From sequence record MW883059: DNA of 64,000 nt, one strand, 5' to 3'. The position numbers and the translations under genes are program-made. The stretch comes from Escherichia phage vB_EcoM_SYGD1. The notes beneath the pieces were generated by a model. That model did not search any database. It was not told where the DNA came from and saw nothing but the letters and a program-made list of their open reading frames with translations. The stretch's first letter is position 1, and each line of letters starts with the position of its first letter. This document shows positions 1-64,000 of the stretch, one piece after another.

Positions 1-522
1 GACATTTTTGAAAATGGCTATGAAACCGATGACCGAACAGGCACAGGAACAATTGCTTTATTCGGTACTAAATTACGCTGGGATTTAACTAAAGGTTTTC
101 CTGCGGTAACAACTAAGAAGCTCGCCTGGAAAGCTTGCATTGCTGAGCTACTTTGGTTTTTATCAGGAAGCACAAATGTCAATGATTTACGATTAATTCA
201 GCATGATTCGTTAATCCAAGGCAAAACAGTTTGGGATGAAAATTACGAAAATCAGGCAAAAGATTTAGGATACCATAGTGGTGAACTTGGCCCAATTTAT
301 GGAAAACAGTGGCGCGATTTTGGCGGTGTAGATCAAATTGTAGAAGTTGTTAATCGTATTAAAACATTTCCCAACGATAGGCGTCAAATTGTGTCGGCAT
401 GGAATCCAGCTGAACTTAAATATATGGCATTACCACCTTGTCATATGTTCTATCAGTTTAATGTGCGTAATGGTTATCTTGATTTACAATGGTATCAACG
501 CAGTGTAGATGTTTTCTTGGGT
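1..522 (+). CDS. td: thymidylate synthase, exon 1 (5' end lies upstream of window)
   Basis: Frame 1 from base 1 reads DIFENGYETDDRTGTGT...ALPPCHMFYQFNVRNGYLDLQWYQRSVDVFLG (ThyA core); frame is broken at 522/523 by an intron. Confidence 0.95.
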
Positions 523-842
523 TAATTGAGGCCTAGGTATAAGGTGACTTATACTTGTAATCTATCTAAACGGGGGACCTCTCTAGTAGACAATCCCGTG
601 CTAAATTGTAGGACTACCCTTTAATAATTTCATCAGGATTAGTTACTTACCGTGTAAAATCTGATAAATGGAATTGGTTCTACATAAATGCCTAACGACT
701 ATCCCTTTGGGGAGTAGGGTCAAGTGACTCGAAACGATAGACAACTTGCTTTAACAAGTTGAAGATATAGTCTGATCTGCATGGTGACATGCAGCTGGAT
801 ATAATTCCGGGGTAAGATTAACGACCTTATCTGAACATAATG
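523..842 (+). ncRNA. group I self-splicing intron in td (320 nt, endonuclease ORF missing)
   Basis: Exon 1 ends ...TTCTTGGGT, insert starts TAATTGAGGCC and ends ...CTGAACATAATG; removing 523-842 joins ...VDVFLG to LPFNIASY in frame; matches my recollection of the T4 td intron core. Confidence 0.85.
624..695 (+). pseudogene. 3' stub of intron-encoded homing endonuclease (I-TevI-like), rest of ORF deleted
   Basis: In-frame ...ISSGLVTYRVKSDKWNWFYINA followed by TAA inside the intron; no start codon and no GIY-YIG domain upstream. Confidence 0.6.
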
Positions 843-1154
843 CTTCCATTTAATATTGCATCATATGCTACGTTAGTTCATATTGTAGCTAAGATGTGTA
901 ATCTTATTCCGGGAGATTTGATATTTTCCGGTGGTAATACTCATATCTATATGAATCACGTAGAACAATGTAAAGAAATTTTGCGTCGTGAACCTAAAGA
1001 GCTTTGTGAACTGGTAATAGGCGGATTGCCTTATAAATTCCGCTATCTTTCTACTAAAGAACAATTGGAATACATTCTTAAACTCAGGCCTAAAGATTTC
1101 GTTCTCAAAGATTATCAGTCCCACGGCGTCTTGAAAGGAAAAATGGCGGTGTAA
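843..1154 (+). CDS. td: thymidylate synthase, exon 2
   Basis: LPFNIASYATLVHIVAKMCNLIPGDLIFSGGNTHIYMNHVEQ... to stop at 1152-1154; contiguous with exon 1 after splicing. Confidence 0.95.
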   Translation, partial: LPFNIASYATLVHIVAKMCNLIPGDLIFSGGNTHIYMNHVEQCKEILRREPKELCELVIGGLPYKFRYLSTKEQLEYILKLRPKDFVLKDYQSHGVLKGKMAV

Positions 1155-1177
1155 TTTTAATTTAATTGTGAGGATTT

Positions 1178-1441
1178 ATGATTTTACGATTTAAAGATAC
1201 TTCTGACGTTGTTCTTTTTACACTTCCTAATCCAAGTGAGTTAGAAGTTCCAGGACCAAATCAGCCTATTATCATTTATGGCAAAAAATATTATACTCAT
1301 AAAATGACTCGTGAGTATTTTGATAATAAAATTTCTACAGTTAAAACTTCTTCTGATTGTTACTATGATATTACTGTTTTAACGGAAAAACAATATGACG
1401 AATTATCACCGCGCGGGCCGTCTATGCCAGGTAGTGAATAA
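1178..1441 (+). CDS. hypothetical protein (position of T4 nrdA.2)
   Basis: 87-codon ORF, ATG preceded by GAGGA; 3' end overlaps next ORF by 47 nt. Confidence 0.6.
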
Positions 1442-1721
1442 ATATAAATCCGACTTTGATGTTAATATTCACCGTGGTACGTTTTGGGGAAATTACGTCG
1501 GTAAAGATGCTGGCAGCCGGGAGGCTGCCATTGAATTATTCAAAAAAGATTTTATACGTCGAATTAAATCCGGAGAAATAACTAAAGCACATTTAGAGCC
1601 TTTACGTGGAATGAGGCTAGGATGCACATGTAAACCAAAGCCGTGTCATGGTGATATAATAGCTCATATAGTTAACCGATTGTTTAAAGACGATTTTCAA
1701 GTTGAGGACTTATGCAATTAA
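1395..1721 (+). CDS. DUF4326-like protein (position of T4 nrdA.1)
   Basis: 108 aa with [14 protein letters not shown] and [15 protein letters not shown] motifs, the pattern I associate with DUF4326. Confidence 0.65.
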
Positions 1722-3976
1722 TTAATGTTATCAAAAGTAGTGGTGTTTCTCAGAGCTTTGACCCGCAAAAAATTATTAAAGTTTTATCTTGGGCAGCTGA
1801 AGGAACATCAGTAGATCCTTATGAATTATATGAAAATATTAAATCTTATCTCCGTGATGGAATGACAACTGATGATATTCAGACTATTGTCATTAAGGCC
1901 GCTGCGAATTCTATTTCGGTTGAAGAGCCTGATTATCAATATGTAGCTGCACGTTGTTTAATGTTCGCTCTTCGTAAGCATGTTTATGGGCAGTATGAAC
2001 CACGTTCATTTATTGACCATATTTCTTACTGTGTAAATGAAGGTAAATATGACCCTGAATTATTGTCAAAATATTCAGCAGAAGAAATTACATTTTTAGA
2101 ATCAAAAATTAAGCACGAGCGGGATATGGAATTTACTTATTCCGGGGCGATGCAATTAAAAGAAAAATATCTAGTTAAAGATAAAACCACTGGTCAAATT
2201 TATGAAACTCCACAGTTTGCATTTATGACTATTGGAATGGCATTGCATCAAGATGAACCTGTTGATAGATTAAAACATGTTATCCGTTTTTATGAAGCGG
2301 TATCTACTCGACAGATTTCATTACCAACTCCTATTATGGCTGGTTGCCGTACTCCAACTCGGCAGTTTAGTTCATGTGTTGTTATTGAGGCAGGCGATTC
2401 ACTGAAGTCTATCAATAAGGCTTCTGCTTCAATTGTTGAATATATCTCTAAACGCGCTGGAATTGGTATTAACGTTGGTATGATTCGTGCTGAAGGTTCT
2501 AAGATTGGCATGGGTGAAGTACGCCATACTGGTGTTATTCCTTTTTGGAAACATTTTCAGACTGCTGTTAAATCATGCTCACAGGGTGGAATTCGTGGCG
2601 GCGCTGCTACTGCTTATTATCCTATTTGGCATTTGGAAGTTGAAAATCTTCTTGTTTTGAAAAATAACAAAGGCGTAGAAGAAAACCGTATCCGTCATAT
2701 GGATTATGGCGTCCAGTTGAATGATTTGATGATGGAACGTTTTGGAAAGAACGACTACATTACTTTGTTTAGTCCGCATGAAATGGGTGGCGAGCTTTAT
2801 TATTCTTATTTTAAAGACCAAGACCGTTTCCGCGAATTATACGAAGCAGCAGAAAAAGACCCTAATATTCGCAAAAAGCGTATTAAAGCCCGTGAACTAT
2901 TTGAATTACTCATGACTGAACGATCAGGAACAGCAAGGATTTATGTGCAGTTCATTGATAATACGAATAATTATACTCCGTTTATTCGTGAAAAGGCACC
3001 TATTCGTCAGAGTAACTTGTGTTGTGAAATTGCTATTCCAACAAATGATGTGAATAGTCCTGATGCTGAAATTGGATTGTGTACTCTCTCTGCATTCGTA
3101 CTAGATAATTTTGACTGGCAAGACCAAGATAAAATTAATGAATTGGCAGAAGTTCAAGTTCGTGCTCTTGATAATCTGTTGGATTACCAAGGATATCCAG
3201 TTCCTGAAGCAGAAAAAGCTAAAAAGCGTCGTAACCTCGGTGTAGGTGTTACCAACTATGCAGCTTGGCTGGCAAGTAACTTTGCTTCTTATGAAGATGC
3301 TAATGATTTAACACATGAACTATTTGAGAGATTACAGTATGGACTCATTAAAGCATCCATTAAGCTCGCAAAAGAAAAAGGACCTTGCGAATATTATTCA
3401 GACACTCGTTGGTCTCGAGGCGAATTACCTATCGACTGGTACAATAAAAAGATTGACCAAATCGCAGCTCCAAAATACGTTTGTGACTGGTCGGCGCTGC
3501 GGGAAGACCTTAAGCTCTTTGGCATCCGTAATAGCACATTATCAGCACTTATGCCATGTGAGTCATCTTCCCAAGTTTCTAACAGTACAAACGGTATCGA
3601 GCCTCCACGTGGACCAGTCTCTGTTAAAGAATCAAAAGAGGGTTCCTTTAATCAAGTCGTGCCCAATATTGAGCATAACATAGACCTATATGATTATACA
3701 TGGAAATTAGCTAAGAAAGGTAATAAACCTTATCTTACGCAGGTAGCTATTATGCTGAAATGGGTATGTCAATCAGCTTCAGCGAATACATACTATGACC
3801 CGCAGATTTTTCCAAAAGGAAAGGTTCCAATGTCAATAATGATTGATGACATGTTATACGGATGGTATTATGGCATTAAAAATTTCTATTATCATAATAC
3901 CCGTGATGGTTCTGGTACTGATGATTATGAAATAGAAACTCCTAAAGCCGACGATTGTGCAGCGTGTAAATTGTAA
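1712..3976 (+). CDS. nrdA: ribonucleoside-diphosphate reductase large subunit (class Ia)
   Basis: 754 aa; GAGGA RBS; active-site NLCCEIA; C-terminal redox Cys pair ...ADDCAACKL. Confidence 0.95.
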   Translation: MQLINVIKSSGVSQSFDPQKIIKVLSWAAEGTSVDPYELYENIKSYLRDGMTTDDIQTIVIKAAANSISVEEPDYQYVAARCLMFALRKHVYGQYEPRSFIDHISYCVNEGKYDPELLSKYSAEEITFLESKIKHERDMEFTYSGAMQLKEKYLVKDKTTGQIYETPQFAFMTIGMALHQDEPVDRLKHVIRFYEAVSTRQISLPTPIMAGCRTPTRQFSSCVVIEAGDSLKSINKASASIVEYISKRAGIGINVGMIRAEGSKIGMGEVRHTGVIPFWKHFQTAVKSCSQGGIRGGAATAYYPIWHLEVENLLVLKNNKGVEENRIRHMDYGVQLNDLMMERFGKNDYITLFSPHEMGGELYYSYFKDQDRFRELYEAAEKDPNIRKKRIKARELFELLMTERSGTARIYVQFIDNTNNYTPFIREKAPIRQSNLCCEIAIPTNDVNSPDAEIGLCTLSAFVLDNFDWQDQDKINELAEVQVRALDNLLDYQGYPVPEAEKAKKRRNLGVGVTNYAAWLASNFASYEDANDLTHELFERLQYGLIKASIKLAKEKGPCEYYSDTRWSRGELPIDWYNKKIDQIAAPKYVCDWSALREDLKLFGIRNSTLSALMPCESSSQVSNSTNGIEPPRGPVSVKESKEGSFNQVVPNIEHNIDLYDYTWKLAKKGNKPYLTQVAIMLKWVCQSASANTYYDPQIFPKGKVPMSIMIDDMLYGWYYGIKNFYYHNTRDGSGTDDYEIETPKADDCAACKL

Positions 3977-4707
3977 TGAATTATCAAAAAATCTATAATG
4001 ACCTAATTTCCCGAGCTCAGGCTCGGGAACATTTATCCGAGTATAAAGAGACACATCATATAGTCCCTAAATGCATGGGAGGTTCTGATGATAAAGAAAA
4101 TTTAGTTGAATTAACAGCTAGAGAACATTTTATAGCGCATCTATTACTATGCAAGATAAATGAAGGCCATTTTGGTCTTGCCTCTGCGTTAACGTTAATG
4201 GCAACAGATAAAGCTGGTAATAGAATTAATAACAGATTGTATAGCTTGCACAGAAAATTATTTGCTAAAGCTAATTCTGATTTCTTTAAGAAATATTGGA
4301 AAAATAATCCTCATCCTAGAGGAATGTTAGGCAAGCATCATAAAAACGAAACTAAACAACATGTATCAAACGTGAATAGGTATGCATGCCCATCTATCGA
4401 AATACATAAATTCTCATTAGATGGGGATTTCATAGAAACCTTTCACTCTATTGCCGCAGCGTCCAGGTCAGTTAATGGAAACGGGTCAAATATCAAATAT
4501 TGTGCTGAGGGTAAATTTCAATATGCCTATGGATTTCGATGGGCATATCAACTTGATGCAAAGTTTGACAAAATACAACCAAGAGATTATAAAGGAATCC
4601 GCGGTAAGAAATGGATTAATAATGGAAGTGAATGCACGCTTATAGGTAAAGATGATATTATACCGCCAGGTTGGAAACGCGGCAGAATTTTAAAGAGGAA
4701 AAATTAA
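3976..4707 (+). CDS. HNH homing endonuclease, free-standing (mobE-like, between nrdA and nrdB)
   Basis: 243 aa; start overlaps nrdA stop (TAATG); HNH motif HHIVPKCMGGSDDKENLVELTAREHFIAH. Confidence 0.8.
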   Translation: MNYQKIYNDLISRAQAREHLSEYKETHHIVPKCMGGSDDKENLVELTAREHFIAHLLLCKINEGHFGLASALTLMATDKAGNRINNRLYSLHRKLFAKANSDFFKKYWKNNPHPRGMLGKHHKNETKQHVSNVNRYACPSIEIHKFSLDGDFIETFHSIAAASRSVNGNGSNIKYCAEGKFQYAYGFRWAYQLDAKFDKIQPRDYKGIRGKKWINNGSECTLIGKDDIIPPGWKRGRILKRKN

Positions 4708-5885
4708 TGTCTACAGTTTTTAATACAAATCCAGTTGATGTTTTAAAAGAACCTATGTTTTTTGGTTCAGGTCTTGGTATTGCGCGTTATGATATTCAAC
4801 GTCATAAAGTTTTTGAAGATTTGACCGAAAAGCAATTGTCGTTTTTCTGGCGGCCTGAAGAAGTAAACTTAATGATGGATGCTGCGCAGTTTAATAAGCT
4901 TCCTCAGTATCAGCAAAATATTTTTACTAACAACCTGAAGTATCAATCACTTTTGGATAGCATTCAGGGTCGTGCGCCGTCTGCTGTACTTATGTCATTA
5001 ATTTCAGACCCAAGCCTTGATACATGGGTTGCTACATGGACTTTTAGTGAAACTATTCATAGTCGTTCATATACTCATATCATGCGAAATCTTTATACTG
5101 ATCCGTCAAAGGTATTTGATGAGATTGTATTAGATGAAGCTATTATGAAACGTGCTGAATCCATTGGACGTTATTATGATGACGTTCTGATTAAAACTCG
5201 TTATTGGGAAAACGCTAAAGCTGCTACAGCATTTAAATTTGAAATTAATGCAGACGAAGACGTTATTGAAGATGCTATTGAGCATGAAATGTATTGGAAA
5301 CGTGAACTAATGCGCTCTCTTTACCTCTGCCTGCACGTAATCAACGCATTGGAAGCTATTCGTTTTTATGTATCTTTCGCATGTACCTTTAACTTCCATA
5401 AAAACATGGAAATCATGGAAGGTAATGCCAAGATTATGAAGTTCATTGCGCGTGATGAGCAGCTTCATCTTAAAGGCACCCAATATATTATTCGTCAGCT
5501 TCAATCCGGTACTGATGGCGATGAATGGGTTAAAATTGCTCAAGAGTGTGAACAAGAAGCAGTTGATATTTTCATGGAAGTTAACCGCCAAGAAAAAGAT
5601 TGGGCAGTTCATTTATTTAAAGATGGAGATGTTCCTGGATTAAATACAAATAGCATGTGGAGCTTTATTGATTACTTAACTGTATCTCGTATGAAACAGT
5701 GTGGTCTTCCATGCCCAATTACCGATGCTCCGGTTAAACATCCATATCCTTGGATTCGTGAATACCTTAATTCTGATAATGTTCAATCCGCGCCGCAAGA
5801 AGTAGAACTGTCATCTTACCTTGTAGCACAGATTGATAATGATGTTGATGATAAAGTTATGATGAGTTTTAAAAAATATTTTTAA
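4707..5885 (+). CDS. nrdB: ribonucleotide reductase small subunit, uninterrupted (no intron)
   Basis: 392 aa from ATG 4707 (MSTVFNTNPVDVLKEPMFF...); continuous ORF typical of NrdB. Confidence 0.9.
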   Translation: MSTVFNTNPVDVLKEPMFFGSGLGIARYDIQRHKVFEDLTEKQLSFFWRPEEVNLMMDAAQFNKLPQYQQNIFTNNLKYQSLLDSIQGRAPSAVLMSLISDPSLDTWVATWTFSETIHSRSYTHIMRNLYTDPSKVFDEIVLDEAIMKRAESIGRYYDDVLIKTRYWENAKAATAFKFEINADEDVIEDAIEHEMYWKRELMRSLYLCLHVINALEAIRFYVSFACTFNFHKNMEIMEGNAKIMKFIARDEQLHLKGTQYIIRQLQSGTDGDEWVKIAQECEQEAVDIFMEVNRQEKDWAVHLFKDGDVPGLNTNSMWSFIDYLTVSRMKQCGLPCPITDAPVKHPYPWIREYLNSDNVQSAPQEVELSSYLVAQIDNDVDDKVMMSFKKYF

Positions 5886-5889
5886 GGAG

Positions 5890-5905
5890 TGGGCCGCAAG
5901 GCCCA
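5890..5905 (+). terminator. GC hairpin (TGGGCCGCAAGGCCCA) plus T-tract after nrdB; also sits between the SD and the denA start
   Basis: Perfect 5-6 bp GC stem with GCAA loop followed by TTTTATT; lies between AAGGAG (5885-5890) and ATG 5913. Confidence 0.45.
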
Positions 5906-5912
5906 TTTTATT

Positions 5913-7500
<1,588 letters not shown>

Positions 7501-7503
7501 GCT

Positions 7504-7557
7504 GTTTACAAGTCCCTCGTGTTGTGTTATAGTAGACTTACTGACATAACATGAGGA
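7504..7557 (+). promoter_or_regulatory. sigma70-type early promoter cassette, copy A (duplicated at 21105-21158)
   Basis: GTTTAC, 17-18 nt spacer, TATAGT, then leader ...CTGACATAACATGAGGA; 53/54 identical to the second copy. Confidence 0.6.
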
Positions 7558-7564
7558 CTTTATG

Positions 7565-8068
7565 ATGGATTTACAGCTTATTACTACTGAAATGGTCGTT
7601 GAAGCATACGGTGATACTACAGATGGGATTTCTGTATTTAAAGGAAATCGTCGAGTTGGATATATCACCGATCTTAAGAAAGATTTAGCTAAGCAAGTCA
7701 AGCGGAAAACGACCATCAAAGAATATCGAAATCGTCGTCTTGAGCAAGCCCGTGATATGCTTCCTGACGCAGTTGAGGAGATGAAAGTCTTTTTAGAAAA
7801 TCAGCTTGCGAAATATGATTGTGATGTGTTCATTAATCAGACTCAACCTAATGTTCATATTAACAAATGTAAATGCTACATCATCGTTAATCCTTTGACG
7901 GGAAAACATCGTCTTGGAATTAGTAATCCAAATCGTAGTGCATCAGATATGGCAGAAGATGTTGAGGCATGTTTTAAAATTTCTAAATCTCCAGCTGAAC
8001 ATCATATTTTAATTAACGGTCTTTCTCAAGACGATATTGTAGAGGTTATTAAAACTTTATGCATGTAA
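7565..8068 (+). CDS. alc: Alc, inhibitor of host transcription on cytosine-containing DNA
   Basis: About 167 aa MDLQLITTEMVVEAYGDTTDGISVFKGNRR...; start could be ATG 7562 or 7565. Confidence 0.8.
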   Translation: MDLQLITTEMVVEAYGDTTDGISVFKGNRRVGYITDLKKDLAKQVKRKTTIKEYRNRRLEQARDMLPDAVEEMKVFLENQLAKYDCDVFINQTQPNVHINKCKCYIIVNPLTGKHRLGISNPNRSASDMAEDVEACFKISKSPAEHHILINGLSQDDIVEVIKTLCM

Positions 8069-8412
8069 GTAATTTTACAGCTGGATTGCTATTACTTGTA
8101 ATAGCATTTGGCGGAACATCTATTATTTTAAAAAATAAGGTAGAAAGATTAGAAACATCGGTTACTGAAATTACAAAAACGGCCAATGAAAACGCTTTAG
8201 CATTAGATAATTTGCGAATTCAGTATAATTATATTGATGCGATGAATAATAAAAATCGTGAGGCAATTGCTGCTATTGAGCGTGAAAATGAAAAACTGCG
8301 CAAAGATGCAAAGAAGGCGGATGTGGTGGCTCATAAGCCAGGATTGGTTGAAAAACAAATCAACAACTCCTTCAACAAGTTCGCAGAAGACATCCAGGAC
8401 CTTTCTAAATGA
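8059..8412 (+). CDS. pseT.3: i-spanin (Rz-like inner-membrane lysis protein)
   Basis: 117 aa; N-terminal TM helix FTAGLLLLVIAFGGTSIIL then coiled-coil-like periplasmic region. Confidence 0.7.
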   Translation: MHVSNFTAGLLLLVIAFGGTSIILKNKVERLETSVTEITKTANENALALDNLRIQYNYIDAMNNKNREAIAAIERENEKLRKDAKKADVVAHKPGLVEKQINNSFNKFAEDIQDLSK

Positions 8413-8708
8413 TTAAACTATCAGCAGTAATATTATCTATTGGTCTTCTAGTTGGTTGTTCGACAAAGCCTCTAGAAGTAAAGAAAGAAACAGTTCATCC
8501 TAAATGGCCAGTACAAATAAAGTCATATGATGAAGCTAAACTATCCTGGCAAGTTAAAGTTATTGATGGTAAAGCTTGGGTCGGTATGCCATTTGAAGAT
8601 TCCCAGGAATTTCGTATTTGGCTTAATGATGTAAAACGATATGTACATGACCAAAAAACTATGATATGTTATTATCGTCAAGAGCTAAAAGAGGATAAAT
8701 GTAAATGA
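8409..8708 (+). CDS. pseT.2: o-spanin (Rz1-like outer-membrane lipoprotein)
   Basis: 99 aa; signal peptide with lipobox LLVGC; start overlaps i-spanin stop (ATGA). Confidence 0.7.
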   Translation: MIKLSAVILSIGLLVGCSTKPLEVKKETVHPKWPVQIKSYDEAKLSWQVKVIDGKAWVGMPFEDSQEFRIWLNDVKRYVHDQKTMICYYRQELKEDKCK

Positions 8709-8931
8709 TTTCATGGCATCAATTTGAACATCTCAAAGGATTGATTTATGAATCCGAGATGGCTGCAATGATTTATGGACGCCAGATTCAGCGGTTAGAA
8801 TCTTTACCTCCAACTAATGATGTTTTATTAGCTCAATCTCGGGCTAATCTTAAAAATGAATATCAAAATAAGTGGGGTAAAGCATCTAAAGACCTGCATG
8901 ATTATATTCAATCATTGGTTGAGAAAAATAA

Positions 8932-8935
<4 letters not shown>
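8705..8935 (+). CDS. hypothetical protein
   Basis: 76-codon ORF coupled to flanking genes by overlapping start/stop. Confidence 0.55.
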
Positions 8936-10138
<1,203 letters not shown>

Positions 10139-10139
<1 letters not shown>

Positions 10140-10336
10140 TGGCGTGGCATCATGAAACTTGGTCTATTGTTATTGTAAATAGTGGTTTAGTTGGTACTAG
10201 TAATGGGCAATTTTGTGTATTCACTAGTGAAATCAGAGCTTGGGAGGAATGCCTTAAATTAAGAGAAAAGAATCCTGATGTTGAACTAACAGTAAAGAAA
10301 ACTAAACTGCCTTTACCATGGAAAACTTATGAATAA
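10139..10336 (+). CDS. hypothetical protein (cd.5 position)
   Basis: 65 aa from ATG overlapping pseT stop (TAATG). Confidence 0.5.
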
Positions 10337-10529
10337 CACAGAAAAGATTTATCAACTTTGTGATAAAATTGAAAAAGAAAAGAAATATCTATTTTGTTTA
10401 TGGCCTATTGTTGATGGAAGAATAGACTTAGATATTCTTGATTATGAAACAGAAGACATAGTAGATGGTTCAACTTTTGATAATGCGTTGGATGTTATTA
10501 ATTGGCTTGAAGAAAATTATGTGGGGTGA
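10329..10529 (+). CDS. hypothetical protein (cd.4 position)
   Basis: 66-codon ORF. Confidence 0.5.
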   Translation: MNNTEKIYQLCDKIEKEKKYLFCLWPIVDGRIDLDILDYETEDIVDGSTFDNALDVINWLEENYVG

Positions 10530-10531
10530 AT

Positions 10532-10807
10532 ATGTTTCCGACTTATTCTAAAATCGTAGAAGTAGTGTTTAGTCAAATTATCGCTAATAATATGTTTGAA
10601 AAGATTGATAACGCAGCCGAGCTTCGAATTCATGCTCAAGTGACTCATGTATTGAACACTTTGCTTCCAGACCAGGTGGATTCTATTGCAATTACGCTGT
10701 ATCCGGGTTCCGCGCATATCATTGTCGTATTTGGTCTTGATGCTGAGCTAGTCATCAAAGGCGATATTCGCTTTGAATCACAGACATCAGAATTCAAAGC
10801 AATTTAA
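10532..10807 (+). CDS. hypothetical protein (cd.3 position)
   Basis: 91 aa from first ATG (ORF track start 10526 is a GTG). Confidence 0.5.
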   Translation: MFPTYSKIVEVVFSQIIANNMFEKIDNAAELRIHAQVTHVLNTLLPDQVDSIAITLYPGSAHIIVVFGLDAELVIKGDIRFESQTSEFKAI

Positions 10808-10809
10808 TG

Positions 10810-10849
10810 GTTTACTTTATGGTAGAGTTGTGATATTATAGCTCTACCA
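10810..10849 (+). promoter_or_regulatory. early promoter with inverted repeat around the -10 (PeSL-like)
   Basis: GTTTAC 10810-10815; 8-bp stem 10820-10827 pairs with 10842-10849; loop carries TGATATTATAG. Confidence 0.5.
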
Positions 10850-10869
10850 AAACAAATGAGGAAAACAAA

Positions 10870-11106
10870 ATGCTAAGTGAAAAACCAATTACTGTTAAAG
10901 AATTCCAAGAAAAAGTTAAACTATTTGCTCAGGAATTGGTAAATAAGGTTTCTGAACGATTTCCAGAAACATCGGTTCGTGTTATTACCGAAACTCCTCG
11001 TTCAGTATTAGTAATTGTGAATCCAGGTGATGGTGACCAAATAACACATCTCAAATTGGATTTTGATGGATTAGTTGAAGCACAAAGGGTGTATGGCGTA
11101 CTATGA
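10870..11106 (+). CDS. hypothetical protein (cd.2 position)
   Basis: 78-codon ORF with GAGGA RBS. Confidence 0.55.
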   Translation: MLSEKPITVKEFQEKVKLFAQELVNKVSERFPETSVRVITETPRSVLVIVNPGDGDQITHLKLDFDGLVEAQRVYGVL

Positions 11107-11441
11107 TGAATTTAACTGATATAATTGATAATTGTCTTGAAAATGATACTGGCGATCATAGAGCGCTTGATTCTGAAACAGCACAGTTCATTAGAATAAC
11201 TTTAATGAATGATACTCTAGTGAATAGTATTCATCCTTCTGTGTATGATGCTATTATTGTGACGAAGTATCCAGTTGAGCTTCACAAAAAGATGGCTGGC
11301 GCAATTTTTATTGATAAGAAAAACCGCTTTAAAGATGGGCAGAATATAATTAGTTCTGTTATTAAAAGTATAACTAAACTTCGTCACGAAATTTATCGTG
11401 TTGAAACTGCTAAATCTGCTTATCTGGTGATTATGAAATGA
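11103..11441 (+). CDS. hypothetical protein (cd.1 position)
   Basis: 112-codon ORF; start overlaps previous stop. Confidence 0.55.
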   Translation: MMNLTDIIDNCLENDTGDHRALDSETAQFIRITLMNDTLVNSIHPSVYDAIIVTKYPVELHKKMAGAIFIDKKNRFKDGQNIISSVIKSITKLRHEIYRVETAKSAYLVIMK

Positions 11442-12019
11442 AAGCGAGTACAGTACTTCAAATTGCATATTTAGTATCACAAGAATCAAAATGTTGCTCC
11501 TGGAAGGTAGGAGCAGTAATTGAAAAGAATGGACGTATTATTTCTACTGGATATAACGGCTCACCTGCTGGGGGTGTGAATTGCTGCGATTATGCTGCTG
11601 AGCAAGGTTGGTTGCTGAATAAGCCTAAACATACTATCATTCAAGGTCATAAGCCTGAATGTGTATCGTTTGGTTCAACTGATCGTTTTGTCTTGGCGAA
11701 AGAACACCGTAGCGCTCACTCTGAATGGTCGTCTAAAAATGAAATTCATGCTGAACTAAATGCGATTTTGTTTGCTGCACGAAACGGTTCTTCAATTGAA
11801 GGTGCTACTATGTATGTAACACTTTCTCCTTGCCCAGATTGTGCAAAAGCGATAGCTCAATCTGGTATTAAAAAGCTGGTTTATTGCGAAACATACGATA
11901 AAAATAAACCTGGCTGGGATGATATTCTGCGAAATGCAGGTATTGAAGTGTTCAATGTTCCTAAGAAAAACTTGAATAAGTTAAACTGGGAAAATATCAA
12001 CGAATTCTGTGGTGAATAA
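11438..12019 (+). CDS. cd: dCMP deaminase
   Basis: 193 aa; zinc-binding deaminase motifs HAELNAI and PCPDCAKAI. Confidence 0.9.
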   Translation: MKASTVLQIAYLVSQESKCCSWKVGAVIEKNGRIISTGYNGSPAGGVNCCDYAAEQGWLLNKPKHTIIQGHKPECVSFGSTDRFVLAKEHRSAHSEWSSKNEIHAELNAILFAARNGSSIEGATMYVTLSPCPDCAKAIAQSGIKKLVYCETYDKNKPGWDDILRNAGIEVFNVPKKNLNKLNWENINEFCGE

Positions 12020-12255
12020 TGAAATTTCGTTTGGTACAACTCACAGCAATTAGTTCTTATTCTAATGAGAACATTTCATTTGCTGTAGAGTATAAGAAAT
12101 ATTTTTTCTCTAAATGGAAACAGTATTATAAGTCAGAATGGGTTTGTATTGATAGGCCGTATAGTTGGAAATCTGATTTAGAAAAATGCCAAAAGTTGCT
12201 TTCCACTCTTAAAGAACGTGGAACAACTCATATTAAAACTGTAATAGGTAAATAA
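12019..12255 (+). CDS. hypothetical protein (31.2 position)
   Basis: 78-codon ORF; ATG overlaps cd stop. Confidence 0.5.
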   Translation: MKFRLVQLTAISSYSNENISFAVEYKKYFFSKWKQYYKSEWVCIDRPYSWKSDLEKCQKLLSTLKERGTTHIKTVIGK

Positions 12256-12564
12256 ATGAAACTGACAACTGAACAGAAAGTAGCAATTCGTGAAATTTTG
12301 AAAACTAAATTGTCCATGGGTATTTCAAACGTGGTTTTTGAAAAGTCTGATGGTACTATTCGTACTATGAAAGGCACCCGTGATGCTGACTTTATGCCAA
12401 CTATGCAAACCGGTAAATTGACTGAATCTACTCGGAAAGAATCTACTGATATGATTCCGATATTTGATGTTGAGCTTGGTGCATGGCGAGGTTTTTCTAT
12501 TGACAAATTGATTTCTGTTAATGGTATGAAAGTTGAGCATTTGCTTCAATTTATTGGTAAATAA
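12256..12564 (+). CDS. hypothetical protein (31.1 position)
   Basis: 102-codon ORF. Confidence 0.55.
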   Translation: MKLTTEQKVAIREILKTKLSMGISNVVFEKSDGTIRTMKGTRDADFMPTMQTGKLTESTRKESTDMIPIFDVELGAWRGFSIDKLISVNGMKVEHLLQFIGK

Positions 12565-12590
12565 ATGCTTTAAGAATTATTTGTTATTAT
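12564..12590 (+). promoter_or_regulatory. candidate MotA-dependent middle promoter for gene 31
   Basis: MotA-box-like AATGCTTTA, 12 nt, then TATTAT; about 30 nt upstream of gene 31 ATG. Confidence 0.45.
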
Positions 12591-12620
12591 TAATTCATCT
12601 GTTAACAAAAAGGAAAAACG

Positions 12621-12956
12621 ATGTCTGAAGTACAACAGCTACCAATTCGTGCTGTAGGTGAATATGTTATTTTAGTTTCTGAACCTGCACAAGCCGGTGA
12701 TGAAGAAGTTACAGAATCAGGACTTATTATCGGTAAACGTGTTCAAGGTGAAGTTCCTGAACTGTGTGTAATTCACTCTGTCGGTCCTGATGTTCCTGAA
12801 GGTTTTTGTGAAGTTGGTGATTTGACTTCTCTTCCAGTTGGTCAAATTCGAAACGTTCCGCATCCTTTTGTAGCTCTGGGTCTTAAGCAGCCAAAAGAAA
12901 TTAAACAAAAATTCGTTACCTGTCATTATAAAGCTATTCCGTGTCTTTATAAGTGA
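12621..12956 (+). CDS. 31: co-chaperonin for GroEL (GroES analogue needed for capsid protein folding)
   Basis: 111 aa [30 protein letters not shown]... Confidence 0.85.
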
Positions 12957-13103
12957 TATAAATAATAATATGAATTGGGTGTCGGAATAATAAGTTAACC
13001 GAACAATTCTACGTGGTAGTCTACAACTGAGAGATCTGTCGAAAGAAGATGAAATTCAGAAGAACGTGACTACCGAGTTTTAATCTCTAACGAGAATTTT
13101 TAA

Positions 13104-13352
13104 ATGATTAAACAATTACAACACGCTCTTGAACTGCAACGAAACGCATGGAATAATGGTCACGAAAACTATGGCGCATCTATTGATGTTGAAGCCGAAG
13201 CTCTTGAAATCCTGCGTTATTTCAAACATCTGAATCCTGCTCAAACTGCATTAGCTGCTGAGCTTCAGGAAAAAGATGAACTTAAATATGCTAAGCCTCT
13301 GGCTTCTGCTGCACGAAAAGCAGTTCGTCACTTTGTGGTAACACTGAAGTAA
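13104..13352 (+). CDS. rIII: rIII lysis-inhibition accessory protein
   Basis: 82 aa MIKQLQHALELQRNAWNNGHENYGASIDVEAEALEILRYF... Confidence 0.8.
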   Translation: MIKQLQHALELQRNAWNNGHENYGASIDVEAEALEILRYFKHLNPAQTALAAELQEKDELKYAKPLASAARKAVRHFVVTLK

Positions 13353-13597
13353 TTTATTGGAGATTCACTGCCTTAGTGTGAGCTAAAATCGAGGAGCCGT
13401 CGAACTGTCTGATTAATGATTTGCGAATCATTATAGTTTTAAGACCCCGGCAGTTTTACGGTGTACCTCTTGAATGTGAATGATGACGGGTTTATGGTTA
13501 TCCTGGTCGTTAAATATCAAAAAACCTATGTTCCCCTTGAGGGCTTGCGCAGGCAATGCCAATAAGTCCTGCATTTTCATTTAAAAGAGAATTTATA

Positions 13598-13774
13598 ATG
13601 GCAAAACAAGCTAAAGCAAAGAAAGCAGTTGAAAAGAAAGTTGGTGATTCTAAACGCGCTGGTTACAAGCGTGGGTCGAACTCTCGTATCAATCAAACTG
13701 TTGAGAAGATCATGCGCCGAGCACGTGCGGTTCTTCGAGATGATGCTTCTCGTTTTGGTAAGCAGAAAGCATAA
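13598..13774 (+). CDS. small basic protein (30.9 position)
   Basis: 58 aa from ATG 13598, MAKQAKAKKAVEKKVGDSKRAGYKRGSN...; ORF track start at 13556 is further upstream. Confidence 0.55.
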   Translation: MAKQAKAKKAVEKKVGDSKRAGYKRGSNSRINQTVEKIMRRARAVLRDDASRFGKQKA

Positions 13775-13779
13775 GTTGA

Positions 13780-13808
13780 GGACTCCTTCGGGAGTCCTTT
13801 TTTATTTT
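13780..13808 (+). terminator. rho-independent terminator
   Basis: GGACTCC-TTCG-GGAGTCC hairpin followed by TTTTTTATTTT. Confidence 0.65.
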
Positions 13809-13827
13809 CCAAAGATTGCACAAAGTT

Positions 13828-13857
13828 GTTTACAGTACGGTTCCTTTGTGATAGTAT
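13828..13857 (+). promoter_or_regulatory. candidate early promoter upstream of 13885 ORF
   Basis: GTTTAC 13828-13833, about 18 nt, TAGTAT; imperfect inverted repeat CCTTTG...CAAAGG nearby. Confidence 0.4.
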
Positions 13858-13884
13858 TATCTTACACAAACAAAGGAGAATAAA

Positions 13885-14217
13885 ATGAAAACGATTAATC
13901 TGAACGCTGCAGTTAAAACTAAATGCTTCAACGGTAAATATGATGAAACTATGTGGTTCTTAATGGCAGTTGAAGGTGATATTATTGAAGTAGAAACAAC
14001 AGAAGGTATGGGAACAGATTTCACCTTTACAATTCAAGTTCATAATTTCTTTACTGGTTGGATTTATGAATTGAATACAGTAATCGTTGGAAAAATTGAA
14101 CAAAATGAATTAGGCGAATGGTATTATGTTACAGCTCGCCAACGTGCCGAACACTTAATTGAGAAGATGAAAAAAGTTGGTAAACTTGACATGCAACATT
14201 GGAAAGTAGTAAAATAA
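13885..14217 (+). CDS. hypothetical protein (30.8 position)
   Basis: 110-codon ORF with AAGGAG RBS. Confidence 0.6.
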   Translation: MKTINLNAAVKTKCFNGKYDETMWFLMAVEGDIIEVETTEGMGTDFTFTIQVHNFFTGWIYELNTVIVGKIEQNELGEWYYVTARQRAEHLIEKMKKVGKLDMQHWKVVK

Positions 14218-14219
14218 TT

Positions 14220-14259
14220 GTTTACTTTGGTACAGGATATGATATTATATACCTGTACC
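14220..14259 (+). promoter_or_regulatory. early promoter with inverted repeat around the -10 (PeSL-like)
   Basis: GTTTAC 14220-14225; GGTACAGG 14229-14236 pairs with CCTGTACC 14252-14259; loop ATATGATATTATATA holds the -10. Confidence 0.5.
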
Positions 14260-14284
14260 GCAATTAAACATCTTGGAGAATAAA

Positions 14285-14650
14285 ATGAACTACATCAACT
14301 TTGAACGTAAATATGTTTCTACCGGTATTGCAGGTTCTATTGATACTATCTGCCTTTGGAAACATCAAAATGGATCAGTATGCGAAATTGAACAGTATAT
14401 GACTCCTAACTACGTTTATATGCGATTTGAAAATGGCATCACGGTTTCAATCACGAAAGAAGGTTCTTCTTTCAAAATCGCATTAGATGATGATTTCCGT
14501 CAACGTGATTTAGGGACTCATCCTTGCTGGAATGGCGTCAATCGTAAGCTTCTGGTTAAAACTTGGATTCGTCATATTCTGAGTAACAGAGCTAAACCTG
14601 AGCATCTTGAAGCAATCTTTGATGTAGTTCTTAACGAATTTGATATTTAA
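14285..14650 (+). CDS. hypothetical protein (30.7 position)
   Basis: 121 aa from ATG 14285 with GGAG RBS (ORF track start 14273 is a TTG). Confidence 0.6.
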   Translation: MNYINFERKYVSTGIAGSIDTICLWKHQNGSVCEIEQYMTPNYVYMRFENGITVSITKEGSSFKIALDDDFRQRDLGTHPCWNGVNRKLLVKTWIRHILSNRAKPEHLEAIFDVVLNEFDI

Positions 14651-14658
14651 AATAAAAC

Positions 14659-14674
14659 AGGGGCTTCGGCCCCT
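14659..14674 (+). promoter_or_regulatory. intercistronic GC hairpin with UUCG-type loop (no T-tract)
   Basis: AGGGGC-TTCG-GCCCCT between the 14285 ORF stop and the 14691 ORF RBS. Confidence 0.4.
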
Positions 14675-14690
14675 TACTGAGGAAAATACT

Positions 14691-14978
14691 ATGTTTATGA
14701 CTACTTATTTTGATACCCGCAAAAATTTCTGTGAAGTGGTTTTCTCTAAGGCGCCTAAAGACCTTCCTGCTCATTTGCAGCCTACCAGTGAATCGATTAA
14801 AAACTACGTTAATGTAGTCTGCTCTTTAGAGTTCCGTACTGTAAATGGCCGTGATACTTTAGCTATCACTAAACTCAATCGTGAAATTGACATTGACCCT
14901 TCAATTGCGAGTGAAATTAATATTTCTGACATTGGTGGTGGTAATGTTAAATCGCACGGATTTCAGATGAGGTTCTAA
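14691..14978 (+). CDS. hypothetical protein (30.6 position)
   Basis: 95 aa from ATG 14691 with GAGGA RBS (ORF track start 14640 is a TTG). Confidence 0.55.
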   Translation: MFMTTYFDTRKNFCEVVFSKAPKDLPAHLQPTSESIKNYVNVVCSLEFRTVNGRDTLAITKLNREIDIDPSIASEINISDIGGGNVKSHGFQMRF

Positions 14979-15175
14979 TGAAATTCTTTTTGGGTCAAAC
15001 TGTTGAATTAAAGGGAGTCGGTATACCTGGATTAATTTCTAAGGTTTTGCCTGCATTTAAATGGAGAGACGTTCAAATAAAAGAGGCTTATATTGTTTCC
15101 TGGGTAGATGGAAATGAAGACCTTCGTATGGATGATGAATTATCTCCTATCTATGGATTAAAGGAATTAGTATGA
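14978..15175 (+). CDS. hypothetical protein (30.5 position)
   Basis: 65-codon ORF. Confidence 0.5.
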   Translation: MKFFLGQTVELKGVGIPGLISKVLPAFKWRDVQIKEAYIVSWVDGNEDLRMDDELSPIYGLKELV

Positions 15176-15378
15176 ATATAATTAATAAGATTTTTGGAAT
15201 TCAGTACATTAAGGTCACATATAAAGTAACGTATAAAGGTCCGTATACCGATGAACATGAAGAACCACAAGTTAAGTCTATTATATTAGAAAAGGACCCT
15301 AACTGGCCAGTTGAATTTCGTCTTCCTTGCTATGGTCATTGGGCTGATGTTGAAATTATAAGTATTGAAAATGTCTGA
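15172..15378 (+). CDS. hypothetical protein (30.4 position)
   Basis: 68-codon ORF. Confidence 0.5.
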   Translation: MNIINKIFGIQYIKVTYKVTYKGPYTDEHEEPQVKSIILEKDPNWPVEFRLPCYGHWADVEIISIENV

Positions 15379-15829
15379 GCTAGAGATAAGAAGCAATTTT
15401 AGATGGCCATCATGTGCATTAAGCAATTTCGCCCAATGGCCTTTCGTTATGGATGGTATCCAATTTGGAGGTCTCGAAGGATTCCTCCAAGGGTGTAAGG
15501 TGAAAAATGTTGAACAGCAACGTCGTATATTTGGGTTATCCGGGATTGCCGCCCAACAAGCTGGACGAGCTTATGCTAGAGCTCAGGACCGTGGGACCCT
15601 CTTCTGGCTTGGAGTTCCGTTTTCAAGATACTCCCCGGCGTGGAAAGAATTATACACAAATGCATATTTTGAAGCAGCGATCCAAAACAGGGGCTTTCGT
15701 GATGCATTACAAGCCTCGAAAGGAAAAGTTTTGAAGCACAGCATAGCTAGTGGTCTAACAAAAGATGATACAATACTAACCGAAGCTGAATTTATTGATG
15801 TGTTAAACCTACTAAGAGACTCTCTATGA
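15371..15829 (+). CDS. NADAR (YbiA-like) domain protein (30.3 position)
   Basis: 152 aa from ATG 15371; LSNFAQWPFVMDGIQF resembles the YbiA/NADAR FSNFAAWP..VDG motif. Confidence 0.7.
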   Translation: MSELEIRSNFRWPSCALSNFAQWPFVMDGIQFGGLEGFLQGCKVKNVEQQRRIFGLSGIAAQQAGRAYARAQDRGTLFWLGVPFSRYSPAWKELYTNAYFEAAIQNRGFRDALQASKGKVLKHSIASGLTKDDTILTEAEFIDVLNLLRDSL

Positions 15830-16689
15830 AGCCTACTATTTTGACTGATATTGATGGAGTATGTTTAAGCTGGCAATCAGGTCTTCCTTATTTTGCTCAG
15901 AAATATAATCTTCCGTTAGAACATATTTTAAAAATGATCCAAGATGAGAAATTTATTTCTCCAGGTAAACTCTTTAATTGTGATGAAGAACTTGGCGTCA
16001 AGTTAATTGAAAAATACAATCGTTCAGATTTTATTCGTTACTTGTCTCCGTATAAAGATGCCCTGTGTGTAATTAACAAATTAAAAGAAGATTATAATTT
16101 TGTAGCTGTTACAGCATTGGGTGATTCTATTGACGCTCTGTTGAATCGTCAATTTAATTTGAATGCTCTTTTTCCTGGTGCCTTCTCAGAAGTAATGATG
16201 TGTGGTCATGATTCTTCAAAAGAAGAGTTATTCAAAAAGGCAAAAGAGAAATATAACGTAATTTGTTATATTGACGATCTCGCTCACCACTGCGACCACG
16301 CGAGTGAAATATTAAATGTTCCGGTTTATTGGATGGCTCGAGGAGAGCGTGACAATATTCCAAAAACTGCGCAGCGAGTTTATACATGGAATGATGTAGA
16401 AAATAAGCTTTTTTCGCCGAAGGAAAATAAAGAAAGTTTTGATAGTGAAAAAGCTATAAAAGATGTAATTGAGAAGATGGTTAAAAACGATTCTTTTCGT
16501 TGGAACACTACCTGGAGAACTCCTGGATTTAATCCTTATAATCCATATTATACGCATCCATATAATCCATATTATACACACCCGTATCATATGAATCCAT
16601 TCCATACGTGGAGTTATACTAAGCCTGGCGACGCAGGGTATTTTAATAGACTTACTAGTGGTGATAATATTTTCCAAGGAGCATTCTAA
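15826..16689 (+). CDS. HAD-type 5'(3')-nucleotidase-like protein with C-terminal Pro/Tyr-rich repeat (30.2 position)
   Basis: 287 aa; N-terminal ILTDIDGV and later YIDDLAHH; C-terminal NPYNPYYTHPYNPYYTHPYHMNPFH. Confidence 0.65.
   Translation: MKPTILTDIDGVCLSWQSGLPYFAQKYNLPLEHILKMIQDEKFISPGKLFNCDEELGVKLIEKYNRSDFIRYLSPYKDALCVINKLKEDYNFVAVTALGDSIDALLNRQFNLNALFPGAFSEVMMCGHDSSKEELFKKAKEKYNVICYIDDLAHHCDHASEILNVPVYWMARGERDNIPKTAQRVYTWNDVENKLFSPKENKESFDSEKAIKDVIEKMVKNDSFRWNTTWRTPGFNPYNPYYTHPYNPYYTHPYHMNPFHTWSYTKPGDAGYFNRLTSGDNIFQGAF
16537..16584 (+). repeat. 24-bp tandem duplication inside the 15826 ORF
   Basis: TATAATCCATATTATACGCATCCA followed by TATAATCCATATTATACACACCCG. Confidence 0.7.
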
Positions 16690-16958
16690 TGTTTGTTGTT
16701 CACACTATTTATGAAAATGAAGGTAATACTACACGTGATTACGGTCACGTAAATCAATTTTTTAGATGCAATCCAGAATTCCGAGCTCAAAAAGACGAAC
16801 GAATTTTTAAAAAATGTGTAGAGCAAGGTTTCATTTACGTCAAGCACTGGATGCAAGGAAATAAAGTTAGAACTACATATCATAGGTCTTTAACTGAGCT
16901 TAATGATGAATTGATTTATAATAGAGCTGTAAACCAAACCTTGAAGGATGAGCAATGA
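16689..16958 (+). CDS. hypothetical protein (30.1 position)
   Basis: 89-codon ORF; ATG overlaps previous stop. Confidence 0.55.
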   Translation: MFVVHTIYENEGNTTRDYGHVNQFFRCNPEFRAQKDERIFKKCVEQGFIYVKHWMQGNKVRTTYHRSLTELNDELIYNRAVNQTLKDEQ

Positions 16959-18415
16959 TTCTTAAAATTCTGAATGAAATAGCATCTATTGGTTCAACTA
17001 AGCAGAAGCAAGCAATTCTTGAAAAGAATAAAGATAATGAATTGCTTAAACGAGTATATCGTCTGACTTATTCTCGTGGGTTACAGTATTATATCAAGAA
17101 ATGGCCTAAACCTGGTATTGCTACCCAGAGTTTTGGAATGCTGACCATTACCGATATGCTTGACTTCATTGAATTCACGTTAGCTACTCGGAAATTGACT
17201 GGAAATGCTGCAATTGAGGAATTAACTGGATATATCACTGATGGTAAAAAGGATGATGTTGAAGTTTTGCGTCGAGTGATGATGCGAGACCTTGAATGCG
17301 GTGCTTCAGTATCTATTGCAAACAAAGTTTGGCCAGGTTTAATTCCTGAACAACCTCAAATGCTAGCAAGTTCTTATGATGAAAAAGGCATTAGTAAGAA
17401 TATCAAATTTCCAGCCTTTGCACAGTTAAAAGCAGATGGAGCTCGGTGTTTTGCTGAAGTTCGAGGTGATGAATTAGATGATGTTCGTCTTTTATCGCGA
17501 GCTGGTAATGAATATCTAGGATTAGATCTTCTTAAGGAAGAATTAATCAAAATGACTGCTGAAGCCCGCCAGATTCATCCAGAAGGCGTGTTAATTGATG
17601 GCGAATTGGTATACCATGAGCAAGTTAAAAAGGAACCAGAAGGCCTAGATTTTCTTTTTGACGCTCCTGAAAATAGTAAAGTTAAAGACTTCGCAGAAGT
17701 AGCTGAATCTCGTACTGCTTCTAATGGAATCGCTAATAAATCTTTAAAGGGAACTATTTCAGAAAAAGAAGCCAAATGCATGAAGTTTCAGGTCTGGGAT
17801 TATGTTCCGTTAGTAGAAATATACGGTCTTCCGGCGTTTCGTTTAAAATATGATGTACGTTTTTCTAAACTAGAACAAATGACATCAGGATATGATAAAG
17901 TAATTTTAATTGAAAACCAGGTAGTAAATAACCTAGATGAAGCTAAGGTAATTTATAAAAAATATATTGACCAAGGTCTTGAAGGTATTATTCTCAAAAA
18001 TACCGATGGATTGTGGGAAAATGCTCGTTCAAAAAATCTCTATAAATTTAAAGAAGTAATTGATGTTGATTTAAAAATTGTAGGAATTTATCCTCACCGT
18101 AAAGACCCTACTAAAGCGGGTGGATTTATTCTTGAATCAGAGTGTGGAAAAATTAAAGTAAATGCAGGTTCAGGCTTAAAAGATAAAGCTGGTGTAAAAT
18201 CACATGAACTTGACCGTACTCGCATTATGGAAAACCAAAATTATTATATTGGAAAAATTCTAGAGTGCGAATGCAACGGTTGGTTAAAATCTGATGGCCG
18301 CACTGATTACGTTAAATTATTTCTTCCGATTGCGATTCGTTTACGTGAAGATAAAACTAAAGCTAATACATTCGAGGATGTATTTGGTGATTTTCATGAG
18401 GTAACTGGTCTATGA
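16955..18415 (+). CDS. 30: ATP-dependent DNA ligase
   Basis: 486 aa; adenylation motif AQLKADGARCF; MILKILNEIASIGSTKQKQAILEKN... Confidence 0.95.
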   Translation: MILKILNEIASIGSTKQKQAILEKNKDNELLKRVYRLTYSRGLQYYIKKWPKPGIATQSFGMLTITDMLDFIEFTLATRKLTGNAAIEELTGYITDGKKDDVEVLRRVMMRDLECGASVSIANKVWPGLIPEQPQMLASSYDEKGISKNIKFPAFAQLKADGARCFAEVRGDELDDVRLLSRAGNEYLGLDLLKEELIKMTAEARQIHPEGVLIDGELVYHEQVKKEPEGLDFLFDAPENSKVKDFAEVAESRTASNGIANKSLKGTISEKEAKCMKFQVWDYVPLVEIYGLPAFRLKYDVRFSKLEQMTSGYDKVILIENQVVNNLDEAKVIYKKYIDQGLEGIILKNTDGLWENARSKNLYKFKEVIDVDLKIVGIYPHRKDPTKAGGFILESECGKIKVNAGSGLKDKAGVKSHELDRTRIMENQNYYIGKILECECNGWLKSDGRTDYVKLFLPIAIRLREDKTKANTFEDVFGDFHEVTGL

Positions 18416-18600
18416 AAGCTTACTTAGAAACAATTGTCGTGGCTCAAAAAGAAGGTGGAGATGTTTCTACTTCGGTATCACAAGTCATTCTCGAATTTGT
18501 AGATGCATATGCTTATAATAAATTTACAGAAACATTTGATGCCTACGAAAAAGGTCCAAAGTTTGAAATATATCGTACTCTCTTACCACTAGATTATTAA
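18412..18600 (+). CDS. hypothetical protein
   Basis: 62-codon ORF coupled to ligase stop. Confidence 0.5.
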   Translation: MKAYLETIVVAQKEGGDVSTSVSQVILEFVDAYAYNKFTETFDAYEKGPKFEIYRTLLPLDY

Positions 18601-18616
18601 AGGCCTTCGGGCCTTT
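18601..18616 (+). terminator. GC hairpin after the 18412 ORF
   Basis: AGGCC-TTCG-GGCCT followed by T/A-rich run. Confidence 0.5.
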
Positions 18617-18621
18617 AATTT

Positions 18622-18629
18622 TATAAATA
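18622..18629 (+). promoter_or_regulatory. late promoter (TATAAATA) upstream of alt
   Basis: Exact TATAAATA 21 nt upstream of alt start; Alt is a virion-packaged protein so late expression fits. Confidence 0.5.
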
Positions 18630-18649
18630 GAATAAACACTAGAGAGGAT

Positions 18650-20746
18650 ATGATGGAACTTATTACAGAATTATTTGACGAAGATACTACTCTTCCGATT
18701 ACAAACTTAAATCCAAAGAAGAAAATACCGCAAATTTTTTCAGTTCATGTTGATGACGCAATTGAACAACCAGGCTTTCGTTTATGTACCTATACATCTG
18801 GAGGTGATACTAATCGCGATTTAAAAATGGGCGATAAAATGATGCATATTGTTCCTTTTACATTAACTGCTAAAGGTTCAATTGCTAAATTAAAAGGTCT
18901 CGGTCCAAGCCCAATTAATTACATCAATTCAGTTTTTACTGTTGCAATGCAGACGATGCGTCAGTATAAAATTGATGCATGTATGCTCCGTATTCTTAAG
19001 TCTAAAACTGCTGGTCAAGCTCGACAAATTCAAGTTATTGCTGATAGACTTATCCGTAGTCGTTCAGGTGGCAGATACGTCCTTCTTAAGGAACTCTGGG
19101 ATTACGATAAAAAGTATGCATATATTCTTATACATCGCAAAAATGTATCACTAGAAGACATTCCAGGAGTTCCGGAAATTAGTACAGAGCTCTTTACTAA
19201 AGTTGAATCGAAGGTCGGCGATGTTTATATCAATAAAGATACCGGAGCTCAAGTAACTAAAAATGAGGCAATTGCAGCATCTATTGCGCAAGAAAACGAT
19301 AAACGTTCTGACCAAGCTGTAATCGTTAAAGTTAAAATTTCCCGTAGAGCAATTGCACAAAGTCAGTCATTGGAATCTTCTAGATTTGAAAGTGAATTAT
19401 TCCAAAAGTATGAATCTACCGCAGCTAATTTCAATAAACCTGCTACCGCTCCTTTAATTCCCGAAGCGGAAGAAATGAAACTTGGAATTAATTCATTAGC
19501 TTCTAAAACCAAGGCAGCAAAAATTATTGCCGAAGGAACCGCAAATGAACTTCATTATGATTATAAATTCTTTTCAAAAAGTGAGGTTGATGAAGTTTCT
19601 GAAAAGATTAAAGATGTAATTCTTAATGCGATTAAAAATGAACCAACTACTTCAATAAAATGTTTAGAGAAATACGCAGCAGCCGTTAATCAACTCTTTG
19701 AAGAATATAAAGATAATTGGCTTGATAAACATAATAAAACTCGTAAAGGGCAGTCAGATGAAGTCTGGGAAGAAATAACTAAAAATTCCTGGAACGCAGC
19801 AAAAACTAAATTCCTCAAAAGAATGATTTATAGTTTTTCTGGAATTGGTGCAGGTCCAATGATTGATATTACTATTGCCCGTGATGGTTCTAAATATACT
19901 CCATCACAAAAGCGTGGCATTAGAGAGTATTGTGGTTCAGGATATACTGACATCAATAATCTTCTTTTAGGACGCTACAATCCAGAACGATATGATGTAA
20001 TGAGTGAAAAAGAAATTGAATCTGCTATAAATAACTTAGATTCAGCTTTTGAAAATGGTGACCGTATACCAGAAGGCATTACAGTTTATCGTGCTCAAAG
20101 TATGACTGCTCCTATATACGAAGCACTAGTTAAAAATAAAGTGTTCTATTTCAGAAATTTTGTATCTACTTCTTTAACTCCTATCATTTTTGGACGTTTT
20201 GGAATTACACATGCTGGTATCGGTCTTTTAGAACCAGAAGCTCGTAATGAATTAACAGTTGATAAAAATGAAGAAGGAATAACTATTAATCCAAACGAAA
20301 TAAGAGCGTATAAAGAAAATCCTGAATACGTTAAAGTTCAAATAGGATGGGCAATTGATGGAGCTCATAAAGTTAATGTTGTATATCCAGGAAGTCTCGG
20401 AATAGCAACTGAAGCTGAAGTTATTTTACCACGCGGATTGATGGTCAAAGTTAATAAAATAACTGATGCTTCTAATAATGACGGAACAACATCTAATAAT
20501 ACAAAACTCATTCAAGCTGAAGTTATGACTACGGAAGAACTCACCGAATCAGTAATTTATGACGGTGACCGTCTAATGGAAACTGGTGAAGTAGTTGCAA
20601 TGACAGATGATATTGAAATAGAAGACAGAGTTGACTTTGCATCATTTGTTTCATCAAATGTTAAACAGAAAGCAGAATCATCTCTCGGAATTATTGCGTC
20701 TTGCATAGATATTACAAACATGCCTTACAAGTTCGTTCAAGGATAA
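18650..20746 (+). CDS. alt: Alt ADP-ribosyltransferase (virion-packaged, modifies host RNA polymerase)
   Basis: 698 aa; MELITELFD... N-terminus; C-terminal ART-like YRAQ / STS / EAE elements. Confidence 0.9.
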   Translation: MMELITELFDEDTTLPITNLNPKKKIPQIFSVHVDDAIEQPGFRLCTYTSGGDTNRDLKMGDKMMHIVPFTLTAKGSIAKLKGLGPSPINYINSVFTVAMQTMRQYKIDACMLRILKSKTAGQARQIQVIADRLIRSRSGGRYVLLKELWDYDKKYAYILIHRKNVSLEDIPGVPEISTELFTKVESKVGDVYINKDTGAQVTKNEAIAASIAQENDKRSDQAVIVKVKISRRAIAQSQSLESSRFESELFQKYESTAANFNKPATAPLIPEAEEMKLGINSLASKTKAAKIIAEGTANELHYDYKFFSKSEVDEVSEKIKDVILNAIKNEPTTSIKCLEKYAAAVNQLFEEYKDNWLDKHNKTRKGQSDEVWEEITKNSWNAAKTKFLKRMIYSFSGIGAGPMIDITIARDGSKYTPSQKRGIREYCGSGYTDINNLLLGRYNPERYDVMSEKEIESAINNLDSAFENGDRIPEGITVYRAQSMTAPIYEALVKNKVFYFRNFVSTSLTPIIFGRFGITHAGIGLLEPEARNELTVDKNEEGITINPNEIRAYKENPEYVKVQIGWAIDGAHKVNVVYPGSLGIATEAEVILPRGLMVKVNKITDASNNDGTTSNNTKLIQAEVMTTEELTESVIYDGDRLMETGEVVAMTDDIEIEDRVDFASFVSSNVKQKAESSLGIIASCIDITNMPYKFVQG

Positions 20747-20749
20747 ATC

Positions 20750-21136
20750 ATGGAACTTATTACAGAATTATTTGACGGCGCTTCGGCGCCGGTTGTTAAC
20801 TTAAATCCTAAGCATAAAATACCTCAAATTTTTGCTATTCAAGCAGGTGAAGAAAGCGTGCTTCCTGGATTTAGATTTTGTACATACACCTCTGGCGGTG
20901 ATACAAATAAAAACGTTAAGCCAGGCGATAAAATGATGCATATCGTAATGATAGGTGTTAATGAGAAACTATCATTAGTTAAACTTAAAAACTTGGGTGG
21001 AAATCCAATTGGTGTCATTAATGCGGTTTTTGATACTGCTCTTCAAACAATGAAACAGTATAAAATCGACGCATGCCTATTACGCGTACTAAAAAGTTCA
21101 AAATGTAGTTTACAAGTCCCTCGTGTTGTGTTATAG
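20750..21136 (+). CDS. truncated paralogue of the Alt N-terminal region (128 aa)
   Basis: MELITELFDGASAPVVNLNPKHKIPQIF... aligns with Alt residues 2-125; last 9 codons are read from the duplicated promoter cassette. Confidence 0.6.
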   Translation: MELITELFDGASAPVVNLNPKHKIPQIFAIQAGEESVLPGFRFCTYTSGGDTNKNVKPGDKMMHIVMIGVNEKLSLVKLKNLGGNPIGVINAVFDTALQTMKQYKIDACLLRVLKSSKCSLQVPRVVL

Positions 21137-21158
21137 TAGATTTACTGACATAACATGA
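21105..21158 (+). promoter_or_regulatory. sigma70-type early promoter cassette, copy B (duplicate of 7504-7557)
   Basis: GTTTACAAGTCCCTCGTGTTGTGTTATAGTAGATTTACTGACATAACATGAGGA; one mismatch to copy A. Confidence 0.55.
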
Positions 21159-21168
21159 GGAACATAAA

Positions 21169-21459
21169 ATGAAATCTTCTTTGCGCTTTTTAGGTCAAGA
21201 ACTCGTAGTTGAAGGCGTTATTCCTGCTGATAACGCTTTTAATGAAGCTGTTTACGATGAATTTATCAAAATTTTTGGAACAGATAAAAAGTTCGGAATT
21301 TTTCCTTCTGAAAATTTTTCAAAGCCAGAACAGACTGAAAGCATTTTCCAAGGTGTAGTAACAGGTAAATTTGAGTCAGAAGCTCCGGTAAAAATTGAAG
21401 TTTATATTGAAGACAGTTTAGTTGCTTCAGTTGCTGCTTTTATTTCATTCCGTAAATAA
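21169..21459 (+). CDS. hypothetical protein
   Basis: 96-codon ORF with GAGGA RBS; last + strand gene before the convergent terminator. Confidence 0.55.
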   Translation: MKSSLRFLGQELVVEGVIPADNAFNEAVYDEFIKIFGTDKKFGIFPSENFSKPEQTESIFQGVVTGKFESEAPVKIEVYIEDSLVASVAAFISFRK

Positions 21460-21464
21460 AAATA

Positions 21465-21484
21465 TGGGGACCTTTCGGTCCCCA
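21465..21484. terminator. bidirectional terminator between the 21169 ORF (+) and gene 54 (-)
   Basis: TGGGGACC-TTTC-GGTCCCCA with T-rich flank on + strand. Confidence 0.65.
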
Positions 21485-21487
21485 TTG

Positions 21488-22453
21488 TTATATTGCTCCT
21501 AATATTTTACTTTGCGAATTGACAATTCCTGTCATAGTATTAATGTTTGAAATGCTTCCTGCAGTTCCTCCTAATCTACTAAGTCGTGAAAGCGAATTAG
21601 ATAGTCCAGTAACACCTCCGCTATTTCCGAGAACGCTTTGAATGCCATTTATAGTAGCAGATTCAAGCCACTCAAGCGCAGCTTGTCTATCAACCGCTCC
21701 AGCCTGCATGACTCTATACGCAAAAGTAACATCAAATGTAGTTATTTGGTTATCTCCATCGTATGATAACTCAGGAGCACTCACTGACACTGGAATGCAT
21801 CCGGTGAACATCACAGCAGTATGAGGTAATCCATTACGAGCATGAAGATTAACCTGAATGTCTGCCTCGACATCTTGTGGCAAAGCGCGTAATCCAGTTA
21901 CTGGGTCTTGAACAGCGTTAACCCAGTCTTGCATTGCACGATAATTACATGCTTCTGAATCCATCCTAAATGAAATAACCAAAGGGTCTAATTCTCTCCC
22001 AGTTATACGAATATTAGGAGAATTATAGTTCCAGTCAGTTTCATAGGATAATCTATTCTCTGGCATTTTTACAGAATATATCATCAATCCAGATGAGTTA
22101 TATGCCATGTTAAAGAAGTCAATTAAATATGTACCAACTGTAAATGAGCCTAATAAACTTTGAACTGTACGCTGACTCATGGCACCAATAAGATATTTAC
22201 TAACCCCTGATTTTCTTATCAGTTTTTGTGTGCCAGCAGTAATTAGCGTAGTAATTCCCTGATTAATATCGCCTTGAGTTAATCCTAACCAATCTGAATT
22301 TAGGCCCAAGTTATTATAAGAAAAGTTGCTAATTGAACTTATCAACGAAGAGCTTTTAGTTGATGGAGTTGTCGCAAAAACGCAGCTAAACATATTATTA
22401 CGCTGGAAATCTGCGTTTATTGCTTGATTATTAAATTCCTCTAAAGAATACAT
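21488..22453 (-). CDS. 54: baseplate tail tube initiator
   Basis: 321 aa MYSLEEFNNQAINADFQRNNMF...; position and size match T4 gp54. Confidence 0.85.
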   Translation of the reverse strand: MYSLEEFNNQAINADFQRNNMFSCVFATTPSTKSSSLISSISNFSYNNLGLNSDWLGLTQGDINQGITTLITAGTQKLIRKSGVSKYLIGAMSQRTVQSLLGSFTVGTYLIDFFNMAYNSSGLMIYSVKMPENRLSYETDWNYNSPNIRITGRELDPLVISFRMDSEACNYRAMQDWVNAVQDPVTGLRALPQDVEADIQVNLHARNGLPHTAVMFTGCIPVSVSAPELSYDGDNQITTFDVTFAYRVMQAGAVDRQAALEWLESATINGIQSVLGNSGGVTGLSNSLSRLSRLGGTAGSISNINTMTGIVNSQSKILGAI

Positions 22454-23547
22454 TAAAAAGTCCCCGCATATAAAGAAGCACGGTTTAACGTGATAATTTC
22501 TCTCATAGTAATCTCGAGAGTAAATGTACTAGGGAGGTTTGGAGCAATAGCTAATCCGTTAAAGTTACCATTAGGTGTTTTATCAAATCTAATGCTCTGT
22601 ATTTGGCATGGACCAAATATTTCCGTTTTTCCATCAAACTTAGATGTTGCGCCAAAGTTTTTCACCATCCAAATTGTCGGGTTTGAAACTACTAGAACGT
22701 TAGTTAAGCTCGATGTCATTTTCTCAAATAGTGTTTTATTTTTAGCTGCGTCTTCCGGAGATAAAGGTTCAATTAACGTAGAACGATACCAATCATCTAA
22801 ATACCCCTTTATTTCAGCAGCATATTGAGATTTACCCGTTTCACCATAAGAAAAATAGTTAAAATATTGATAGATATTAATAATAGCCATTAAATCTTCT
22901 GTGGAACGTGGAGTCAAATCCCATGTAAACACTTTAGTTCTATTCTCAGCGCCACCATACATACTTCTGGCTGTCGTATAAATCTGTTCATTATTATCAG
23001 CCATTATACCTTGTGTTATACTTTCCAGTGCCCCAAATACTGCGGTTGAAGCAATATTACTTAGCACACCAGTAGCAGTACCTCCGCCTCTGCTGATAAG
23101 ACTTTCTTGAACATCATTAAATCTATGTGATGATGTATCAACATCAGATTTAGATCTTGGTAAAAGAATATTTGCAACAGGGGCTTTACTTATTGTTCCT
23201 GAATTATTATCTGATATTAATCCATTTGACAGTTTTGATACTGTATTACTGATAGTGTTTCTGGCTGTACGTAAAATACTCGAAGATGAAGAAGAGTAGT
23301 TAGATCTCATCGATCTAAGACTTCCAGAATCCCTAGATGACATATTGTATGCAGTAAATAATAATCCATTCTTATATAGATCTGTTACCTGGAAGTCCCC
23401 TGTAGTGTCATTACCACTAGCACGCCCAGTTGGAAACTGGGCAGTGTATGTTTTAGTTACTACTTCTGATTTAGTACTCTGTCCGGCTGAAATTTTCTCA
23501 CCGGACTTTTTAATTAAATCAGCAGTTATTTCTTTAACAATTGCCAT
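22453..23547 (-). CDS. 48: baseplate tail tube cap
   Basis: 364 aa; overlapping stop/start with neighbours; matches T4 gp48 size. Confidence 0.85.
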   Translation of the reverse strand: MAIVKEITADLIKKSGEKISAGQSTKSEVVTKTYTAQFPTGRASGNDTTGDFQVTDLYKNGLLFTAYNMSSRDSGSLRSMRSNYSSSSSSILRTARNTISNTVSKLSNGLISDNNSGTISKAPVANILLPRSKSDVDTSSHRFNDVQESLISRGGGTATGVLSNIASTAVFGALESITQGIMADNNEQIYTTARSMYGGAENRTKVFTWDLTPRSTEDLMAIINIYQYFNYFSYGETGKSQYAAEIKGYLDDWYRSTLIEPLSPEDAAKNKTLFEKMTSSLTNVLVVSNPTIWMVKNFGATSKFDGKTEIFGPCQIQSIRFDKTPNGNFNGLAIAPNLPSTFTLEITMREIITLNRASLYAGTF

Positions 23548-23555
23548 ATTATTCC

Positions 23556-25328
23556 TTAATTAACTCCAGTCGCATCAAATACACCAGGAGCAGTCGTGCT
23601 CGTTACGGGTGTCATATTATGAACGACAGTATTTTTCTTAACAACATTATTAGTATTATTGATCGAAGGAGATGCTTGTTGAACAGGAGCTTGCTGTGCT
23701 TTGTTCTTTTCTATTACCTGGACTTGTTTTGCTTCTGGCGATTTAGCAGAAGTTTGAGGTTTGGCATTAGGCTGATTTTTCTTGAGCTCTTGATAAGTAG
23801 CATCAATTTTAGAAAATCTAGCAGCAAGTTCTTTTTTAACTGCCGGTGAATTATTTAAATCCGGGTCATCCATCCGTTTTTTAAGGTCTTCATAGGCAGC
23901 TTCAACTGATTTAACTGTTGAGTCTTTACTCATATCAGCTGAATTAGCATATTCATCAAAACGATTCATAGCAGCACGAGCTTCATTAGCTTTCATTAAA
24001 GCAATTTTAGCTTCCTCCGGAGAAAGTTGCTTTAATTTTTCTTCTTCCTCTGCTCTCTCTTCACCAGTCGTTAGTGCTTCTTTATTATCAACACCACGAA
24101 TCCAGTTAGATGCACGAGTTTTCCAGTTCGCAATTTTGTCGAGTCCTTTTGCTATCGGACCAAGTTCTCCATTCATTCTTTTATATTGATAATTTGCAAC
24201 TTTTTCTTGGTCTTCTTTGTTAAGAGAAGCATTTGTAGTATTTTGAAAATTTTCTAGTGCTCTTCCTTCGACTTCATCAGCGGTATCCTTCATGCCAGGA
24301 ATGACTCGAAGAATTGCAGCAGATAATTTAGCCATTCCAAGTTGAATAAGTTCTCCTAAATTAAAAAGAACCTTTCCAAGCCCTTCTACAATAGCTGCTG
24401 TCAATCCGCCCCAATCTCCAGCTTCCCACAGCTTCTTAATTTTATCAATAGAACCAAAGATGCTTTGTAATAAAGGACCCCATGTTCCGGTTTCGCTAGA
24501 GAATTTAGTAAAGTCTGTACTAAACAAATCCCAAGCCTGCGAAAATTTATCTGACCAATATTTAAAGTGAACCATCAGCAGATCTATTCCAACAACAACA
24601 GCCAATATCATTGCAGTCATTTTAGCAGCTTCAATAGCAGCACTGACGGTATACTTAAATAACATGCTTGATATTTTATCAGTAATTGAAATGGATTTCT
24701 TAAATCCAAAATCAACAGTCTTTGTTAATTTATCTAAAGCTTGAGATAATTTTAAGTTAAATGCGTCTTTTTTCTGTTTTTCTTCTGGCGATTCTTGTTT
24801 GGGCTCAACTGGCTGAGGGGTAGGGAAAAAATCAGCATCAGGATCATTATTAACTGCTTCAGGAGCTGGTAATAAAGGACCCACAGATTCAGCTGTATCG
24901 TCCTCAACAACTTTAACAGGAATAGCGCTTTCAACTGTGGCTAAACTAGTTCCTGTTTGTTGAATTCCGGCTGTCTGAATTTTTTGCTCTAGTAAACTTG
25001 TTAATTTATCTAATTTGCTCCCGAGTGATTCACCGATTTCTTTATTAATATTATTGCCAATTTCAACAGTTTCAGCAATTAACTCAGAACCAGCGGTAGT
25101 ATCACTCACTGCGCTTTCTACGTTGTCAATTGCTCCAATTATTTCATTCGATTTTTCTTCGACAGTTTGAGCAATTAATTCAGAAGCAGCTTGAGCATCA
25201 TCCAATTTCGTAGATATATCGTTAAGTCCAGATAAAGTATTAGAAGCGGATTTAGCCGCTTCCTGTGTCGGTTTATTATCTGAAATAACTTTTCTACGCA
25301 TCGTTTGCATTTCTTGTGGCTTTTTCAT
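23556..25328 (-). CDS. 29: tail length tape measure / baseplate hub protein
   Basis: 590 aa, alpha-helical Ala/Glu/Lys-rich; matches T4 gp29 size. Confidence 0.85.
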   Translation of the reverse strand: MKKPQEMQTMRRKVISDNKPTQEAAKSASNTLSGLNDISTKLDDAQAASELIAQTVEEKSNEIIGAIDNVESAVSDTTAGSELIAETVEIGNNINKEIGESLGSKLDKLTSLLEQKIQTAGIQQTGTSLATVESAIPVKVVEDDTAESVGPLLPAPEAVNNDPDADFFPTPQPVEPKQESPEEKQKKDAFNLKLSQALDKLTKTVDFGFKKSISITDKISSMLFKYTVSAAIEAAKMTAMILAVVVGIDLLMVHFKYWSDKFSQAWDLFSTDFTKFSSETGTWGPLLQSIFGSIDKIKKLWEAGDWGGLTAAIVEGLGKVLFNLGELIQLGMAKLSAAILRVIPGMKDTADEVEGRALENFQNTTNASLNKEDQEKVANYQYKRMNGELGPIAKGLDKIANWKTRASNWIRGVDNKEALTTGEERAEEEEKLKQLSPEEAKIALMKANEARAAMNRFDEYANSADMSKDSTVKSVEAAYEDLKKRMDDPDLNNSPAVKKELAARFSKIDATYQELKKNQPNAKPQTSAKSPEAKQVQVIEKNKAQQAPVQQASPSINNTNNVVKKNTVVHNMTPVTSTTAPGVFDATGVN

Positions 25329-25858
25329 TCAAATAATCCAATAATATTGCCAATTCCGGTTATTGGACCATTAGGGCCAGGAATTGCTAAAGTTGTAAAA
25401 ATATCATTTGCCCATTTTAAAACGAATGCTGGCATCTCAAGAAAATTAATTTCTTTAACTTCATCATTGACCTTAAGCAAGCATTTGGATAACATATCGC
25501 TCACAGTTAAAAATTGTTCAAATTTTCCAGGCGGTCTAAAATAAAATGTATTTCCTTGGTATTGAAATTCCAATCTTTGGCATACATAAACATCATTAAT
25601 GTCATAAGTATAACCATCTATTTCTTTACGAGATTTAATCTTTCCATTAAATTCCAATAAATGAATAGAAACGAAATCAACTTCTGCCGGTGATAAATTT
25701 GGACAAATAGAATCGATCAAAAGTTTTAAATTTTCATCAGGACCTTTAACATCTTTTAAAATGTTATAATGTTTAAGACCCATTTTAGGAATAGAAACTT
25801 CTTTATTGCTTATTGGAAGAACTACTTTCTTCAGTGGTAGTATCAGATTTAAATTCAT
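25325..25858 (-). CDS. 28: baseplate hub distal subunit
   Basis: 177 aa; position between 27 and 29. Confidence 0.8.
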
Positions 25859-26978
25859 TTTTAACCTTAACTGGGTCTATTGTTTCCAGTTTCGTTGCAT
25901 TAGTGAACATATATAGATGAGTTATTGAATTATTATTGGATAATTCATGGATGACTTCATCAACGTAAAATTCTGTTTTAAATTGGTTTTTACTATCATT
26001 AAAAATAATTTTAACGCCAGGTGTCAAGTTAAAATTACCGACAGTAGAACATTTAGCATAGCCATCGTATTGCGCCATAGTTTGAAGACGAATAGCTTCT
26101 TCATATCCATTCCTATAAGTCATTTCAGAATAAGCACCTGACCTTGACACTACAATAGAGTTTTCGCCCTTTCCTGTAGTAATCATTGGCAATGAAGAAT
26201 CCAAAAACGAATGCGCATAGATAGTAGCGTTTTTCATTGGGTCACGTTTGTGAGGATTCGATTTAGTCAACCAAACGAAATCATATGCTAATGGATATTT
26301 TAATTCTTGGATGAATTGACCTATTAAAGATGGCTCACCGACAATCATTGGATATGGTTCTTGATTTATCATCATATCATAGTCCATCATGTTAACTCCC
26401 ATGATGTCTTGCCATACAAATACAAATTTGTCACTTCCTACAGCTAGAGCAACTTCTCTGACATATGACAAATAGTTTTCAAATGTACTAGTCCATGGAA
26501 TATCAGGAACATAAGCATTTATTGCATTTATTGCTGGAGTTAATAGCGTGCGGTCTTGATAAATGACACCAAGCATTTCCTTTATAGATTCACCTGCATC
26601 AGGAAAAAACGGTCTGCCAAATTTAAGATTTTCTATAGAATGAATAGTTCCCAATTCAATAGCAATGATGTTATCACCCTTTGAATCTACTGACACAGAA
26701 AAATGCTTACATCCATAAATTCTTGTTTTAACATTATTAATATCGTTTGCATTAGCTACAGAAATCTGAATTATTTCATTTCCATCCATTTTTGTATGGA
26801 TGTTTTTAGAATCATAAAACTGCAGCATTCCTTCATTTCGGCCATAAAGAGAATCCCGCATAGTTAATGTGGTAATAGTAGCAGCTAATTCAACAAATCT
26901 ATTATTACTCCAAGCGTCGTAGCTATCAAACAATTTAACGCTGAGATTTGGATATCCTGGGCGTTGCAACATACTCAT
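25803..26978 (-). CDS. 27: baseplate hub subunit
   Basis: 391 aa; 3' end overlaps the start of gene 28 by 56 nt. Confidence 0.85.
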
Positions 26979-27727
26979 TATTGTTTATCCTTCTCAATCA
27001 GTTTTAATACGAATCCGCGCTCGGCAGGAATCATTTTCATTATTGAATTTAAGCTATAATTACTTTTTACGAGTGTGTGATTAATTTGATAAAAAGTAAA
27101 TATTTCATCTGGGTTAACTAATAGCTTAAACACATCTACTATATCAGTGTATTTTTTTACATACTTATCACAGCAGGACATATGTAGCGTTAAATTAATA
27201 GGATTCATTGCATCGAGAATTTTTTCTAATGTTTCTATCTCGATGGCATCAACAAGTTCTATTTGGCTTGATTCACTAATTTCCTTCCAATCATACCATG
27301 TTTCATCTACTTGAACAGAATGAATATTTTCAGTAATCATCTTTGCTTTATTTTCATAAAACTCAGAAGGAAACTTTAATTTAATTTTAACATTAGCTAC
27401 ATCAAAAACAGGTTCCTTTAGTTCTTTTTGATATATTTCAAATGGAACTGTCTTTTCTTTTTTACATTTTGGACATACAAATGTGACCGGTACTTTAGTT
27501 TTACCTATTGACCCTACAAATACCTGTAAAAATATAAATGGTTGCCAAGTCTTCGGATAGTCTCCAAAATAATCGGCAATTAAATCAGCAATTATTTCTT
27601 TTTGTTCTTGTGGTGACCGATGTTCTATATCGTTTCGAACTAACAAAAAATCTCGATAATCTTCTACCGTAAATGGTTTAAAACGATGAACACCATCTGG
27701 TAATTTACAACGAATAATGTTTGCCAT
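26978..27727 (-). CDS. 51: baseplate hub assembly catalyst
   Basis: 249 aa with Cys cluster CPKCKKEK. Confidence 0.8.
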
Positions 27728-27744
27728 AGATGCTCCTTTTATTC

Positions 27745-27756
27745 TATTTATAAATA
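27745..27756. promoter_or_regulatory. palindromic divergent late promoter (TATTTATAAATA) for genes 51 and 26
   Basis: 12-bp perfect palindrome giving TATAAATA on both strands in the 50-bp gap between 51 (-) and 26 (+). Confidence 0.55.
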
Positions 27757-27777
27757 TGATAAATAAAGGAGCTAAAT

Positions 27778-28404
27778 ATGTATGAATACAAATTTGACGT
27801 GAGAGTTGGTTCTAAAATAATCAACTGTCGTGCATTTACTCTTAAAGAATATCTAGAACTTATTACTGCTAAAAAGAACGGTTCAGTCGAAGAAATTGTT
27901 AAAAAGCTAATTAAAGACTGTACAAACGCAAAAGATTTAAACCGCCAAGAATCAGAACTATTGTTGATTCATTTATGGGCGCATTCTCTTGGAGAAGTTA
28001 ATCATGAAAACTCCTGGAAGTGCACCTGTGGAACTGAAATACCAACCCATATAAATCTATTACATACACAAATAGATGCACCAGAAGACCTCTGGTATAC
28101 ACTGGGTGACATTAAAATTAAGTTCCATTACCCTAAAATTTTTGATGATAAAAATATAGCCCACATGATAGTATCGTGTATAGAAACGATTCATGCTAAC
28201 GGGGAAAGCATTCCAATTGAAGACTTAAATGAAAAAGAGTTGGAAGATTTATATTCTATCATCACAGAGTCAGATATTGTAGCTATAAAAGATATGCTTT
28301 TAAAGCCTACTGTTTATTTGGCTGTTCCAATTAAGTGTCCAGAGTGTGGAAAAACTCACGCTCATGTAATAAGAGGACTCAAAGAATTCTTTGAGCTATT
28401 GTAA
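27778..28404 (+). CDS. 26: baseplate hub subunit
   Basis: 208 aa; C-terminal Cys pair CPECGKTH. Confidence 0.8.
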
Positions 28405-28802
28405 TGGCAAATATTAATAAGCTTTATTCTGACATTGACCCAGAAATGAAAATGGATTGGGACAAAGATGTTTCTAGATCTCTTGGATTAAGGTCAATTA
28501 AAAATAGCCTTTTGGGAATTATCACAACCAGAAAAGGGTCGAGACCGTTTGACCCAGAATTTGGATGCGATTTATCTGATCAACTTTTTGAGAATATGAC
28601 TCCTCTTACTGCTGATACAGTTGAGCGTAACATCGAAAGCGCAGTAAGAAACTACGAGCCGCGTATTGATAAATTAGCAGTTAATGTAATACCAGTTTAT
28701 GATGATTATACTCTGATAGTAGAAATACGCTTTTCGGTCATCGATAACCCTGATGATATTGAGCAGATAAAACTGCAACTGGCTTCCAGTAATAGAGTAT
28801 AA
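28404..28802 (+). CDS. 25: baseplate wedge / sheath initiator subunit
   Basis: 132 aa [23 protein letters not shown]... Confidence 0.85.
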   Translation: MANINKLYSDIDPEMKMDWDKDVSRSLGLRSIKNSLLGIITTRKGSRPFDPEFGCDLSDQLFENMTPLTADTVERNIESAVRNYEPRIDKLAVNVIPVYDDYTLIVEIRFSVIDNPDDIEQIKLQLASSNRV

Positions 28803-28828
28803 TGCTTCACGTATAAACGTGGTATAAT
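28802..28828 (+). promoter_or_regulatory. candidate MotA-dependent middle promoter for uvsY
   Basis: ATGCTTCA (MotA-box-like), 13 nt, TATAAT; 40 nt upstream of uvsY ATG. Confidence 0.45.
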
Positions 28829-28868
28829 GGATCTAAGTCCATCCAATAACAATTGAATAGAGAACAAT

Positions 28869-29282
28869 ATGAAATTAGAAGATCTTCAAGAAGAATTGAA
28901 GAAAGATGTGTTTATAGATTCGACTAAATTACAGTATGAAGCAGCTAATAATGTGATGTTATATAGTAAATGGCTTAATAAGCATTCAAGTATTAAAAAG
29001 GAAATGCTTAGAATTGAAGCGCAGAAAAAAGTTGCTCTTAAAGCTAAATTAGACTACTACTCGGGACGAGGAGATGGTGATGAATTTAGTATGGATCGTT
29101 ATGAAAAATCAGAAATGAAGACAGTTCTATCAGCTGATAAGGACGTTTTAAAAGTTGATACTTCATTACAATATTGGGGAATTTTATTGGATTTCTGTAG
29201 CGGAGCTCTTGATGCTATTAAATCACGTGGATTTGCTATTAAGCATATTCAAGACATGCGAGCATTTGAGGCTGGAAAATAA
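28869..29282 (+). CDS. uvsY: recombination mediator protein UvsY
   Basis: 137 aa MKLEDLQEELKKDVFIDSTKLQYEAANNVMLYSKWLN... Confidence 0.9.
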   Translation: MKLEDLQEELKKDVFIDSTKLQYEAANNVMLYSKWLNKHSSIKKEMLRIEAQKKVALKAKLDYYSGRGDGDEFSMDRYEKSEMKTVLSADKDVLKVDTSLQYWGILLDFCSGALDAIKSRGFAIKHIQDMRAFEAGK

Positions 29283-29509
29283 TGAAATATAGCATTGATG
29301 ATGCTTTTAATTATGAAGAAGAATTCGAAACGGAAATTCAATTCTTAATGAAAAAGTATAATTTCAAGCGTCAGGATATTCGTATCCTGGCCGACCACCC
29401 ATGCGGTGAAGATGTACTTTATATTAAAGGAAAATTTGCCGGATATCTTGATGAATATTTTTATTCTAAAGATATGGGCATTGATATGCATATGAGAGAT
29501 ATGGGGTAA
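29282..29509 (+). CDS. hypothetical protein (uvsY.-1 position)
   Basis: 75-codon ORF overlapping uvsY stop. Confidence 0.55.
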   Translation: MKYSIDDAFNYEEEFETEIQFLMKKYNFKRQDIRILADHPCGEDVLYIKGKFAGYLDEYFYSKDMGIDMHMRDMG

Positions 29510-29599
29510 ATATGACAAATTATAAAGAAGTATTTAGACTTTTAGCAGAAATGGAAGCATGTTTAAAGCGTGTGCAAGAAATGCGCTTTAAGATGGGGT

Positions 29600-29607
29600 T
29601 ATAAATA
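29600..29607 (+). promoter_or_regulatory. late promoter motif TATAAATA
   Basis: Exact octamer 25 nt upstream of the ATG at 29633. Confidence 0.4.
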
Positions 29608-29632
29608 GTATTATATTCAAAAGGAGACAATC

Positions 29633-29800
29633 ATGTCAGATAAGATTTGTGTTGTCTGTAAAACTCCAATCGATTCTGCATTGGTTGTTGAAACAGACAA
29701 AGGTCCTGTACATCCTGGGCCTTGCTATAATTACATTAAAGAACTACCGGTTTCAGAAAGTTCGGAAGAACAATTAAATGAAACACAACTTTTGCTATAG
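29633..29800 (+). CDS. small Cys-containing protein (uvsY.-2 position)
   Basis: 55 aa MSDKICVVCKTPIDSALVVETDKGPVHPGPCYNY...; GGAGA RBS. Confidence 0.5.
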   Translation: MSDKICVVCKTPIDSALVVETDKGPVHPGPCYNYIKELPVSESSEEQLNETQLLL

Positions 29801-29823
29801 TGTGACCTTTAGTCTATAGTTTT

Positions 29824-29852
29824 GGCCCTTCCTTTTTGGTTGGGCCTTTTTT
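29824..29852 (+). terminator. rho-independent terminator ending the 25-uvsY transcription unit
   Basis: GGCCC...GGGCC stem followed by TTTTTT. Confidence 0.5.
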
Positions 29853-29855
29853 AAT

Positions 29856-30086
29856 TTAAAAGCTTTCTTCTACTTCATCGTCTGAATCTTCTAATTCAGC
29901 TCTTTTTCCTGCCAAAGCATCTCTCACGGAGATGTCATCAGTATCTTTTAATTCAGTTTCTTTAACTCTTTTCTTATAATAAGCTTCAAGTTCTTCTAGA
30001 CCTTCTAATGTTTGACAAGAGGCAATTTTACCCATAAATTCATCAATAGAAGCTTCATAAAGAAATTGTTTAAATTCTAGTAACAT
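29856..30086 (-). CDS. UvsW.1-like small acidic protein
   Basis: 76 aa from ATG 30086 with GGAG RBS (ORF track start 30098 is a TTG); acidic C-terminus. Confidence 0.6.
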   Translation of the reverse strand: MLLEFKQFLYEASIDEFMGKIASCQTLEGLEELEAYYKKRVKETELKDTDDISVRDALAGKRAELEDSDDEVEESF

Positions 30087-30097
30087 CTTTTTCTCCA

Positions 30098-30113
30098 AAG
30101 GGCCGAAGCCCTT
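30098..30113 (-). promoter_or_regulatory. GC hairpin between the HNH gene stop and the uvsW.1 RBS
   Basis: AAGGGC-CGAA-GCCCTT overlapping the HNH stop codon. Confidence 0.4.
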
Positions 30114-30804
30114 ATAAATTAACTGTTTTTCTAAGTATTCTTAGTTTGTACATTGATAATCCAGTAGCTTTAGAAGCATCTTTCATGCATTTATACTTAA
30201 CACCATTTACTTCTATAGGTTTAGCAGCTGGGTTATTAGCTCCTGAATTATCTGGCATGTTATCTTTAATTTTCTGAATAGATTTAGCGGAATGTTTCCT
30301 TCCATACATGCCATTATTTTTACCTGATTGATTGATAGAATGCAATCTTTTAGCTTCTTCAGTCCATTTTGTTGGGTTCATTCTTTTAGTTTTACTAATT
30401 TTACTTCCCCACGTAATTGGACGATTTTTCATGAGTTTTGACATATATTGTTTATGTTCTTCCGTATGGTGTTTTCCGTAAAATGGATTACCTTCACCTG
30501 ATTGAAGTTTTGCCATTTTACGACGTTCCCAGGCGTAAGATTTATTAACGTGTCTTTCATGAGTATTTGAATTCATTCCCATACATATAACGGCTTTAAT
30601 TATACCGTAATGGTTTGGATGAATTTTAGCTAAAAGTTTATGAGCTATAAAATGCTCTTCAGCTGTTAGTTCTACCAAATTACACTTATCATCTGTACCA
30701 CCCATACATCTAGGAATTATATGATGAGTTTCAGTGTATCCATTAAGGCGAGCCCGATTCTGGGCTCTATTAATTAAATTATCATATATTAATTTATAAT
30801 TCAA
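30112..30804 (-). CDS. HNH homing endonuclease, free-standing, inserted between uvsW and uvsW.1; TTG start
   Basis: 230 aa; HNH motif HHIIPRCMGGTDDKCNLVELTAEEHFIAH; TTG start 7 nt after GAGG and overlapping uvsW TGA. Confidence 0.75.
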   Translation of the reverse strand: MNYKLIYDNLINRAQNRARLNGYTETHHIIPRCMGGTDDKCNLVELTAEEHFIAHKLLAKIHPNHYGIIKAVICMGMNSNTHERHVNKSYAWERRKMAKLQSGEGNPFYGKHHTEEHKQYMSKLMKNRPITWGSKISKTKRMNPTKWTEEAKRLHSINQSGKNNGMYGRKHSAKSIQKIKDNMPDNSGANNPAAKPIEVNGVKYKCMKDASKATGLSMYKLRILRKTVNL

Positions 30805-32312
30805 AGTTTAACCTCTTTCATCACATAATTAAACTTCTCATCAGCATAACGCTGAATACGATCAAGTCCATGTTTTAAAAGATAGTTTAAATGCGAGTAT
30901 TTTTTAGAAGATGTTTTTGATTTAGAAACTACGCCCGCGTCATCTATGAGGTCCCAGACTGTTGCGATTGTTTTAGAACCATGCTTACGTAATACGCGAC
31001 CTATTGTTTGCAATACAATAATTTTAGATTTAACGCCGTGCGCTAAAACAACGTGATGCAGATTTTTAACTGAAATACCAGTAGAAAATACACCATAACT
31101 AGCTACTATAATTATTCCTTTACCGTTTTCAGCTAAGGTTTTCATTATGTTTCGAGTTTCGGTATCAACTTCCCCTGATACGTAATAAACTTTATCGTAT
31201 TCATTTTTAATTAAATCGAAAATAGCTTTACCATGTGATACATGCTTAAACATGACAAAAGCGTTTTCATCTTTTTGCGCAAGTTTAATAGCTAATTTAG
31301 CGATCCATTTATTTCTTTTACTGAGCCCAGTAATAATTTTTATTTCTTCTTGGTAAGTTTTTCCCTTTAATTTAGTAGTGAACTCATCAGGATAACGAAG
31401 AAAAATACTATTAATTTTTAACTCAGTTACTTGTCCATCTTCCATTAATTTAGAAGTCGTTACTGGCTTAAATATTTCACCAAACATTCCAACATACTGC
31501 ATGATATTAGCTTTGCCATCACGTAATGAACCTGATAGACCAAATTTGAACATGCAGTTATTTAAACCTGATATAATAGATGAAATACTTTTTCCTGTAG
31601 CAAGATGGCATTCATCATTCATCATCATTCCAAATTGTGAAAACCATTCTTTTGGTTGTTTTACTACAGTTTGCCATGTACCAACAATTACCGGTGCATC
31701 ATTTTTATATTTATCATCTTTTGATGCTCCGCCACCAATTTTCTTTATCATTGCATGACTGAATAAACGATAATCAACAAAGTCATCAGCCATCTGAGTT
31801 GTCAGAGCAGTTGTTGGAACAATGATAAGAATTTTACCTTCATAATTTTCCAAATAATAACGTGCAAGCAAAGCTTGAATTAAAGATTTACCTGCGGATG
31901 TTGGAAGATTAAGAATTCTACGACGATTAACTAATCCTTCGAACACTGCATCTTTTTGATACCAATGCGGTTCAATTCTTTTATTTCCTGAATAGATTTC
32001 TAACTTAGAAAGCCATTCATCAAAATCTTTTCTTGATAATTCTTCTTTTTCGTTAATTTGTGGGTCAATCCAGGCTTTATAGCCAAAGTTATCACAGAAC
32101 TTTTTAATTTGCCCGACTAAGCCGAACGGAAGAAGGCGATTATAATCTAAAAGACGGATTCGTCCATCCCAGTGACCATATTTGTATTTCGGATTAAAAC
32201 GATACCCATCAGCTTCAAAGCTAAAGAAATCACGGAGTTCATGAAATGTACTTTCTTCACAATCAATTCTCACGTGACTAAAATCATAAAAATGTACTTT
32301 AATGTCAGTCAT
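30801..32312 (-). CDS. uvsW: UvsW DNA/RNA helicase (SF2)
   Basis: 503 aa; MTDIKVHFYDFSHVRIDCEE...; Walker A LPTSAGKS, DExH-like NDECH. Confidence 0.9.
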   Translation of the reverse strand: MTDIKVHFYDFSHVRIDCEESTFHELRDFFSFEADGYRFNPKYKYGHWDGRIRLLDYNRLLPFGLVGQIKKFCDNFGYKAWIDPQINEKEELSRKDFDEWLSKLEIYSGNKRIEPHWYQKDAVFEGLVNRRRILNLPTSAGKSLIQALLARYYLENYEGKILIIVPTTALTTQMADDFVDYRLFSHAMIKKIGGGASKDDKYKNDAPVIVGTWQTVVKQPKEWFSQFGMMMNDECHLATGKSISSIISGLNNCMFKFGLSGSLRDGKANIMQYVGMFGEIFKPVTTSKLMEDGQVTELKINSIFLRYPDEFTTKLKGKTYQEEIKIITGLSKRNKWIAKLAIKLAQKDENAFVMFKHVSHGKAIFDLIKNEYDKVYYVSGEVDTETRNIMKTLAENGKGIIIVASYGVFSTGISVKNLHHVVLAHGVKSKIIVLQTIGRVLRKHGSKTIATVWDLIDDAGVVSKSKTSSKKYSHLNYLLKHGLDRIQRYADEKFNYVMKEVKL

Positions 32313-32341
32313 GTCTAAATACCATGTAATAAATATATCTA

Positions 32342-32349
32342 TATTTATA
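32342..32349 (-). promoter_or_regulatory. late promoter (TATAAATA on - strand) for uvsW
   Basis: TATTTATA on + strand 30 nt upstream of uvsW ATG. Confidence 0.5.
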
Positions 32350-32362
32350 CTGAGGAAATATT

Positions 32363-33043
32363 ATGATAGATAAAGATTATATTGCAGAGCTGAAGGCTCT
32401 TGATGATAATAAAGAAGCTAAAGCTAAATTAGCTGAATACGCTGAACAGTTTGGTATAAAGGTCAAAAAGAATAAATCTTTTGATAATATCGTTGCTGAT
32501 ATTGAAGAAGCCCTCCAGAAGCTCGCTAGTGAACCTATGCCAGAGACTGATGGGTTATCTATTAAAGACTTAATTGATGCTGCTGATGCCGCAGAGGGAT
32601 TAAAATATGACGATGAAGAAGTCAATCCAGAGGCAGCACTTCTGATTGATTCTCCGGTTAAATCTGACATTAAAATTGAAGTAGTAGAAAAGGATAAAAT
32701 TCCTGAAAATACCGATGTTTTGATTGAAGATACTCCTTTTGTTGAAGAAAAATTCGAACAAGCTGTAGCTGAGATTATTGAATCTGAAAAGCCGTCTGTA
32801 TTTACTCTTCCGGAAAACTTTAGTCCGAATCTTCAGCTGATTGGAAAAAATCCAGGATTCTGTACTGTTCCTTGGTGGATTTATCAATGGATTGCTGAAA
32901 CTCCGGATTGGAAATCTCACCCAACTAGTTTTGAACACGCGTCGGCACACCAAACTTTATTTAGCTTAATTTACTACATTAACCGTGACGGATCAGTTCT
33001 AATTCGTGAAACACGTAATTCTTCTTTCGTAACATTAAAATAA
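32363..33043 (+). CDS. inh: acidic protein upstream of hoc (Inh / hoc.1 position)
   Basis: 226 aa, highly acidic N-terminal two-thirds; assigned by position, not by motif. Confidence 0.55.
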   Translation: MIDKDYIAELKALDDNKEAKAKLAEYAEQFGIKVKKNKSFDNIVADIEEALQKLASEPMPETDGLSIKDLIDAADAAEGLKYDDEEVNPEAALLIDSPVKSDIKIEVVEKDKIPENTDVLIEDTPFVEEKFEQAVAEIIESEKPSVFTLPENFSPNLQLIGKNPGFCTVPWWIYQWIAETPDWKSHPTSFEHASAHQTLFSLIYYINRDGSVLIRETRNSSFVTLK

Positions 33044-33052
33044 GGATAACTT

Positions 33053-34183
33053 ATGGCTTTTACAGTTGATATAACTCCTAAAACACCTACTGGAGTTATC
33101 GATCAGACTCAGCAGTTTACTGCTACACCCAGTGGTCAAACTGGAGGTGGAACTATTACCTATGCTTGGACTGTAGACGATGTTCCACAAGATGGAACTG
33201 AAGCAACTTTTAGTTATGTACTAAAAGGACCTGCCGGTCAAAAGACTATTAAAGTAGTTGCAACAAACACAGTTCCAGAAGCTGAGGCTGAAACAGCAGA
33301 AGCTTCTACAACTATCACAGTTCAAAATAAGACACAGATAACTACCTTGGCAGTAACTCCCGATAGTCCTTCAGCTGGAGTAATTGGAACCCCAGTTCAA
33401 TTTACTGCCGCCTTAGCTTCTCAACCACCAGGCGCATCTGCTACGTATCAGTGGCATGTAAATGGTTCTCCTGTGAGCGAAGCAACTAGCGCTACATTCA
33501 ATTACACTCCTACTACAAGCGGAGTTAAAAAAATTAAATGTGTAGCTCAAGTAACCGCGACAGATTATGATGCAAAGGAAGTTACTTCTAATGAAGTATC
33601 ATTGACGGTTAATAAGAAGACAATGAATCCACAGATTGCATTGACTCCTCCTTCTATTAACGTTCAGCAAGATGCTTCGGCTACATTTACTGCTAATGTT
33701 ACTGGCGCACCTGACGCAGCACAAATTACTTACTCGTGGAAGAAAGATTCTTCTCCTGTAGAAGGGTCAACTAACGTATATACTGTCGATACCTCATCTG
33801 TTGGAAGTCAAACTATTGAAGTTACTGCTGTCGTTACTGCAACTGATTACGATAGCAAAACTATTACAGCAGAAGGTCAAGTTCAGGTAACTGATAAAGT
33901 TGCTCCAGAACCAGAAGGTGAACTACCTTATGTTCATCCTCTTCCACATCGTACTTCAGCTTATATCTGGTGCGGTTGGTGGGTTATGGATGAAATCCAA
34001 AAAATGACCGAAGAAGGTAAAGATTGGAAAACTGAAGATCCAGACAGTAAATACTACCTGCATCGTTACACTCTTCAGAAGATGATGAAAGACTATCCAG
34101 AAGTTGATGTTCAAGAATCACGCAATGGATACATCATTCATAAAACTGCTTTAGAAACTGGTATCATCTATACCTATCCATAA
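33053..34183 (+). CDS. hoc: Hoc outer capsid decoration protein (Ig-like repeats)
   Basis: 376 aa; repeated Ig-like segments (TATPSG..., QFTAALASQPPGAS..., TFTANVTGAPDAA...). Confidence 0.85.
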   Translation: MAFTVDITPKTPTGVIDQTQQFTATPSGQTGGGTITYAWTVDDVPQDGTEATFSYVLKGPAGQKTIKVVATNTVPEAEAETAEASTTITVQNKTQITTLAVTPDSPSAGVIGTPVQFTAALASQPPGASATYQWHVNGSPVSEATSATFNYTPTTSGVKKIKCVAQVTATDYDAKEVTSNEVSLTVNKKTMNPQIALTPPSINVQQDASATFTANVTGAPDAAQITYSWKKDSSPVEGSTNVYTVDTSSVGSQTIEVTAVVTATDYDSKTITAEGQVQVTDKVAPEPEGELPYVHPLPHRTSAYIWCGWWVMDEIQKMTEEGKDWKTEDPDSKYYLHRYTLQKMMKDYPEVDVQESRNGYIIHKTALETGIIYTYP

Positions 34184-34188
34184 TCATA

Positions 34189-34215
34189 AGGGGCTTCGGC
34201 CCCTTTCTTCATTTT
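34189..34215 (+). terminator. rho-independent terminator after hoc
   Basis: AGGGGC-TTCG-GCCCCT followed by TTCTTCATTTT. Confidence 0.6.
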
Positions 34216-34272
34216 GAAAGCACACAAAACACAATCAGAAAATGATGTATATAATGGCACCAACTCGATAAC

Positions 34273-34488
34273 ATGAGATTGATTATGAGAACTGAGGTTG
34301 TGGTGTTTACTCTTCATGAGTCTGGAAAGTCATTCATTGAAATTGCTCGTGAATTAAACTTACAGGCAAAAGAAGTGGCTGTACTATGGGCTCGAGCTAT
34401 GACTGCTAAAAATAAATTTGAAACTCGAGAAAAAGTCGTCTATAGAAAAAGACATATCAATAAAAAGGTGAAAAATGGAACAGTATGA
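34273..34488 (+). CDS. hypothetical protein
   Basis: 71-codon ORF; no clear SD. Confidence 0.45.
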   Translation: MRLIMRTEVVVFTLHESGKSFIEIARELNLQAKEVAVLWARAMTAKNKFETREKVVYRKRHINKKVKNGTV

Positions 34489-34753
34489 TCTTTATGAAAA
34501 TGAATCTTTTGCTAATCAATTGCGCGAAAAAGCACTTAAAAGTAAACAGTTTAAGCTAGAGTGTTTTATTAAAGATTTTTCGGAACTTGCTAATAAAGCA
34601 GCTGAACAAGGTAAAACACATTTTAGTTATTATTGTATTGCTCGTGATAAATTGATTACTGAAGAAATTGGTGATTGGCTGAGAAAAGAAGGATTCAGCT
34701 TTAAAGTCAATAGTGATCAGCGTGATGGTGATTGGTTAGAAATTACATTTTGA
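34475..34753 (+). CDS. hypothetical protein
   Basis: 92-codon ORF with AAGGTG RBS. Confidence 0.55.
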   Translation: MEQYDLYENESFANQLREKALKSKQFKLECFIKDFSELANKAAEQGKTHFSYYCIARDKLITEEIGDWLRKEGFSFKVNSDQRDGDWLEITF

Positions 34754-34762
34754 GGATTAATT

Positions 34763-35767
34763 ATGTTTAAAAAGTATAGCAGTCTTGAAAATCATTACAA
34801 CTCTAAATTTATTGAAAAACTTTATAGCTTGGGATTGACTGGTGGGGAGTGGGTAGCTCGTGAAAAGATTCACGGCACAAATTTCTCATTGATTATTGAG
34901 CGTGATAAAGTAACTTGCGCTAAACGTACTGGACCGATTCTTCCTGCTGAAGATTTCTTTGGGTATGAAATTATTCTAAAGAATTACGAAGATTCTATTA
35001 AAGCAGTACAAGATATTATGGAAACCTCAGCGGTTGTATCTTATCAAGTCTTTGGCGAATTCGCTGGACCTGGCATTCAGAAGAATGTCGATTATGGCGA
35101 TAAAGATTTTTATGTATTTGACATTATTGTTACTACAGAAAGTGGTGATGTGACTTATGTCGATGATTATATGATGGAATCATTTTGTAATACATTTAAA
35201 TTTAAAATGGCTCCACTTTTAGGTCGCGGTAAATTTGAAGAGCTTATTAAATTGCCAAATGATTTAGATTCTGTCGTCCAAGATTATAATTTTACAGTAG
35301 ACCATGCTGGATTAGTTGACGCTAACAAATGTGTTTGGAAAGCTGAAGCCAAAGGCGAAGTATTTACCGCTGAAGGATATGTATTGAAACCTTGTTATCC
35401 TTCTTGGCTTCATAATGGAAATCGTGTAGCCATCAAATGCAAGAATTCCAAATTTAGTGAAAAGAAAAAGTCTGATAAGCCTATTAAAGCTAAAGTTGAA
35501 CTATCAGAAGCTGATAACAAATTGGTGGGAATTTTAGCTTGCTATGTTACACTGAACCGAGTAAATAACGTTATTTCTAAAATTGGTGAAATTGGTCCGA
35601 AGGATTTTGGAAAGGTGATGGGACTAACTGTTCAAGATATTTTGGAAGAAACTTCTCGTGAAGGTATTACTCTAACTCAAGCAGATAATCCTTCTTTGGT
35701 TAAAAAGGAATTAGTTAAAATGGTACAAGATGTACTTCGTCCGGCTTGGAATGAATTGGTAAGTTAA
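34763..35767 (+). CDS. rnlB: RNA ligase 2
   Basis: 334 aa; nucleotidyltransferase motif EKIHGTNF; [21 protein letters not shown]... Confidence 0.9.
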
Positions 35768-35773
35768 ATAAAA

Positions 35774-35791
35774 AGGGACCGAAAGGTCCCT
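35774..35791. terminator. bidirectional terminator between rnlB (+) and gene 24 (-)
   Basis: AGGGACC-GAAA-GGTCCCT flanked by A-run and T-run. Confidence 0.65.
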
Positions 35792-35796
35792 TTGTT

Positions 35797-37080
35797 TTAT
35801 TCATCAACGATAATTTTTGGTAGCTTAACACCTAATAAAACAGACAAATCTGAACGACCCGCCATTTTATCCATGTCTCCACCATCAATTATTCTTGCTT
35901 CTTTTTCATCTTTTGCTACAGTGTAAGGATTTGCTGATAAAGCATATCTAACTAATAAACCGATAGATGGCTGCAAACTTTCTGGGTCAACTACAACTTT
36001 AAATGCACCTACATGTTCAGGGTCATCTAAGTCAAGACCTTCTGTATACGGAGCATAGAAAATTGATCCAACAATTTCTTTTTCACCGATATTTTCTACT
36101 ACACCAACGATTACATAATCTAATGGGCTGTTAGTATCGCAATAAAGCGGTAAACCATTAGCTAAGAACCCATAGGCATTTTGTGAAAGATATTTATCAT
36201 CTTCTGGTTTATGTTTTAACCAACCTGATGCAGCAAGAATCGCAGCAGCACGAGCTGAAGCAACACAGAACGTTGCTGTATAAGTTGATTCTTTTTGGAT
36301 ATGCGAAACCATTTCACATACCATTCGGTATAATGAACGACCAGCTTCAGGTGCAGATGCATAACTCAAATCAATGAATCCGGTATCAGTAATTCCTGTA
36401 ACTTTATAGCGTTTTGATACTGTAATCAAAGATTGCAGAATATCTTTATTGATTTCATCTGCCATTTCAGTTGCAAGCAAATCTTCCAAGAAATTAGGAG
36501 CATCGAATCCATTTGCTTCTAAATCTTGTGCTAATTCAACTGTGATACCAGTTTTAAGTTTACGAGATTTAACTGCGGTTTGCCATTTATTAATCTGGAA
36601 TCTAGCATCAGCAATTTCGCTATCAGAGCTTTCAAATTTGCTTGTTGATGCTGCATCAGAAAATAGACGAACCTTTAAAAGAACAATTGCAATCTGAAGA
36701 GCTAATTCTAAATCGCTTTCTTCAATGGTAGCAAATGGTGTATCTTCTAATACTTTATAAACGATATTATTATATTTGAATAAATCGCCTTTATTGAGAG
36801 TTAATTTAGACTCTTCTGTTAATTCAGTGATTTGTTCTCGGTCTACATATCCAGCTTCACCAGCGTAAGTAGCACCAGTTTTAAATGTAAATTCGTTATC
36901 TGGATTAAGGTATTTGATACCATAAAAAGCAGCAACAGGTTGATTAGTTCTTTGCGTTGCTACAATGTCAGAATATATTAATTTAGTGGTAGCGCGAGTC
37001 AAAGCAACGAGATTTGGGCGACCGATTGAGTTGCTATTCGTTGTGGTTGATTCGCGCAGAAGTTCGTTGATTTTAGCCAT
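35797..37080 (-). CDS. 24: head vertex protein
   Basis: 427 aa; capsid-fold paralogue downstream of the major capsid protein. Confidence 0.9.
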   Translation of the reverse strand: MAKINELLRESTTTNSNSIGRPNLVALTRATTKLIYSDIVATQRTNQPVAAFYGIKYLNPDNEFTFKTGATYAGEAGYVDREQITELTEESKLTLNKGDLFKYNNIVYKVLEDTPFATIEESDLELALQIAIVLLKVRLFSDAASTSKFESSDSEIADARFQINKWQTAVKSRKLKTGITVELAQDLEANGFDAPNFLEDLLATEMADEINKDILQSLITVSKRYKVTGITDTGFIDLSYASAPEAGRSLYRMVCEMVSHIQKESTYTATFCVASARAAAILAASGWLKHKPEDDKYLSQNAYGFLANGLPLYCDTNSPLDYVIVGVVENIGEKEIVGSIFYAPYTEGLDLDDPEHVGAFKVVVDPESLQPSIGLLVRYALSANPYTVAKDEKEARIIDGGDMDKMAGRSDLSVLLGVKLPKIIVDE

Positions 37081-37107
37081 TGCGCTTTCCTTTTGGTTTA
37101 TATGATT

Positions 37108-37115
37108 TATTTATA
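37108..37115 (-). promoter_or_regulatory. late promoter for gene 24
   Basis: TATTTATA on + strand (TATAAATA on - strand) 28 nt upstream of gene 24 ATG. Confidence 0.55.
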
Positions 37116-37130
37116 CCATAAAAACAACTA

Positions 37131-37148
37131 AAGGGACCCGAAGGTCCC
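37131..37148 (-). terminator. terminator after gene 23
   Basis: AGGGACC-CGAA-GGTCCCT with T-run on - strand. Confidence 0.6.
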
Positions 37149-37163
37149 TTAAATCGTCAAAGA

Positions 37164-38729
37164 TTAGATACCTTTAACATATACACGGCGGAAGTAAGCG
37201 TTTTTACCAAGGCTATTCAGAATAGAAGGCATACCGCTTTGAATGCGAGAAGCCGGAGCCTGAGCAGCGGATTCTGCAAATGGGTTGATACCGATACCGT
37301 AACGAGTTTTGAATCCCATTACTGGTTGGAAGTTCTTCGGATCGGAACCACGCAGCGGAGTCAGAGCTACATATGGAGCATAGTAAATACCAGCATCCAT
37401 TTCGTTCGGACCTTTATAACCTACGGTGAAATAATCCTGTTTAGCATACTGGTCGATATATACACGGTATTTACCACCCAGAACACCAGCAAATACTGAC
37501 TTGGTAGTATCAGTGTTAAAGCCAGTAGCCAGACCTTGTGCAGCATAAGAAATGCCGGTATCAACTGAAGCCAGAACGTTAACTACGTTACGGGAAGCGA
37601 TAATGAAGTTACCTTCACCACGACCGGTCTGACGAGCAATTTCAACTGCTTCTTTGTCAATCTGGAACAACAGAGCTTTAAAGGATTCACCTGCCCAGCG
37701 AGCACCACGAATATCGATTGGGTCCTGGAAGTCAAATACACCAGCTTTAGAACCCGGAGTCAGGGTCATACCAGATTTACCAACCTGAGCGGAGTAGTTA
37801 ATCCAATCAACAACTTCGCGGTTGATTTCCAGCATAATTTCGGTAGCCAGAATACCAGACAGTTCAGCATCAGCATCCATACCGTGAACAGCGCGAAGGT
37901 CTTGTGCTAATTCAATAGAGTAAGCAGCTTTCAGCTGACGAGATTTAGCTTCGATAACTTGCTTATCGATACGGAAGCCCATTTCATTCCATGGGTTATC
38001 GGTAGAACCGTTAAAACCTTCCTGAAGTTCAGCGATAGAAGTAGCCATACCTTCAGCGATTTCTACCAATACGCCAGCTTCCATTTGTTTCTTAATTTCA
38101 GCATCTAATTTAGCTGCGTCAGATGCGCCTGAATCAATTTGTTTAACTTCTGTAGCTTGCAGATATACTGTACCAGTTTCCTGGAAGAAGTGAGTGTAAA
38201 TAGTTCCGACTTCAAGAGTATCACTTGCTTTCAAAGCAGCGAATTTCTTAGCAGCACCCTGACCAGAGAACATTGCATCTGGACCATACATTGGGTGGAA
38301 TGCTTCTTTAGCACCGGCAGCGATTGGGTCTTTACCATATACTGCGCGCAGTGCGAATACCTGGCCAGTCGGGCTGTTCATTGGCTGAACACCACAAATA
38401 TCGAAAGCAATCAGGTTAGGAATAGCACGACGTACCATACCCATAACAGCTGGGCCAATCTGAGTTACTGCTCCAGAAGTCTGACCTGCAGCGATGTTGG
38501 TAGCATTGTAACCGTGGTCACCACCGATTTCAGCTTCTGTTAAGAAAGAACCGAATGCCTGAGCAATTTTTTCGTCTTTATATTCCGGAGCTGTCTGGAA
38601 ATCTTTTTCCTGGTTTTCAAAGATTTTAGCGATAATCGCTTGTTTGCTATTAGCAATTTCCGGTAAACCTTCACCTTCCAGTAATGGCTTCCATTTGTTC
38701 AAAAGTTCAGCTTTAGTTTTGATAGTCAT
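37164..38729 (-). CDS. 23: major capsid protein
   Basis: 521 aa MTIKTKAELLNKWKPLLEGEGLPEIANSKQAIIAKIF... Confidence 0.97.
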   Translation of the reverse strand: MTIKTKAELLNKWKPLLEGEGLPEIANSKQAIIAKIFENQEKDFQTAPEYKDEKIAQAFGSFLTEAEIGGDHGYNATNIAAGQTSGAVTQIGPAVMGMVRRAIPNLIAFDICGVQPMNSPTGQVFALRAVYGKDPIAAGAKEAFHPMYGPDAMFSGQGAAKKFAALKASDTLEVGTIYTHFFQETGTVYLQATEVKQIDSGASDAAKLDAEIKKQMEAGVLVEIAEGMATSIAELQEGFNGSTDNPWNEMGFRIDKQVIEAKSRQLKAAYSIELAQDLRAVHGMDADAELSGILATEIMLEINREVVDWINYSAQVGKSGMTLTPGSKAGVFDFQDPIDIRGARWAGESFKALLFQIDKEAVEIARQTGRGEGNFIIASRNVVNVLASVDTGISYAAQGLATGFNTDTTKSVFAGVLGGKYRVYIDQYAKQDYFTVGYKGPNEMDAGIYYAPYVALTPLRGSDPKNFQPVMGFKTRYGIGINPFAESAAQAPASRIQSGMPSILNSLGKNAYFRRVYVKGI

Positions 38730-38747
38730 TTGTGTTAACCTTTAAAA

Positions 38748-39557
38748 TTAGAAACGAGATGCGACTTTCGCATATACACTTACAATATCTTCTGCACCTT
38801 GTGCAGATTTATCTTCTACAGCTTCAGTGACGAAATTCAGTCCGGCTGCTTCAGTATCAGGAGTATTTATACTCTCAGTAATAGTGCTTTCATCTTTATT
38901 AGATTTCTTCACCATTTCTACGATTGCACTCAATTTACTTGAGAATGCATCTGAATAATCCATACCTTCGACCAGAGCAGAGACTTTTTCTTTTTGAGAC
39001 TCAGTCAGATCTTTAGTACTTTCGCTCAATGCCACTTCACGCTGCACATAATTGATATATGCGTCACGCTTATTGAGTTCTTCGAACAGACGAGCTGATT
39101 CTTCTTTATGTTCTTGCAGTTCTTCTTCCATTTCAGCTACAACATCAACTGATTCTTCTGGAACAACAACGTTGTGTTCAACGAAGAGCTCTTTCAATCC
39201 ACCAAGCATGGATTCAAACAATTCGGCTTTGATACCTTTATCTACTGCTAATTTATTTTCAGCGAGCCATTCTTTCGCAAGATGGTCGATGAATTTAGAA
39301 GCTTGCTCAGCGATTTTCTTCTCAGCTTTTTCTTCGGCTTCTTCTTTATTTTTTTCTACTTCTTCTTCTGCTTTTTCAGCAATTTTAGCGATATGAGATT
39401 CAGCTAATTTAACGGCGTGCTGCTTGACGGTAGCTTCGAATACAGTGCCGAAAGTTTCTTTTGCTTCCGGAGAAATATTAACTGATTCGAAAATACTATC
39501 AAGAGCAACGGAAGCATCAATTTTTTGCGCTTCAGCAATCAGTTGTTCTTTAAGCAT
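38748..39557 (-). CDS. 22: prohead core scaffold protein
   Basis: 269 aa, Glu/Lys-rich helical protein. Confidence 0.9.
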   Translation of the reverse strand: MLKEQLIAEAQKIDASVALDSIFESVNISPEAKETFGTVFEATVKQHAVKLAESHIAKIAEKAEEEVEKNKEEAEEKAEKKIAEQASKFIDHLAKEWLAENKLAVDKGIKAELFESMLGGLKELFVEHNVVVPEESVDVVAEMEEELQEHKEESARLFEELNKRDAYINYVQREVALSESTKDLTESQKEKVSALVEGMDYSDAFSSKLSAIVEMVKKSNKDESTITESINTPDTEAAGLNFVTEAVEDKSAQGAEDIVSVYAKVASRF

Positions 39558-39587
39558 TTTGTAGTCCTGTTGTTTAGATAATAATAT

Positions 39588-40226
39588 TTATAACGCTTTT
39601 TTCATGGCCTCTGCGAGAGCCATATAGGCGTCATCGGCACTTGTATCGGCTTCCGCCGTCTGTGATTCGGTAATTTCCTTAGGAGTTACCCATGCATCTG
39701 GAGCACTTGGACCCCATACTGCATCAACACCTACAGTTAATTTGAATCCTTCGTTTACGATACGATAACCTTTATTTGTGTCAGTCAATGAACCTAATCC
39801 ACGAGAAGAAACTCCTGGAATCCATCCGGCACGAATATTAGCTGCTAATTTATCTCCAGGACCGTGGTCACCTTCAATAACACGAGCTCGTCCGTATACG
39901 TCATTTCCTTTCCACCACATATCTTCTATAATGATAGCGGCTTGCATCGGGTCAACATTAGCGCGTGGAGGATGATTTAATTCTCCGAGAGCTTGTTTAG
40001 TTAAAACTTGCTCATTAATATAGTCTTTTACCGCTTTTTCTAATATGCGTTTTGGATAAAGACGTTTATTTCTATTGACGACTTCTGCTTGCATGAATAT
40101 TCCTTCGATGTATAAACCAGGTTTTAAACCTAAGTCTTTTCCATCGTGGGATTCGAGCATTGGCACACCATCAATAATTTCGCCAGGTTGACCCCAAGTT
40201 TCAATTAGTAATTGGGGTTCATTCAT
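39588..40226 (-). CDS. 21: prohead core protease
   Basis: 212 aa [30 protein letters not shown]... Confidence 0.9.
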   Translation of the reverse strand: MNEPQLLIETWGQPGEIIDGVPMLESHDGKDLGLKPGLYIEGIFMQAEVVNRNKRLYPKRILEKAVKDYINEQVLTKQALGELNHPPRANVDPMQAAIIIEDMWWKGNDVYGRARVIEGDHGPGDKLAANIRAGWIPGVSSRGLGSLTDTNKGYRIVNEGFKLTVGVDAVWGPSAPDAWVTPKEITESQTAEADTSADDAYMALAEAMKKAL

Positions 40227-40651
40227 TAGCTTAATCCTAATGCTTTACGGCGTTTAAGAGCTTTTTTACGCTTACGCTGAGCACGAGATTGACCTGCTGG
40301 ATTGGCAATCTTCGTTTTGGTAGCTTTGCGAGCAATTTGTCTACGTTTTGCTTTAGACAGCCCAGTGGTTTGAAATGCATTACGTTCGCGTGTTTTGCGA
40401 TCTTTAGTACGTGTAATTTCACCACGAGCTGAAACGTGCTTAACAATGAATTCATTTAACGGCATGTTTTCATTAATAGAAGCTAATGCAACTGCTAAAT
40501 CAGTTTCATCATCAAGCATATTCTCGACAATTGTATTTATATCGTCTTTATTTAAAGCAGAAGACAATTCGTCAAAGCGACCCTGTGCTTCAGGAATAAG
40601 TGCTTCGACATTCTCGAGAACTAATTCATGAGTTTCAGGGATCAGAAGCAT
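40226..40651 (-). CDS. 68: prohead core protein
   Basis: 141 aa; basic C-terminus. Confidence 0.8.
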
Positions 40652-40892
40652 TATTCATCATCCTCGTCTTCGTCATCTTCGTCAGAGTCTTTGTCTTTTT
40701 TGTCGTCTTTATCATCACCGTCTTCGTCATCATCCTCGTCTTTAGGTTCTTCACCTTCGATTAAGAAATTACGAGCGATAGCGATTTTTTCTTCTTTAAT
40801 TAAATCAATCGTTCTTGCAGCCATGGCTTCAGCAAATAATTTACGAGCGGCTACGAGGTCGTTTGATTTAATAGCTTCAATTAAACCTTCCA

Positions 40893-40893
<1 letters not shown>
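40651..40893 (-). CDS. 67: prohead core protein (acidic)
   Basis: 80 aa with poly-acidic C-terminal tract [13 protein letters not shown]... Confidence 0.8.
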
Positions 40894-42518
<1,625 letters not shown>

Positions 42519-42529
42519 TTAAGCAGGAT

Positions 42530-42543
42530 GGGGATTTCTCCCC
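42530..42543 (-). terminator. hairpin after gene 19
   Basis: GGGGA-TTTC-TCCCC just downstream of gene 19 stop. Confidence 0.45.
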
Positions 42544-42550
42544 ATTCATT

Positions 42551-43042
42551 TTATTCCCAATAATCGAGAGCGAGAGTTACTTCAAATGTTTGGATTTCAT
42601 TGTTTGAATCCCAATCTAACTGAAGTTCACCCACGTTAGTAGGCCACAGGCCTTTAATTTCGACTTCTTTTGTTACAGTTTTAGCGTCACGAGCATATTG
42701 GCGTACAATAGCGCTCTTTTTATACTCTGCTGGTTTTCCACCAGTAATTTCGTTTCCTTGCCCAGCAGCAATGCTTTGCCAGTCAACAAACTTCTGGCGT
42801 GCATCATGCGCCTCATCATTCATTACTGTAATAGTCCAGTCATCGAATGTACGATCGCCTGCTACGTTAATTTTACGGTTCATAAATCCGACTGGAATTT
42901 TTTCTACAATACCAGCTGGTAAAGCAGTGGCTTTACATTGAAACGTAAAATTTTGTCCAAGATAAGAAATTTCTACTTGGAATAAGTTAGGTCGAGCAAA
43001 ATCACCAGATTCAAACGCTCGTGTTACATCATCTACAAACAT
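42551..43042 (-). CDS. 19: tail tube protein
   Basis: 163 aa MFVDDVTRAFESGDFARPNLFQVEISYLGQNF... Confidence 0.92.
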   Translation of the reverse strand: MFVDDVTRAFESGDFARPNLFQVEISYLGQNFTFQCKATALPAGIVEKIPVGFMNRKINVAGDRTFDDWTITVMNDEAHDARQKFVDWQSIAAGQGNEITGGKPAEYKKSAIVRQYARDAKTVTKEVEIKGLWPTNVGELQLDWDSNNEIQTFEVTLALDYWE

Positions 43043-43055
43043 ATTAGCCTCTGTA

Positions 43056-43063
43056 GTATTTAT
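43056..43063 (-). promoter_or_regulatory. late promoter for gene 19 (proximal copy)
   Basis: TATTTATA on + strand 14 nt upstream of gene 19 ATG. Confidence 0.5.
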
Positions 43064-43115
43064 ATCCCTATGTTTAACCTAGGGCATATAGAATTAAAGA
43101 ATTAAGGATATAGTG

Positions 43116-43123
43116 TATTTATA
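43116..43123 (-). promoter_or_regulatory. second late-promoter octamer (distal copy, next to the HNH insert)
   Basis: TATTTATA on + strand with flank similar to the proximal copy. Confidence 0.45.
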
Positions 43124-43124
43124 T

Positions 43125-43142
43125 GGCCTGCCGAAACAGGCC
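43125..43142 (-). terminator. hairpin after the HNH gene
   Basis: GGCCTG-CCGAAA-CAGGCC 8 nt downstream of the HNH stop. Confidence 0.5.
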
Positions 43143-43149
43143 TTTAGAA

Positions 43150-43755
43150 TCATTCTAGTAAATCCCAAAGATCTACGCTATTTCTTTTTGACTTTTCTCG
43201 GTTAGATTCCCAAGTGATTATTTCTAAATTTTTTACGCTTGCTATAATTTCCGGCGGAATTAAATTATCAAATCCATATTTGATAGATACTTTATGATCG
43301 AGTTGGTAAGCACCTTCTACACCGCACACTCCTATTTTATCAGCATTCGGCCATTTTGACCAAATTTTTCTTATTTTAGCTGACTTAGTTATAGAATGAA
43401 CTCTACTAGCATATAATGCAAACTCTTTTCTTTTACCAGTCCATCGAGGATGTTTATCGCCTCTTTGCCATGGTCTGCTTATTCCGGATTGAACTTCCGA
43501 ATTTTTAATAGCAACTTGTTTAATGCTGCATTTTCTACACGCATGTGTGGGTGTTCTATTTAAAAGCTGAATGCTTCTACTAAATTTAATACCGCACAAA
43601 TCACATTTAGCGTCAACTATTTTATTACTATTCTTTGGCATTAATTCTATTGGAACAGATACTGTATCATGATATGATACTTCATATCCTAGAATTGCCG
43701 ACCACATTTTTGAATGATTTCTTGGTTTTATTGTAACAAACTTAGAAATAATCAC
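43150..43755 (-). CDS. HNH endonuclease, free-standing, inserted between genes 18 and 19
   Basis: About 201 aa from GTG 43755 (GAGGA 5 nt upstream; first ATG at 43707); Cys pairs CDLCG...HACRKCS; HNH core QLDHKVSIKYG...NLEIITWESNREKSKRN. Confidence 0.75.
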   Translation of the reverse strand: MIISKFVTIKPRNHSKMWSAILGYEVSYHDTVSVPIELMPKNSNKIVDAKCDLCGIKFSRSIQLLNRTPTHACRKCSIKQVAIKNSEVQSGISRPWQRGDKHPRWTGKRKEFALYASRVHSITKSAKIRKIWSKWPNADKIGVCGVEGAYQLDHKVSIKYGFDNLIPPEIIASVKNLEIITWESNREKSKRNSVDLWDLLE

Positions 43756-43772
43756 TTGTTTCCTCGAGAATA

Positions 43773-43786
43773 GGGGCCGAAGCCCC
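43773..43786 (-). terminator. hairpin immediately after the gene 18 stop
   Basis: GGGGC-CGAA-GCCCC 9 nt downstream of the tail sheath stop codon. Confidence 0.5.
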
Positions 43787-43794
43787 ACAATCAA

Positions 43795-45774
43795 TTAACC
43801 TGCAAGACCAGTTAACTCATCGAAATCTGCACCAGTAGCAGTTGCGACGAAATTAAGTTGGATATAATTTATACTACGAGCCGGTTGGATGTAGAATGTT
43901 GCAACAAACTCATTTCTATCAATTACTGACGGAGTGTTATTTGTTGTATCGCAAACTACACGATATTCATAAATTCCACCGAGAGCTTTAATTCCCTGTA
44001 AGTATTGGGCAGTTTCTGTGCGGAATGATGAACGAGTAAACGCGTTGTTTAATTCGAACAAACGATATTTTGAACTACGTCCGATATTCGTTTTCAACAT
44101 ATTAAACAGACGACGAACGTTAATACGATCAAATGGAGAAGGAACAGAAGTAGCTGTTTTATCACCATACAATACGTAACCATCACCACCTGTACCAGTT
44201 ACTGGGTTGATAGCTTCTTGATATAAACGGTCGCGCTGAGCTTGGCGAGTTTCAATAGCAAGTTTAATAACGTTAAGAATCTGGCCGCGATTATAACCAG
44301 CTGGAGACATCCAAGTCTGAGAAACGTTATCGGTTCTTGCACATAAACCGGCAATATCAGCTGCTAATGGAACCCAGCGATTGACATCATTATATTTGTC
44401 ATACTGATATTTGTAGTTACCATCAATTGCTGCGTAGGTTGAACTGATATTAAAGTTATTATCAGTGTATGAACCTGTTGCGGTTCTCCAATTGACTAAG
44501 TTATCAACAGCGCGAGTTACAGGAATTCCAACTACAGTTTCGCGCGGTGGTGAGCACAATACTAAGCAATCCTGGCGAGCATCCCCAATTGAAACGACGT
44601 GTTTTTGGACAGTAGATGCTGTTTCTAAAGATTCGCCGGCACAAGAACCCGCAATAAACAACTGAACGTCAACAGATTCGCGGTCAGCAAAGAAGTCCCA
44701 AGCTTCCATCAAATCTCCTGCTGTTACTTCAGCATTTGATGATAATCCACCAGACAGAGTTAAAATTCCAGAGAATCCTTCTGGCCAATTTTGTGCAGTT
44801 GCAAAAATATATTCTGAACCGCCTTTTGCGAAAAAGTCATCAATATAGATGTTACTGTCATAAATGTCTTTTTCACCATGCTTTGTTGAAAGAACAATAC
44901 TTTGAACAATAGCATCATTACGGCGAACTATAATAGCGTATTGTGAATCAGTTTGTGGTCCATATCCAAACACTGCCTTAGCAGTAGATGCGCGTGTTCC
45001 GCCACCTGGATAAATTGGGAGTAATGCAGAAGCACCTTTTGCGTAGTCAGCTTTAGATACGATTTCAATTTCGATTTTATCGCCCAACTCGCCTGGATAA
45101 AGAGCTACTACTCCTGGAATTCCATATTTTTCGAGATTTGCTTGAAATTCAACCGCTGTCATAGCAGCTTCGGCATTTTCAATCTCAGCTAATAAAATAC
45201 CGGAATCAGTAATGATTTTTCCAAGAGTTATTACTGCAGCTAAACCAGATGAAGACGAAGAAATTTCCGCGGTCCAATTAGAACCTAACGCTGGATACTC
45301 ACCGACTTCTTTCGCTTTAGCGATAATTTTTGCAGTAGGAATATTAATTTTCTTAATTTTTCCATCAGCATCTACTTCGGTAATTTTACCTTCCGTTTCA
45401 ATGTCTTCTGAAACATACTTAACTGTGATTTTATCTCCAACCGCGTAGTTACTACCTGGGGTAGAAATAGTGTATTCAATATTACCAGCAATCGGAGATG
45501 AGTTTTTAGCGGTATCTCTATCGACAGCACGCACAACTCGCAAATCATTTCCGTATTGTAAGAAATTCATTGCAGACATAAAATAGTCAGCAGTTTCAGC
45601 TGTAGGTTGACCAAAAGTATTAACTAAATCTACTTCATTTGTAACCTGTTTGATCTGAAAAGCAGGACCCCACTGGAATTTACCGGCCAAAGCTGCTGTA
45701 CCAGTAGAGTTATTAACCACGGTGCTTTGAACCGTAGTTTCTTTGAGCTCAATGCCCGGAGATAATAAAGTCAT
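43795..45774 (-). CDS. 18: tail sheath protein
   Basis: 659 aa MTLLSPGIELKETTVQSTVVNNSTGTAALAGKFQWGP... Confidence 0.95.
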   Translation of the reverse strand: MTLLSPGIELKETTVQSTVVNNSTGTAALAGKFQWGPAFQIKQVTNEVDLVNTFGQPTAETADYFMSAMNFLQYGNDLRVVRAVDRDTAKNSSPIAGNIEYTISTPGSNYAVGDKITVKYVSEDIETEGKITEVDADGKIKKINIPTAKIIAKAKEVGEYPALGSNWTAEISSSSSGLAAVITLGKIITDSGILLAEIENAEAAMTAVEFQANLEKYGIPGVVALYPGELGDKIEIEIVSKADYAKGASALLPIYPGGGTRASTAKAVFGYGPQTDSQYAIIVRRNDAIVQSIVLSTKHGEKDIYDSNIYIDDFFAKGGSEYIFATAQNWPEGFSGILTLSGGLSSNAEVTAGDLMEAWDFFADRESVDVQLFIAGSCAGESLETASTVQKHVVSIGDARQDCLVLCSPPRETVVGIPVTRAVDNLVNWRTATGSYTDNNFNISSTYAAIDGNYKYQYDKYNDVNRWVPLAADIAGLCARTDNVSQTWMSPAGYNRGQILNVIKLAIETRQAQRDRLYQEAINPVTGTGGDGYVLYGDKTATSVPSPFDRINVRRLFNMLKTNIGRSSKYRLFELNNAFTRSSFRTETAQYLQGIKALGGIYEYRVVCDTTNNTPSVIDRNEFVATFYIQPARSINYIQLNFVATATGADFDELTGLAG

Positions 45775-45802
45775 TTTTAATCCTCTTTAATATGCTTTAA
45801 TA

Positions 45803-48943
<3,141 letters not shown>

Positions 48944-48984
48944 GATTTCTCCTAATCTGGGCTTTAATTAGTTTATAATATTTA

Positions 48985-50686
<1,702 letters not shown>

Positions 50687-50697
50687 TTAAAATCCTT

Positions 50698-50715
50698 TGG
50701 GGCCTTGCGGCCCCA
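50698..50715 (-). terminator. hairpin after wac
   Basis: TGGGGCC-TTGC-GGCCCCA between the wac stop and gene 13 start. Confidence 0.5.
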
Positions 50716-50717
50716 TG

Positions 50718-52175
50718 TTATGCTGGTGATAAAAAGGTAGAAAGTAGTACCCATTCGCCGTCTTTACGAACGTAAGCTTGGCCATCTTTTGGAGCTTCAG
50801 GGATATAACCTGCTTCTTGTAGAGCTTGAACATCCCCCTGTAATGAAGATACATTACTTTTAATACTACGCATTTCTTGATTAATAGAAGAAATGTTAGT
50901 TTCATTAGCTTTTATTGAATTAGTTAATCCGCGCTCTTCTACTGTTGAACCATTTGGATTTGTGCCGCTTACTAGTTTATTTAGTGCAACAACTTGGCCT
51001 TTAATTCCAGTAGTGTTATTACCAATTTCAACTTGTAAGTTTTGAACATCATTGTTCAGTCTATTAACTGAAGTTTCAACAGTTGAAACCCTATTTAAAA
51101 GAGACCCAGGAGGAGAAGGCTGACCTCCACTAGAATCAGTTCCAACGATTTGGTTTAGCCATGAAACGTTTGCTCGTAGTCCAGATGAAGTGTTTTCACC
51201 AACAATTCCATTTAAAAACTCAATTGATGTGGTATTATCTTTAATTTGACCTTTAATACTAGAAGGAATATCATCTGAGCCAATTGACGTTTCAATGACA
51301 GTCAATCGTTGTTTAATACCTCCGCTTTTATTTAGTTCATCATTTAAAGCTGAAATTTCTTGTGTATTAGTGTTAACATCTGTGATTATTGAAGTATTTC
51401 CTGGATATCCAATAGAAGTTTTGATAGATTTAATTTCGGAACTAAGATTAATCTGCGATTGATCTAAATTATGAACACGTGAATATATGCTTTCACTGAA
51501 TGAAGATGGTCTTTGTCCAAGTTCTTGTCTAAGATTTCCGACTTCAATTGTCAGTGAACCTACATCAGATTCAATAAATTTTTCTTCCAAATCACTTAGA
51601 CGTATTCCTTGGGAAGTTATAGCATCTGTATTATTAATGATGCGGTGCTTCATACCCGTGCTGCTATTTCCTACAACAGGAAGACCATTAATGTCTTGCC
51701 CAGCATATTGTCCTAATTCCCTTTTAATCCATAACAAATCATTTCTAATCGTTCTATAAACTGAATTTGCTTGCGAATTAAATGGACCAATATCAGAAAG
51801 AATATTATCAACCGTAGTATTTGTACCATTTAATATATCAGTATGTTCATTCGTGAGTGTCTTTAAATTTGATATATCATTTTTATTAACACTGATCTGT
51901 GATAGCGCTTCTATATCTCCTGATACATCTAAAATGCCTTGAATGGTTTTAATATCTTCCTGAGATGTTTCAATGGCAGTTTTAAGAATTCCTACATTTT
52001 CGTCGAGAACCTCGACATTTTTAAACACAGAAACAGTTGGTCTATTCATTGACCCATCGTTTCCATACTTAGTACTAGCTCCTAATATTTCTTCACCATT
52101 TTTAATCCATGAAATACGTTCCTGACCTTCGCCAGGAACGCTATCAACAAAAGGTAACTCTTTTAATTCAATCAT
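50718..52175 (-). CDS. wac: fibritin (whisker/collar) with C-terminal foldon
   Basis: 485 aa; heptad-repeat coiled coil; C-terminal [30 protein letters not shown]. Confidence 0.93.
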
Positions 52176-52184
52176 TTGTAATCC

Positions 52185-53741
52185 TTAGTAATGAATTTTA
52201 ATAATATAGTTTAATGATATATTCCATGGTCTAGTTTCATATCCGATAAGTCCTTCACGGTTTAACGTGCCAAACGAGTCACGAGCACCACCCATTTCAA
52301 ATCCGTCGTTAGTAAAGAACAAATGGTTGTCCCAGTCGGCGCTTTTACCATTGCCTAAATATCCATTGCCATTAGATGCGCCAAACGGTGCATAACCTCT
52401 GTTATTTCCATTTTCCCCCCAGGCACCAGCATGTTTATGGTATGACATTTGTTGTGCCTGAACACCGCCAACATGCATTCCGTCACATCCTACACCAAGT
52501 CTATCCTTCCCGTAGCCATCTTGTCCTCGTTGATTTAAAATATGACTGCCGGTACCAGCTCCTCTAACAAAAAGACCTCGCATATCAGGAATACCAGGAT
52601 TATTCCAATCACCGCCAAATCTTGTTCCAACCACATTTCGATAGTCCGGAAATTGGTCTCCAGAAATGGTCCCACCATGACATAAAACCCAACCTGGAGG
52701 AGCGCTATCACCTGCGAACATTTGAATTGTTCCAACAGGAACACGTTCAGATGCATATCTCTCTGTTGCAACTGGCTGGTCACCGTTTTTCCACATTCCG
52801 CCGCGCGACCAAATTCCGTTTGCTGTAAGATGGTCTAAATTTAAAGAACCATTAATAGTTTGTCCACCACGAGTATTAATTACATCTGCGTTCCATGCTA
52901 ATGCACCAGAGCTATCACCTTCAGGGGCAATACCGGCTTGCGTCGTTAATTTTACCACCCCACGCATAGAACCAGTAGCTCCTCGACCATTTAGTGTTTC
53001 ACCTGTTACTGCAACATCTCCTAAATTACTGTTAATTTCCGATTGTGTCCCTAAACGTATAACACCCTTATATTCTTGTGTTGCAACAGAATTCATAAAG
53101 GTATACGGAGAAATTGCATATCCTTCGCGGAGAGTTCCTTGACGAATTTGTGCAACAGTAGATAATTGAACTACTCCTCTCACCGATTCTGTTGCAGTGT
53201 CTTCTGAAGGAGCTATTTGCGAAATTAATTTTATTGCAAGTTTTTGGGTTTTTAGCGGAGTCATCGCAGTAGTATCATCAACTCCAGCCAAAGCTGCAGG
53301 TGTAGATGATATTTTAATAACCCCGTTTGATGACTCAGACGAATATCTATTTTTGAACACATCGTCAGTGTGGTATTTCAGTTTTTGTGGTGTTATTGAT
53401 GAATTATTATCTGAGCCTTTTAATGTTTCTTCATTTGTTGAATAACGCGTTAAACCATATTTAGTTTCAGTAGCATTTGGATACAATAATCTTGTTGCTA
53501 ATGTAGCTGGTGTAACGATTTTAGAATTATTAGTTCCATCTAAAACCTCTTGCTCTGACGCAATCATTGCTATTCCTTTAACTTCCATAGTTGCGTCAGG
53601 AATACCATTTACGCCGATATTACTTATTTTTGATAATGCAGACTGTACTGTCGTAACAGTGCCAGGAAAATTCGATCCAGTAGGATCGAATTTAACATAT
53701 TTTGATTCATTTGATACGTGCTGATATGTATTGTTACTCAT
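52185..53741 (-). CDS. 12: short tail fibre protein
   Basis: 518 aa [27 protein letters not shown]...; C-terminal tip region rich in G/N/W. Confidence 0.9.
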
Positions 53742-54397
53742 GCTACTCTCTCAAAATAATAAAATACTGTAGGTTGTGTGTGACTATCTAGCGTAACAGT
53801 TTGCGCACCTAATAATTGCCAAGTTCCATACCCAGGTTTAGAAGGAGAAATTATTTCCTGTTTGAAAGTAATTCCTTTATCAGAGTATTGTTCTAAGATA
53901 TGTTCTTGGTTATCTAAATACTTAACTTGTATTTTATTTCCTATGGTAGGATGGTCTTCAAATGAATCAATTGCAATAAATTTTACAACCATTTCCTGTA
54001 GAGCTATTCTAACGGCACTAGTAAATTCAATTGAAGTCATTCCATTAGTAGCTTTAACTGGAATGCCAAACATGTTAACAATAACTGGGTCACCCGGTTT
54101 AGCTGAAGTATCAGTAACAGTTCCGTCAAATGACCAATAGTCTGTTTGCTGCACGCCAGTAGGAGATACGCCGCTTATATTAACTAATACAGCTCCAACT
54201 TGTTGCTCTGCCATATTTCTAACATCATTGATAGCAGATTCTACATTTGGGTCATAAAAACCTTTTGCTATTTGTGAAATTGTTACAGCGCCTACTGGCT
54301 GATTATTCATAACCGAAATATCATTTTTCTTAGTTCTAAAACCAAGAAAATCTGCTAAGCGGGAAATAACTCCCGCTTTATTATTAAGTAAACTCAT
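53738..54397 (-). CDS. 11: baseplate wedge / short tail fibre attachment protein
   Basis: 219 aa from ATG 54397 ([19 protein letters not shown]...); ORF track start 54415 overlaps gene 10. Confidence 0.88.
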
Positions 54398-56202
54398 TAT
54401 GCAATCCTTATCCAACGGTATACAGTAATAGACGGTTGAATATTACTAATATTAGCAGGAGGAGTATGTGAAGAGTTTGTTGTTGCGTAATCTTCACGAT
54501 ATTTTGTATATATAGGACCAGTTTCATCTGGGTCATATTGGCAACCTCCAATAATAACCGATCCATTTTCGTCTTCAATTAAAACTCTTTCGTCGGTTTT
54601 AGTTGCAGGAAGATTTGCGTTTTCAAGCGTTACTGATGTTGTTCCAACTGTTCCACCGGCAGTATGTGAAGGATTTCCGCTAGAATCTAAATCATTGTTG
54701 TTTAAAGCAAAGTTTGGATCTGTAACATCATCATTCCATCCTACTAAAACTTGTCCTTTACCAAATAATTTCCACGAACCAAACCCCATATAAGTCACCG
54801 GATTATTTGGGTTTATAGCATTTTCATAAATTGAACCTACGGGATAAATGCTATCGAAAATAGATGATATTGAATTATACGTTCTAGTATAAGAATCAAC
54901 TTTTTCAACATTTGGCCAACCGATTTTATCAAAATCTGTTAAGGCTACATCCCCAGTAACTTCAGTAGATGATCCTTTACTAACATAACGGTCATCAGTT
55001 AATTCAATAATGTCATCTTTTTCTAAAAGAGTTCCTAAATCATTATTAAACCATGTTATAACGATTATATCACCTGATTCAAATTTTCTATCAAATAAAA
55101 GACTGACAGGTTTTCCATCTTCATATTCTATAGAATAATCTGTGTTAGATTCTTTCCATTCACCACCAAGAGATATACATCCTGCTTGCGTATCTGAGTT
55201 AGCACCTTCACACAAAAACAGAGGATATCCTGCTGTTCCAGCCTGTTGTTGTAAAATTCCATTAAAACGAACTTCAAGAGAATTAGGATTAATAGGTTCT
55301 CCAGGAATTAATCCAAATGCAGAGAATGGAATTGATTTCATTGTTGATAAATCAGTAACGTAAATACTTCCTTCTAAAGAAGTTTTTGACGTTAATTTTG
55401 AATCTAATACTTTTATTTGGCGTCTTGTATATGAACTTCTCCATTGTGATATACCATCCATAAATGTTTCAATTTGAACAGTGTCACCAATATTACAAGG
55501 CTGTCTTAACCTAATATTAAATCCATCAAGAGGAATCAATTCTCCTTCATTTTCCCCAGGAGAGCCAAAGTCACTGTTTTCACTAAATACATCGCCGTAA
55601 TATAATTCATTACCACGGTGTTTTACTCGGATGTTATTAACATTATAGCTAGTTCCGCGGAAAACATCTAAAAAGTCTGTTTGTCCTTGAACTTCGACTA
55701 AAAATTCTTTACGTGCTACATTACTAATATCTGAACTAATAATTTTGTCAATTTGTTTGTTTTTGACATATTCCCAACGTCCTGGAGCACAATAAACGAG
55801 CTCTAAATCACTAAATTGAATATTAATTTCAACTGACGATGACGACCCTTTAATTGTATCCCCAGAAGCAGCTACTAAAGTAACTGGATTAATGTTCCAT
55901 GTTGCAAATACATCCCTAGCTCTAATTACTTTATTATAATCATTAACAGTTCCTTTAGGAAGTTGTAAAGTTACTCTTCCAGAAGAGGTATTAATAGCGT
56001 ATGATTTTCCCCACTTAGCTTTTAATGTTTGACCGGATGAAGCATTATAAGTTTTCCAGGCACCGGCTGAATATGGAACATCTCCATCGCCAAGTTCATA
56101 ATAAAGTTCATCAAAGTTTTCATTTATTTTTATACCACCTTTACGCAGGTAGTCACCGGTACCATCATCAACAACATTACCGATATTAATATTTTGTTTC
56201 AT
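54397..56202 (-). CDS. 10: baseplate wedge protein
   Basis: 601 aa [40 protein letters not shown]... Confidence 0.92.
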
Positions 56203-57068
56203 TATTGAGCCACCCCGATTTTCTGCGTAGCGATAACTTTAACTGCTGCTCTCATACCGACAGTTGAAGAACTTATAGTCGCCGTTACATAATTTTCTTT
56301 AATACTAAATGCAATATTAGCGATTTCGTCTTCTTCGGTTTCATTCCCAACCCGCATGACAGCATATTCAGAAGAAATGACCGTTGAATTAACAGTATCT
56401 ACAAGAATATTTATTTCTGCCGTTTTAATTTTTCTTCCATCTACCGATTGACACGTAACTAGTAATTTAGCCATATTGTATTCAGTACGATGAAATAATG
56501 GAATGTCAACTGATCCGGATGTAGAAATATTCCATGTACCTTCAGCCGGTGATTCCTTTTGGCCAAACATACTTTCAATAGAATAATTCCAAACTGACGT
56601 AGAATTATCAGATGAAATACAACGTAAAGTAACTTTACTATATGGGCTAGTTACTACCAAATTACCTGAAACACCTTTAATTGAATCAATCGCTTGAATC
56701 GTTAAAGGATTGGTAACTGATATAGATCCATTTGAGTTAATAAATTCAACGCAATCACCAAGTTCGCCTCTTTCAATGATAACTTTAACACCTACAGCAG
56801 AGGTATCAATATCGTGTCTAGTACCAACTTTCACCGGAGTTGCGTACTCTGTGATAGAATGCTTTTGATAATATCCAGTAGCATGGATAATTTGGCCGTC
56901 AGCACCAGTACCATTTGCTACTGCCATTTTACGCTGATCGCCAAACGCGTTATAAATTGCATTAAAATCACTATTAATTTTATTACCACCGTCGAATAAG
57001 ATATCACCAGTAGAAGCGTTACCAATTTCGCCGGTATCAATCAATTTCTTTGGTTCTTGAATGAACAT
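56202..57068 (-). CDS. 9: baseplate wedge protein / long tail fibre socket
   Basis: 288 aa MFIQEPKKLIDTGEIGNASTGDILFDGGNKINSDFNAIYNAFG... Confidence 0.92.
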   Translation of the reverse strand: MFIQEPKKLIDTGEIGNASTGDILFDGGNKINSDFNAIYNAFGDQRKMAVANGTGADGQIIHATGYYQKHSITEYATPVKVGTRHDIDTSAVGVKVIIERGELGDCVEFINSNGSISVTNPLTIQAIDSIKGVSGNLVVTSPYSKVTLRCISSDNSTSVWNYSIESMFGQKESPAEGTWNISTSGSVDIPLFHRTEYNMAKLLVTCQSVDGRKIKTAEINILVDTVNSTVISSEYAVMRVGNETEEDEIANIAFSIKENYVTATISSSTVGMRAAVKVIATQKIGVAQ

Positions 57069-57093
57069 AGCGGTTTCCTTATGAGTTTATAGT

Positions 57094-57101
57094 ATTTATA
57101 A
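57094..57101 (-). promoter_or_regulatory. late promoter for gene 9
   Basis: TATTTATA on + strand 26 nt upstream of gene 9 ATG. Confidence 0.5.
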
Positions 57102-57108
57102 AGAAAAA

Positions 57109-57126
57109 GGGAGCCCATGGGCTCCC
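57109..57126 (-). terminator. hairpin after gene 8
   Basis: GGGAGCC-CATG-GGCTCCC immediately after the gene 8 stop. Confidence 0.55.
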
Positions 57127-57131
57127 TTAAT

Positions 57132-58136
57132 TTAAAATGTAAACAGAATATTGATTTCTTCTGTCTGATCCATTGCCATGATAATAGGTGGCCTATTTTC
57201 CATATAAATCATTTCGCCCGAATGCCTCATTAAATCTTCTGGATCATAATAATCCTTTTCAGCTTTAACATTTGGGTCATTTGGATGAGCTTTAGCTTCA
57301 AGAGGATTTGTGATTATTGATATTTGTCTAAATCCTTTATTTCCTGGCAATGCAGCATCAGGAAAGTAAACTGAATCTAAATATGCTTTAAAACGGATAG
57401 TATTTGCCTTAACCCGGTAAATTAATCCAAAATCATCTTGTTGCCAAGTGAGATTATCTTCATACCCCCATCTAGTTGGATCTTCTTTTAATTCCTCAGG
57501 CCAAGGAACTACGATATATTCATTTGTGCATCTATTTATAGATACATCGGGCGGAATCTCAAAAAGATATTCCCAAACATATCCGTCTCCAGGTTCGATT
57601 GTTCCTTCCACATCTCCTCGACCTTCAGGAGGAGTCATTGACCTAACAGAAGGAGTCCATTTTCCGCCTAATTTGAGGCATTCATCCTTATTAGTTAAAG
57701 ATGCTATTGAACACATTCCGGTATCAGGAACATCTAAACAACGATATACTAACCAGCCTGCGCCTGATTCAGTAGCGTTGTAAGGAGCTGAGTTACACAC
57801 TACAATATCGTTAATTCTAAATGTGTATGGATCCGGATATCTAGTATCTCCCCAATCTCTGCGAGGAATAACAGCGTCAAGCATTGATGGAAGAACTTTT
57901 ACTGTTCCCATCATATGCGTCCACATGTCAGTTACGCCTAATACAGAATCGGTTGGATAAGGTGGGGCAAAGCCCACCTCATTTTCATTTGATGACCACG
58001 GTTCTGATCTTCCAAATGTGATAAAGATAGTGTTTTTATCCGGACCACTCCCAATTGAATTATAAAAATTCAACATTTTTTCTGTTCTAAATTTTGAAGT
58101 AACTATCGCACGATAGATAACACTTGAATCATTCAT
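57132..58136 (-). CDS. 8: baseplate wedge protein
   Basis: 334 aa MNDSSVIYRAIVTSKFRTEKMLNFYNSIGSG... Confidence 0.92.
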   Translation of the reverse strand: MNDSSVIYRAIVTSKFRTEKMLNFYNSIGSGPDKNTIFITFGRSEPWSSNENEVGFAPPYPTDSVLGVTDMWTHMMGTVKVLPSMLDAVIPRRDWGDTRYPDPYTFRINDIVVCNSAPYNATESGAGWLVYRCLDVPDTGMCSIASLTNKDECLKLGGKWTPSVRSMTPPEGRGDVEGTIEPGDGYVWEYLFEIPPDVSINRCTNEYIVVPWPEELKEDPTRWGYEDNLTWQQDDFGLIYRVKANTIRFKAYLDSVYFPDAALPGNKGFRQISIITNPLEAKAHPNDPNVKAEKDYYDPEDLMRHSGEMIYMENRPPIIMAMDQTEEINILFTF

Positions 58137-61100
58137 CTATTTTAACCTGTGTTGGATTTTCAGGGTCTCTTGGATTTCCTATATTATCTTTTAGACGTTT
58201 ATTAACTAAATCCCTAAACTGTGCAAATGTTGTTCCAGATGCGTCAAATAGAGGACTCATTAACTTGCGTCGTTCAGAAGGCAATTGACCTTGAAATATT
58301 GAATTATTATTTTCAGCATTATAGTCATCAGGAAGAGGATATTCTACACCAGCCATTGGGCCAGGTTCATAAATTGCTTCGCCTGTTACTGAGTCATGCT
58401 CAATTTCACCGGTTGGAGTTAATTTAGCTACTCTATCAGCATATTCAGTAGGCAATCCAGAATCCCATTTATAGTTTTTGTATTTATTAATTATAGTCTC
58501 TGTATGTTTAAGAGTTAAACCAACATTAATAAACATTGTTAAAAGGGTAATTGCTATAAATCCAAATCCTACTGGATGAACAAAACGAATAACGTCAGAT
58601 TTCCAGCGGGAAGAAGGTAAATTGGATTTAATTTTCATTACATAATATGATCTACTTCTATTAATATAGTCTATATTATTTTGAAGCAAATCCTTTCCTT
58701 TAACCCCGCGAATAATTTCGCCTTCGAAACTAGGGAGTCTTTCTGCTTTAACTTCTTGACCGGCAATTAATCTTCCCAAAAGATTATGAATAGTTACGGT
58801 CCATTGCAATTTGCCATTGGAATAGCTTCTTTCTATATAAGTAACATTACATCTTCCTGTAGCAGTATAAATCGTTTGTCCTACTAAATCTTCAGTCAAA
58901 GAATCAGATTGAACGATTATATCATATTCAGTACCAGCCCCAGATTCAATTTCAATTTCAACTTCTTCATTATAAAGAACTTTAAAAAGAAATTTGTATG
59001 ATGCTTCAATTCCTTTAGTAGAATAAAAATCATAGCTACGTGATTCAAAAAATCTTGCAACAGCATCACGTTTGTCAGCATTTAAATAAATGTTTCTTTT
59101 ATATATCTCTGACCACAAATATTCCCACGCATGCTCTTCTCGCGGATATTGGTTACGAATTAAATTTCGTAAATTATTATACTGAGTTCCATATCCATCA
59201 GAAAGATACTGAATATATGCTTCGCAGAATGCCTCAAAATTAGAATCCTGTAGCAAATAAGAATCAGGCATCATTGTGCCAATCAATGGTCTTAAATCAG
59301 GATCAGCTAATCCATGCTCTTCTTCCGGGGACCAAGGAGTTTCACGCTCTTGGTTTTGTAAAAATGCTTTTAAAAATATTCCAGTTGGCTTCCAAATTAT
59401 TTCAACCGTGTCTCTCACTCGATAGTTAAAATCATAGTAAGAAATTATTTCACCAGAAGATTTATAAAAAAGCATCCCAGACGCGTATTTTTTAAATCCC
59501 GTGAATTTAACATTTGGCATTACTATCGTACAATCACCATCATCCCAATATTCATGAACTAATCTATCTGGCGATGTTTCCGGAATATTTTCTATAACTT
59601 TAGTGTATTTTAAATCAGCATAAACTACTACAGCTCTATCAGAGTTGTTTATCCAACAGCGTGTGTTAGATTTTTTAGACCAGTTAAAGAATGGTTCTGC
59701 ATAGTATTTCATCGGCTGAGGTGTAAAAGTTTCCCAATCAGATTTTTCATCTGCTATAAATGCCATCATATGATAATGCTTATCAGCTAGCCATTCACGA
59801 GGAAATTCATATTTAACAGCACCGATTAACTGATATTTCGCTGCAGTTTCAGGGTCATTAACAATGTTATCACTTAAAAATTTAAAATTACTCGAAGACA
59901 GAGAAACTAATTTACCATCAGTTGACATATTCGCATATCCAGGTTGAATACGTCTTCTTTCTTCTTCAGTGTTGCCAAAAACTCTTTTCCATGTTTTTTC
60001 GTCATGATTTAAAACATATATTCCTTTATCGGCAGAATCAATTATTTTTGATGTTCTAGGATTAGCATTTAATGTTTCAACTTCACCAATAATAAGAGCA
60101 AAAACTTTATCACCGACAGAATCCATTTTATAGCATACTGCTTTAGGATTTCCAGTTATAGTCATCGTATCAGGTTCAAATAGCCTTTCCGAATATGTTG
60201 GAGATAATGGGTCAGAATCTATAGGTGCATTACTCGTTTTTATGTATCTAACTTTGTCTCTGGCGACAACGTAAATGTAATCATCGGTGCAAGTAATAGC
60301 TTCTGCAATGCGGTATACATTAGCTGGCAAAGTCGCGTAAGTGGCAAAAATTTCTACATCAAATCCTAGATGTAATTGGTCGCCAAGTTTAGCAAATGTT
60401 ATATCCTGCGAACTAAATCTGACATCATCAGCTGACCATCTAACATCAGTAGATTTGCGGCCATAGAAAATCTTGTCGTATCCTAGAACGTATGTTGTGT
60501 TTGCAGATTGGTAATATACTGTCTTAGATAAAGGATATCCTACGCGGTCATTGAAGAGTTTTACAGCTTTCCAAGTTTGTCCTTTATCATTAGATACTTT
60601 AACTACAGGTTGATAACGCTCAAAAAGATATAGAATCCCTTCTGATTCCATCAAATAAACTCGGTTAATATCCTTACATACTTGCTGAATAGAACCTTGT
60701 ATTTCATGATACTCATTTTCACCAATAATAAAATTACTTATTGATGAAACATCAACATATGATGGGCTGAATTGAAACGATTCGTTCATCAATGCAGCCA
60801 TTATAGTGTCATTGTTAAAATTGACATAGTCAGAATTATTAAGAGTAAATTTTTCCTGAATGAATTTATTAGCTAATTGCATTTCAATCATGTTTTGAAA
60901 TATATAAGCGTTTGTAGCAAAAGTTTCAAACTCTTCAGTATAAATCCAATCAGACTGCTCAAAATCCTGCGCAGCTGTAGCTACTCTAATAATGTACGAT
61001 GTCAATGGATTAGCGTTATCAAAAAAGAAGCTGTTATTTGCAGTATATCCTAAGTTAATCCATCTGTATTGATTACTCGGGAGATTTTCCCCCGAGTTTG

Positions 61101-61227
61101 TTTTTGTCTCAGCGATTTCTACAAAATAGTAGAAATTAGCACCAACGTCATCCCAGCGTACTTGCACCTGATTTGCGGATAACTTGGAAATTCTGAGACT
61201 AGTGACTGAAGGTGCTTTTACTGTCAT
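58129..61227 (-). CDS. 7: baseplate wedge initiator
   Basis: 1032 aa; start overlaps gene 6 stop. Confidence 0.93.
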   Translation of the reverse strand: MTVKAPSVTSLRISKLSANQVQVRWDDVGANFYYFVEIAETKTNSGENLPSNQYRWINLGYTANNSFFFDNANPLTSYIIRVATAAQDFEQSDWIYTEEFETFATNAYIFQNMIEMQLANKFIQEKFTLNNSDYVNFNNDTIMAALMNESFQFSPSYVDVSSISNFIIGENEYHEIQGSIQQVCKDINRVYLMESEGILYLFERYQPVVKVSNDKGQTWKAVKLFNDRVGYPLSKTVYYQSANTTYVLGYDKIFYGRKSTDVRWSADDVRFSSQDITFAKLGDQLHLGFDVEIFATYATLPANVYRIAEAITCTDDYIYVVARDKVRYIKTSNAPIDSDPLSPTYSERLFEPDTMTITGNPKAVCYKMDSVGDKVFALIIGEVETLNANPRTSKIIDSADKGIYVLNHDEKTWKRVFGNTEEERRRIQPGYANMSTDGKLVSLSSSNFKFLSDNIVNDPETAAKYQLIGAVKYEFPREWLADKHYHMMAFIADEKSDWETFTPQPMKYYAEPFFNWSKKSNTRCWINNSDRAVVVYADLKYTKVIENIPETSPDRLVHEYWDDGDCTIVMPNVKFTGFKKYASGMLFYKSSGEIISYYDFNYRVRDTVEIIWKPTGIFLKAFLQNQERETPWSPEEEHGLADPDLRPLIGTMMPDSYLLQDSNFEAFCEAYIQYLSDGYGTQYNNLRNLIRNQYPREEHAWEYLWSEIYKRNIYLNADKRDAVARFFESRSYDFYSTKGIEASYKFLFKVLYNEEVEIEIESGAGTEYDIIVQSDSLTEDLVGQTIYTATGRCNVTYIERSYSNGKLQWTVTIHNLLGRLIAGQEVKAERLPSFEGEIIRGVKGKDLLQNNIDYINRSRSYYVMKIKSNLPSSRWKSDVIRFVHPVGFGFIAITLLTMFINVGLTLKHTETIINKYKNYKWDSGLPTEYADRVAKLTPTGEIEHDSVTGEAIYEPGPMAGVEYPLPDDYNAENNNSIFQGQLPSERRKLMSPLFDASGTTFAQFRDLVNKRLKDNIGNPRDPENPTQVKIDE

Positions 61228-63206
61228 TGTGATATAGGCTCCAAATCGATAGTTAAGTATTGTGGACGTAAATCATTTTCAAATACAATCAGTGAACCAT
61301 CGCGTGTGAAAATAACATCGTCTATTGGATCAGAATATAGCTCAATAGTCTGAACCTCAAATTTATCGGATGTTAAATTAATTTTAGCGATATTCCAATA
61401 AATCACATCAGCTGGATAATTTATTTCACCGATAACATAGTATTTGTCGCGTCCATCAGAATTTGCTAATTTGTTAAAATCGTTGCCTGTATATGGCTGA
61501 ATGTTTTCATTTTCTGTAACATCGCCAGAAGCAAATGGACCAATAATAACTTTACCAATTCCTTTAGAATCTCGGTCTGTTGATACTATGCGAACGTCAT
61601 ATAATACATCTTCTTCTAAACCAGTATCAGGATTTACAACCTTTCGTCCAGAATTAAATGAAAACGTATTAGATTCCATAGAACGATCTTTTATTTGATT
61701 ATTGTATTTAATACCTGCTTCAGGCGTTTTATAGAAGTTTTGTACTTCACGAACAATTTGAATTGTCGCTGATGAGCCAATGATAGAATGATCTGCATCA
61801 TCTACATATGTCAACATCTTAGATTTAGCGAAAGATGAATTAAAAATTTCTACATCTTCGGTATAATAACGATCAATTTTATCAATTATTTGACCTTCAA
61901 GCCACTGTTCGGATTCTTGCAGCTTATTTAAAGCATATGTGACTTTTAAATTAGTCTTAATAAAAAGATAATTAGGAGAAATAATTGATGGCGTAATAGG
62001 AGCTAAATTATAGTCTTTGAGATAATTTTTAATATCTTCACGCTGTACAGTAGTTAAATACAGACCTGATTTAGGTTTAGCAGCAATAAATGCATAACCA
62101 GGTTTAGTAGAATCAGTGAAAGTCTGAACTGCTTGAATAATAGAACCAAATCTCTCTGAAACGAATGTATCATAGTCAGTCGCAGTTACGCAGCGTTGCT
62201 GGGTTTCGCGTTTAATAGTACCCAATTCGCGGATACGCTCAATATCTTCTGGATCACCGCCGCCATCTGCCCCAACAAAATCTGGGTCATCGTTTGGATT
62301 TTCATTAATATTGATGACAGTTATATTTGTTAATGTATCTGCGTATGAAAATCCGACTGCTCCGTTCGCGTCAGCACCATTAGTACTGATGTACTCAATA
62401 ACAATCGTAGAGTTCTGAGTAGGTTTAAGACCTCCGATATAATTAGCGGTCAAAGCTCCTTCAGAAGCATTAACAGAAATTTCACCTTCACCAAAATAGA
62501 ATTCAGTATTTCCATCAATAGTTTCACGCATGTAGTAAATTGTCGATGTAGAACCAGCATGAACCATTGACTTTCTTGTCCAGTTAATCCATTCTGCTCC
62601 ATCAACGTATAATTTAACCTGGTTTCTATCAATATTTTTATCATAAATGATAATAGGTGTTAATTTATCATAAATGATTTCAGTTCTTACTATACGTCCC
62701 TGGGCCAATTTTAAACGCGGAAAATATTGGTTATTTTTATCACGAATAGCAATAACGTCTTCGGTAGAAACGAAGTTATATGGATTAACAGAAGTATCTT
62801 TTGCATATGCTAAAAAGCGAGTTCCGCGAGGAATAGTAATGTAATTCCTATTCAATGCGTCGGTGCATGTTAACATAATTTCGGTCTGCGCAGCGGATTT
62901 TGAAGTAGGTAAATATCCGTTATCTTGTGCAGCTTGAACAACTGAACTTCGTAAGTTAGCAGTACGCATAAAGCTTTCATACACAGCAGCATTACCAAAC
63001 TGTTGAATGTACAATGTATTATAAGCTAAAAGGTCACACAGAACGTTTAATCTTGAGCCTTCAAAATCATAATCCAAAAATTCATTTTGGCCATTAAGCC
63101 GTTCAATGAGGTTTTGTTTTATTTCAGCAAACGTACCCCCGACGAATATCTCGGGAATAGCATTTGCTGTTCTTGTTAATTGATAATTTACAGGGGTATT
63201 TGCCAT
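61224..63206 (-). CDS. 6: baseplate wedge protein
   Basis: 660 aa MANTPVNYQLTRTANAIPEIFVGGTFAEIKQNLIERL... Confidence 0.93.
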   Translation of the reverse strand: MANTPVNYQLTRTANAIPEIFVGGTFAEIKQNLIERLNGQNEFLDYDFEGSRLNVLCDLLAYNTLYIQQFGNAAVYESFMRTANLRSSVVQAAQDNGYLPTSKSAAQTEIMLTCTDALNRNYITIPRGTRFLAYAKDTSVNPYNFVSTEDVIAIRDKNNQYFPRLKLAQGRIVRTEIIYDKLTPIIIYDKNIDRNQVKLYVDGAEWINWTRKSMVHAGSTSTIYYMRETIDGNTEFYFGEGEISVNASEGALTANYIGGLKPTQNSTIVIEYISTNGADANGAVGFSYADTLTNITVININENPNDDPDFVGADGGGDPEDIERIRELGTIKRETQQRCVTATDYDTFVSERFGSIIQAVQTFTDSTKPGYAFIAAKPKSGLYLTTVQREDIKNYLKDYNLAPITPSIISPNYLFIKTNLKVTYALNKLQESEQWLEGQIIDKIDRYYTEDVEIFNSSFAKSKMLTYVDDADHSIIGSSATIQIVREVQNFYKTPEAGIKYNNQIKDRSMESNTFSFNSGRKVVNPDTGLEEDVLYDVRIVSTDRDSKGIGKVIIGPFASGDVTENENIQPYTGNDFNKLANSDGRDKYYVIGEINYPADVIYWNIAKINLTSDKFEVQTIELYSDPIDDVIFTRDGSLIVFENDLRPQYLTIDLEPISQ

Positions 63207-63214
63207 TTTAAATC

Positions 63215-63508
63215 CTATTTAATGAATACTTTAGATGATGCCTGAGCCACAGTATCACCGCATGATATTGGATCAGCCATTTGAACAGCTTTCTTTCCAG
63301 TGACATATACCTTAGAAGTTCTGGGTTGTGTCACTCCGCCATGTGTTTCATATGGCTTTTTAATTTCTGTATGTTCTGTAATTGGATCACCTGCTACGAG
63401 AACAGCAATTCCTCCAGTGAATACTTTACTTTGTGTAGCATTCACAACTGTTGGAGGCCATGCTTCATGACCAGCAGTAACACATTTATCATAACTTAAT
63501 CCTGACAT
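63215..63508 (-). CDS. 5.4: PAAR-like spike tip protein
   Basis: 97 aa [26 protein letters not shown]...; size and position match T4 gp5.4. Confidence 0.8.
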
Positions 63509-64000
63509 CTATGACCTCTCATACACATAGCTTCTTAATTTATTAGCCCAACGACTCCAATTTCCAACTATAGTTTTAGTATAATTTTTAACGAGAGTTT
63601 TTCTTACTGGAGCAGGAGGATCTGTCGGTTCAGTAGTATCAGAAGATGACCTAGAATTACTGCCAGAACCTCCAGATTCACTTTGTTCTTGGTAGTCATA
63701 TATTAATGTTACTTCGTAAGTGAATGTCTTCTGGAGGTTTTGAGGAGCTTTCCATAAATACAACTGAGTATCAGAATCAGTAGGAAGTTCTTCCCATGAA
63801 GCAGCAGTTTTAAATTCATCGCCTAAACGATATTTCAACGCGTCATTTCCAAATCCAAACACAGATTCATATGTTCCGTATAAGCGATTTTCTTCTACTA
63901 AAACCCCAGGAGTTTCTTCGTAACTAGTTATATTTATAGATACTAACGTTTCACCTGTTTCTAATTGAGCGGTAAAGGTGACGTCGATAGAAGAACCTTC
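63509..64000 (-). CDS. hypothetical protein between gene 5 and 5.4, 5' end beyond window
   Basis: Frame is open from the window edge down to the stop at 63509-63511; ORF track start at 63862 is a GTG, so the true start is probably upstream; Ser/Thr/Pro-rich C-terminal tail. Confidence 0.5.

Follow-up and report, generated by a model that had tools for sequence, protein, structure and literature searches.

An intact adfN (T4 gene 30.3) allele in Escherichia phage vB_EcoM_SYGD1 probably encodes the T-even NADAR-fold guanine-ADP-ribose glycohydrolase that counters DarTG1

We analyzed a 64,000-nucleotide stretch of DNA from Escherichia phage vB_EcoM_SYGD1 (sequence record MW883059), which is referred to here as the window. 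The gene under study, adfN, overlaps gene 30.4 by 8 nt at its 5' end and gene 30.2 by 4 nt (ATGA) at its 3' end (for coordinates, see Table 1). The gene order, 30.8 ... 30.4/30.3/30.2/30.1/30/alt.1/alt, is the same as that in the T4 RefSeq record. The DNA around adfN is 90 to 97% identical to that of hundreds of Tequatrovirus genomes, and the best DNA matches over positions 14900 to 17000 are ~97% identical. An earlier note on this DNA, which was made from the sequence alone, had described a plus-strand, 152-residue open reading frame close to the ligase gene, with Alt 3 kb downstream. The open reading frame is as described, the peptide quoted from it (SCALSNFAQWPFVMDGIQFGGLEGFLQGCKV) corresponds exactly to residues 14 to 44, and the context is also correct, with a measured distance to Alt of 2.8 kb.

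Table 1. Positions in the window of adfN, its functional residues, and neighboring features
Feature	Position	Strand	Remarks
Best plus-strand site of the promoter/terminator scan	14186-14215	+	11/12 matches; 1.2 kb upstream of adfN
adfN (T4 gene 30.3 ortholog)	15371..15829	+	ATG start, 152 aa + stop codon
N-terminal NADAR core motif, residues 13-44	15407..15502	+	PSCALSNFAQWPFVMDGIQFGGLEGFLQGCKV; in register with YbiA SNFAAWP...DG...SEHYFQAQKF
E36	15476..15478	+	Codon GAA; catalytic glutamate contacting distal ribose of ADP-ribose; 55/55 homologs
K43	15497..15499	+	Codon AAG; lysine of catalysis or ADP-ribose binding, retained in at least 90% of 55 homologs
30.3' overlapping ORF	15507-15734	+	Out of frame, 75 codons inside adfN; annotated in T4 as "internal translation in a different reading frame"
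H123	15737..15739	+	Codon CAC; phage-clade-defining histidine; 55/55 homologs
C-terminal alpha-helix, residues 138-152	15782..15826	+	Model helix 138-151; C-terminus same as that of T4
Gene 30.2	15826-16689	+	287 aa
Tandem repeat in gene 30.2	16532-16577		24 bp, 1.9 copies, 95% matches
DNA ligase	16955-18415		Downstream of adfN; orthologous to T4 gene
alt.1 ortholog	18412-18600	+	62 aa; between ligase and Alt
Alt	18650-20746	+	2.8 kb downstream of adfN; orthologous to T4 gene

Gene 30.2 is coupled to adfN in translation by the ATGA overlap, and one GenBank record, that of HY01, names its product haloacid dehalogenase-like. The product matches phrog_420 and, weakly, the polynucleotide kinase family phrog_415. 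It is longer in this phage than in T4 (278 aa), and its His/Pro/Tyr-rich C-terminal tail, which has diverged from the T4 tail, contains the tandem duplication listed in Table 1, which doubles the peptide NPYYTHPY. The alt.1 product matches the Pfam family "Phage blade protein" (PF24647, E 2.2e-29). Alt itself shares only ~71% of its first ~500 residues with T4 Alt, and it matches RB32 Alt at every one of the first 67. The ligase, 30.1, and adfN flanking Alt are 98 to 99% identical to their T4 counterparts, and the sequence comparison as a whole points to an Alt that is mosaic or fast-evolving.

The frame of 30.3', which lies inside adfN, is open in this window and in T4, RB32, HY01, and RB55. 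Substitutions among these phages fall mostly at third codon positions of the AdfN frame and alter the 30.3' frame 2 to 8 times more often than the AdfN frame, and no consistent alternative-frame open reading frame is present in 8 distant adfN homologs. Based on these two observations, we find no sign of protein-level constraint on 30.3' and have rejected it as a second protein product. A scan for promoters and terminators gave results at chance level (22 sites compared with 21 expected). There is no plus-strand terminator-like site between the best plus-strand site and adfN; an early polycistronic transcript would fit this arrangement, which provides no evidence for one.

The adfN product matches the Pfam family PF08010 (Phage_30_3, "Bacteriophage protein GP30.3") over the entire length of the profile (positions 1 to 138 of 138) with an E value of 3.8e-70 and a score of 234.5 bits, for which the cut-off is 36 bits, and PHROGs assigns it to phrog_652 (E 3.6e-50). 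It is equal in length to T4 gp30.3 (NP_049816) and shares 149 of 152 residues with it, which is an identity of 98%. The three substitutions relative to T4 (I59L, A67S, and R107K) are all conservative, are located away from the catalytic residues, and leave untouched every position at which the family alignment shows no or almost no variation. Judged by these sequence comparisons, the protein is a member of the gp30.3/AdfN family and the ortholog of T4 30.3.

Direct searches with this protein give no match to the Pfam NADAR model PF08719, even at E ≤ 1, and no matches in NCBIfam or PADLOC. A single-sequence phmmer search against the PDB also returned nothing meaningful (a spurious match to an N-type ATP pyrophosphatase had an E value of 0.43). 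These negative results are attributable to the divergence of the clade and to its being modeled separately, rather than to missing homology. PF08719 is matched by 29 of 55 members of the clade, with a best E value of 4.8e-7, and there are precomputed double matches as well. When the family profile, which was made from an alignment of 55 homologs at 37 to 86% identity, is compared with the PDB, the top match is E. coli YbiA (PDB 2b3w; E = 0.0028), and the family consensus aLsnfakhpFvldgvevasmEGFLqslkf is placed on YbiA DFSNFAAWPIKVDGKTWPTSEHYFQAQKF.

The AlphaFold2 model built from the 55-homolog alignment has a pLDDT of 93.7 and a pTM of 0.89, and a fold search with it returns NADAR structures only. 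Residues P13, L17, S18, N19, F25, E36, G37, F38, and Q40 are invariant in the 55 homologs, and in the model H123 is the final residue of the last beta-strand (residues 120 to 123). In phage NADARs, the catalytic residue of this strand has been described as His, as opposed to Glu in the YbiA type and Asp in the DarG1 type (PMC11543638; the histidine is also stated in PMC11125620 and PMC12945103). H123 is thus the last-strand histidine of the phage NADAR clade, with its equivalence to the Glu and Asp of the other types taken from these papers. The allele in this phage is full length to residue 152, with the C-terminal helix intact and with E36, K43, and H123 all present. Based on its fold, its catalytic residues, and transitive sequence homology, we conclude that the protein belongs to the NADAR superfamily.

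The earlier note had claimed a NADAR fold and a resemblance to the YbiA core, and the fold search and the 55-member profile agree with it on both points. It had also named the lack of a significant NADAR HMM match as grounds for refutation. Taken literally, this is the result for the protein, which has no PF08719 match of its own, but the test was badly posed, since Pfam models the phage clade apart as PF08010 and members of the clade do match PF08719. The label "YbiA-like" is appropriate for the fold but is imprecise for the family, in that the last-strand Glu of YbiA is a His here and the DarG1 antitoxins are the nearest neighbors of the clade in the published phylogeny.

The function of T4 gp30.3 is well documented in the literature. 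NADARs were established as guanine-ADPr hydrolases by Schuller et al. (Mol Cell 2023; PMC11543638), and in vitro T4 gp30.3 hydrolyzes G-ADPr and leaves T-ADPr intact (PMC11125620; its guanine-ADPr N-glycohydrolase activity is also reported in PMC12945103). Johannesman et al. (Nat Commun 2025; PMC11825919) mapped the DarTG1 resistance of T-even phages to gene 30.3, which they renamed adfN. Deletion of adfN sensitizes T4 and T2, such that they form no plaques on DarTG1 hosts, and RB69 is rescued by ectopic AdfN (PMC11825919). The RB69 allele is frameshifted and truncated 15 residues early, with loss of the C-terminal helix and reduced activity, and that phage is DarTG1 sensitive (PMC11825919). 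Purified T4 AdfN strips ADPr from DarT1-modified DNA while the E36A protein does not, the E36A and K43A variants give only partial rescue in vivo, and in a two-hybrid assay T4 AdfN does not bind DarT1 (PMC11825919). In a T4 transposon screen (HIDEN-SEQ preprint, bioRxiv 10.1101/2025.11.20.689424), 30.3/adfN is dispensable on E. coli K-12 and indispensable on a DarTG1 host, with 30.3 insertions disappearing on the latter host alone.

Based on the family assignment, the residues and fold of the protein, and this published work, we conclude, with a probability of roughly 0.93, that the gene encodes AdfN, the T-even "anti-DarT factor NADAR," a guanine-ADPr glycohydrolase that acts against DarTG1. 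On infection of a host that carries DarTG1, the DarT1 toxin would ADP-ribosylate guanines of the phage DNA, and replication would be blocked. AdfN, as a minimal, orphan, core-only NADAR-fold N-glycohydrolase, would cut the guanine-ADP-ribose bond by means of E36, K43, and the clade-specific H123, which would restore unmodified DNA and allow phage replication to proceed. It is predicted to act enzymatically on the lesion rather than by binding the toxin, and to be specific for guanine-ADPr and not for the thymine-ADPr made by DarT2. The chemistry, the effects of the mutants, and both necessity and sufficiency in infection have been established by others on the T4 protein; the orthology, the intact full-length allele, the conserved catalytic residues, and the NADAR fold come from the present analysis. 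Because the two proteins are 98% identical and all known functional residues are intact, the allele of this phage, with its three conservative substitutions, would be expected to behave like that of T4.

Reversal of host DarT-like DNA ADP-ribosylation had been suggested in the earlier note, and the near identity to a protein with published guanine-ADPr glycohydrolase activity and DarTG1 counter-defense function supports this suggestion. Of the two experiments that the note proposed, sensitization by deletion has already been published as a positive result in T4 and T2. In contrast, rescue by expression has been published as a negative result: T4 gp30.3 expression does not relieve the toxicity of DarT1 in uninfected E. 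coli (PMC11125620). T4 AdfN also rescues non-T-even phages only weakly. The picture of AdfN as a free-standing antitoxin is therefore incomplete, and T4-type AdfN would need an additional phage-specific factor or context. Tentatively, AdfN may need a partner encoded by the phage or some property of phage DNA during replication, and His123 may tune its specificity, although we regard this as a minority prospect.

The main importance of this locus is in its annotation. The gene is labeled "hypothetical protein" in all 20 best DNA matches and in the RefSeq T4 record, among the records examined, although it is an experimentally validated counter-defense gene. In the HY01 and RB55 records (479-859 in both), gene 30.3 is started at Met27, which corresponds to positions 15449-15829 of the window and a product of 126 aa. 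This start drops the invariant P13, L17, S18, N19, and F25 of the NADAR motif. The finding itself is already known: the allele is an ordinary and intact one, it adds no biology beyond the literature of 2023 to 2026, and the window gives no pointer past the known function of AdfN. In practical terms, adfN predicts growth of T4-like phages on DarTG1 hosts, which is relevant to host-range prediction and phage therapy, and the intact allele predicts that this phage would be DarTG1 resistant.

We compared the gene context of adfN homologs in 8 distant phages (Acinetobacter, Aeromonas, Klebsiella, Sinorhizobium, Vibrio, Ralstonia, Proteus, and RB49-like Escherichia phages). DNA ligase is within 5 kb of the homolog in 4 of the 8, gene 30.2 in 3, and Alt in 2, in one of which it is on the opposite strand. 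Each of these genes is missing from the vicinity of the homolog in half or more of the 8 phages, which argues that any potentiating partner is not a conserved neighbor, and we have rejected 30.2 (HAD-like), ligase, and Alt as a conserved module with adfN or as the T-even potentiating factor. In Aeromonas phage 31 (L006 5001-5450) and Ralstonia phage RSP15 (L010 4995-5513), the adfN homolog is inside a tRNA gene cluster, and in Sinorhizobium phage phiM12 (L008 5007-5462) it is near genes for a CCA-adding enzyme and an RNA ligase; in all three phages it is away from the ligase and Alt genes. Acinetobacter phage Konradin has a gene annotated as a putative ADP-ribose pyrophosphatase (NudE; L005 1903-2427) beside pseT, ~2.5 kb upstream of its adfN homolog, and NudE would be a plausible sink for ADP-ribose released by AdfN.

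The alternative that survives best is a role that would be additional to, and compatible with, the removal of DarT1 lesions. AdfN could have a broader substrate range, such as guanine-ADPr in RNA or tRNA or the lesions made by other guanine-specific ADP-ribosyltransferases, for which pierisin- or ScARP-like toxins and undiscovered defense systems are candidates. The T4 NADAR does remove G-ADPr from RNA in vitro, but less well than DarG1 (PMC11833690; PMC12945103), and an enzyme that acts on the lesion would be indifferent to the toxin that made it (discussed in PMC11825919). In addition, the family is found in 1,510 phage records, many of them from phages with hosts other than E. coli. The placement of homologs in tRNA clusters or by RNA-repair genes in phage 31, RSP15, and phiM12 is compatible with a role on RNA; however, T4-like phages generally collect accessory genes in their tRNA regions, which makes this context weak evidence, and the placement may reflect no more than that. 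Moreover, the sole reported in vivo phenotype is specific to DarTG1, and only the NADAR and YbiA families, not the phage NADAR, are credited with the reversal of C-ADPr (PMC12945103). We consider a broader range possible but on the whole unlikely.

Far less probable is that the protein reverses the modifications made by Alt, ModA, and ModB or clears the free ADP-ribose that is their by-product. The argument for such a role, which the earlier note had also made, is that Alt is located 2.8 kb downstream, here as in T4. The survey of distant phages does not support this rationale: with Alt within 5 kb of the homolog in so few of them, its adjacency is synteny of the lineage. Furthermore, the T4 record gives Alt as a mono-ADP-ribosyltransferase that acts on host RNA polymerase, whereas the linkages that NADARs are known to cleave are base linked (to guanine and, in some families, cytosine), and adfN is not required on E. 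coli K-12, a host in which Alt is active. No evidence was found in favor of the proposed management of ADP-ribose by-products.

Still more remote is a housekeeping role like that of YbiA, as an N-glycosidase that removes reactive intermediates of the riboflavin pathway. The fold and the N-terminal motif are common to this protein and E. coli YbiA, but the Glu that defines the last strand of YbiA is replaced by an invariant His, the published phylogeny puts the clade nearest the DarG1 NADARs and not YbiA (PMC11825919), and there is no riboflavin gene context in the window or in the T4 record. Equally improbable is a decayed or inactive allele like that of RB69, which would leave the phage DarTG1 sensitive: the idea arose from tblastn alignments to many T4-type phages that stop at residue 144, which suggested C-terminal variation in close relatives but are an artefact of the low-complexity SEG filter, and with the filter off the alignments cover residues 1 to 152 and the HY01 C-terminus is identical, so that nothing speaks for decay in an open reading frame that is full length, has the same C-terminus as T4, and retains every catalytic residue.

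Among known systems, two other T-even anti-DarT factors differ from the protein that we conclude to be AdfN. AdfM (T4 Tk.4) is a macrodomain protein that has been proposed as an analogous glycohydrolase against the thymine-ADPr made by DarT2; its fold and its target base are different. AdfA is nonenzymatic and binds DarT1. Judging from the map offset to T4, the genes for AdfM and AdfA would not be expected in the window. E. coli YbiA (PDB 2b3w; PF08719, NADAR/DUF1768) is a housekeeping enzyme that is linked to riboflavin metabolism and encoded in a LexA-controlled operon. The last-strand Glu that characterizes the YbiA family sensu de Souza and Aravind is a His in this protein, which places it outside that family.

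DarG1, the NADAR antitoxin of DarTG1 (BC4488 family; structure 8bat, from G. lovleyi), has a darT gene adjacent to its own, whereas AdfN is an orphan. DarG1 also carries an N-terminal extension that AdfN lacks (219 aa compared with 152 aa, with 132 residues aligned), its last-strand catalytic residue is Asp rather than His, and AdfN cannot replace it in uninfected cells. The protein from this phage has none of the three features of the DarG1/BC4488 family, which are the last-strand Asp, the N-terminal extension, and an adjacent darT1. AdfN(Bas32) and AdfN(Bas60), the NADARs of T5-like phages and Vequintavirinae, are likewise orphans that counter DarTG1 by removing guanine-ADPr, but they belong to other NADAR clades and were acquired independently. 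They neutralize DarT1 without infection and rescue unrelated phages, while the T4-type protein is fully effective only in T-even infection. Closest of all is T4 gp30.3/AdfN, which is the same gene: 152 aa, 98% identity, synteny, E36/K43/H123, and the C-terminal helix are common to both. The differences are that this phage is a different Tequatrovirus, that the protein has three substitutions, and that its Alt is only 71% identical to that of T4.

What the first reader, a model, noticed from the sequence alone, without database searches (positions are those of the whole stretch)
15826..16689. HAD-type nucleotidase-like protein with a C-terminal Pro/Tyr-rich repeat created by a 24-bp tandem duplication
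The N-terminal ~180 aa carry ILTDIDGV and YIDDLAHH, resembling 5'(3')-deoxyribonucleotidase-type HAD phosphatases. The C-terminus carries ...FNPYNPYYTHPYNPYYTHPYHMNPFHTW..., encoded by two consecutive 24-bp units (16537-16560 and 16561-16584). Such a low-complexity aromatic tail on a nucleotide-metabolism enzyme is unusual, and the repeat number is likely to vary between isolates.
Basis: partly seen in the sequence, partly recalled or inferred. Interest (0 to 1): 0.45.

Follow-up and report, generated by a model that had tools for sequence, protein, structure and literature searches.

The report
T4 gene 30.2 phosphatase, slippery tail
This is the T4-like phage gene 30.2, a probable nucleotide phosphatase whose floppy C-terminal tail carries a short repeat present in one, two or three copies in different phage isolates.

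Summary
ORF 15826-16689 (+, 287 aa) is the ortholog of T4 gene 30.2 and lies between 30.3/AdfN and 30.1/DNA ligase. Residues 1-197 are predicted with high confidence as a capped HAD phosphatase. All four catalytic motifs are conserved (D8, D10, T96, K132, D150/D151). The nearest characterised relatives are 5'(3')-deoxyribonucleotidases (NT5C), but the relationship is distant and the query itself hits no Pfam model. The tail (221-287) is predicted to be disordered.

The two 24-bp units (16537-16560 and 16561-16584) encode YNPYYTHP twice. This is the only tandem repeat with a TRF score of at least 50 in the 64-kb window. Relatives confirm that copy number varies: T2 has one copy, the query and about 57 other GenBank Tequatrovirus records have two, and phage BYEP01 has three. 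There are also many smaller in-frame indels. The repeats lie in a spacer between two tail motifs conserved across genera, W-x-x-P-G and G-I-E-Y-L-x-x-Q-P-T.

The enzymatic function is inferred, not shown, and I found no paper on gp30.2. Some GenBank records already annotate the gene as HAD or 5'-nucleotidase. This is a correct but modest finding, so interest is low to moderate.

The parts
15826..16689 (+). CDS of the T4 gene 30.2 ortholog (287 aa plus stop)
   Evidence: ORF list. It is 97-98.6% identical at the DNA level to many Tequatrovirus records. The T4 record annotates the syntenic gene as gp30.2. PHROG 420 matches at E 3.5e-89.
15826..16416 (+). HAD phosphatase domain, residues 1-197: Rossmann-like core plus helical C1 cap
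15838..15861 (+). HAD motif I, ILTDIDGV. D8 is the predicted nucleophile and D10 the predicted general acid/base.
   Evidence: D8 and D10 are invariant in 65 homologs and at least 90% conserved in 64 more distant relatives. They align to DMDGV of mouse cdN and DMDEV of 3bwv.
15871..16083 (+). Helical cap inserted after strand 1 (residues 16-86), with invariant W16, S18, Y64, S67, Y76 and D78
   Evidence: Secondary structure of the model, invariant columns and the alignment of this segment to the cdN cap.
16111..16113 (+). HAD motif II, Thr96
   Evidence: T96 is at least 90% conserved. It lies at the end of strand 91-96 and aligns to the motif II Thr of cdN and 3bwv.
16219..16221 (+). HAD motif III, Lys132
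   Evidence: K132 is invariant in A1 and at least 90% conserved in A4. It aligns to a Lys of 3bwv.
16273..16278 (+). HAD motif IV, Asp150-Asp151 (the YIDDLAHH segment)
   Evidence: Both are invariant in A1. They align to the DD of 3bwv.
16429..16485 (+). Predicted amphipathic linker helix, residues 202-220
   Evidence: DSSP on the model gives a helix, with pLDDT falling from about 85 to about 60. The second model shows an equivalent helix. pN/pS is 0.23 for codons 201-235.
16486..16686 (+). Predicted disordered C-terminal tail, residues 221-287
   Evidence: pLDDT is 37-61 in the query model. The equivalent region of a second model, built from a tail-bearing alignment, has pLDDT below 50. Across homologs the tails are enriched in Pro and Trp.
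16513..16527 (+). Proximal tail anchor, WRTPG
   Evidence: This Trp (position 240 of P0036) is at least 90% conserved in the alignment of tail-bearing homologs from several genera.
16531..16602 (+). Zone of [N/H]-P-[Y/F] pseudo-repeats (six motifs here); hotspot of in-frame indels
   Evidence: Sixteen Tequatrovirus alleles carry 3-8 such motifs and are 276-295 aa long. The DNA alignment shows nested 6-, 9- and 24-bp gaps.
16537..16560 (+). 24-bp repeat unit 1 (YNPYYTHP)
   Evidence: The unit is absent from T2.
16561..16584 (+). 24-bp repeat unit 2 (YNPYYTHP)
   Evidence: BYEP01 has three units.
16627..16656 (+). Distal tail anchor, GDAGYFNRLT. This is a diverged form of the G-(T)-G-I-E-Y-L-x-x-Q-P-T motif.
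   Evidence: The motif is present in 15 of 58 tail-bearing cluster representatives from several genera and aligned in A3. T4 has GGIEYLYNRPT.
16676..16691 (+). AAGGAG Shine-Dalgarno sequence and ATG of gene 30.1, embedded in the last codons of 30.2 (TAATG stop/start overlap)
   Evidence: Read from the sequence. The last 30 nt of 30.2 are identical in all nine aligned alleles.
15365..15829 (+). Upstream neighbour, gene 30.3 = AdfN (NADAR DNA ADP-ribosylglycohydrolase). Its stop overlaps the 30.2 start (ATGA).
   Evidence: Pfam PF08010 at E 4e-70. Function is from PMC11825919.
16689..16958 (+). Downstream neighbour, gene 30.1 (DUF3045)
   Evidence: Pfam PF11243 at E 2.9e-64.
16955..18415 (+). 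Gene 30, ATP-dependent DNA ligase. It is the conserved downstream partner of the 30.2 family across T4-like phages.
   Evidence: Pfam PF01068. Ligase lies downstream on the same strand in 71 of 76 related loci.

Best explanation
The ORF is the ortholog of phage T4 gene 30.2. It is translated as part of a coupled 30.3-30.2-30.1-30 (ligase) gene string. Its first ~197 residues form a Mg2+-dependent HAD-superfamily phosphatase with a helical C1 cap. D8 is predicted to form the aspartyl-phosphate intermediate, D10 to act as general acid/base, T96 and K132 to bind the phosphoryl group, and D150/D151 to hold the metal. A closed cap and the relationship to 5'(3')-deoxyribonucleotidases point to a small nucleotide monophosphate as the most likely substrate. 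The enzyme would then trim or rebalance the (deoxy)nucleotide pool during infection. This is analogous to the NT5C-family dTMP phosphatase of phage PBS1.

The C-terminal ~65 residues are a disordered extension. Two short conserved anchors, W-x-x-P-G and G-I-E-Y-L-x-x-Q-P-T, flank a spacer made of [N/H]-P-[Y/F] pseudo-repeats. The DNA of this spacer is a nest of short direct repeats such as AATCCATAT. These misalign during replication or recombination and produce in-frame gains and losses. The 24-bp duplication in this window is one such event.

What is shown: the identity of the gene, the fold, motif conservation, predicted tail disorder, the duplication, and copy-number polymorphism. What is inferred: catalytic activity, the nucleotide substrate, the slippage mechanism, and any role of the tail anchors in binding a partner.
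For: Gene identity comes from synteny and 97-98.6% DNA identity to Tequatrovirus records, with T4 annotating the syntenic gene as gp30.2.

Catalytic residues: D8, D10, K132, D150 and D151 are invariant and T96 is at least 90% conserved in 65 homologs at 34-94% identity. The domain has pN/pS 0.04.

Nucleotidase link: the family profile's best PDB hit is mouse cdN at E 0.047. The broader-family profile's best hit is the NT5C-family protein 3bwv at E 1.5e-6 across motifs I-IV, followed by yeast pyrimidine nucleotidase SSM1, an XMP phosphatase and mdN. NT5C is the most frequent and best-scoring Pfam family among members (14 of 65 with best E 1.2e-4; 20 of 64 with best E 4.2e-10). As a precedent, PBS1 Dtm is an experimentally shown NT5C-family (PF06941) phage dTMP phosphatase (PMC12697855).

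Tail: pLDDT is low in two independent models. The anchors are conserved across genera. The 24-bp unit is present once in T2, twice here and in about 57 other records, and three times in BYEP01, where the extra unit is an exact copy. RPN226 has an extra 9 bp. Every length class seen in a spread sample of GenBank records differs from the query by a multiple of 3.
Confidence: 0.6

Rival explanations
1. The HAD domain is a polynucleotide 3'-phosphatase, or another DNA-end-processing enzyme, that prepares nicks for the DNA ligase encoded two genes downstream. In this reading the tail tethers it to ligase or to the replisome.
For: The 30.2 family lies upstream of the ligase gene, on the same strand and within about 2.2 kb, in 71 of 76 related loci, including very divergent T4-like phages of 160-235 kb. 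There is a weak PHROG hit to polynucleotide kinase, whose phosphatase domain is HAD, at E 1.2e-3. The genes are translationally coupled.
Against: The predicted helical C1 cap (residues 16-86) encloses the active site. From general knowledge of the HAD superfamily, this is typical of small-molecule phosphatases, whereas macromolecule-directed members such as PNKP-type enzymes are capless. None of the top sequence or fold hits are end-healing enzymes. T4 already has the PseT 3'-phosphatase (my own knowledge). Gene order is broadly conserved in T4-like phages, so adjacency may reflect descent alone. A more distant relative in a jumbo phage (P0175) and the L096 locus (28% identity) have no ligase among their Pfam-annotated neighbours.
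Confidence: 0.08
2. The protein is an active HAD phosphatase, but its physiological substrate is not a nucleotide monophosphate. Candidates are a sugar phosphate, an ADP-ribose-derived product released by the neighbouring AdfN, or a riboflavin-pathway intermediate as for YigB-type HADs.
Against: Sequence-profile evidence favours NT5C and pyrimidine nucleotidases over other HAD subfamilies. AdfN was detected next to 30.2 in only about half of the related loci, 37 of 76, so the two genes are not obligately linked. AdfN removes ADP-ribose from DNA in vitro on its own.
Confidence: 0.2
3. The repeat number is not neutral spacer noise. It is an adaptive, fast-switching character: the number of [N/H]-P-[Y/F] motifs sets the valency or reach of a partner-binding tail and is selected differently in different hosts.
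For: Sixteen alleles carry 3-8 motifs. Only in-frame variants are seen. The three differences between the two units here are all synonymous, so the repeated peptide is preserved. The flanking anchors are conserved across genera.
Against: In-frame-only variation is also expected merely from the need to keep the distal anchor and the embedded 30.1 ribosome-binding site in place. Many family members lack a tail entirely. No partner is known. Neither model shows any ordered structure for the repeats.
Confidence: 0.1

Closest known systems
Phage T4 gp30.2 (the 278-aa 'conserved hypothetical protein' between genes 30.3 and 30.1)
   Same: It is the ortholog: same position, same neighbours, same domain and same tail architecture.
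   Different: The T4 tail has four [N/H]-P-[Y/F] motifs and lacks the PYNPYYTH duplication. It carries the consensus distal anchor GGIEYLYNRPT, where this window has GDAGYFNRLT.
5'(3')-deoxyribonucleotidases of the NT5C family (Pfam PF06941): human and mouse cdN and mdN, and S. epidermidis 3bwv
   Same: HAD core with a helical C1 cap. Motifs D-x-D-G-V, T, K and D-D are shared. The cap segment aligns, including an aromatic residue eight positions after the nucleophile and a Y-x-x-S/P-x-F segment.
   Different: Identity is only about 15-21%. The query does not reach any Pfam threshold. NT5C enzymes lack the ~90-residue helix-plus-disordered C-terminal extension. The substrate is untested here.
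Dtm of Bacillus phage PBS1, an NT5C-family dTMP phosphatase (PMC12697855)
   Same: A phage-encoded, highly divergent NT5C-like HAD that was recognised by fold rather than sequence. It is an experimental precedent for a phage dNMP phosphatase.
   Different: PBS1 uses it to exclude thymine from dU-DNA. By my own recollection of which T4-like phages carry unmodified cytosine, the 30.2 family is not confined to phages with modified DNA, so no comparable exclusion logic is evident. No direct sequence comparison was made here.
HAD phosphatase domain of T4 polynucleotide kinase/phosphatase (PseT)
   Same: The same superfamily and the same phage group. There is a weak PHROG 415 hit.
   Different: PseT-type domains act on nucleic-acid ends and, from general knowledge, lack a large cap. 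They do not appear among the fold or profile hits.

Membership tests
HAD (haloacid dehalogenase-like) superfamily phosphatases | Rossmann-like alpha/beta core of the HAD fold | tested here: met
HAD (haloacid dehalogenase-like) superfamily phosphatases | Motif I D-x-D-x-[T/V], with the second Asp typical of phosphatases | tested here: met
   The motif is DIDGV at residues 8-12. D8 and D10 are invariant.
HAD (haloacid dehalogenase-like) superfamily phosphatases | Motif II (Ser/Thr), motif III (Lys) and motif IV (acidic pair) | tested here: met
   T96 is at least 90% conserved. K132, D150 and D151 are invariant. They align to the equivalent residues of 3bwv.
HAD (haloacid dehalogenase-like) superfamily phosphatases | Mg2+-dependent phosphoryl transfer through an aspartyl-phosphate intermediate | not testable with these tools
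   This requires an enzyme assay.
NT5C 5'(3')-deoxyribonucleotidase family (Pfam PF06941) | The sequence scores above the Pfam gathering threshold for PF06941 | tested here: not met
   The query has no Pfam family at E<=1. Family members give hits at a best E of 1.2e-4 and more distant relatives at 4.2e-10. Whether those reach the gathering score was not shown. P0023 scored 12.1 bits against a cutoff of 24.8.
NT5C 5'(3')-deoxyribonucleotidase family (Pfam PF06941) | Detectable homology to solved NT5C-family structures, including the helical C1 cap | tested here: met
NT5C 5'(3')-deoxyribonucleotidase family (Pfam PF06941) | Hydrolysis of 5'- or 3'-(deoxy)nucleoside monophosphates | not testable with these tools
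   This requires a substrate screen with purified protein.
T4 gp30.2 orthologous group (PHROG 420) | Full-length profile match and conserved position upstream of 30.1 and DNA ligase | tested here: met
   PHROG 420 matches at E 3.5e-89 over residues 1-275. Synteny is shown.
Polynucleotide 3'-phosphatase (PNKP/PseT-type HAD) | Capless HAD domain with an open active site that accepts nucleic-acid ends | tested here: not met
   The model has a ~70-residue helical cap between strands 1 and 2. The only link is a weak PHROG 415 hit at E 1.2e-3.

The most novel reading that the evidence does not exclude
The C-terminal extension may be a conserved docking tether. Its two anchors (W-x-x-P-G and G-I-E-Y-L-x-x-Q-P-T) would bind a phage or host partner, perhaps gp30.1, DNA ligase or the replication and dNTP-synthesis machinery. 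This would place a nucleotide phosphatase at sites of DNA synthesis or sealing. The slippage-prone [N/H]-P-[Y/F] spacer would then act as a rapidly evolving length or valency tuner. Two observations are compatible with a functional 30.2-30.1-ligase module: the near-universal 30.2-ligase linkage, and one metagenomic fusion of the HAD domain to a 30.1-type DUF3045 domain.
Probability: 0.12. Interest if true: 0.5.

Novelty: new member of a known kind. Interest (0 to 1): 0.25.

Why it matters
Gene 30.2 is retained across the T4-like phages sampled here: 76 IMG/VR loci, and 1,331 cluster representatives of the wider family. It is under strong purifying selection yet has no experimentally assigned function. 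A well-supported prediction of an NT5C-like phosphatase with intact catalytic residues gives a concrete, cheap assay to run. The repeat polymorphism is a small natural example of replication slippage in a phage coding region. It could serve as a strain marker. It also gives a ready-made allelic series of 1, 2 and 3 units for testing whether a disordered tail matters. None of this changes current understanding of phage biology unless the tail turns out to dock the enzyme to a partner.

Tried and rejected
- **Direct sequence annotation.** Pfam, NCBIfam and single-sequence PDB searches of the query found nothing useful. Only profiles and fold comparison worked.
- **Tail docking.** A second AlphaFold run used a homolog with the consensus distal anchor and an alignment of tail-bearing sequences. 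It tested whether the tail docks onto the catalytic domain. The tail stayed below pLDDT 50, with only a 5-residue helix at IEYLN, so there is no evidence of docking.
- **Fusion partners.** Pfam scans of long family members (P0152, P0206, P0145, P0103, P0082) found no informative second domain. P0067/P0069 (Yersinia phage phiR1-RT type) looked by eye like HAD-30.1 fusions, but BLASTP and Pfam did not support this. Only P0014 is a HAD-DUF3045 fusion, and it sits on a single 1.4-kb contig.
- **Context of distant relatives.** These loci showed replication-module neighbours (clamp-loader-like AAA, PhoH, a DNA pol III alpha fragment, MazG) or contigs too short to use. Nothing decisive emerged.
- **Functional coupling to AdfN (30.3).** I considered this because of the ATGA overlap and the AdfN paper's remark about a missing T-even factor. 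I rejected it as the main explanation because tblastn detected no AdfN homolog next to 30.2 in about half of the related loci.
- **Shared motifs elsewhere in the window.** A search for the tail motifs in other reading frames of the window found none.
- **Literature.** Searches for gp30.2 returned nothing on its function.

Full report
**What is in the sequence.** The + strand carries an ATG-initiated ORF at 15826-16689 encoding 287 aa. They differ at three positions, all synonymous third positions, and both encode YNPYYTHP. Tandem Repeats Finder reports a 24-bp period at 16532-16577 (1.9 copies, 95% matches, score 85). It is the only tandem repeat scoring at least 50 in the whole 64-kb window. 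The exact 17-nt match at offset 24 exceeds the maximum of 13 seen in 300 codon shuffles of the ORF.

**Which gene this is.** The window comes from a T4-like phage of the genus Tequatrovirus. The ORF matches 640 phage records by megablast, the best at 98.6% identity. In the T4 record the syntenic gene is annotated gp30.2, 'conserved hypothetical protein'. The local gene order is 30.3 (15365-15829, Pfam PF08010), 30.2, 30.1 (16689-16958, DUF3045), DNA ligase gene 30 (16955-18415), then Alt.1 and an Alt-like gene. The four genes from 30.3 to 30 are joined by ATGA or TAATG stop/start overlaps. PHROG 420, of unknown function, matches at E 3.5e-89.

**The N-terminal domain.** The query alone hits no Pfam or NCBIfam model, and no meaningful PDB sequence.
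- *Family alignment.* A search of the large protein collection returned 100 homologs, essentially all from T4-like phages. In an alignment of 65 of them at 34-94% identity, D8, D10, K132, D150 and D151 are invariant and T96 is at least 90% conserved. These are HAD motifs I to IV.
- *Profile searches.* The family profile's best PDB hit is mouse cdN at E 0.047, aligned through motif I, the cap and motif II. An exhaustive profile search found 1,331 cluster representatives at E<=1e-3, most about 200 aa long and without tails. A profile of 63 of these more distant relatives finds 3bwv at E 1.5e-6 over its full length, covering all four motifs. The next hits are yeast pyrimidine nucleotidase SSM1, an XMP phosphatase and mdN.
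- *Pfam by member.* Scanned member by member, NT5C is the most frequent and best-scoring Pfam family. It hits 14 of 65 close members (best E 1.2e-4) and 20 of 64 distant members (best E 4.2e-10).
- *Selection.* Among 16 Tequatrovirus alleles the domain has pN/pS 0.04.

I conclude that the domain is almost certainly an active HAD phosphatase. Its closest characterised relatives are NT5C-type nucleotidases, but it is a divergent sister group, not a scoring member of PF06941.

**The tail and the repeat.** Residues 202-220 are predicted helical and residues 221-287 have low confidence, with pLDDT 37-61. A second model was built on a homolog with the consensus tail and an alignment of tail-bearing sequences. 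It again left the tail below pLDDT 50, apart from a five-residue helix at IEYLN. Tails of at least 40 residues occur in 58 of the 97 homologs in which the tail could be measured. They are enriched in Pro (10.3% against 4.2% in the domain) and Trp (3.5% against 1.3%). They are not random. An alignment across several genera shows a proximal W-x-x-P-G motif and a distal G-(T)-G-I-E-Y-L-x-x-Q-P-T motif, with the variable Pro/Tyr/Trp-rich segment between them. In this window the anchors are WRTPG (16513-16527) and a diverged GDAGYFNRLT (16627-16656). The repeats lie between them.

**Copy number in relatives.** Aligned with phage T2, the query has a clean 24-bp insertion, so T2 carries one unit.
- A 96-bp probe spanning both units is at least 80% covered in 58 GenBank records, and the matches listed have the same length as the probe. 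The two-unit allele is therefore a minority allele, about 9% of the 640 records.
- A synthetic three-unit probe matched Escherichia phage BYEP01 over 120 of 120 nt at 97.5% identity. Translation confirms PYNPYYTH three times in a 295-aa protein. At the DNA level the extra unit is an exact copy of its neighbour.
- Phage RPN226 has two units plus an extra 9-bp AATCCATAT.
- T4, G8, EL, FelixPlatter, ESh30 and RB10 differ by nested 6-, 9- and 15-bp indels. A second small hotspot, TAGTGG, turns SG into SGSG.
- Sixteen alleles range from 276 to 295 aa and carry 3 to 8 [N/H]-P-[Y/F] motifs.
- In a spread sample of GenBank records, the region homologous to the last 250 bp measures 217, 223, 226, 229, 232, 235, 241, 247 or 250 bp. 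Every class differs from the query by a multiple of three.

The pattern fits slipped-strand misalignment among short direct repeats that encode Pro-Tyr codons, filtered by the need to keep the frame. The last 30 nt of the gene are identical in all nine aligned alleles. They contain the AAGGAG ribosome-binding site and the ATG of gene 30.1, which is one reason frame and end are preserved.

**Genomic context.** In 76 related loci from IMG/VR, DNA ligase lies downstream on the same strand within about 2.2 kb in 71. These include very divergent T4-like phages with genomes of 160-235 kb. The upstream NADAR gene 30.3 (AdfN) was detected in only about half, 37 of 76. AdfN is a DNA ADP-ribosylglycohydrolase that counters DarTG1, and its authors suggest it may need another T-even protein for full activity (PMC11825919). 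Because 30.2 is often present without AdfN, I treat that as a weak lead only. The ligase linkage may simply reflect the conserved gene order of T4-like phages. A more distant relative in a jumbo phage and a 28%-identical locus (L096) sit among replication and nucleotide-metabolism genes, with no ligase among the annotated neighbours. One metagenomic protein, P0014, fuses a tail-less HAD domain to a DUF3045 (30.1-type) domain at Pfam E 8.3e-15. It is known from a single 1.4-kb contig.

**Most likely mechanism.** The best-supported reading is a Mg2+-dependent, capped HAD phosphatase acting on a small nucleotide monophosphate, expressed as part of the 30.3-30 gene string. A precedent exists. The dTMP phosphatase of Bacillus phage PBS1 is an equally divergent NT5C-family enzyme that was recognised by fold and confirmed biochemically (PMC12697855). 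For 30.2 the substrate and physiological role remain inferred. From general knowledge of HAD enzymes, the cap argues against a DNA-end phosphatase. The tail is best read as a disordered tether whose spacer tolerates, and keeps generating, in-frame length changes. Whether its anchors bind a partner is unknown.

**Comparison with what is known, and verdict.** The gene has been in the databases since the T4 sequence. Some GenBank records already call it a 'haloacid dehalogenase-like hydrolase' or a '5' nucleotidase'. I found no paper on its function. The result is a sound annotation with a tidy example of repeat polymorphism, not a new kind of system, so interest is low to moderate.

Noticed in passing
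window 15365-15829 (+): Gene 30.3 = AdfN, the NADAR DNA ADP-ribosylglycohydrolase that counters DarTG1. It appears full length here, matching Pfam PF08010 over 1-138 of 138 positions, unlike the truncated RB69 allele described in PMC11825919. The mechanical ORF starts at a TTG. The likely true start is the ATG two codons downstream (15371), as in T4.
   Followed up: partly
window 15507-15734 (+): A 75-aa ATG ORF lies in another frame inside gene 30.3. It corresponds in position to the 'gp30.3' internal translation' CDS annotated in the T4 record, so the overlapping frame is retained in this phage.
   Followed up: no
window 16660-16691 (+): The last 30 nt of 30.2 are identical in all nine aligned Tequatrovirus alleles, third codon positions included. 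They contain the AAGGAG Shine-Dalgarno sequence and the overlapping TAATG start of gene 30.1. These codons are therefore constrained both as coding sequence and as a translation signal.
   Followed up: partly
window 16640-16665 (+) and the homologous position in L012, L013, L016, L017: There is a second slippage site in the tail. A 6-bp TAGTGG duplication turns SG into SGSG in Shfl2, T2, ES19 and EL but not in this window. Phage EL also has an extra ATCCATTCC.
   Followed up: partly
window 18650-20746 (+); L021-L024: The Alt-like ADP-ribosyltransferase gene (698 aa) is about 98-99% identical in some otherwise close relatives (L023, L024) but only about 70% identical in others (L021, L022). The flanking ligase is 98-99% identical in all four. 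This suggests allelic replacement or mosaicism at alt.
   Followed up: no
P0014 / L107 234-1142: A metagenomic protein fuses a tail-less 30.2-type HAD domain directly to a DUF3045 (gene 30.1-type) domain (Pfam E 8.3e-15). It is known from one 1.4-kb contig only. It could be a real fusion hinting at a 30.2-30.1 functional link, or a sequencing or assembly artefact.
   Followed up: partly
GenBank records listed: Public annotations of this gene and its neighbour are inconsistent. Features annotated under the match to this gene include 'prohead core protein' and 'RNA repair pathway DNA polymerase beta', although which of the three overlapped genes carries each name was not checked. A 216-aa Acinetobacter-phage homolog (P0076) is named 'DNA ligase'. 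Gene 30.1 in one T2 record is called 'secreted LysM/SCP-PR1 domain protein'. These names look like annotation-transfer errors.
   Followed up: no
window 16312-16677 (-): A 121-aa reverse-strand ORF overlaps the tail-coding region. Its Ile/Trp/Met/Arg-rich translation is simply the complement of the Pro/Tyr/His repeat, and it is most likely not a gene.
   Followed up: no

Follow-up and report, generated by a model that had tools for sequence, protein, structure and literature searches.

Directly behind alt, the gene of the packaged ADP-ribosyltransferase, the DNA of Escherichia phage vB_EcoM_SYGD1 (MW883059) has a short ORF whose product resembles the beginning of Alt and ends within a promoter. 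This raises the question of where the ORF comes from, how it came to lack the remainder of an alt gene, and whether it still has a function. The window, by which we mean the whole 64-kb stretch of DNA that was analysed, is Tequatrovirus DNA from a close relative of T4, and the closest database record over the locus is that of Escherichia phage N2 (98.7%). On its plus strand lie, in this order, lig (gp30), alt.1, alt, the 128-codon ORF, and alt.-3, followed by gp54, gp48, and gp29 on the opposite strand, which matches the T4 order 30, alt.1, alt, alt.-1, alt.-2, alt.-3, 54. The features of the locus are as follows:

16955–18415, plus strand: DNA ligase gp30.
18412–18600, plus strand: alt.1, 62 aa.
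18600–18617: hairpin terminator preceding the late promoter box of alt.
18622–18629, plus strand: T4-type late promoter box TATAAATA upstream of alt, read from the sequence.
18653–20746, plus strand: alt, gene of the packaged full-length ADP-ribosyltransferase, 697 aa when read from its second ATG (Pfam, PHROG, and T4 synteny).
20739–20743, plus strand: Shine-Dalgarno AAGGA of the 128-codon ORF, 6 nt before its ATG and overlapping the last sense codon of alt.
20744–20746, plus strand: alt stop codon, followed by three bases (ATC) and the ATG of the ORF at 20750.
20750–21136, plus strand: putative remnant of a second alt gene, 128 codons with an ATG start, equivalent to T4 alt.-1 and alt.-2 unsplit.
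21169–21459, plus strand: alt.-3, DUF5498, 96 aa (Pfam PF17602, E 1.4e-64), served by a 54-nt promoter element.
21464–21485: bidirectional terminator hairpin 3' of alt.-3, from the terminator scan.

The Alt protein of the window matches Pfam PF03496 at residues 378–627 (E 1.5e-37) and PHROG 802 from end to end. Judging from the known T4 late-promoter consensus, the box at 18622–18629 should drive a late transcript that spans alt and the ORF; in T4, the alt protein is late (PMC9697503). The Shine-Dalgarno sequence of the ORF aligns with AGGATA upstream of the start of alt itself. Two observations concern other parts of the window. The product of alt.1 (18412–18600) has a full-length match to Pfam PF24647, "Phage blade protein" (E 2e-29), and three diverged copies of a 54-nt segment (36524–36577, 37900–37953, and 39364–39417), 61–78% identical and about 1.4 kb apart, probably reflect paralogous genes in the structural region.

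The locus is already known from T4, where it is called alt.-1 and alt.-2, which answers a question that the first-pass annotation of this DNA had left open. The T4 GenBank record attributes the two genes to an ancient duplication of the beginning of alt that a stop and a new start now interrupt, and Nolan 2006 counts them among the paralogous duplications of alt (PMC1524935). They (NP_049810 and NP_049809) share with the ORF of the window the locus, the strand, the junction described below, the tail ..SSKCSLQVPRVVL, and the stop, at 97.7–98.5% identity by tblastn. T4 differs in having four A residues where the window has five, a 1-nt deletion at 20909–20913 by which the ORF falls into two, of 61 and 67 codons. 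The corresponding protein families tile the intact product: PHROG 23015 (the alt.-1 family) matches residues 1–56 (E 1.7e-41) and PHROG 15247 (the alt.-2 family) residues 62–128 (E 5.7e-49).

The following features describe the ORF and the promoter element into which it runs:

20765–20767, plus strand: GAA codon of Glu6, the glutamate in the prohead-protease motif ITE-6, intact in the window.
20909–20913, plus strand: A5 run, which is A4 in T4 and 11 other alleles.
21108–21161, plus strand: 54-nt early-promoter, leader, and Shine-Dalgarno element of alt.-3 (-35 box 21109–21114, -10 box 21132–21137, Shine-Dalgarno 21157–21161).
21134–21136, plus strand: stop TAG of the ORF, within the -10 hexamer of the element.
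7504–7557, plus strand: second copy of the element, between rnlA and alc (53/54 identity).

The first-pass annotation had placed the start of this ORF four bases after the alt stop, and the start and the quoted translation are exactly as it gave them. It had also proposed homology to Alt residues 1–125, to be checked by aligning the two proteins. The homology is plain, with 73/117 identities (62%), one gap, and an E-value of 3e-49 in BLASTP against the Alt of the window, but the alignment covers only Alt 1–117 and ORF residues 1–116. At the DNA level, 230/348 positions (66%) of the shared part are identical to alt. Codons 1–116 thus correspond to the N-terminal region of Alt, and codons 117–128 are an out-of-frame tail (S-K-C-S-L-Q-V-P-R-V-V-L). 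The earlier claim that the similarity stops exactly at the promoter element needs a small correction: it ends at codon 116 (21097), 10 nt before position 21108, although the last codons (120–128, SLQVPRVVL) are indeed read from the element. The 128-aa product has no Pfam match, and the ADP-ribosyltransferase (ART) catalytic domain with its R, STS, and ExE motifs is absent. In the window allele, the start codon, Glu6, and the A5 run are all intact, and the Shine-Dalgarno sequence is good. One feature of the alignment is an observation in its own right: the first 27 nt (9 codons, MELITELFD) of alt (18653–18679) and of the ORF (20750–20776) are 100% identical, against only 66% over the rest of the shared region. 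Possible explanations are gene conversion and a constraint at the nucleotide level on the start region or the propeptide.

The relatives of the window reveal what the ORF used to be part of. Searching with the 128-aa product by tblastn returned two close classes of matches: the smaller covers residues 1–128, and the much larger covers residues 1–116 at about 99% identity and then stops. In the larger class, the ORF continues as a 685-aa protein encoded between alt and alt.-3; examples are RB51 "alt.-2" (ACP31114; L013, 5001–7058), L003 (4001–6058), and L004, and RefSeq names the product "Alt-like RNA polymerase ADP-ribosyltransferase." Its first 116 residues are 99% identical to the ORF of the window. 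It aligns with Alt over its whole length at 41% identity (about 56–76% in 50-column windows over the first 250 alignment columns), keeps the R, STS, and ExE catalytic motifs, and has a similar ..KF..-stop C-terminal end. Because this paralogue aligns with Alt throughout and retains the catalytic motifs, the part that the ORF of the window has lost was an Alt-like body. The second Alt-like ADP-ribosyltransferase, which T4 is missing, is intact in these records and probably active. The middle region of the paralogue is almost unrelated to Alt, at about 15–20% identity, and this divergence suggests targets different from those of Alt. We searched the literature for a paper on the full-length second alt gene and found none.

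The search for a full-length second alt-like gene at this locus, which the first-pass annotation had proposed, thus returned RB51 and about 400 other records. Megablast with a 1,651-nt segment missing from the window gave 402 records at 80% coverage or more, and the contiguous junction that results from its absence was found in 90, so that the full-length form is roughly four to five times commoner in the records searched. Among these records, the full-length gene is therefore the common state and the stump, including that of T4, the minority. Scans of IMG/VR retrieved 10 loci by protein and 7 by promoter pattern; with so few loci, the survey of alleles relied on individual GenBank phage records.

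Comparison of the two forms locates the junction to the base:

21089–21097, plus strand: deletion junction, the single kept 9-bp repeat CTAAAAAGT, at gene nt 340.
21098–21108, plus strand: surviving 3' terminus of the full-length gene, which in the old frame reads ..TTC AAA ATG TAG.

The sequence CTAAAAAGT occurs perfectly twice in the full-length genes of L004 and L013, at gene nt 340 (codons 114–116, ..LKS..) and at nt 2039, just before ..TTC AAA ATG TAG, 1,699 nt apart. In L003, the 5' copy has one mismatch and reads CTAAAGAGT. The window has a single copy, and TCAAAATGTAG, with which the full-length gene ends, follows directly; the relic at 21098–21108 agrees base for base with the end of the 685-aa gene in L004, L012, and L013. 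The 10 nt between the end of the Alt similarity and the promoter element (TCAAAATGTA) are the old 3' end of the full-length ancestral gene. The distance from the ATG of the ORF to that of alt.-3 is 419 nt in the window and 2,118 nt in full-length genomes, a difference of exactly 1,699. Compared with the RB51-type gene, which has the same position, the same downstream promoter, and the same alt.-3, the window lacks gene nt 349–2047 and with them the ART domain that bears the R, STS, and ExE motifs. At 21106–21108 the old TAG survives, but out of frame, because 1,699 is 3n+1, so reading continues to the next TAG, in the -10 box. The same junction was found in all 22 deletion alleles that we read. 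The first-pass annotation had called the ORF the scar of a second alt-like gene without anything 3' of about codon 120; this holds, with the loss starting at about codon 116 and with full-length relatives in existence.

Read from the sequence, this anatomy is the signature of a deletion between short direct repeats. The rII deletions of T4 are a further case of such events, and the window, which likewise lost exactly one repeat copy, here of 9 bp, and the interval, is nothing unusual among them. Deletions between short direct repeats were described by Albertini 1982, as cited in PMC4122927. We infer a deletion rather than an insertion, and the following course of events. The ancestor would have had alt and then a 685-codon second alt gene, whose TAG directly adjoined the alt.-3 early promoter. 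The loss of 1,699 bp, including the whole ADP-ribosyltransferase domain, would have come about by replication slippage or illegitimate recombination between the two 9-bp repeats CTAAAAAGT (nt 340 and 2039). The old stop would thereby have gone out of frame, adding 12 unrelated codons up to the TAG in the -10 box of the promoter, with the promoter element a bystander at its native site. The stump would still be co-transcribed with alt, but decaying. Very probably, the ORF is what this 1,699-bp deletion left of a full-length alt paralogue that stood in tandem with alt, a remnant that has no function or can be dispensed with.

On this reading it is an ordinary pseudogene, and in most of its carriers the stump is broken further. 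We read 22 of the about 90 deletion alleles, a nonrandom sample picked from ranked lists. The A5-to-A4 frameshift is present in 12 of the 22 and a Glu6 nonsense mutation (GAA to TAA, G16T) in 11, with both in 5, so that 18/22 carry one or the other. Other lesions are a second 1-nt deletion in F25, an insertion of 7 nt in HY03, a loss of 9 nt in F1, and a change of ATG to GTG in LH2. The ORF is open only in the window, N2, AV121, and FL23; judged by its reading frame, the window allele is a rare and least-decayed form. Among the 60 best tblastn records, 44 have the remnant split into two or more pieces, and the record of fPS-2 describes its copy as "similar to N-terminal of ... Alt; putative pseudogene." The commonest point lesion hits precisely the Glu codon of ITE-6 and is found with the A5 run as well as with the A4 run, implying that the alleles have recombined or that the mutation has recurred. 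The independent inactivations may be fewer than the allele counts suggest, since the frameshift and the nonsense mutation each affect one position and could each have arisen once and then been spread by recombination. Some of the frameshifts in databases could be sequencing errors, and the T4 A4 frameshift recurs across many independent T4 records. In HY03 (L029, NC_031047, 54094–54783), the Glu6 stop and the A4 frameshift occur together with a frame-restoring 7-nt duplication, and alt is also annotated in pieces; errors in this record are possible. Point polymorphism among the deletion alleles, counted in the manner of pN/pS with three full-length alleles as outgroup, is skewed to third codon positions. 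This would fit purifying selection, and recombinational import from functional full-length alleles explains it equally well.

A first alternative is that the fragment is made late, enters the prohead core via the N-terminus of Alt, is trimmed by gp21 at ITE-6, and is injected, possibly competing with Alt for incorporation. It draws on the MELITELFD start, whose 27 nt are the same as in alt, and on the retention of the ITE-6 motif, the Glu6 of which is nearly invariant across Alt homologues. The (I/L)-x-E gp21 site of the remnant, MELITE-LFD, is identical to that of Alt, and the predicted N-terminus after cleavage is LFDGASAPVVNLNPK. The terminator scan gave no plus-strand terminator between the late promoter of alt and the ORF. 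[quoted passage not shown] Ali 2017 reports that Alt is cleaved at ITE-6 and LTE-619, losing six N-terminal and 63 C-terminal residues, and asks whether its propeptides target, tether, or regulate (PMC5694885). As the role of the propeptides is posed there as a question, a capsid-targeting signal at the Alt N-terminus, which the first-pass annotation had taken as given, is plausible by analogy rather than established, and the papers on Alt that we consulted describe no experiment showing capsid targeting by its N-terminus.

The predicted structure also lends this alternative something. In an AlphaFold model of the remnant, built with 48 sequences, residues of about 10–116 form a confident compact alpha/beta fold (pLDDT 80–92) and the tail is disordered, so that a stable fragment from open alleles is conceivable. 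Against it, conservation between Alt and its paralogue runs to about residue 240, and codon 116 is therefore no evident domain boundary. We had considered residues 113–117 as such a boundary and dropped the idea, since the ends of the matches there reflect the length of the query. A recurrent protein family consisting of the N-terminal domain only was rejected as well. An exhaustive search of representative sequences with the remnant matched 62 proteins, nearly all of 600–710 aa and matched at their N-terminus, and the few short ones resemble frameshifted or contig-end fragments; a homologous-protein search with the 128-aa query gave three fragments only. Searching the PDB with the remnant model by Foldseek gave nothing significant (best GNAT-like, E about 0.4, TM 0.3–0.39), and we found no solved structure covering the Alt N-terminus. 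As a separate observation, the model (20750–21133) also matches the N-termini of proteins of 530–1,200 aa from Ackermannviridae and vibriophages, at 10–17% identity and TMq 0.45–0.68; large phage proteins may have this fold in common as an N-terminal module.

Against packaging there is also the state of the alleles themselves, with a stop at codon 6 in 11/22 and a frameshift in 12/22. In a T4 time course that included whole-cell proteomics, the alt.-1 and alt.-2 RNAs fall in the same class as that of alt, the protein class is given as NA, the Alt.-1 protein intensities are zero in all samples, and neither Alt.-1 nor Alt.-2 was quantified, the allele measured there being the split one (PMC9697503). 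We regard the packaging of the fragment as very unlikely to explain the ORF, and it is unlikely that it matters.

A second alternative holds that the stump is kept for translation in cis, its tail bringing ribosomes into a hairpin that masks a Shine-Dalgarno sequence, so that alt.-3 would be translated from late read-through RNA. The hairpin is predicted in each copy of the element (21119–21160 and 7515–7556), where the promoter spacer (CCUCGUGUUGUGUU) pairs with the Shine-Dalgarno region of alt.-3 or alc, the CCUC of the spacer with the GAGG of the Shine-Dalgarno sequence, and natural variants of the element keep this pairing. For read-through RNA, the predicted folding energy is -23 kcal/mol at alt.-3 (z -3.6) and -31.9 kcal/mol at alc (z -4.9). 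Transcripts that start at the promoter within the element do not contain the 5' arm of the hairpin and are predicted to be open, at about -3 kcal/mol. These predictions suggest that the hairpin restricts translation of alt.-3 and alc to self-initiated early transcripts, as is known for Shine-Dalgarno masking in several T4 genes. The stop codon of the remnant lies inside the alt.-3 hairpin, and the frame and the stop are retained in T4 alt.-2, which would suit a role in melting it. The reading is, however, built on structure prediction, alleles with both the Glu6 stop and the frameshift persist, F25 restores the old stop upstream of the hairpin, and the alc copy has the same hairpin with no such ORF. 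In T4, moreover, alt.-3 is early in both RNA and protein, and the protein is abundant (PMC9697503, Tables S2 and S3). We give this second alternative only a slight chance. Confined to the phages with open alleles, the broader proposition that the stump is translated from the late alt transcript and is functional, be it as a gp21-trimmed head fragment or by melting the hairpin and extending alt.-3 expression into late infection, is very unlikely; we infer that the remnant generally has no function.

The element itself has been suspected of causing the truncation. The first-pass annotation rightly saw a duplicated 54-bp promoter cassette, for the copies at 21108–21161 and 7504–7557 are identical at 53/54 positions, with no match expected by chance. 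The element is the best sigma-70-type match in the region (TTTACA, a 17-nt spacer, and a TG-extended TATAGT, followed by a GAGGA Shine-Dalgarno and ATG), and the Lutter record annotates a promoter at its position before alt.-3. A third promoter-like site in the window has only 22–23 of the 54 positions in common with either copy. An excision or exchange of the kind associated with PeSL (promoter-early stem-loop) cassettes, in which an alc-type element replaced the 3' part of the gene, could call on the near identity of the copies and on the PeSLs of PST and T4, which share the promoter consensus TTTACW N17 TAYWAT and a Shine-Dalgarno sequence and occur near indels (PMC4122927). Like those cassettes, the element is a repeated early sigma-70-like promoter of this consensus with a Shine-Dalgarno sequence and a start codon, beside an indel (PMC2839356, PMC4122927). 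Unlike them, it has no stem-loop ahead of its promoter: at both copies, coding sequence reaches up to the -35 box, and the sole hairpin is internal; it has two copies only in the 64 kb, and the endpoints of the deletion are outside it, with the junction 10 nt upstream. Full-length genomes have the same element in the same place, directly after the intact 685-aa gene, starting at the G of its TAG stop and at the same distance from alt.-3, and full-length contigs also have the alc copy (L016 and L018 in one contig, L015 and L017 in another). The element was therefore duplicated independently of the truncation and was no crossover site. Ten bases of the old gene survive between junction and element, and the junction itself falls at a 9-bp repeat within the coding sequence, the two copies of which are as far apart as the deletion is long. 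The cassette as recombination partner or cause of the truncation, as the first-pass annotation had it, does not stand, and the chance that such an exchange made the ORF is slighter still. Last, that only the first part of alt was ever duplicated, as the T4 GenBank note words it, and that the 685-aa genes of the relatives are a later extension or acquisition, is scarcely credible at all, since the anatomy of the junction contradicts it: the homology of the 685-aa gene to Alt runs from end to end, including the C-terminal ..KF..-stop, the remnant keeps the last bases of the full-length gene out of frame, and the full-length form is the commoner by the factor given above.

The deletion from a full-length paralogue, our preferred reading, makes the stump itself a textbook gene remnant, already annotated and of little import. 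Many records' pipelines name it "RNA polymerase ADP-ribosyltransferase" despite the absent catalytic domain. What is new, on the sequence comparisons presented here, is the full-length ancestor at the locus and the exact deletion that shortened it. The note in the T4 record can be made more precise accordingly: the whole gene was duplicated, and a precisely reconstructible deletion of 1,699 bp between two 9-bp repeats came later. In sequence, T4 is a natural knockout for a second Alt-like ADP-ribosyltransferase; of the Tequatrovirus records matched at the locus, roughly 80% still encode it, and the missing enzyme bears on how far the host-takeover biology of T4 can be generalised.

Follow-up and report, generated by a model that had tools for sequence, protein, structure and literature searches.

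A mobE-like homing endonuclease gene in the end of uvsW of Escherichia phage vB_EcoM_SYGD1, with a probable UUG start on the uvsW stop codon

In Escherichia phage vB_EcoM_SYGD1 (MW883059), of which a stretch of 64,000 nucleotides was analysed here (the window), the helicase gene uvsW (503 aa; 30801..32312, minus strand) runs at its 3' end into a second reading frame that opens with TTG rather than ATG, the TTG being written across the stop codon of uvsW itself. The locus raises three connected questions, namely what this frame encodes, how it came to lie at the end of a core gene, and whether so unusual a codon could be the place where its translation begins.

The reading frame and its protein family

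The frame occupies 30112..30804 on the minus strand and specifies 230 amino acids plus a stop codon. Its protein matches PHROG 655, annotated as 'homing endonuclease', over residues 1-217 (4e-61), and residues 23-55 (YTETHHIIPRCMGGTDDKCNLVELTAEEHFIAH; 30640..30738, minus strand) form an HNH nuclease motif whose residues H27, H28, N42, H51 and H55 are invariant in the orthologues and in MobE, as seen in a five-protein alignment that includes the latter. The Pfam HNH family (PF01844) falls below its threshold here (16.7 bits against a cut-off of 21.4, E 0.008), a score that weakens formal Pfam membership rather than the evidence of the motif, which is short and divergent and is recognised only weakly by this model. 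When a profile was compared with the PDB, residues 22-55 matched the HNH modules of 6ME0, a group II intron maturase (E 0.003), and of McrA, 6GHC (E 0.005). Further along the protein, two stretches are matched by the NUMOD3 DNA-binding repeat (PF07460, 51 bits against a cut-off of 20.4), of which we give coordinates for the best only, at residues 94-122 (30439..30525, minus strand). The C-terminal module at residues 193-218 (30151..30228, minus strand) resembles the helix-turn-helix DNA-binding domain of I-TevI; the Pfam match is weak (PF20987, E 0.03), with I-TevI_DNA-bd alone at 14.7 bits against 27 and so under threshold, and the five-protein profile reaches the I-TevI DNA-binding domain in the PDB (1I3J) over residues 132-224 with an E value of 3e-4.

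The strength of the PHROG 655 and NUMOD3 matches indicates that the frame is not a chance one, and the succession of HNH motif, NUMOD3 repeats and I-TevI-like end identifies it as a predicted mobE-type, free-standing homing endonuclease gene (HEG). Consistent with this, the gene matches mobE of T4 records at the nucleotide level, and the window holds a mobE of its own, a paralogue of the HEG, between nrdA and nrdB (3976..4707). No published description of a HEG at the end of uvsW was found in the literature searched.

Insertion inside uvsW, the recoded flank and distribution

An earlier, sequence-only reading of this DNA had described a 230-codon HNH gene 3' of uvsW that is lacking in T4, together with an empty 50-bp spacer on the other side of uvsW, and both descriptions hold; no gene lies between inh and uvsW in the window (32313-32362), a place that segE occupies in T4 and T6, the latter phage having both segE and the uvsW-end HEG. 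That reading also put the insertion between uvsW and uvsW.1, however, and in this respect it needs correction, as alignment with T4, LH2 and T6 places the insertion point inside uvsW, five codons 5' of its stop. For the empty site the T4 RefSeq record was set aside, because it annotates uvsW as a 587-aa fusion with uvsW.1, flags sequence discrepancies and has had this annotation put down to sequencing error in the literature; the true uvsW/uvsW.1 junction was instead taken from the HEG-less phages LH2 and RB69.

The inserted cassette measures 689 bp (30127..30815, minus strand), with borders that are ambiguous by the AAA Lys codon present at each end, so that 30130..30818 is equally valid. The cassette carries the HEG with its Shine-Dalgarno (SD) sequence GAGG and its TTG, as well as the stop codon at which uvsW now ends, and the last four sense codons and stop of uvsW therefore belong to a surrogate tail, GAG GTT AAA CTT TGA (EVKL and stop; 30801..30815, minus strand), which holds the GAGG at 30812-30815. 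In HEG-less genomes uvsW ends in ACA GTT AAT TTA TAA, and a KEV(K/Q)(L/I)-stop tail goes with the HEG in Tequatrovirus, Dhakavirus and Bragavirus. The native tail, AAA ACA GTT AAT TTA TAA (KTVNL and stop; 30112..30129, minus strand), is identical to the uvsW end of LH2 and T4 and has been displaced downstream, where, read in its original frame, it provides the final five codons and the stop of the HEG. The same displaced-tail arrangement is present in SP18, PM2, PSD2002 and UP19, and in Dhakavirus the HEG tail is the native uvsW tail of the HEG-less JS10, the left copy being foreign.

Downstream of the cassette, the gene uvsW.1 (76 aa; 29856..30086, minus strand; Pfam UvsW-1, 1.7e-30) has its own GGAG (30093-30096) and ATG, and is nearly identical to that of T4 and LH2, differing from the former at 0-2 positions per 60 nt. 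Between the two genes lies a UUCG-tetraloop hairpin, AAGGGC-UUCG-GCCCUU (30098..30113, minus strand), which, as had been noted from the sequence, abuts or overlaps the TAA of the HEG and precedes the uvsW.1 ribosome-binding site and its ATG (30086); the hairpin is unconnected with the insert, being a native element of the uvsW/uvsW.1 spacer that the HEG-less LH2, RB69 and T4 also have.

Upstream of the insertion point the end of uvsW has been recoded. Against the insert-free LH2, the tract at 30816..30888 (minus strand) has 10 synonymous differences and 1 non-synonymous difference in 25 codons, with a pS of 0.74 compared to 0.06 in the 50 codons before it. The recoded tract is found in 48 records and the HEG in 48, and HEG carriers always have the recoded flank. 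Over the last 60-240 nt of uvsW, mismatches per 60 nt rise from 0-5 to 10-22 in carriers only, in three genera, the pattern being seen also in Jiaodavirus and Dhakavirus. Derivation of the flank from another sequenced genus was considered and rejected, as the 78-nt recoded tract is closest to T4-type sequence (67/78) and no other genus matches it better. The recoded flank is probably a co-conversion tract, a target-immunity tract, or both; it might also be hitch-hiking donor sequence without a role in immunity.

The comparisons across phages were made on GenBank phage records, because a protein scan of IMG/VR gave just two close copies. The HEG is present in 48 of about 750 matching records (T6 and 47 other Tequatrovirus) and absent from about 700, including T4 and LH2, so that the insert-free relatives supposed by the sequence-only reading do exist and are in the majority. 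Carriers make up about 6% of Tequatrovirus records and are patchily distributed. Full-length orthologues occur in 74 records and, among the matches listed, all adjoin uvsW; the same site at the uvsW end is occupied in at least five genera, namely Tequatrovirus, Gaprivervirus, Dhakavirus, Bragavirus and Jiaodavirus. The BF15 copy is frameshifted and annotated at 588 nt, an indication that the gene is able to decay. Presence or absence at one fixed site, combined with carrier-specific flanks, is what active or recent homing would predict.

One alternative is that the HEG is a decaying, unexpressed remnant, in which the TTG is a mutated ATG and the frame persists either through youth or because its deletion would harm uvsW or uvsW.1. 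Homing endonuclease genes do degenerate, as the frameshift in BF15 illustrates, a non-ATG start is unusual, and the annotator of phage W143 avoided the TTG. Against this, the frame is intact in 10 carrier genomes from five genera (226-260 codons, 52-69% amino-acid identity) with invariant catalytic residues, codons 2-11 show pN < pS in five of six comparisons (with zero synonymous differences against SP18), and TTG or GTG has been kept over this divergence even though one synonymous change in uvsW (CTT to CTA) would make an ATG. We consider a remnant unlikely.

A second alternative is that the gene has been domesticated and no longer homes, serving to exclude co-infecting relatives or to modulate uvsW and uvsW.1, with its position and weak start tuned to that end. 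T-even homing endonucleases are known to cause marker exclusion (PMC2988022), and in most genera the HEG is threaded into the translationally linked uvsW-uvsW.1 pair without breaking the chain, both of which would suit such a role. However, a patchy distribution and carrier-specific flanks are not expected of a fixed useful gene, and domestication seems to us quite improbable.

Start codon and expression signals

With regard to the start, the details proposed from the sequence alone are borne out. The TTG (30802..30804, minus strand) overlaps the uvsW TGA (30803-30801) in the shared letters TTGA, and the GAGG at 30815-30812 precedes it with a 7-nt spacer; the predicted N-terminus, MNYKLIYDNLI, aligns residue for residue with MNYQKIYNDLI of the mobE paralogue; and the earliest in-frame ATG, M34, lies 3' of the invariant H27 and H28 of the HNH motif, beyond the conserved N-terminus. 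The TTG is also the earliest possible start, an in-frame TAA lying two codons 5' of it, and is invariant in 48/48 Tequatrovirus copies. Initiation at ATG34 is disfavoured, because the catalytic histidines H27 and H28 would be lost.

The start codon itself varies between genera, being TTG in Tequatrovirus, Gaprivervirus and three Dhakavirus variants, GTG in Bragavirus PM2 and ATG in Jiaodavirus, and UUG or GUG is paired with a strong SD in four genera, compared to AUG without an SD in Jiaodavirus. What is constant is the position, with an NTGA start/stop overlap in the 10 carrier genomes from five genera, followed by Asn-Tyr. The fact that orthologues in five genera start on the uvsW stop supports the position of the TTG start, and in more distant members of the family, metagenomic relatives among them, the homologous codon is ATG. 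Of the possible starts of the HEG, the TTG has the best support and is most likely the one used.

The record of phage W143 nevertheless annotates the gene from M34, the canonical ATG, to give a 197-aa product, and such a product would be a nuclease-dead DNA-binding protein with perhaps a regulatory or exclusion role. This we regard as very unlikely, since the 33 codons before M34, which include H27 and H28, encode protein sequence that is conserved across genera and in MobE, no purine-rich SD stands before ATG34 (CCTAGATGTATG), and the place of the start, on the uvsW stop, has been kept with three different start codons. The same TTG is moreover the annotated start in most Tequatrovirus copies, and is called by the T6 RefSeq record and at least five others that were checked (HY03, EC121, BF15, KFS-EC3 and RPN226). 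Finally, a UvsW-endonuclease fusion made by ribosomal frameshifting at CUU UGA, where GAGG-N5-CUU-UGA is superficially like the +1 site of RF2 (prfB), AGGGGG-N3-CUU-UGA, was rejected as scarcely credible, because the +1 frame is closed by a TAA three codons on (C TTT GAA TTA TAA), the HEG is read in the -1 frame and no slippery heptamer is present, and orthologues have AUU UGA, UUG UGA or UUA UGA, so that the shift site is not conserved.

The only nearby exact late promoter on the HEG strand is a T4-type sequence, TATAAATA (32342..32349, minus strand), about 30 nt 5' of the uvsW ATG, which is presumed, from the T4 late-promoter consensus, to be the source of a uvsW-HEG-uvsW.1 transcript. A search for a promoter belonging to the HEG gave 16 promoter-like matches in the region compared to 13.8 expected in shuffled sequence, and we infer that the gene is promoterless. 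Within the HEG, nucleotides 38-55 can form a stem-loop, GAGCCC-agaauc-GGGCUC (30750..30767, minus strand), at the place of the internal terminator hairpin of T4 mobE, which has been demonstrated experimentally (PMC2790892). All 8 T4-like members examined have a stem-loop at the corresponding place, with z values of -2.5 to -5.3 in seven of them and of -1.4 in Bp7. In the uvsW-site genes it is not followed by poly(U), and it is not a canonical terminator; a terminator scan called it on the opposite strand only, where there is nothing to end, and the call was taken as chance. A structure hiding the SD and start was likewise rejected, in that the fold of lowest energy, which pairs part of the SD, has an ensemble frequency of 0.003, and the centroid contains local hairpins only.

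Translational coupling of the HEG to uvsW is plausible by analogy with what has been proposed for T4 mobE. Such coupling need not be obligatory, because a good SD lies 7 nt from the TTG, and through this SD, with no stable masking structure, initiation could also proceed independently of uvsW. Again in parallel with the proposal for T4 mobE (PMC2988022), we infer that expression of the HEG is low. The UUG could, on the other hand, be merely inherited and not selected.

Proposed mode of spread and comparison with known systems

We propose that a mobE-type HEG, carried on a 689-bp cassette in the end of uvsW and started at UUG, homes into cassette-less relatives, and we consider it likely that this account is correct as a whole. 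The cassette would have entered five codons before the end of uvsW and swapped the TVNL-stop for a look-alike EVKL-stop, the surrogate tail concealing the GAGG ribosome-binding site and UUG start of the HEG. The native tail, stop and UUCG hairpin would thereby have been pushed downstream, where they would now finish the HEG reading frame. Transcription would take place late, from TATAAATA, along with uvsW and uvsW.1, and the UUG would be used by ribosomes that have just terminated on uvsW, by fresh initiation at the SD, or by both; the weakness of UUG, possibly aided by the stem-loop 37 nt into the HEG, would keep the endonuclease level low. During mixed infection the enzyme would nick or cut the 3' part of uvsW in cassette-less relatives, and repair would then copy the cassette with 60-240 bp of upstream flank into the recipient, the carrier genome being shielded by its recoded flank and interrupted site. 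More tentatively, and as a possibility we ourselves rather doubt, the cassette may combine 'expression plus immunity' in one self-contained module, with its ribosome-binding site and weak start embedded in the substitute uvsW tail and its C-terminus taken from the displaced one; selection would hold initiation low, the conserved stem-loop would act as a second, non-terminator brake, and the obligatorily co-transferred, synonymously recoded 75-240 bp of uvsW would show how far upstream of the insertion point cleavage takes place.

The closest known system is T4 mobE, a gene without a promoter of its own that overlaps the stop codon of nrdA and contains a hairpin terminator near its 5' end, and whose product nicks its target, with co-conversion of the flanking sequence (PMC2790892; PMC2988022). 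The two genes share an N-terminal nuclease block (MNYxxIY...ETHHIxPxCMGG...NLVxLTxxEHFIAH; 38% overall identity), the apparent lack of a promoter, a start on the stop of the upstream gene (UAAUG in mobE, UUGA in the HEG), a stem-loop about 30 nt into the frame, and patchy occurrence with carrier-specific flanking polymorphisms. They differ in that the C-terminal DNA-binding halves are dissimilar, the HEG starts with UUG rather than AUG, and its stem-loop has no poly(U), the element that makes a weak terminator of the mobE hairpin. Moreover, the HEG sits at the uvsW tail and replaces the end of a host gene, whereas mobE lies between genes, in the nrdA/nrdB spacer. Hef and the other HNH endonucleases encoded at the mobE site in T-even phages (Sandegren et al., 2005, as cited in PMC2988022) are, as far as they are described there, also free-standing HNH homing endonucleases present in only some T4-like relatives, but at a locus other than the uvsW end.

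I-TevI, the endonuclease of the T4 td intron, resembles the HEG product in its modular layout of nuclease, linker and binding parts, in its NUMOD3 repeats and in the match of the C-terminal half to 1I3J, although its catalytic domain is GIY-YIG rather than HNH and it is intron-encoded rather than free-standing. SegE, a T4 GIY-YIG enzyme encoded between inh and uvsW with its target in uvsW, is a selfish endonuclease on the same host gene, but it is of an unrelated family, lies at the opposite end of uvsW and is absent from the window. Fungal mitochondrial endonuclease frames that bring a substitute 3' end for their host gene, for example in Allomyces atp6, offer a parallel to the insertion itself, as they too lie in frame and close to the 3' end of their host gene, supply a foreign C-terminus and leave the old tail downstream. 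The HEG differs in replacing just five codons and in reusing the displaced tail as its own end, and the systems are otherwise unrelated.

For annotators, the internal ATG chosen in W143 would be the wrong start, and the uvsW tail of carrier phages is not native. The family at the uvsW/uvsW.1 junction, which is not among the fifteen T4 endonucleases of the T4 mobile-element review, would add a site-specific member to the catalogue of T-even homing endonucleases. It would show how a selfish gene can settle at the end of a core gene harmlessly, the substitute tail it brings serving also as the region in which its own translation is initiated, and the weak start on an overlapping stop, together with the 5' stem-loop, would offer mutable handles on how phages hold selfish nucleases at a tolerable level.

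Gene content and identity of the endonuclease

The region is a T4/T6-like Tequatrovirus segment in which three genes lie on the minus strand: uvsW (30801..32312), an ORF of 230 codons (30112..30804) and uvsW.1 (29856..30086; Pfam UvsW-1, 1.7e-30). A sequence-only reading had proposed that an HNH endonuclease gene lies 3' of uvsW, and database matches bear this out. The ORF matches PHROG 655, 'homing endonuclease' (4e-61, residues 1-217), and NUMOD3 in Pfam (51 bits, cut-off 20.4); the Pfam matches to HNH and to the I-TevI DNA-binding domain were sub-threshold and weak, respectively. A profile built from five orthologous and paralogous proteins matched, over residues 22-55, HNH modules in 6ME0 and 6GHC and, over residues 132-224, the I-TevI DNA-binding domain 1I3J (E 3e-4). 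Together these matches identify the product, at the level of sequence, as a modular mobE-like HNH enzyme whose DNA-binding half resembles the one in I-TevI.

Over 1.7 kb the region shares 97-99% identity with 48 phage records, three of them T6, and about 700 related records lack the gene, so that insert-free relatives, as had been anticipated, do exist. The endonuclease at the uvsW site, TTG start included, is already annotated in T6 and many other genomes: T6 RefSeq has the same 230-aa CDS, starting at the same TTG and named 'homing endonuclease', and TTG is also the annotated start in HY03, EC121, KFS-EC3 and RPN226, while in W143 an internal ATG was taken. Labels of orthologues vary, including mobD (phage PST), mobile endonuclease E (W143), hypothetical protein, GIY-YIG homing endonuclease (Nispero, Metamorpho) and group I intron endonuclease (G28, G8); GIY-YIG and mobD misname an HNH/NUMOD3 protein located here. 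The copy in BF15 (MW822007) is frameshifted, with 98.6% identity in two pieces and only 588 nt annotated, and is probably decaying. A literature search found no publication describing the uvsW-site endonuclease, and segE is the sole endonuclease entered at uvsW in a review of T4 mobile elements (PMC2988022).

Insertion within uvsW and the recoded flank

The insert was defined by aligning the window with T4, T6 and the insert-free Tequatrovirus LH2. The empty allele of uvsW ends ...GTA ATG AAA ACA GTT AAT TTA TAA GGGCTTCGGCCC; in the window uvsW ends ...GTG ATG AAA GAG GTT AAA CTT TGA and the endonuclease ORF ends ...CTT AGA AAA ACA GTT AAT TTA TAA GGGCTTCGGCCC, the original uvsW tail having become the end of the endonuclease ORF with its frame unchanged. 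The alignment and this shared-frame tail place an insert of 689 bp at 30127..30815 (an AAA is ambiguous), five codons before the uvsW stop. A surrogate tail, EVKL*, brought by the cassette, holds the SD, the TTG and the new uvsW stop, and the displaced native tail, KTVNL*, with its TAA and a UUCG hairpin, now finishes the endonuclease ORF. All sequence statements of the sequence-only reading were correct on rechecking; its insertion between uvsW and uvsW.1 was a misreading, since the insert lies inside uvsW, and so was its view of the hairpin at the endonuclease stop, which is native because it is also present in LH2 and RB69, both of which lack the homing endonuclease gene. In the T4 RefSeq (NC_000866, 4678-6441) uvsW and uvsW.1 remain annotated as one fused product of 587 aa, owing to a known junction sequencing error (TTA-ATAAGCTTCGGCCC instead of TTATAAGGGCTTCGGCCC), and the record is misleading as an empty-site reference.

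The duplication of the tail is general. The uvsW gene of JS10, a Dhakavirus lacking the endonuclease, ends in ATGAAACAGGTGGATTTATGA, and in PSD2002 and UP19 it is the endonuclease ORF that ends in exactly ATGAAACAGGTGGATTTATGA, with a foreign AAAGAGGTCCAAATTTGA at the end of uvsW; in SP18 and PM2 an identical tail is found on both sides of the endonuclease. Outside the T4-type phages the endonuclease stop is overlapped by the uvsW.1 ATG (ATGA or TAATG), and thus the endonuclease is threaded into a linked uvsW-uvsW.1 pair by junction duplication.

Compared with T4, mismatches per 60 nt in the window and T6 number 0-5 over most of the uvsW body, reach 24 and then 10 in its final ~135 nt, and are 0-2 in uvsW.1. 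LH2 has the distal tract as in carriers and is T4-type in the proximal 73 nt, therefore the strictly carrier-linked tract is 30816-30888, which holds 10 synonymous and one non-synonymous differences (pS 0.74 vs 0.06 just upstream). Records with the tract (at least 95%), the gene and the junction each number 48, an agreement of totals. Between carriers and non-carriers in Jiaodavirus and Dhakavirus, mismatches per 60 nt likewise rise from 0-5 to 10-22 in the final 60-240 nt of uvsW, and the downstream side changes slightly or only moderately. Judged from these comparisons, such a carrier-specific upstream flank is classically the mark of homing with co-conversion, and its asymmetry would place cleavage upstream of the insertion point, within the conserved ...RIQRYADEKFNYVMK coding region. 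LH2 itself (OQ378934, 1801-1945) is an insert-free recombinant, with a carrier-type distal uvsW 3' tract and a T4-type proximal ~75 nt and tail, and its switch point (equivalent to window ~30888-30893) may be a recombination or cleavage hotspot.

Other polymorphisms lie nearby. The inh/uvsW spacer had been described as empty, and indeed its 50 bp hold no gene; segE, carried there by T4 and T6, is absent from the window. In this stretch (32138-32362) the first ~175 nt of uvsW also differ from T4/T6 by 8-17 mismatches per 60 nt (0-5 in the rest of the gene), a pattern suggesting a second polymorphic flank, linked to segE, at the opposite gene end. Between uvsY.-1 and uvsY.-2, where T4/T6 have a gap of 28 nt, the window has an extra ~98 bp (29510-29607) with a 30-aa ORF (29512..29604, MTNYKEVFRLLAEMEACLKRVQEMRFKMGL), the stop of which shares bases with an exact match to the late promoter, TATAAATA (29600-29607, + strand), ahead of uvsY.-2. 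In the Proteus phage PM2 (L085, 1-2003) uvsW is split, its halves separated by an extra 876-nt ORF annotated as 'hypothetical protein', and in Bp7 (L089, 30-1533) it is annotated in two pieces ~300 nt apart; in both carriers uvsW may have undergone additional insertions or disruptions.

The TTG start and proposed expression of the endonuclease

The earliest possible start of the ORF is TTG 30804-30802, with an in-frame TAA two codons upstream. As had been proposed, this TTG overlaps the uvsW TGA (30803-30801) as TTGA and is preceded, 7 nt away, by GAGG (30815-30812). The predicted N-terminus, MNYKLIYDNLI, aligns position by position with mobE, the paralogue at 3976..4707 between nrdA and nrdB, and an internal start would indeed cut the conserved N-terminus, the first in-frame ATG (M34) lying downstream of the invariant H27/H28. 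Orthologues are full-length, 52-69% identical, and adjoin uvsW in every match listed (74 matching records). The codon lying on the uvsW stop is TTG in Tequatrovirus (window, T6, W143), Gaprivervirus (SP18) and Dhakavirus (PSD2002, UP19, Bp7), GTG in Bragavirus (PM2) and ATG in Jiaodavirus/Klebsiella phages (Nispero, Roth78), and in every lineage inspected directly it overlaps the uvsW TGA, with AAT TAT/TAC as the next two codons. Distant metagenomic relatives share an M(N/D)Y..IY..LI N-terminus, with ATG at the homologous codon. GAGG-N7-TTG is kept in 48/48 Tequatrovirus copies, whose 60-mers vary solely by a synonymous TAT -> TAC at codon 7 and one uvsW change. Over codons 2-11 non-synonymous changes are fewer than synonymous ones in five of six comparisons, the exception being SP18, with zero synonymous differences. 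On this sequence evidence the TTG start is well supported.

A CTT -> CTA change, synonymous in uvsW, would turn TTG into ATG, and the TTG is nevertheless kept, which is consistent with selection for a weak start. The Jiaodavirus ATG copies have no SD (AAGACTGTAAAT) and the TTG/GTG copies have GAGG or AGGTGG; this pairing of a weak start codon with an SD, against ATG without one, is suggestive and is a single contrast.

An exact late promoter, TATAAATA, lies just upstream of uvsW (32349-32342), with no exact match ahead of the endonuclease; sigma-70-like matches in the region numbered 16 against 13.8 expected from shuffled sequence, and none was counted as a promoter. T4 mobE has no promoter of its own and starts at an AUG overlapping the nrdA stop; a hairpin terminator within the gene, near its 5' end, halts 30-50% of transcripts (PMC2988022; PMC2790892). 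By analogy, the uvsW-site endonuclease would be transcribed late, together with uvsW, and its UUG would be used by terminating ribosomes, through SD-directed 30S binding, or both; folding of the start region found no stable structure masking the SD. Translational coupling to uvsW and low endonuclease expression are plausible and have a precedent in mobE. With an SD 7 nt away, coupling need not be of the obligatory kind that the sequence-only reading envisaged. Two near-consensus late-promoter motifs occur within the endonuclease ORF on the minus strand (30188-30195 and 30791-30798), TATAAATG ~100 nt before the ATG of uvsW.1 and TATAAATT directly after the TTG; each could drive a separate late transcript of uvsW.1, or the motifs may have arisen by chance in AT-rich DNA.

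The endonuclease ORF also has a stem-loop at 30750-30767 (nt 38-55), and equivalents at nt ~33-60 (codons ~12-20) are present in all eight T4-like mobE-family genes examined, among them the window's mobE (4008-4029) and the endonuclease ORFs of L084, L085, L086, L088, L089 and L090; stem sequences differ from gene to gene, as do the amino acids they encode. Within each gene the stem-loop is among the top 0.2-2.5% of windows, with z of -2.5 to -5.3 in seven of the eight and -1.4 in Bp7. Some metagenomic relatives (L012-L015) have the stem-loop and others lack it. In T4 mobE the stem-loop at the homologous place is a proven weak terminator, whereas its uvsW-site counterparts lack a trailing poly(U) and are therefore not canonical terminators.

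Within the mobE-like homing endonuclease family the uvsW-site endonuclease is an ordinary, uncharacterised member. It adds modest new details: a uvsW tail replaced by a surrogate, a recoded flank linked to carriage in several genera, and a stem-loop that lacks poly(U).
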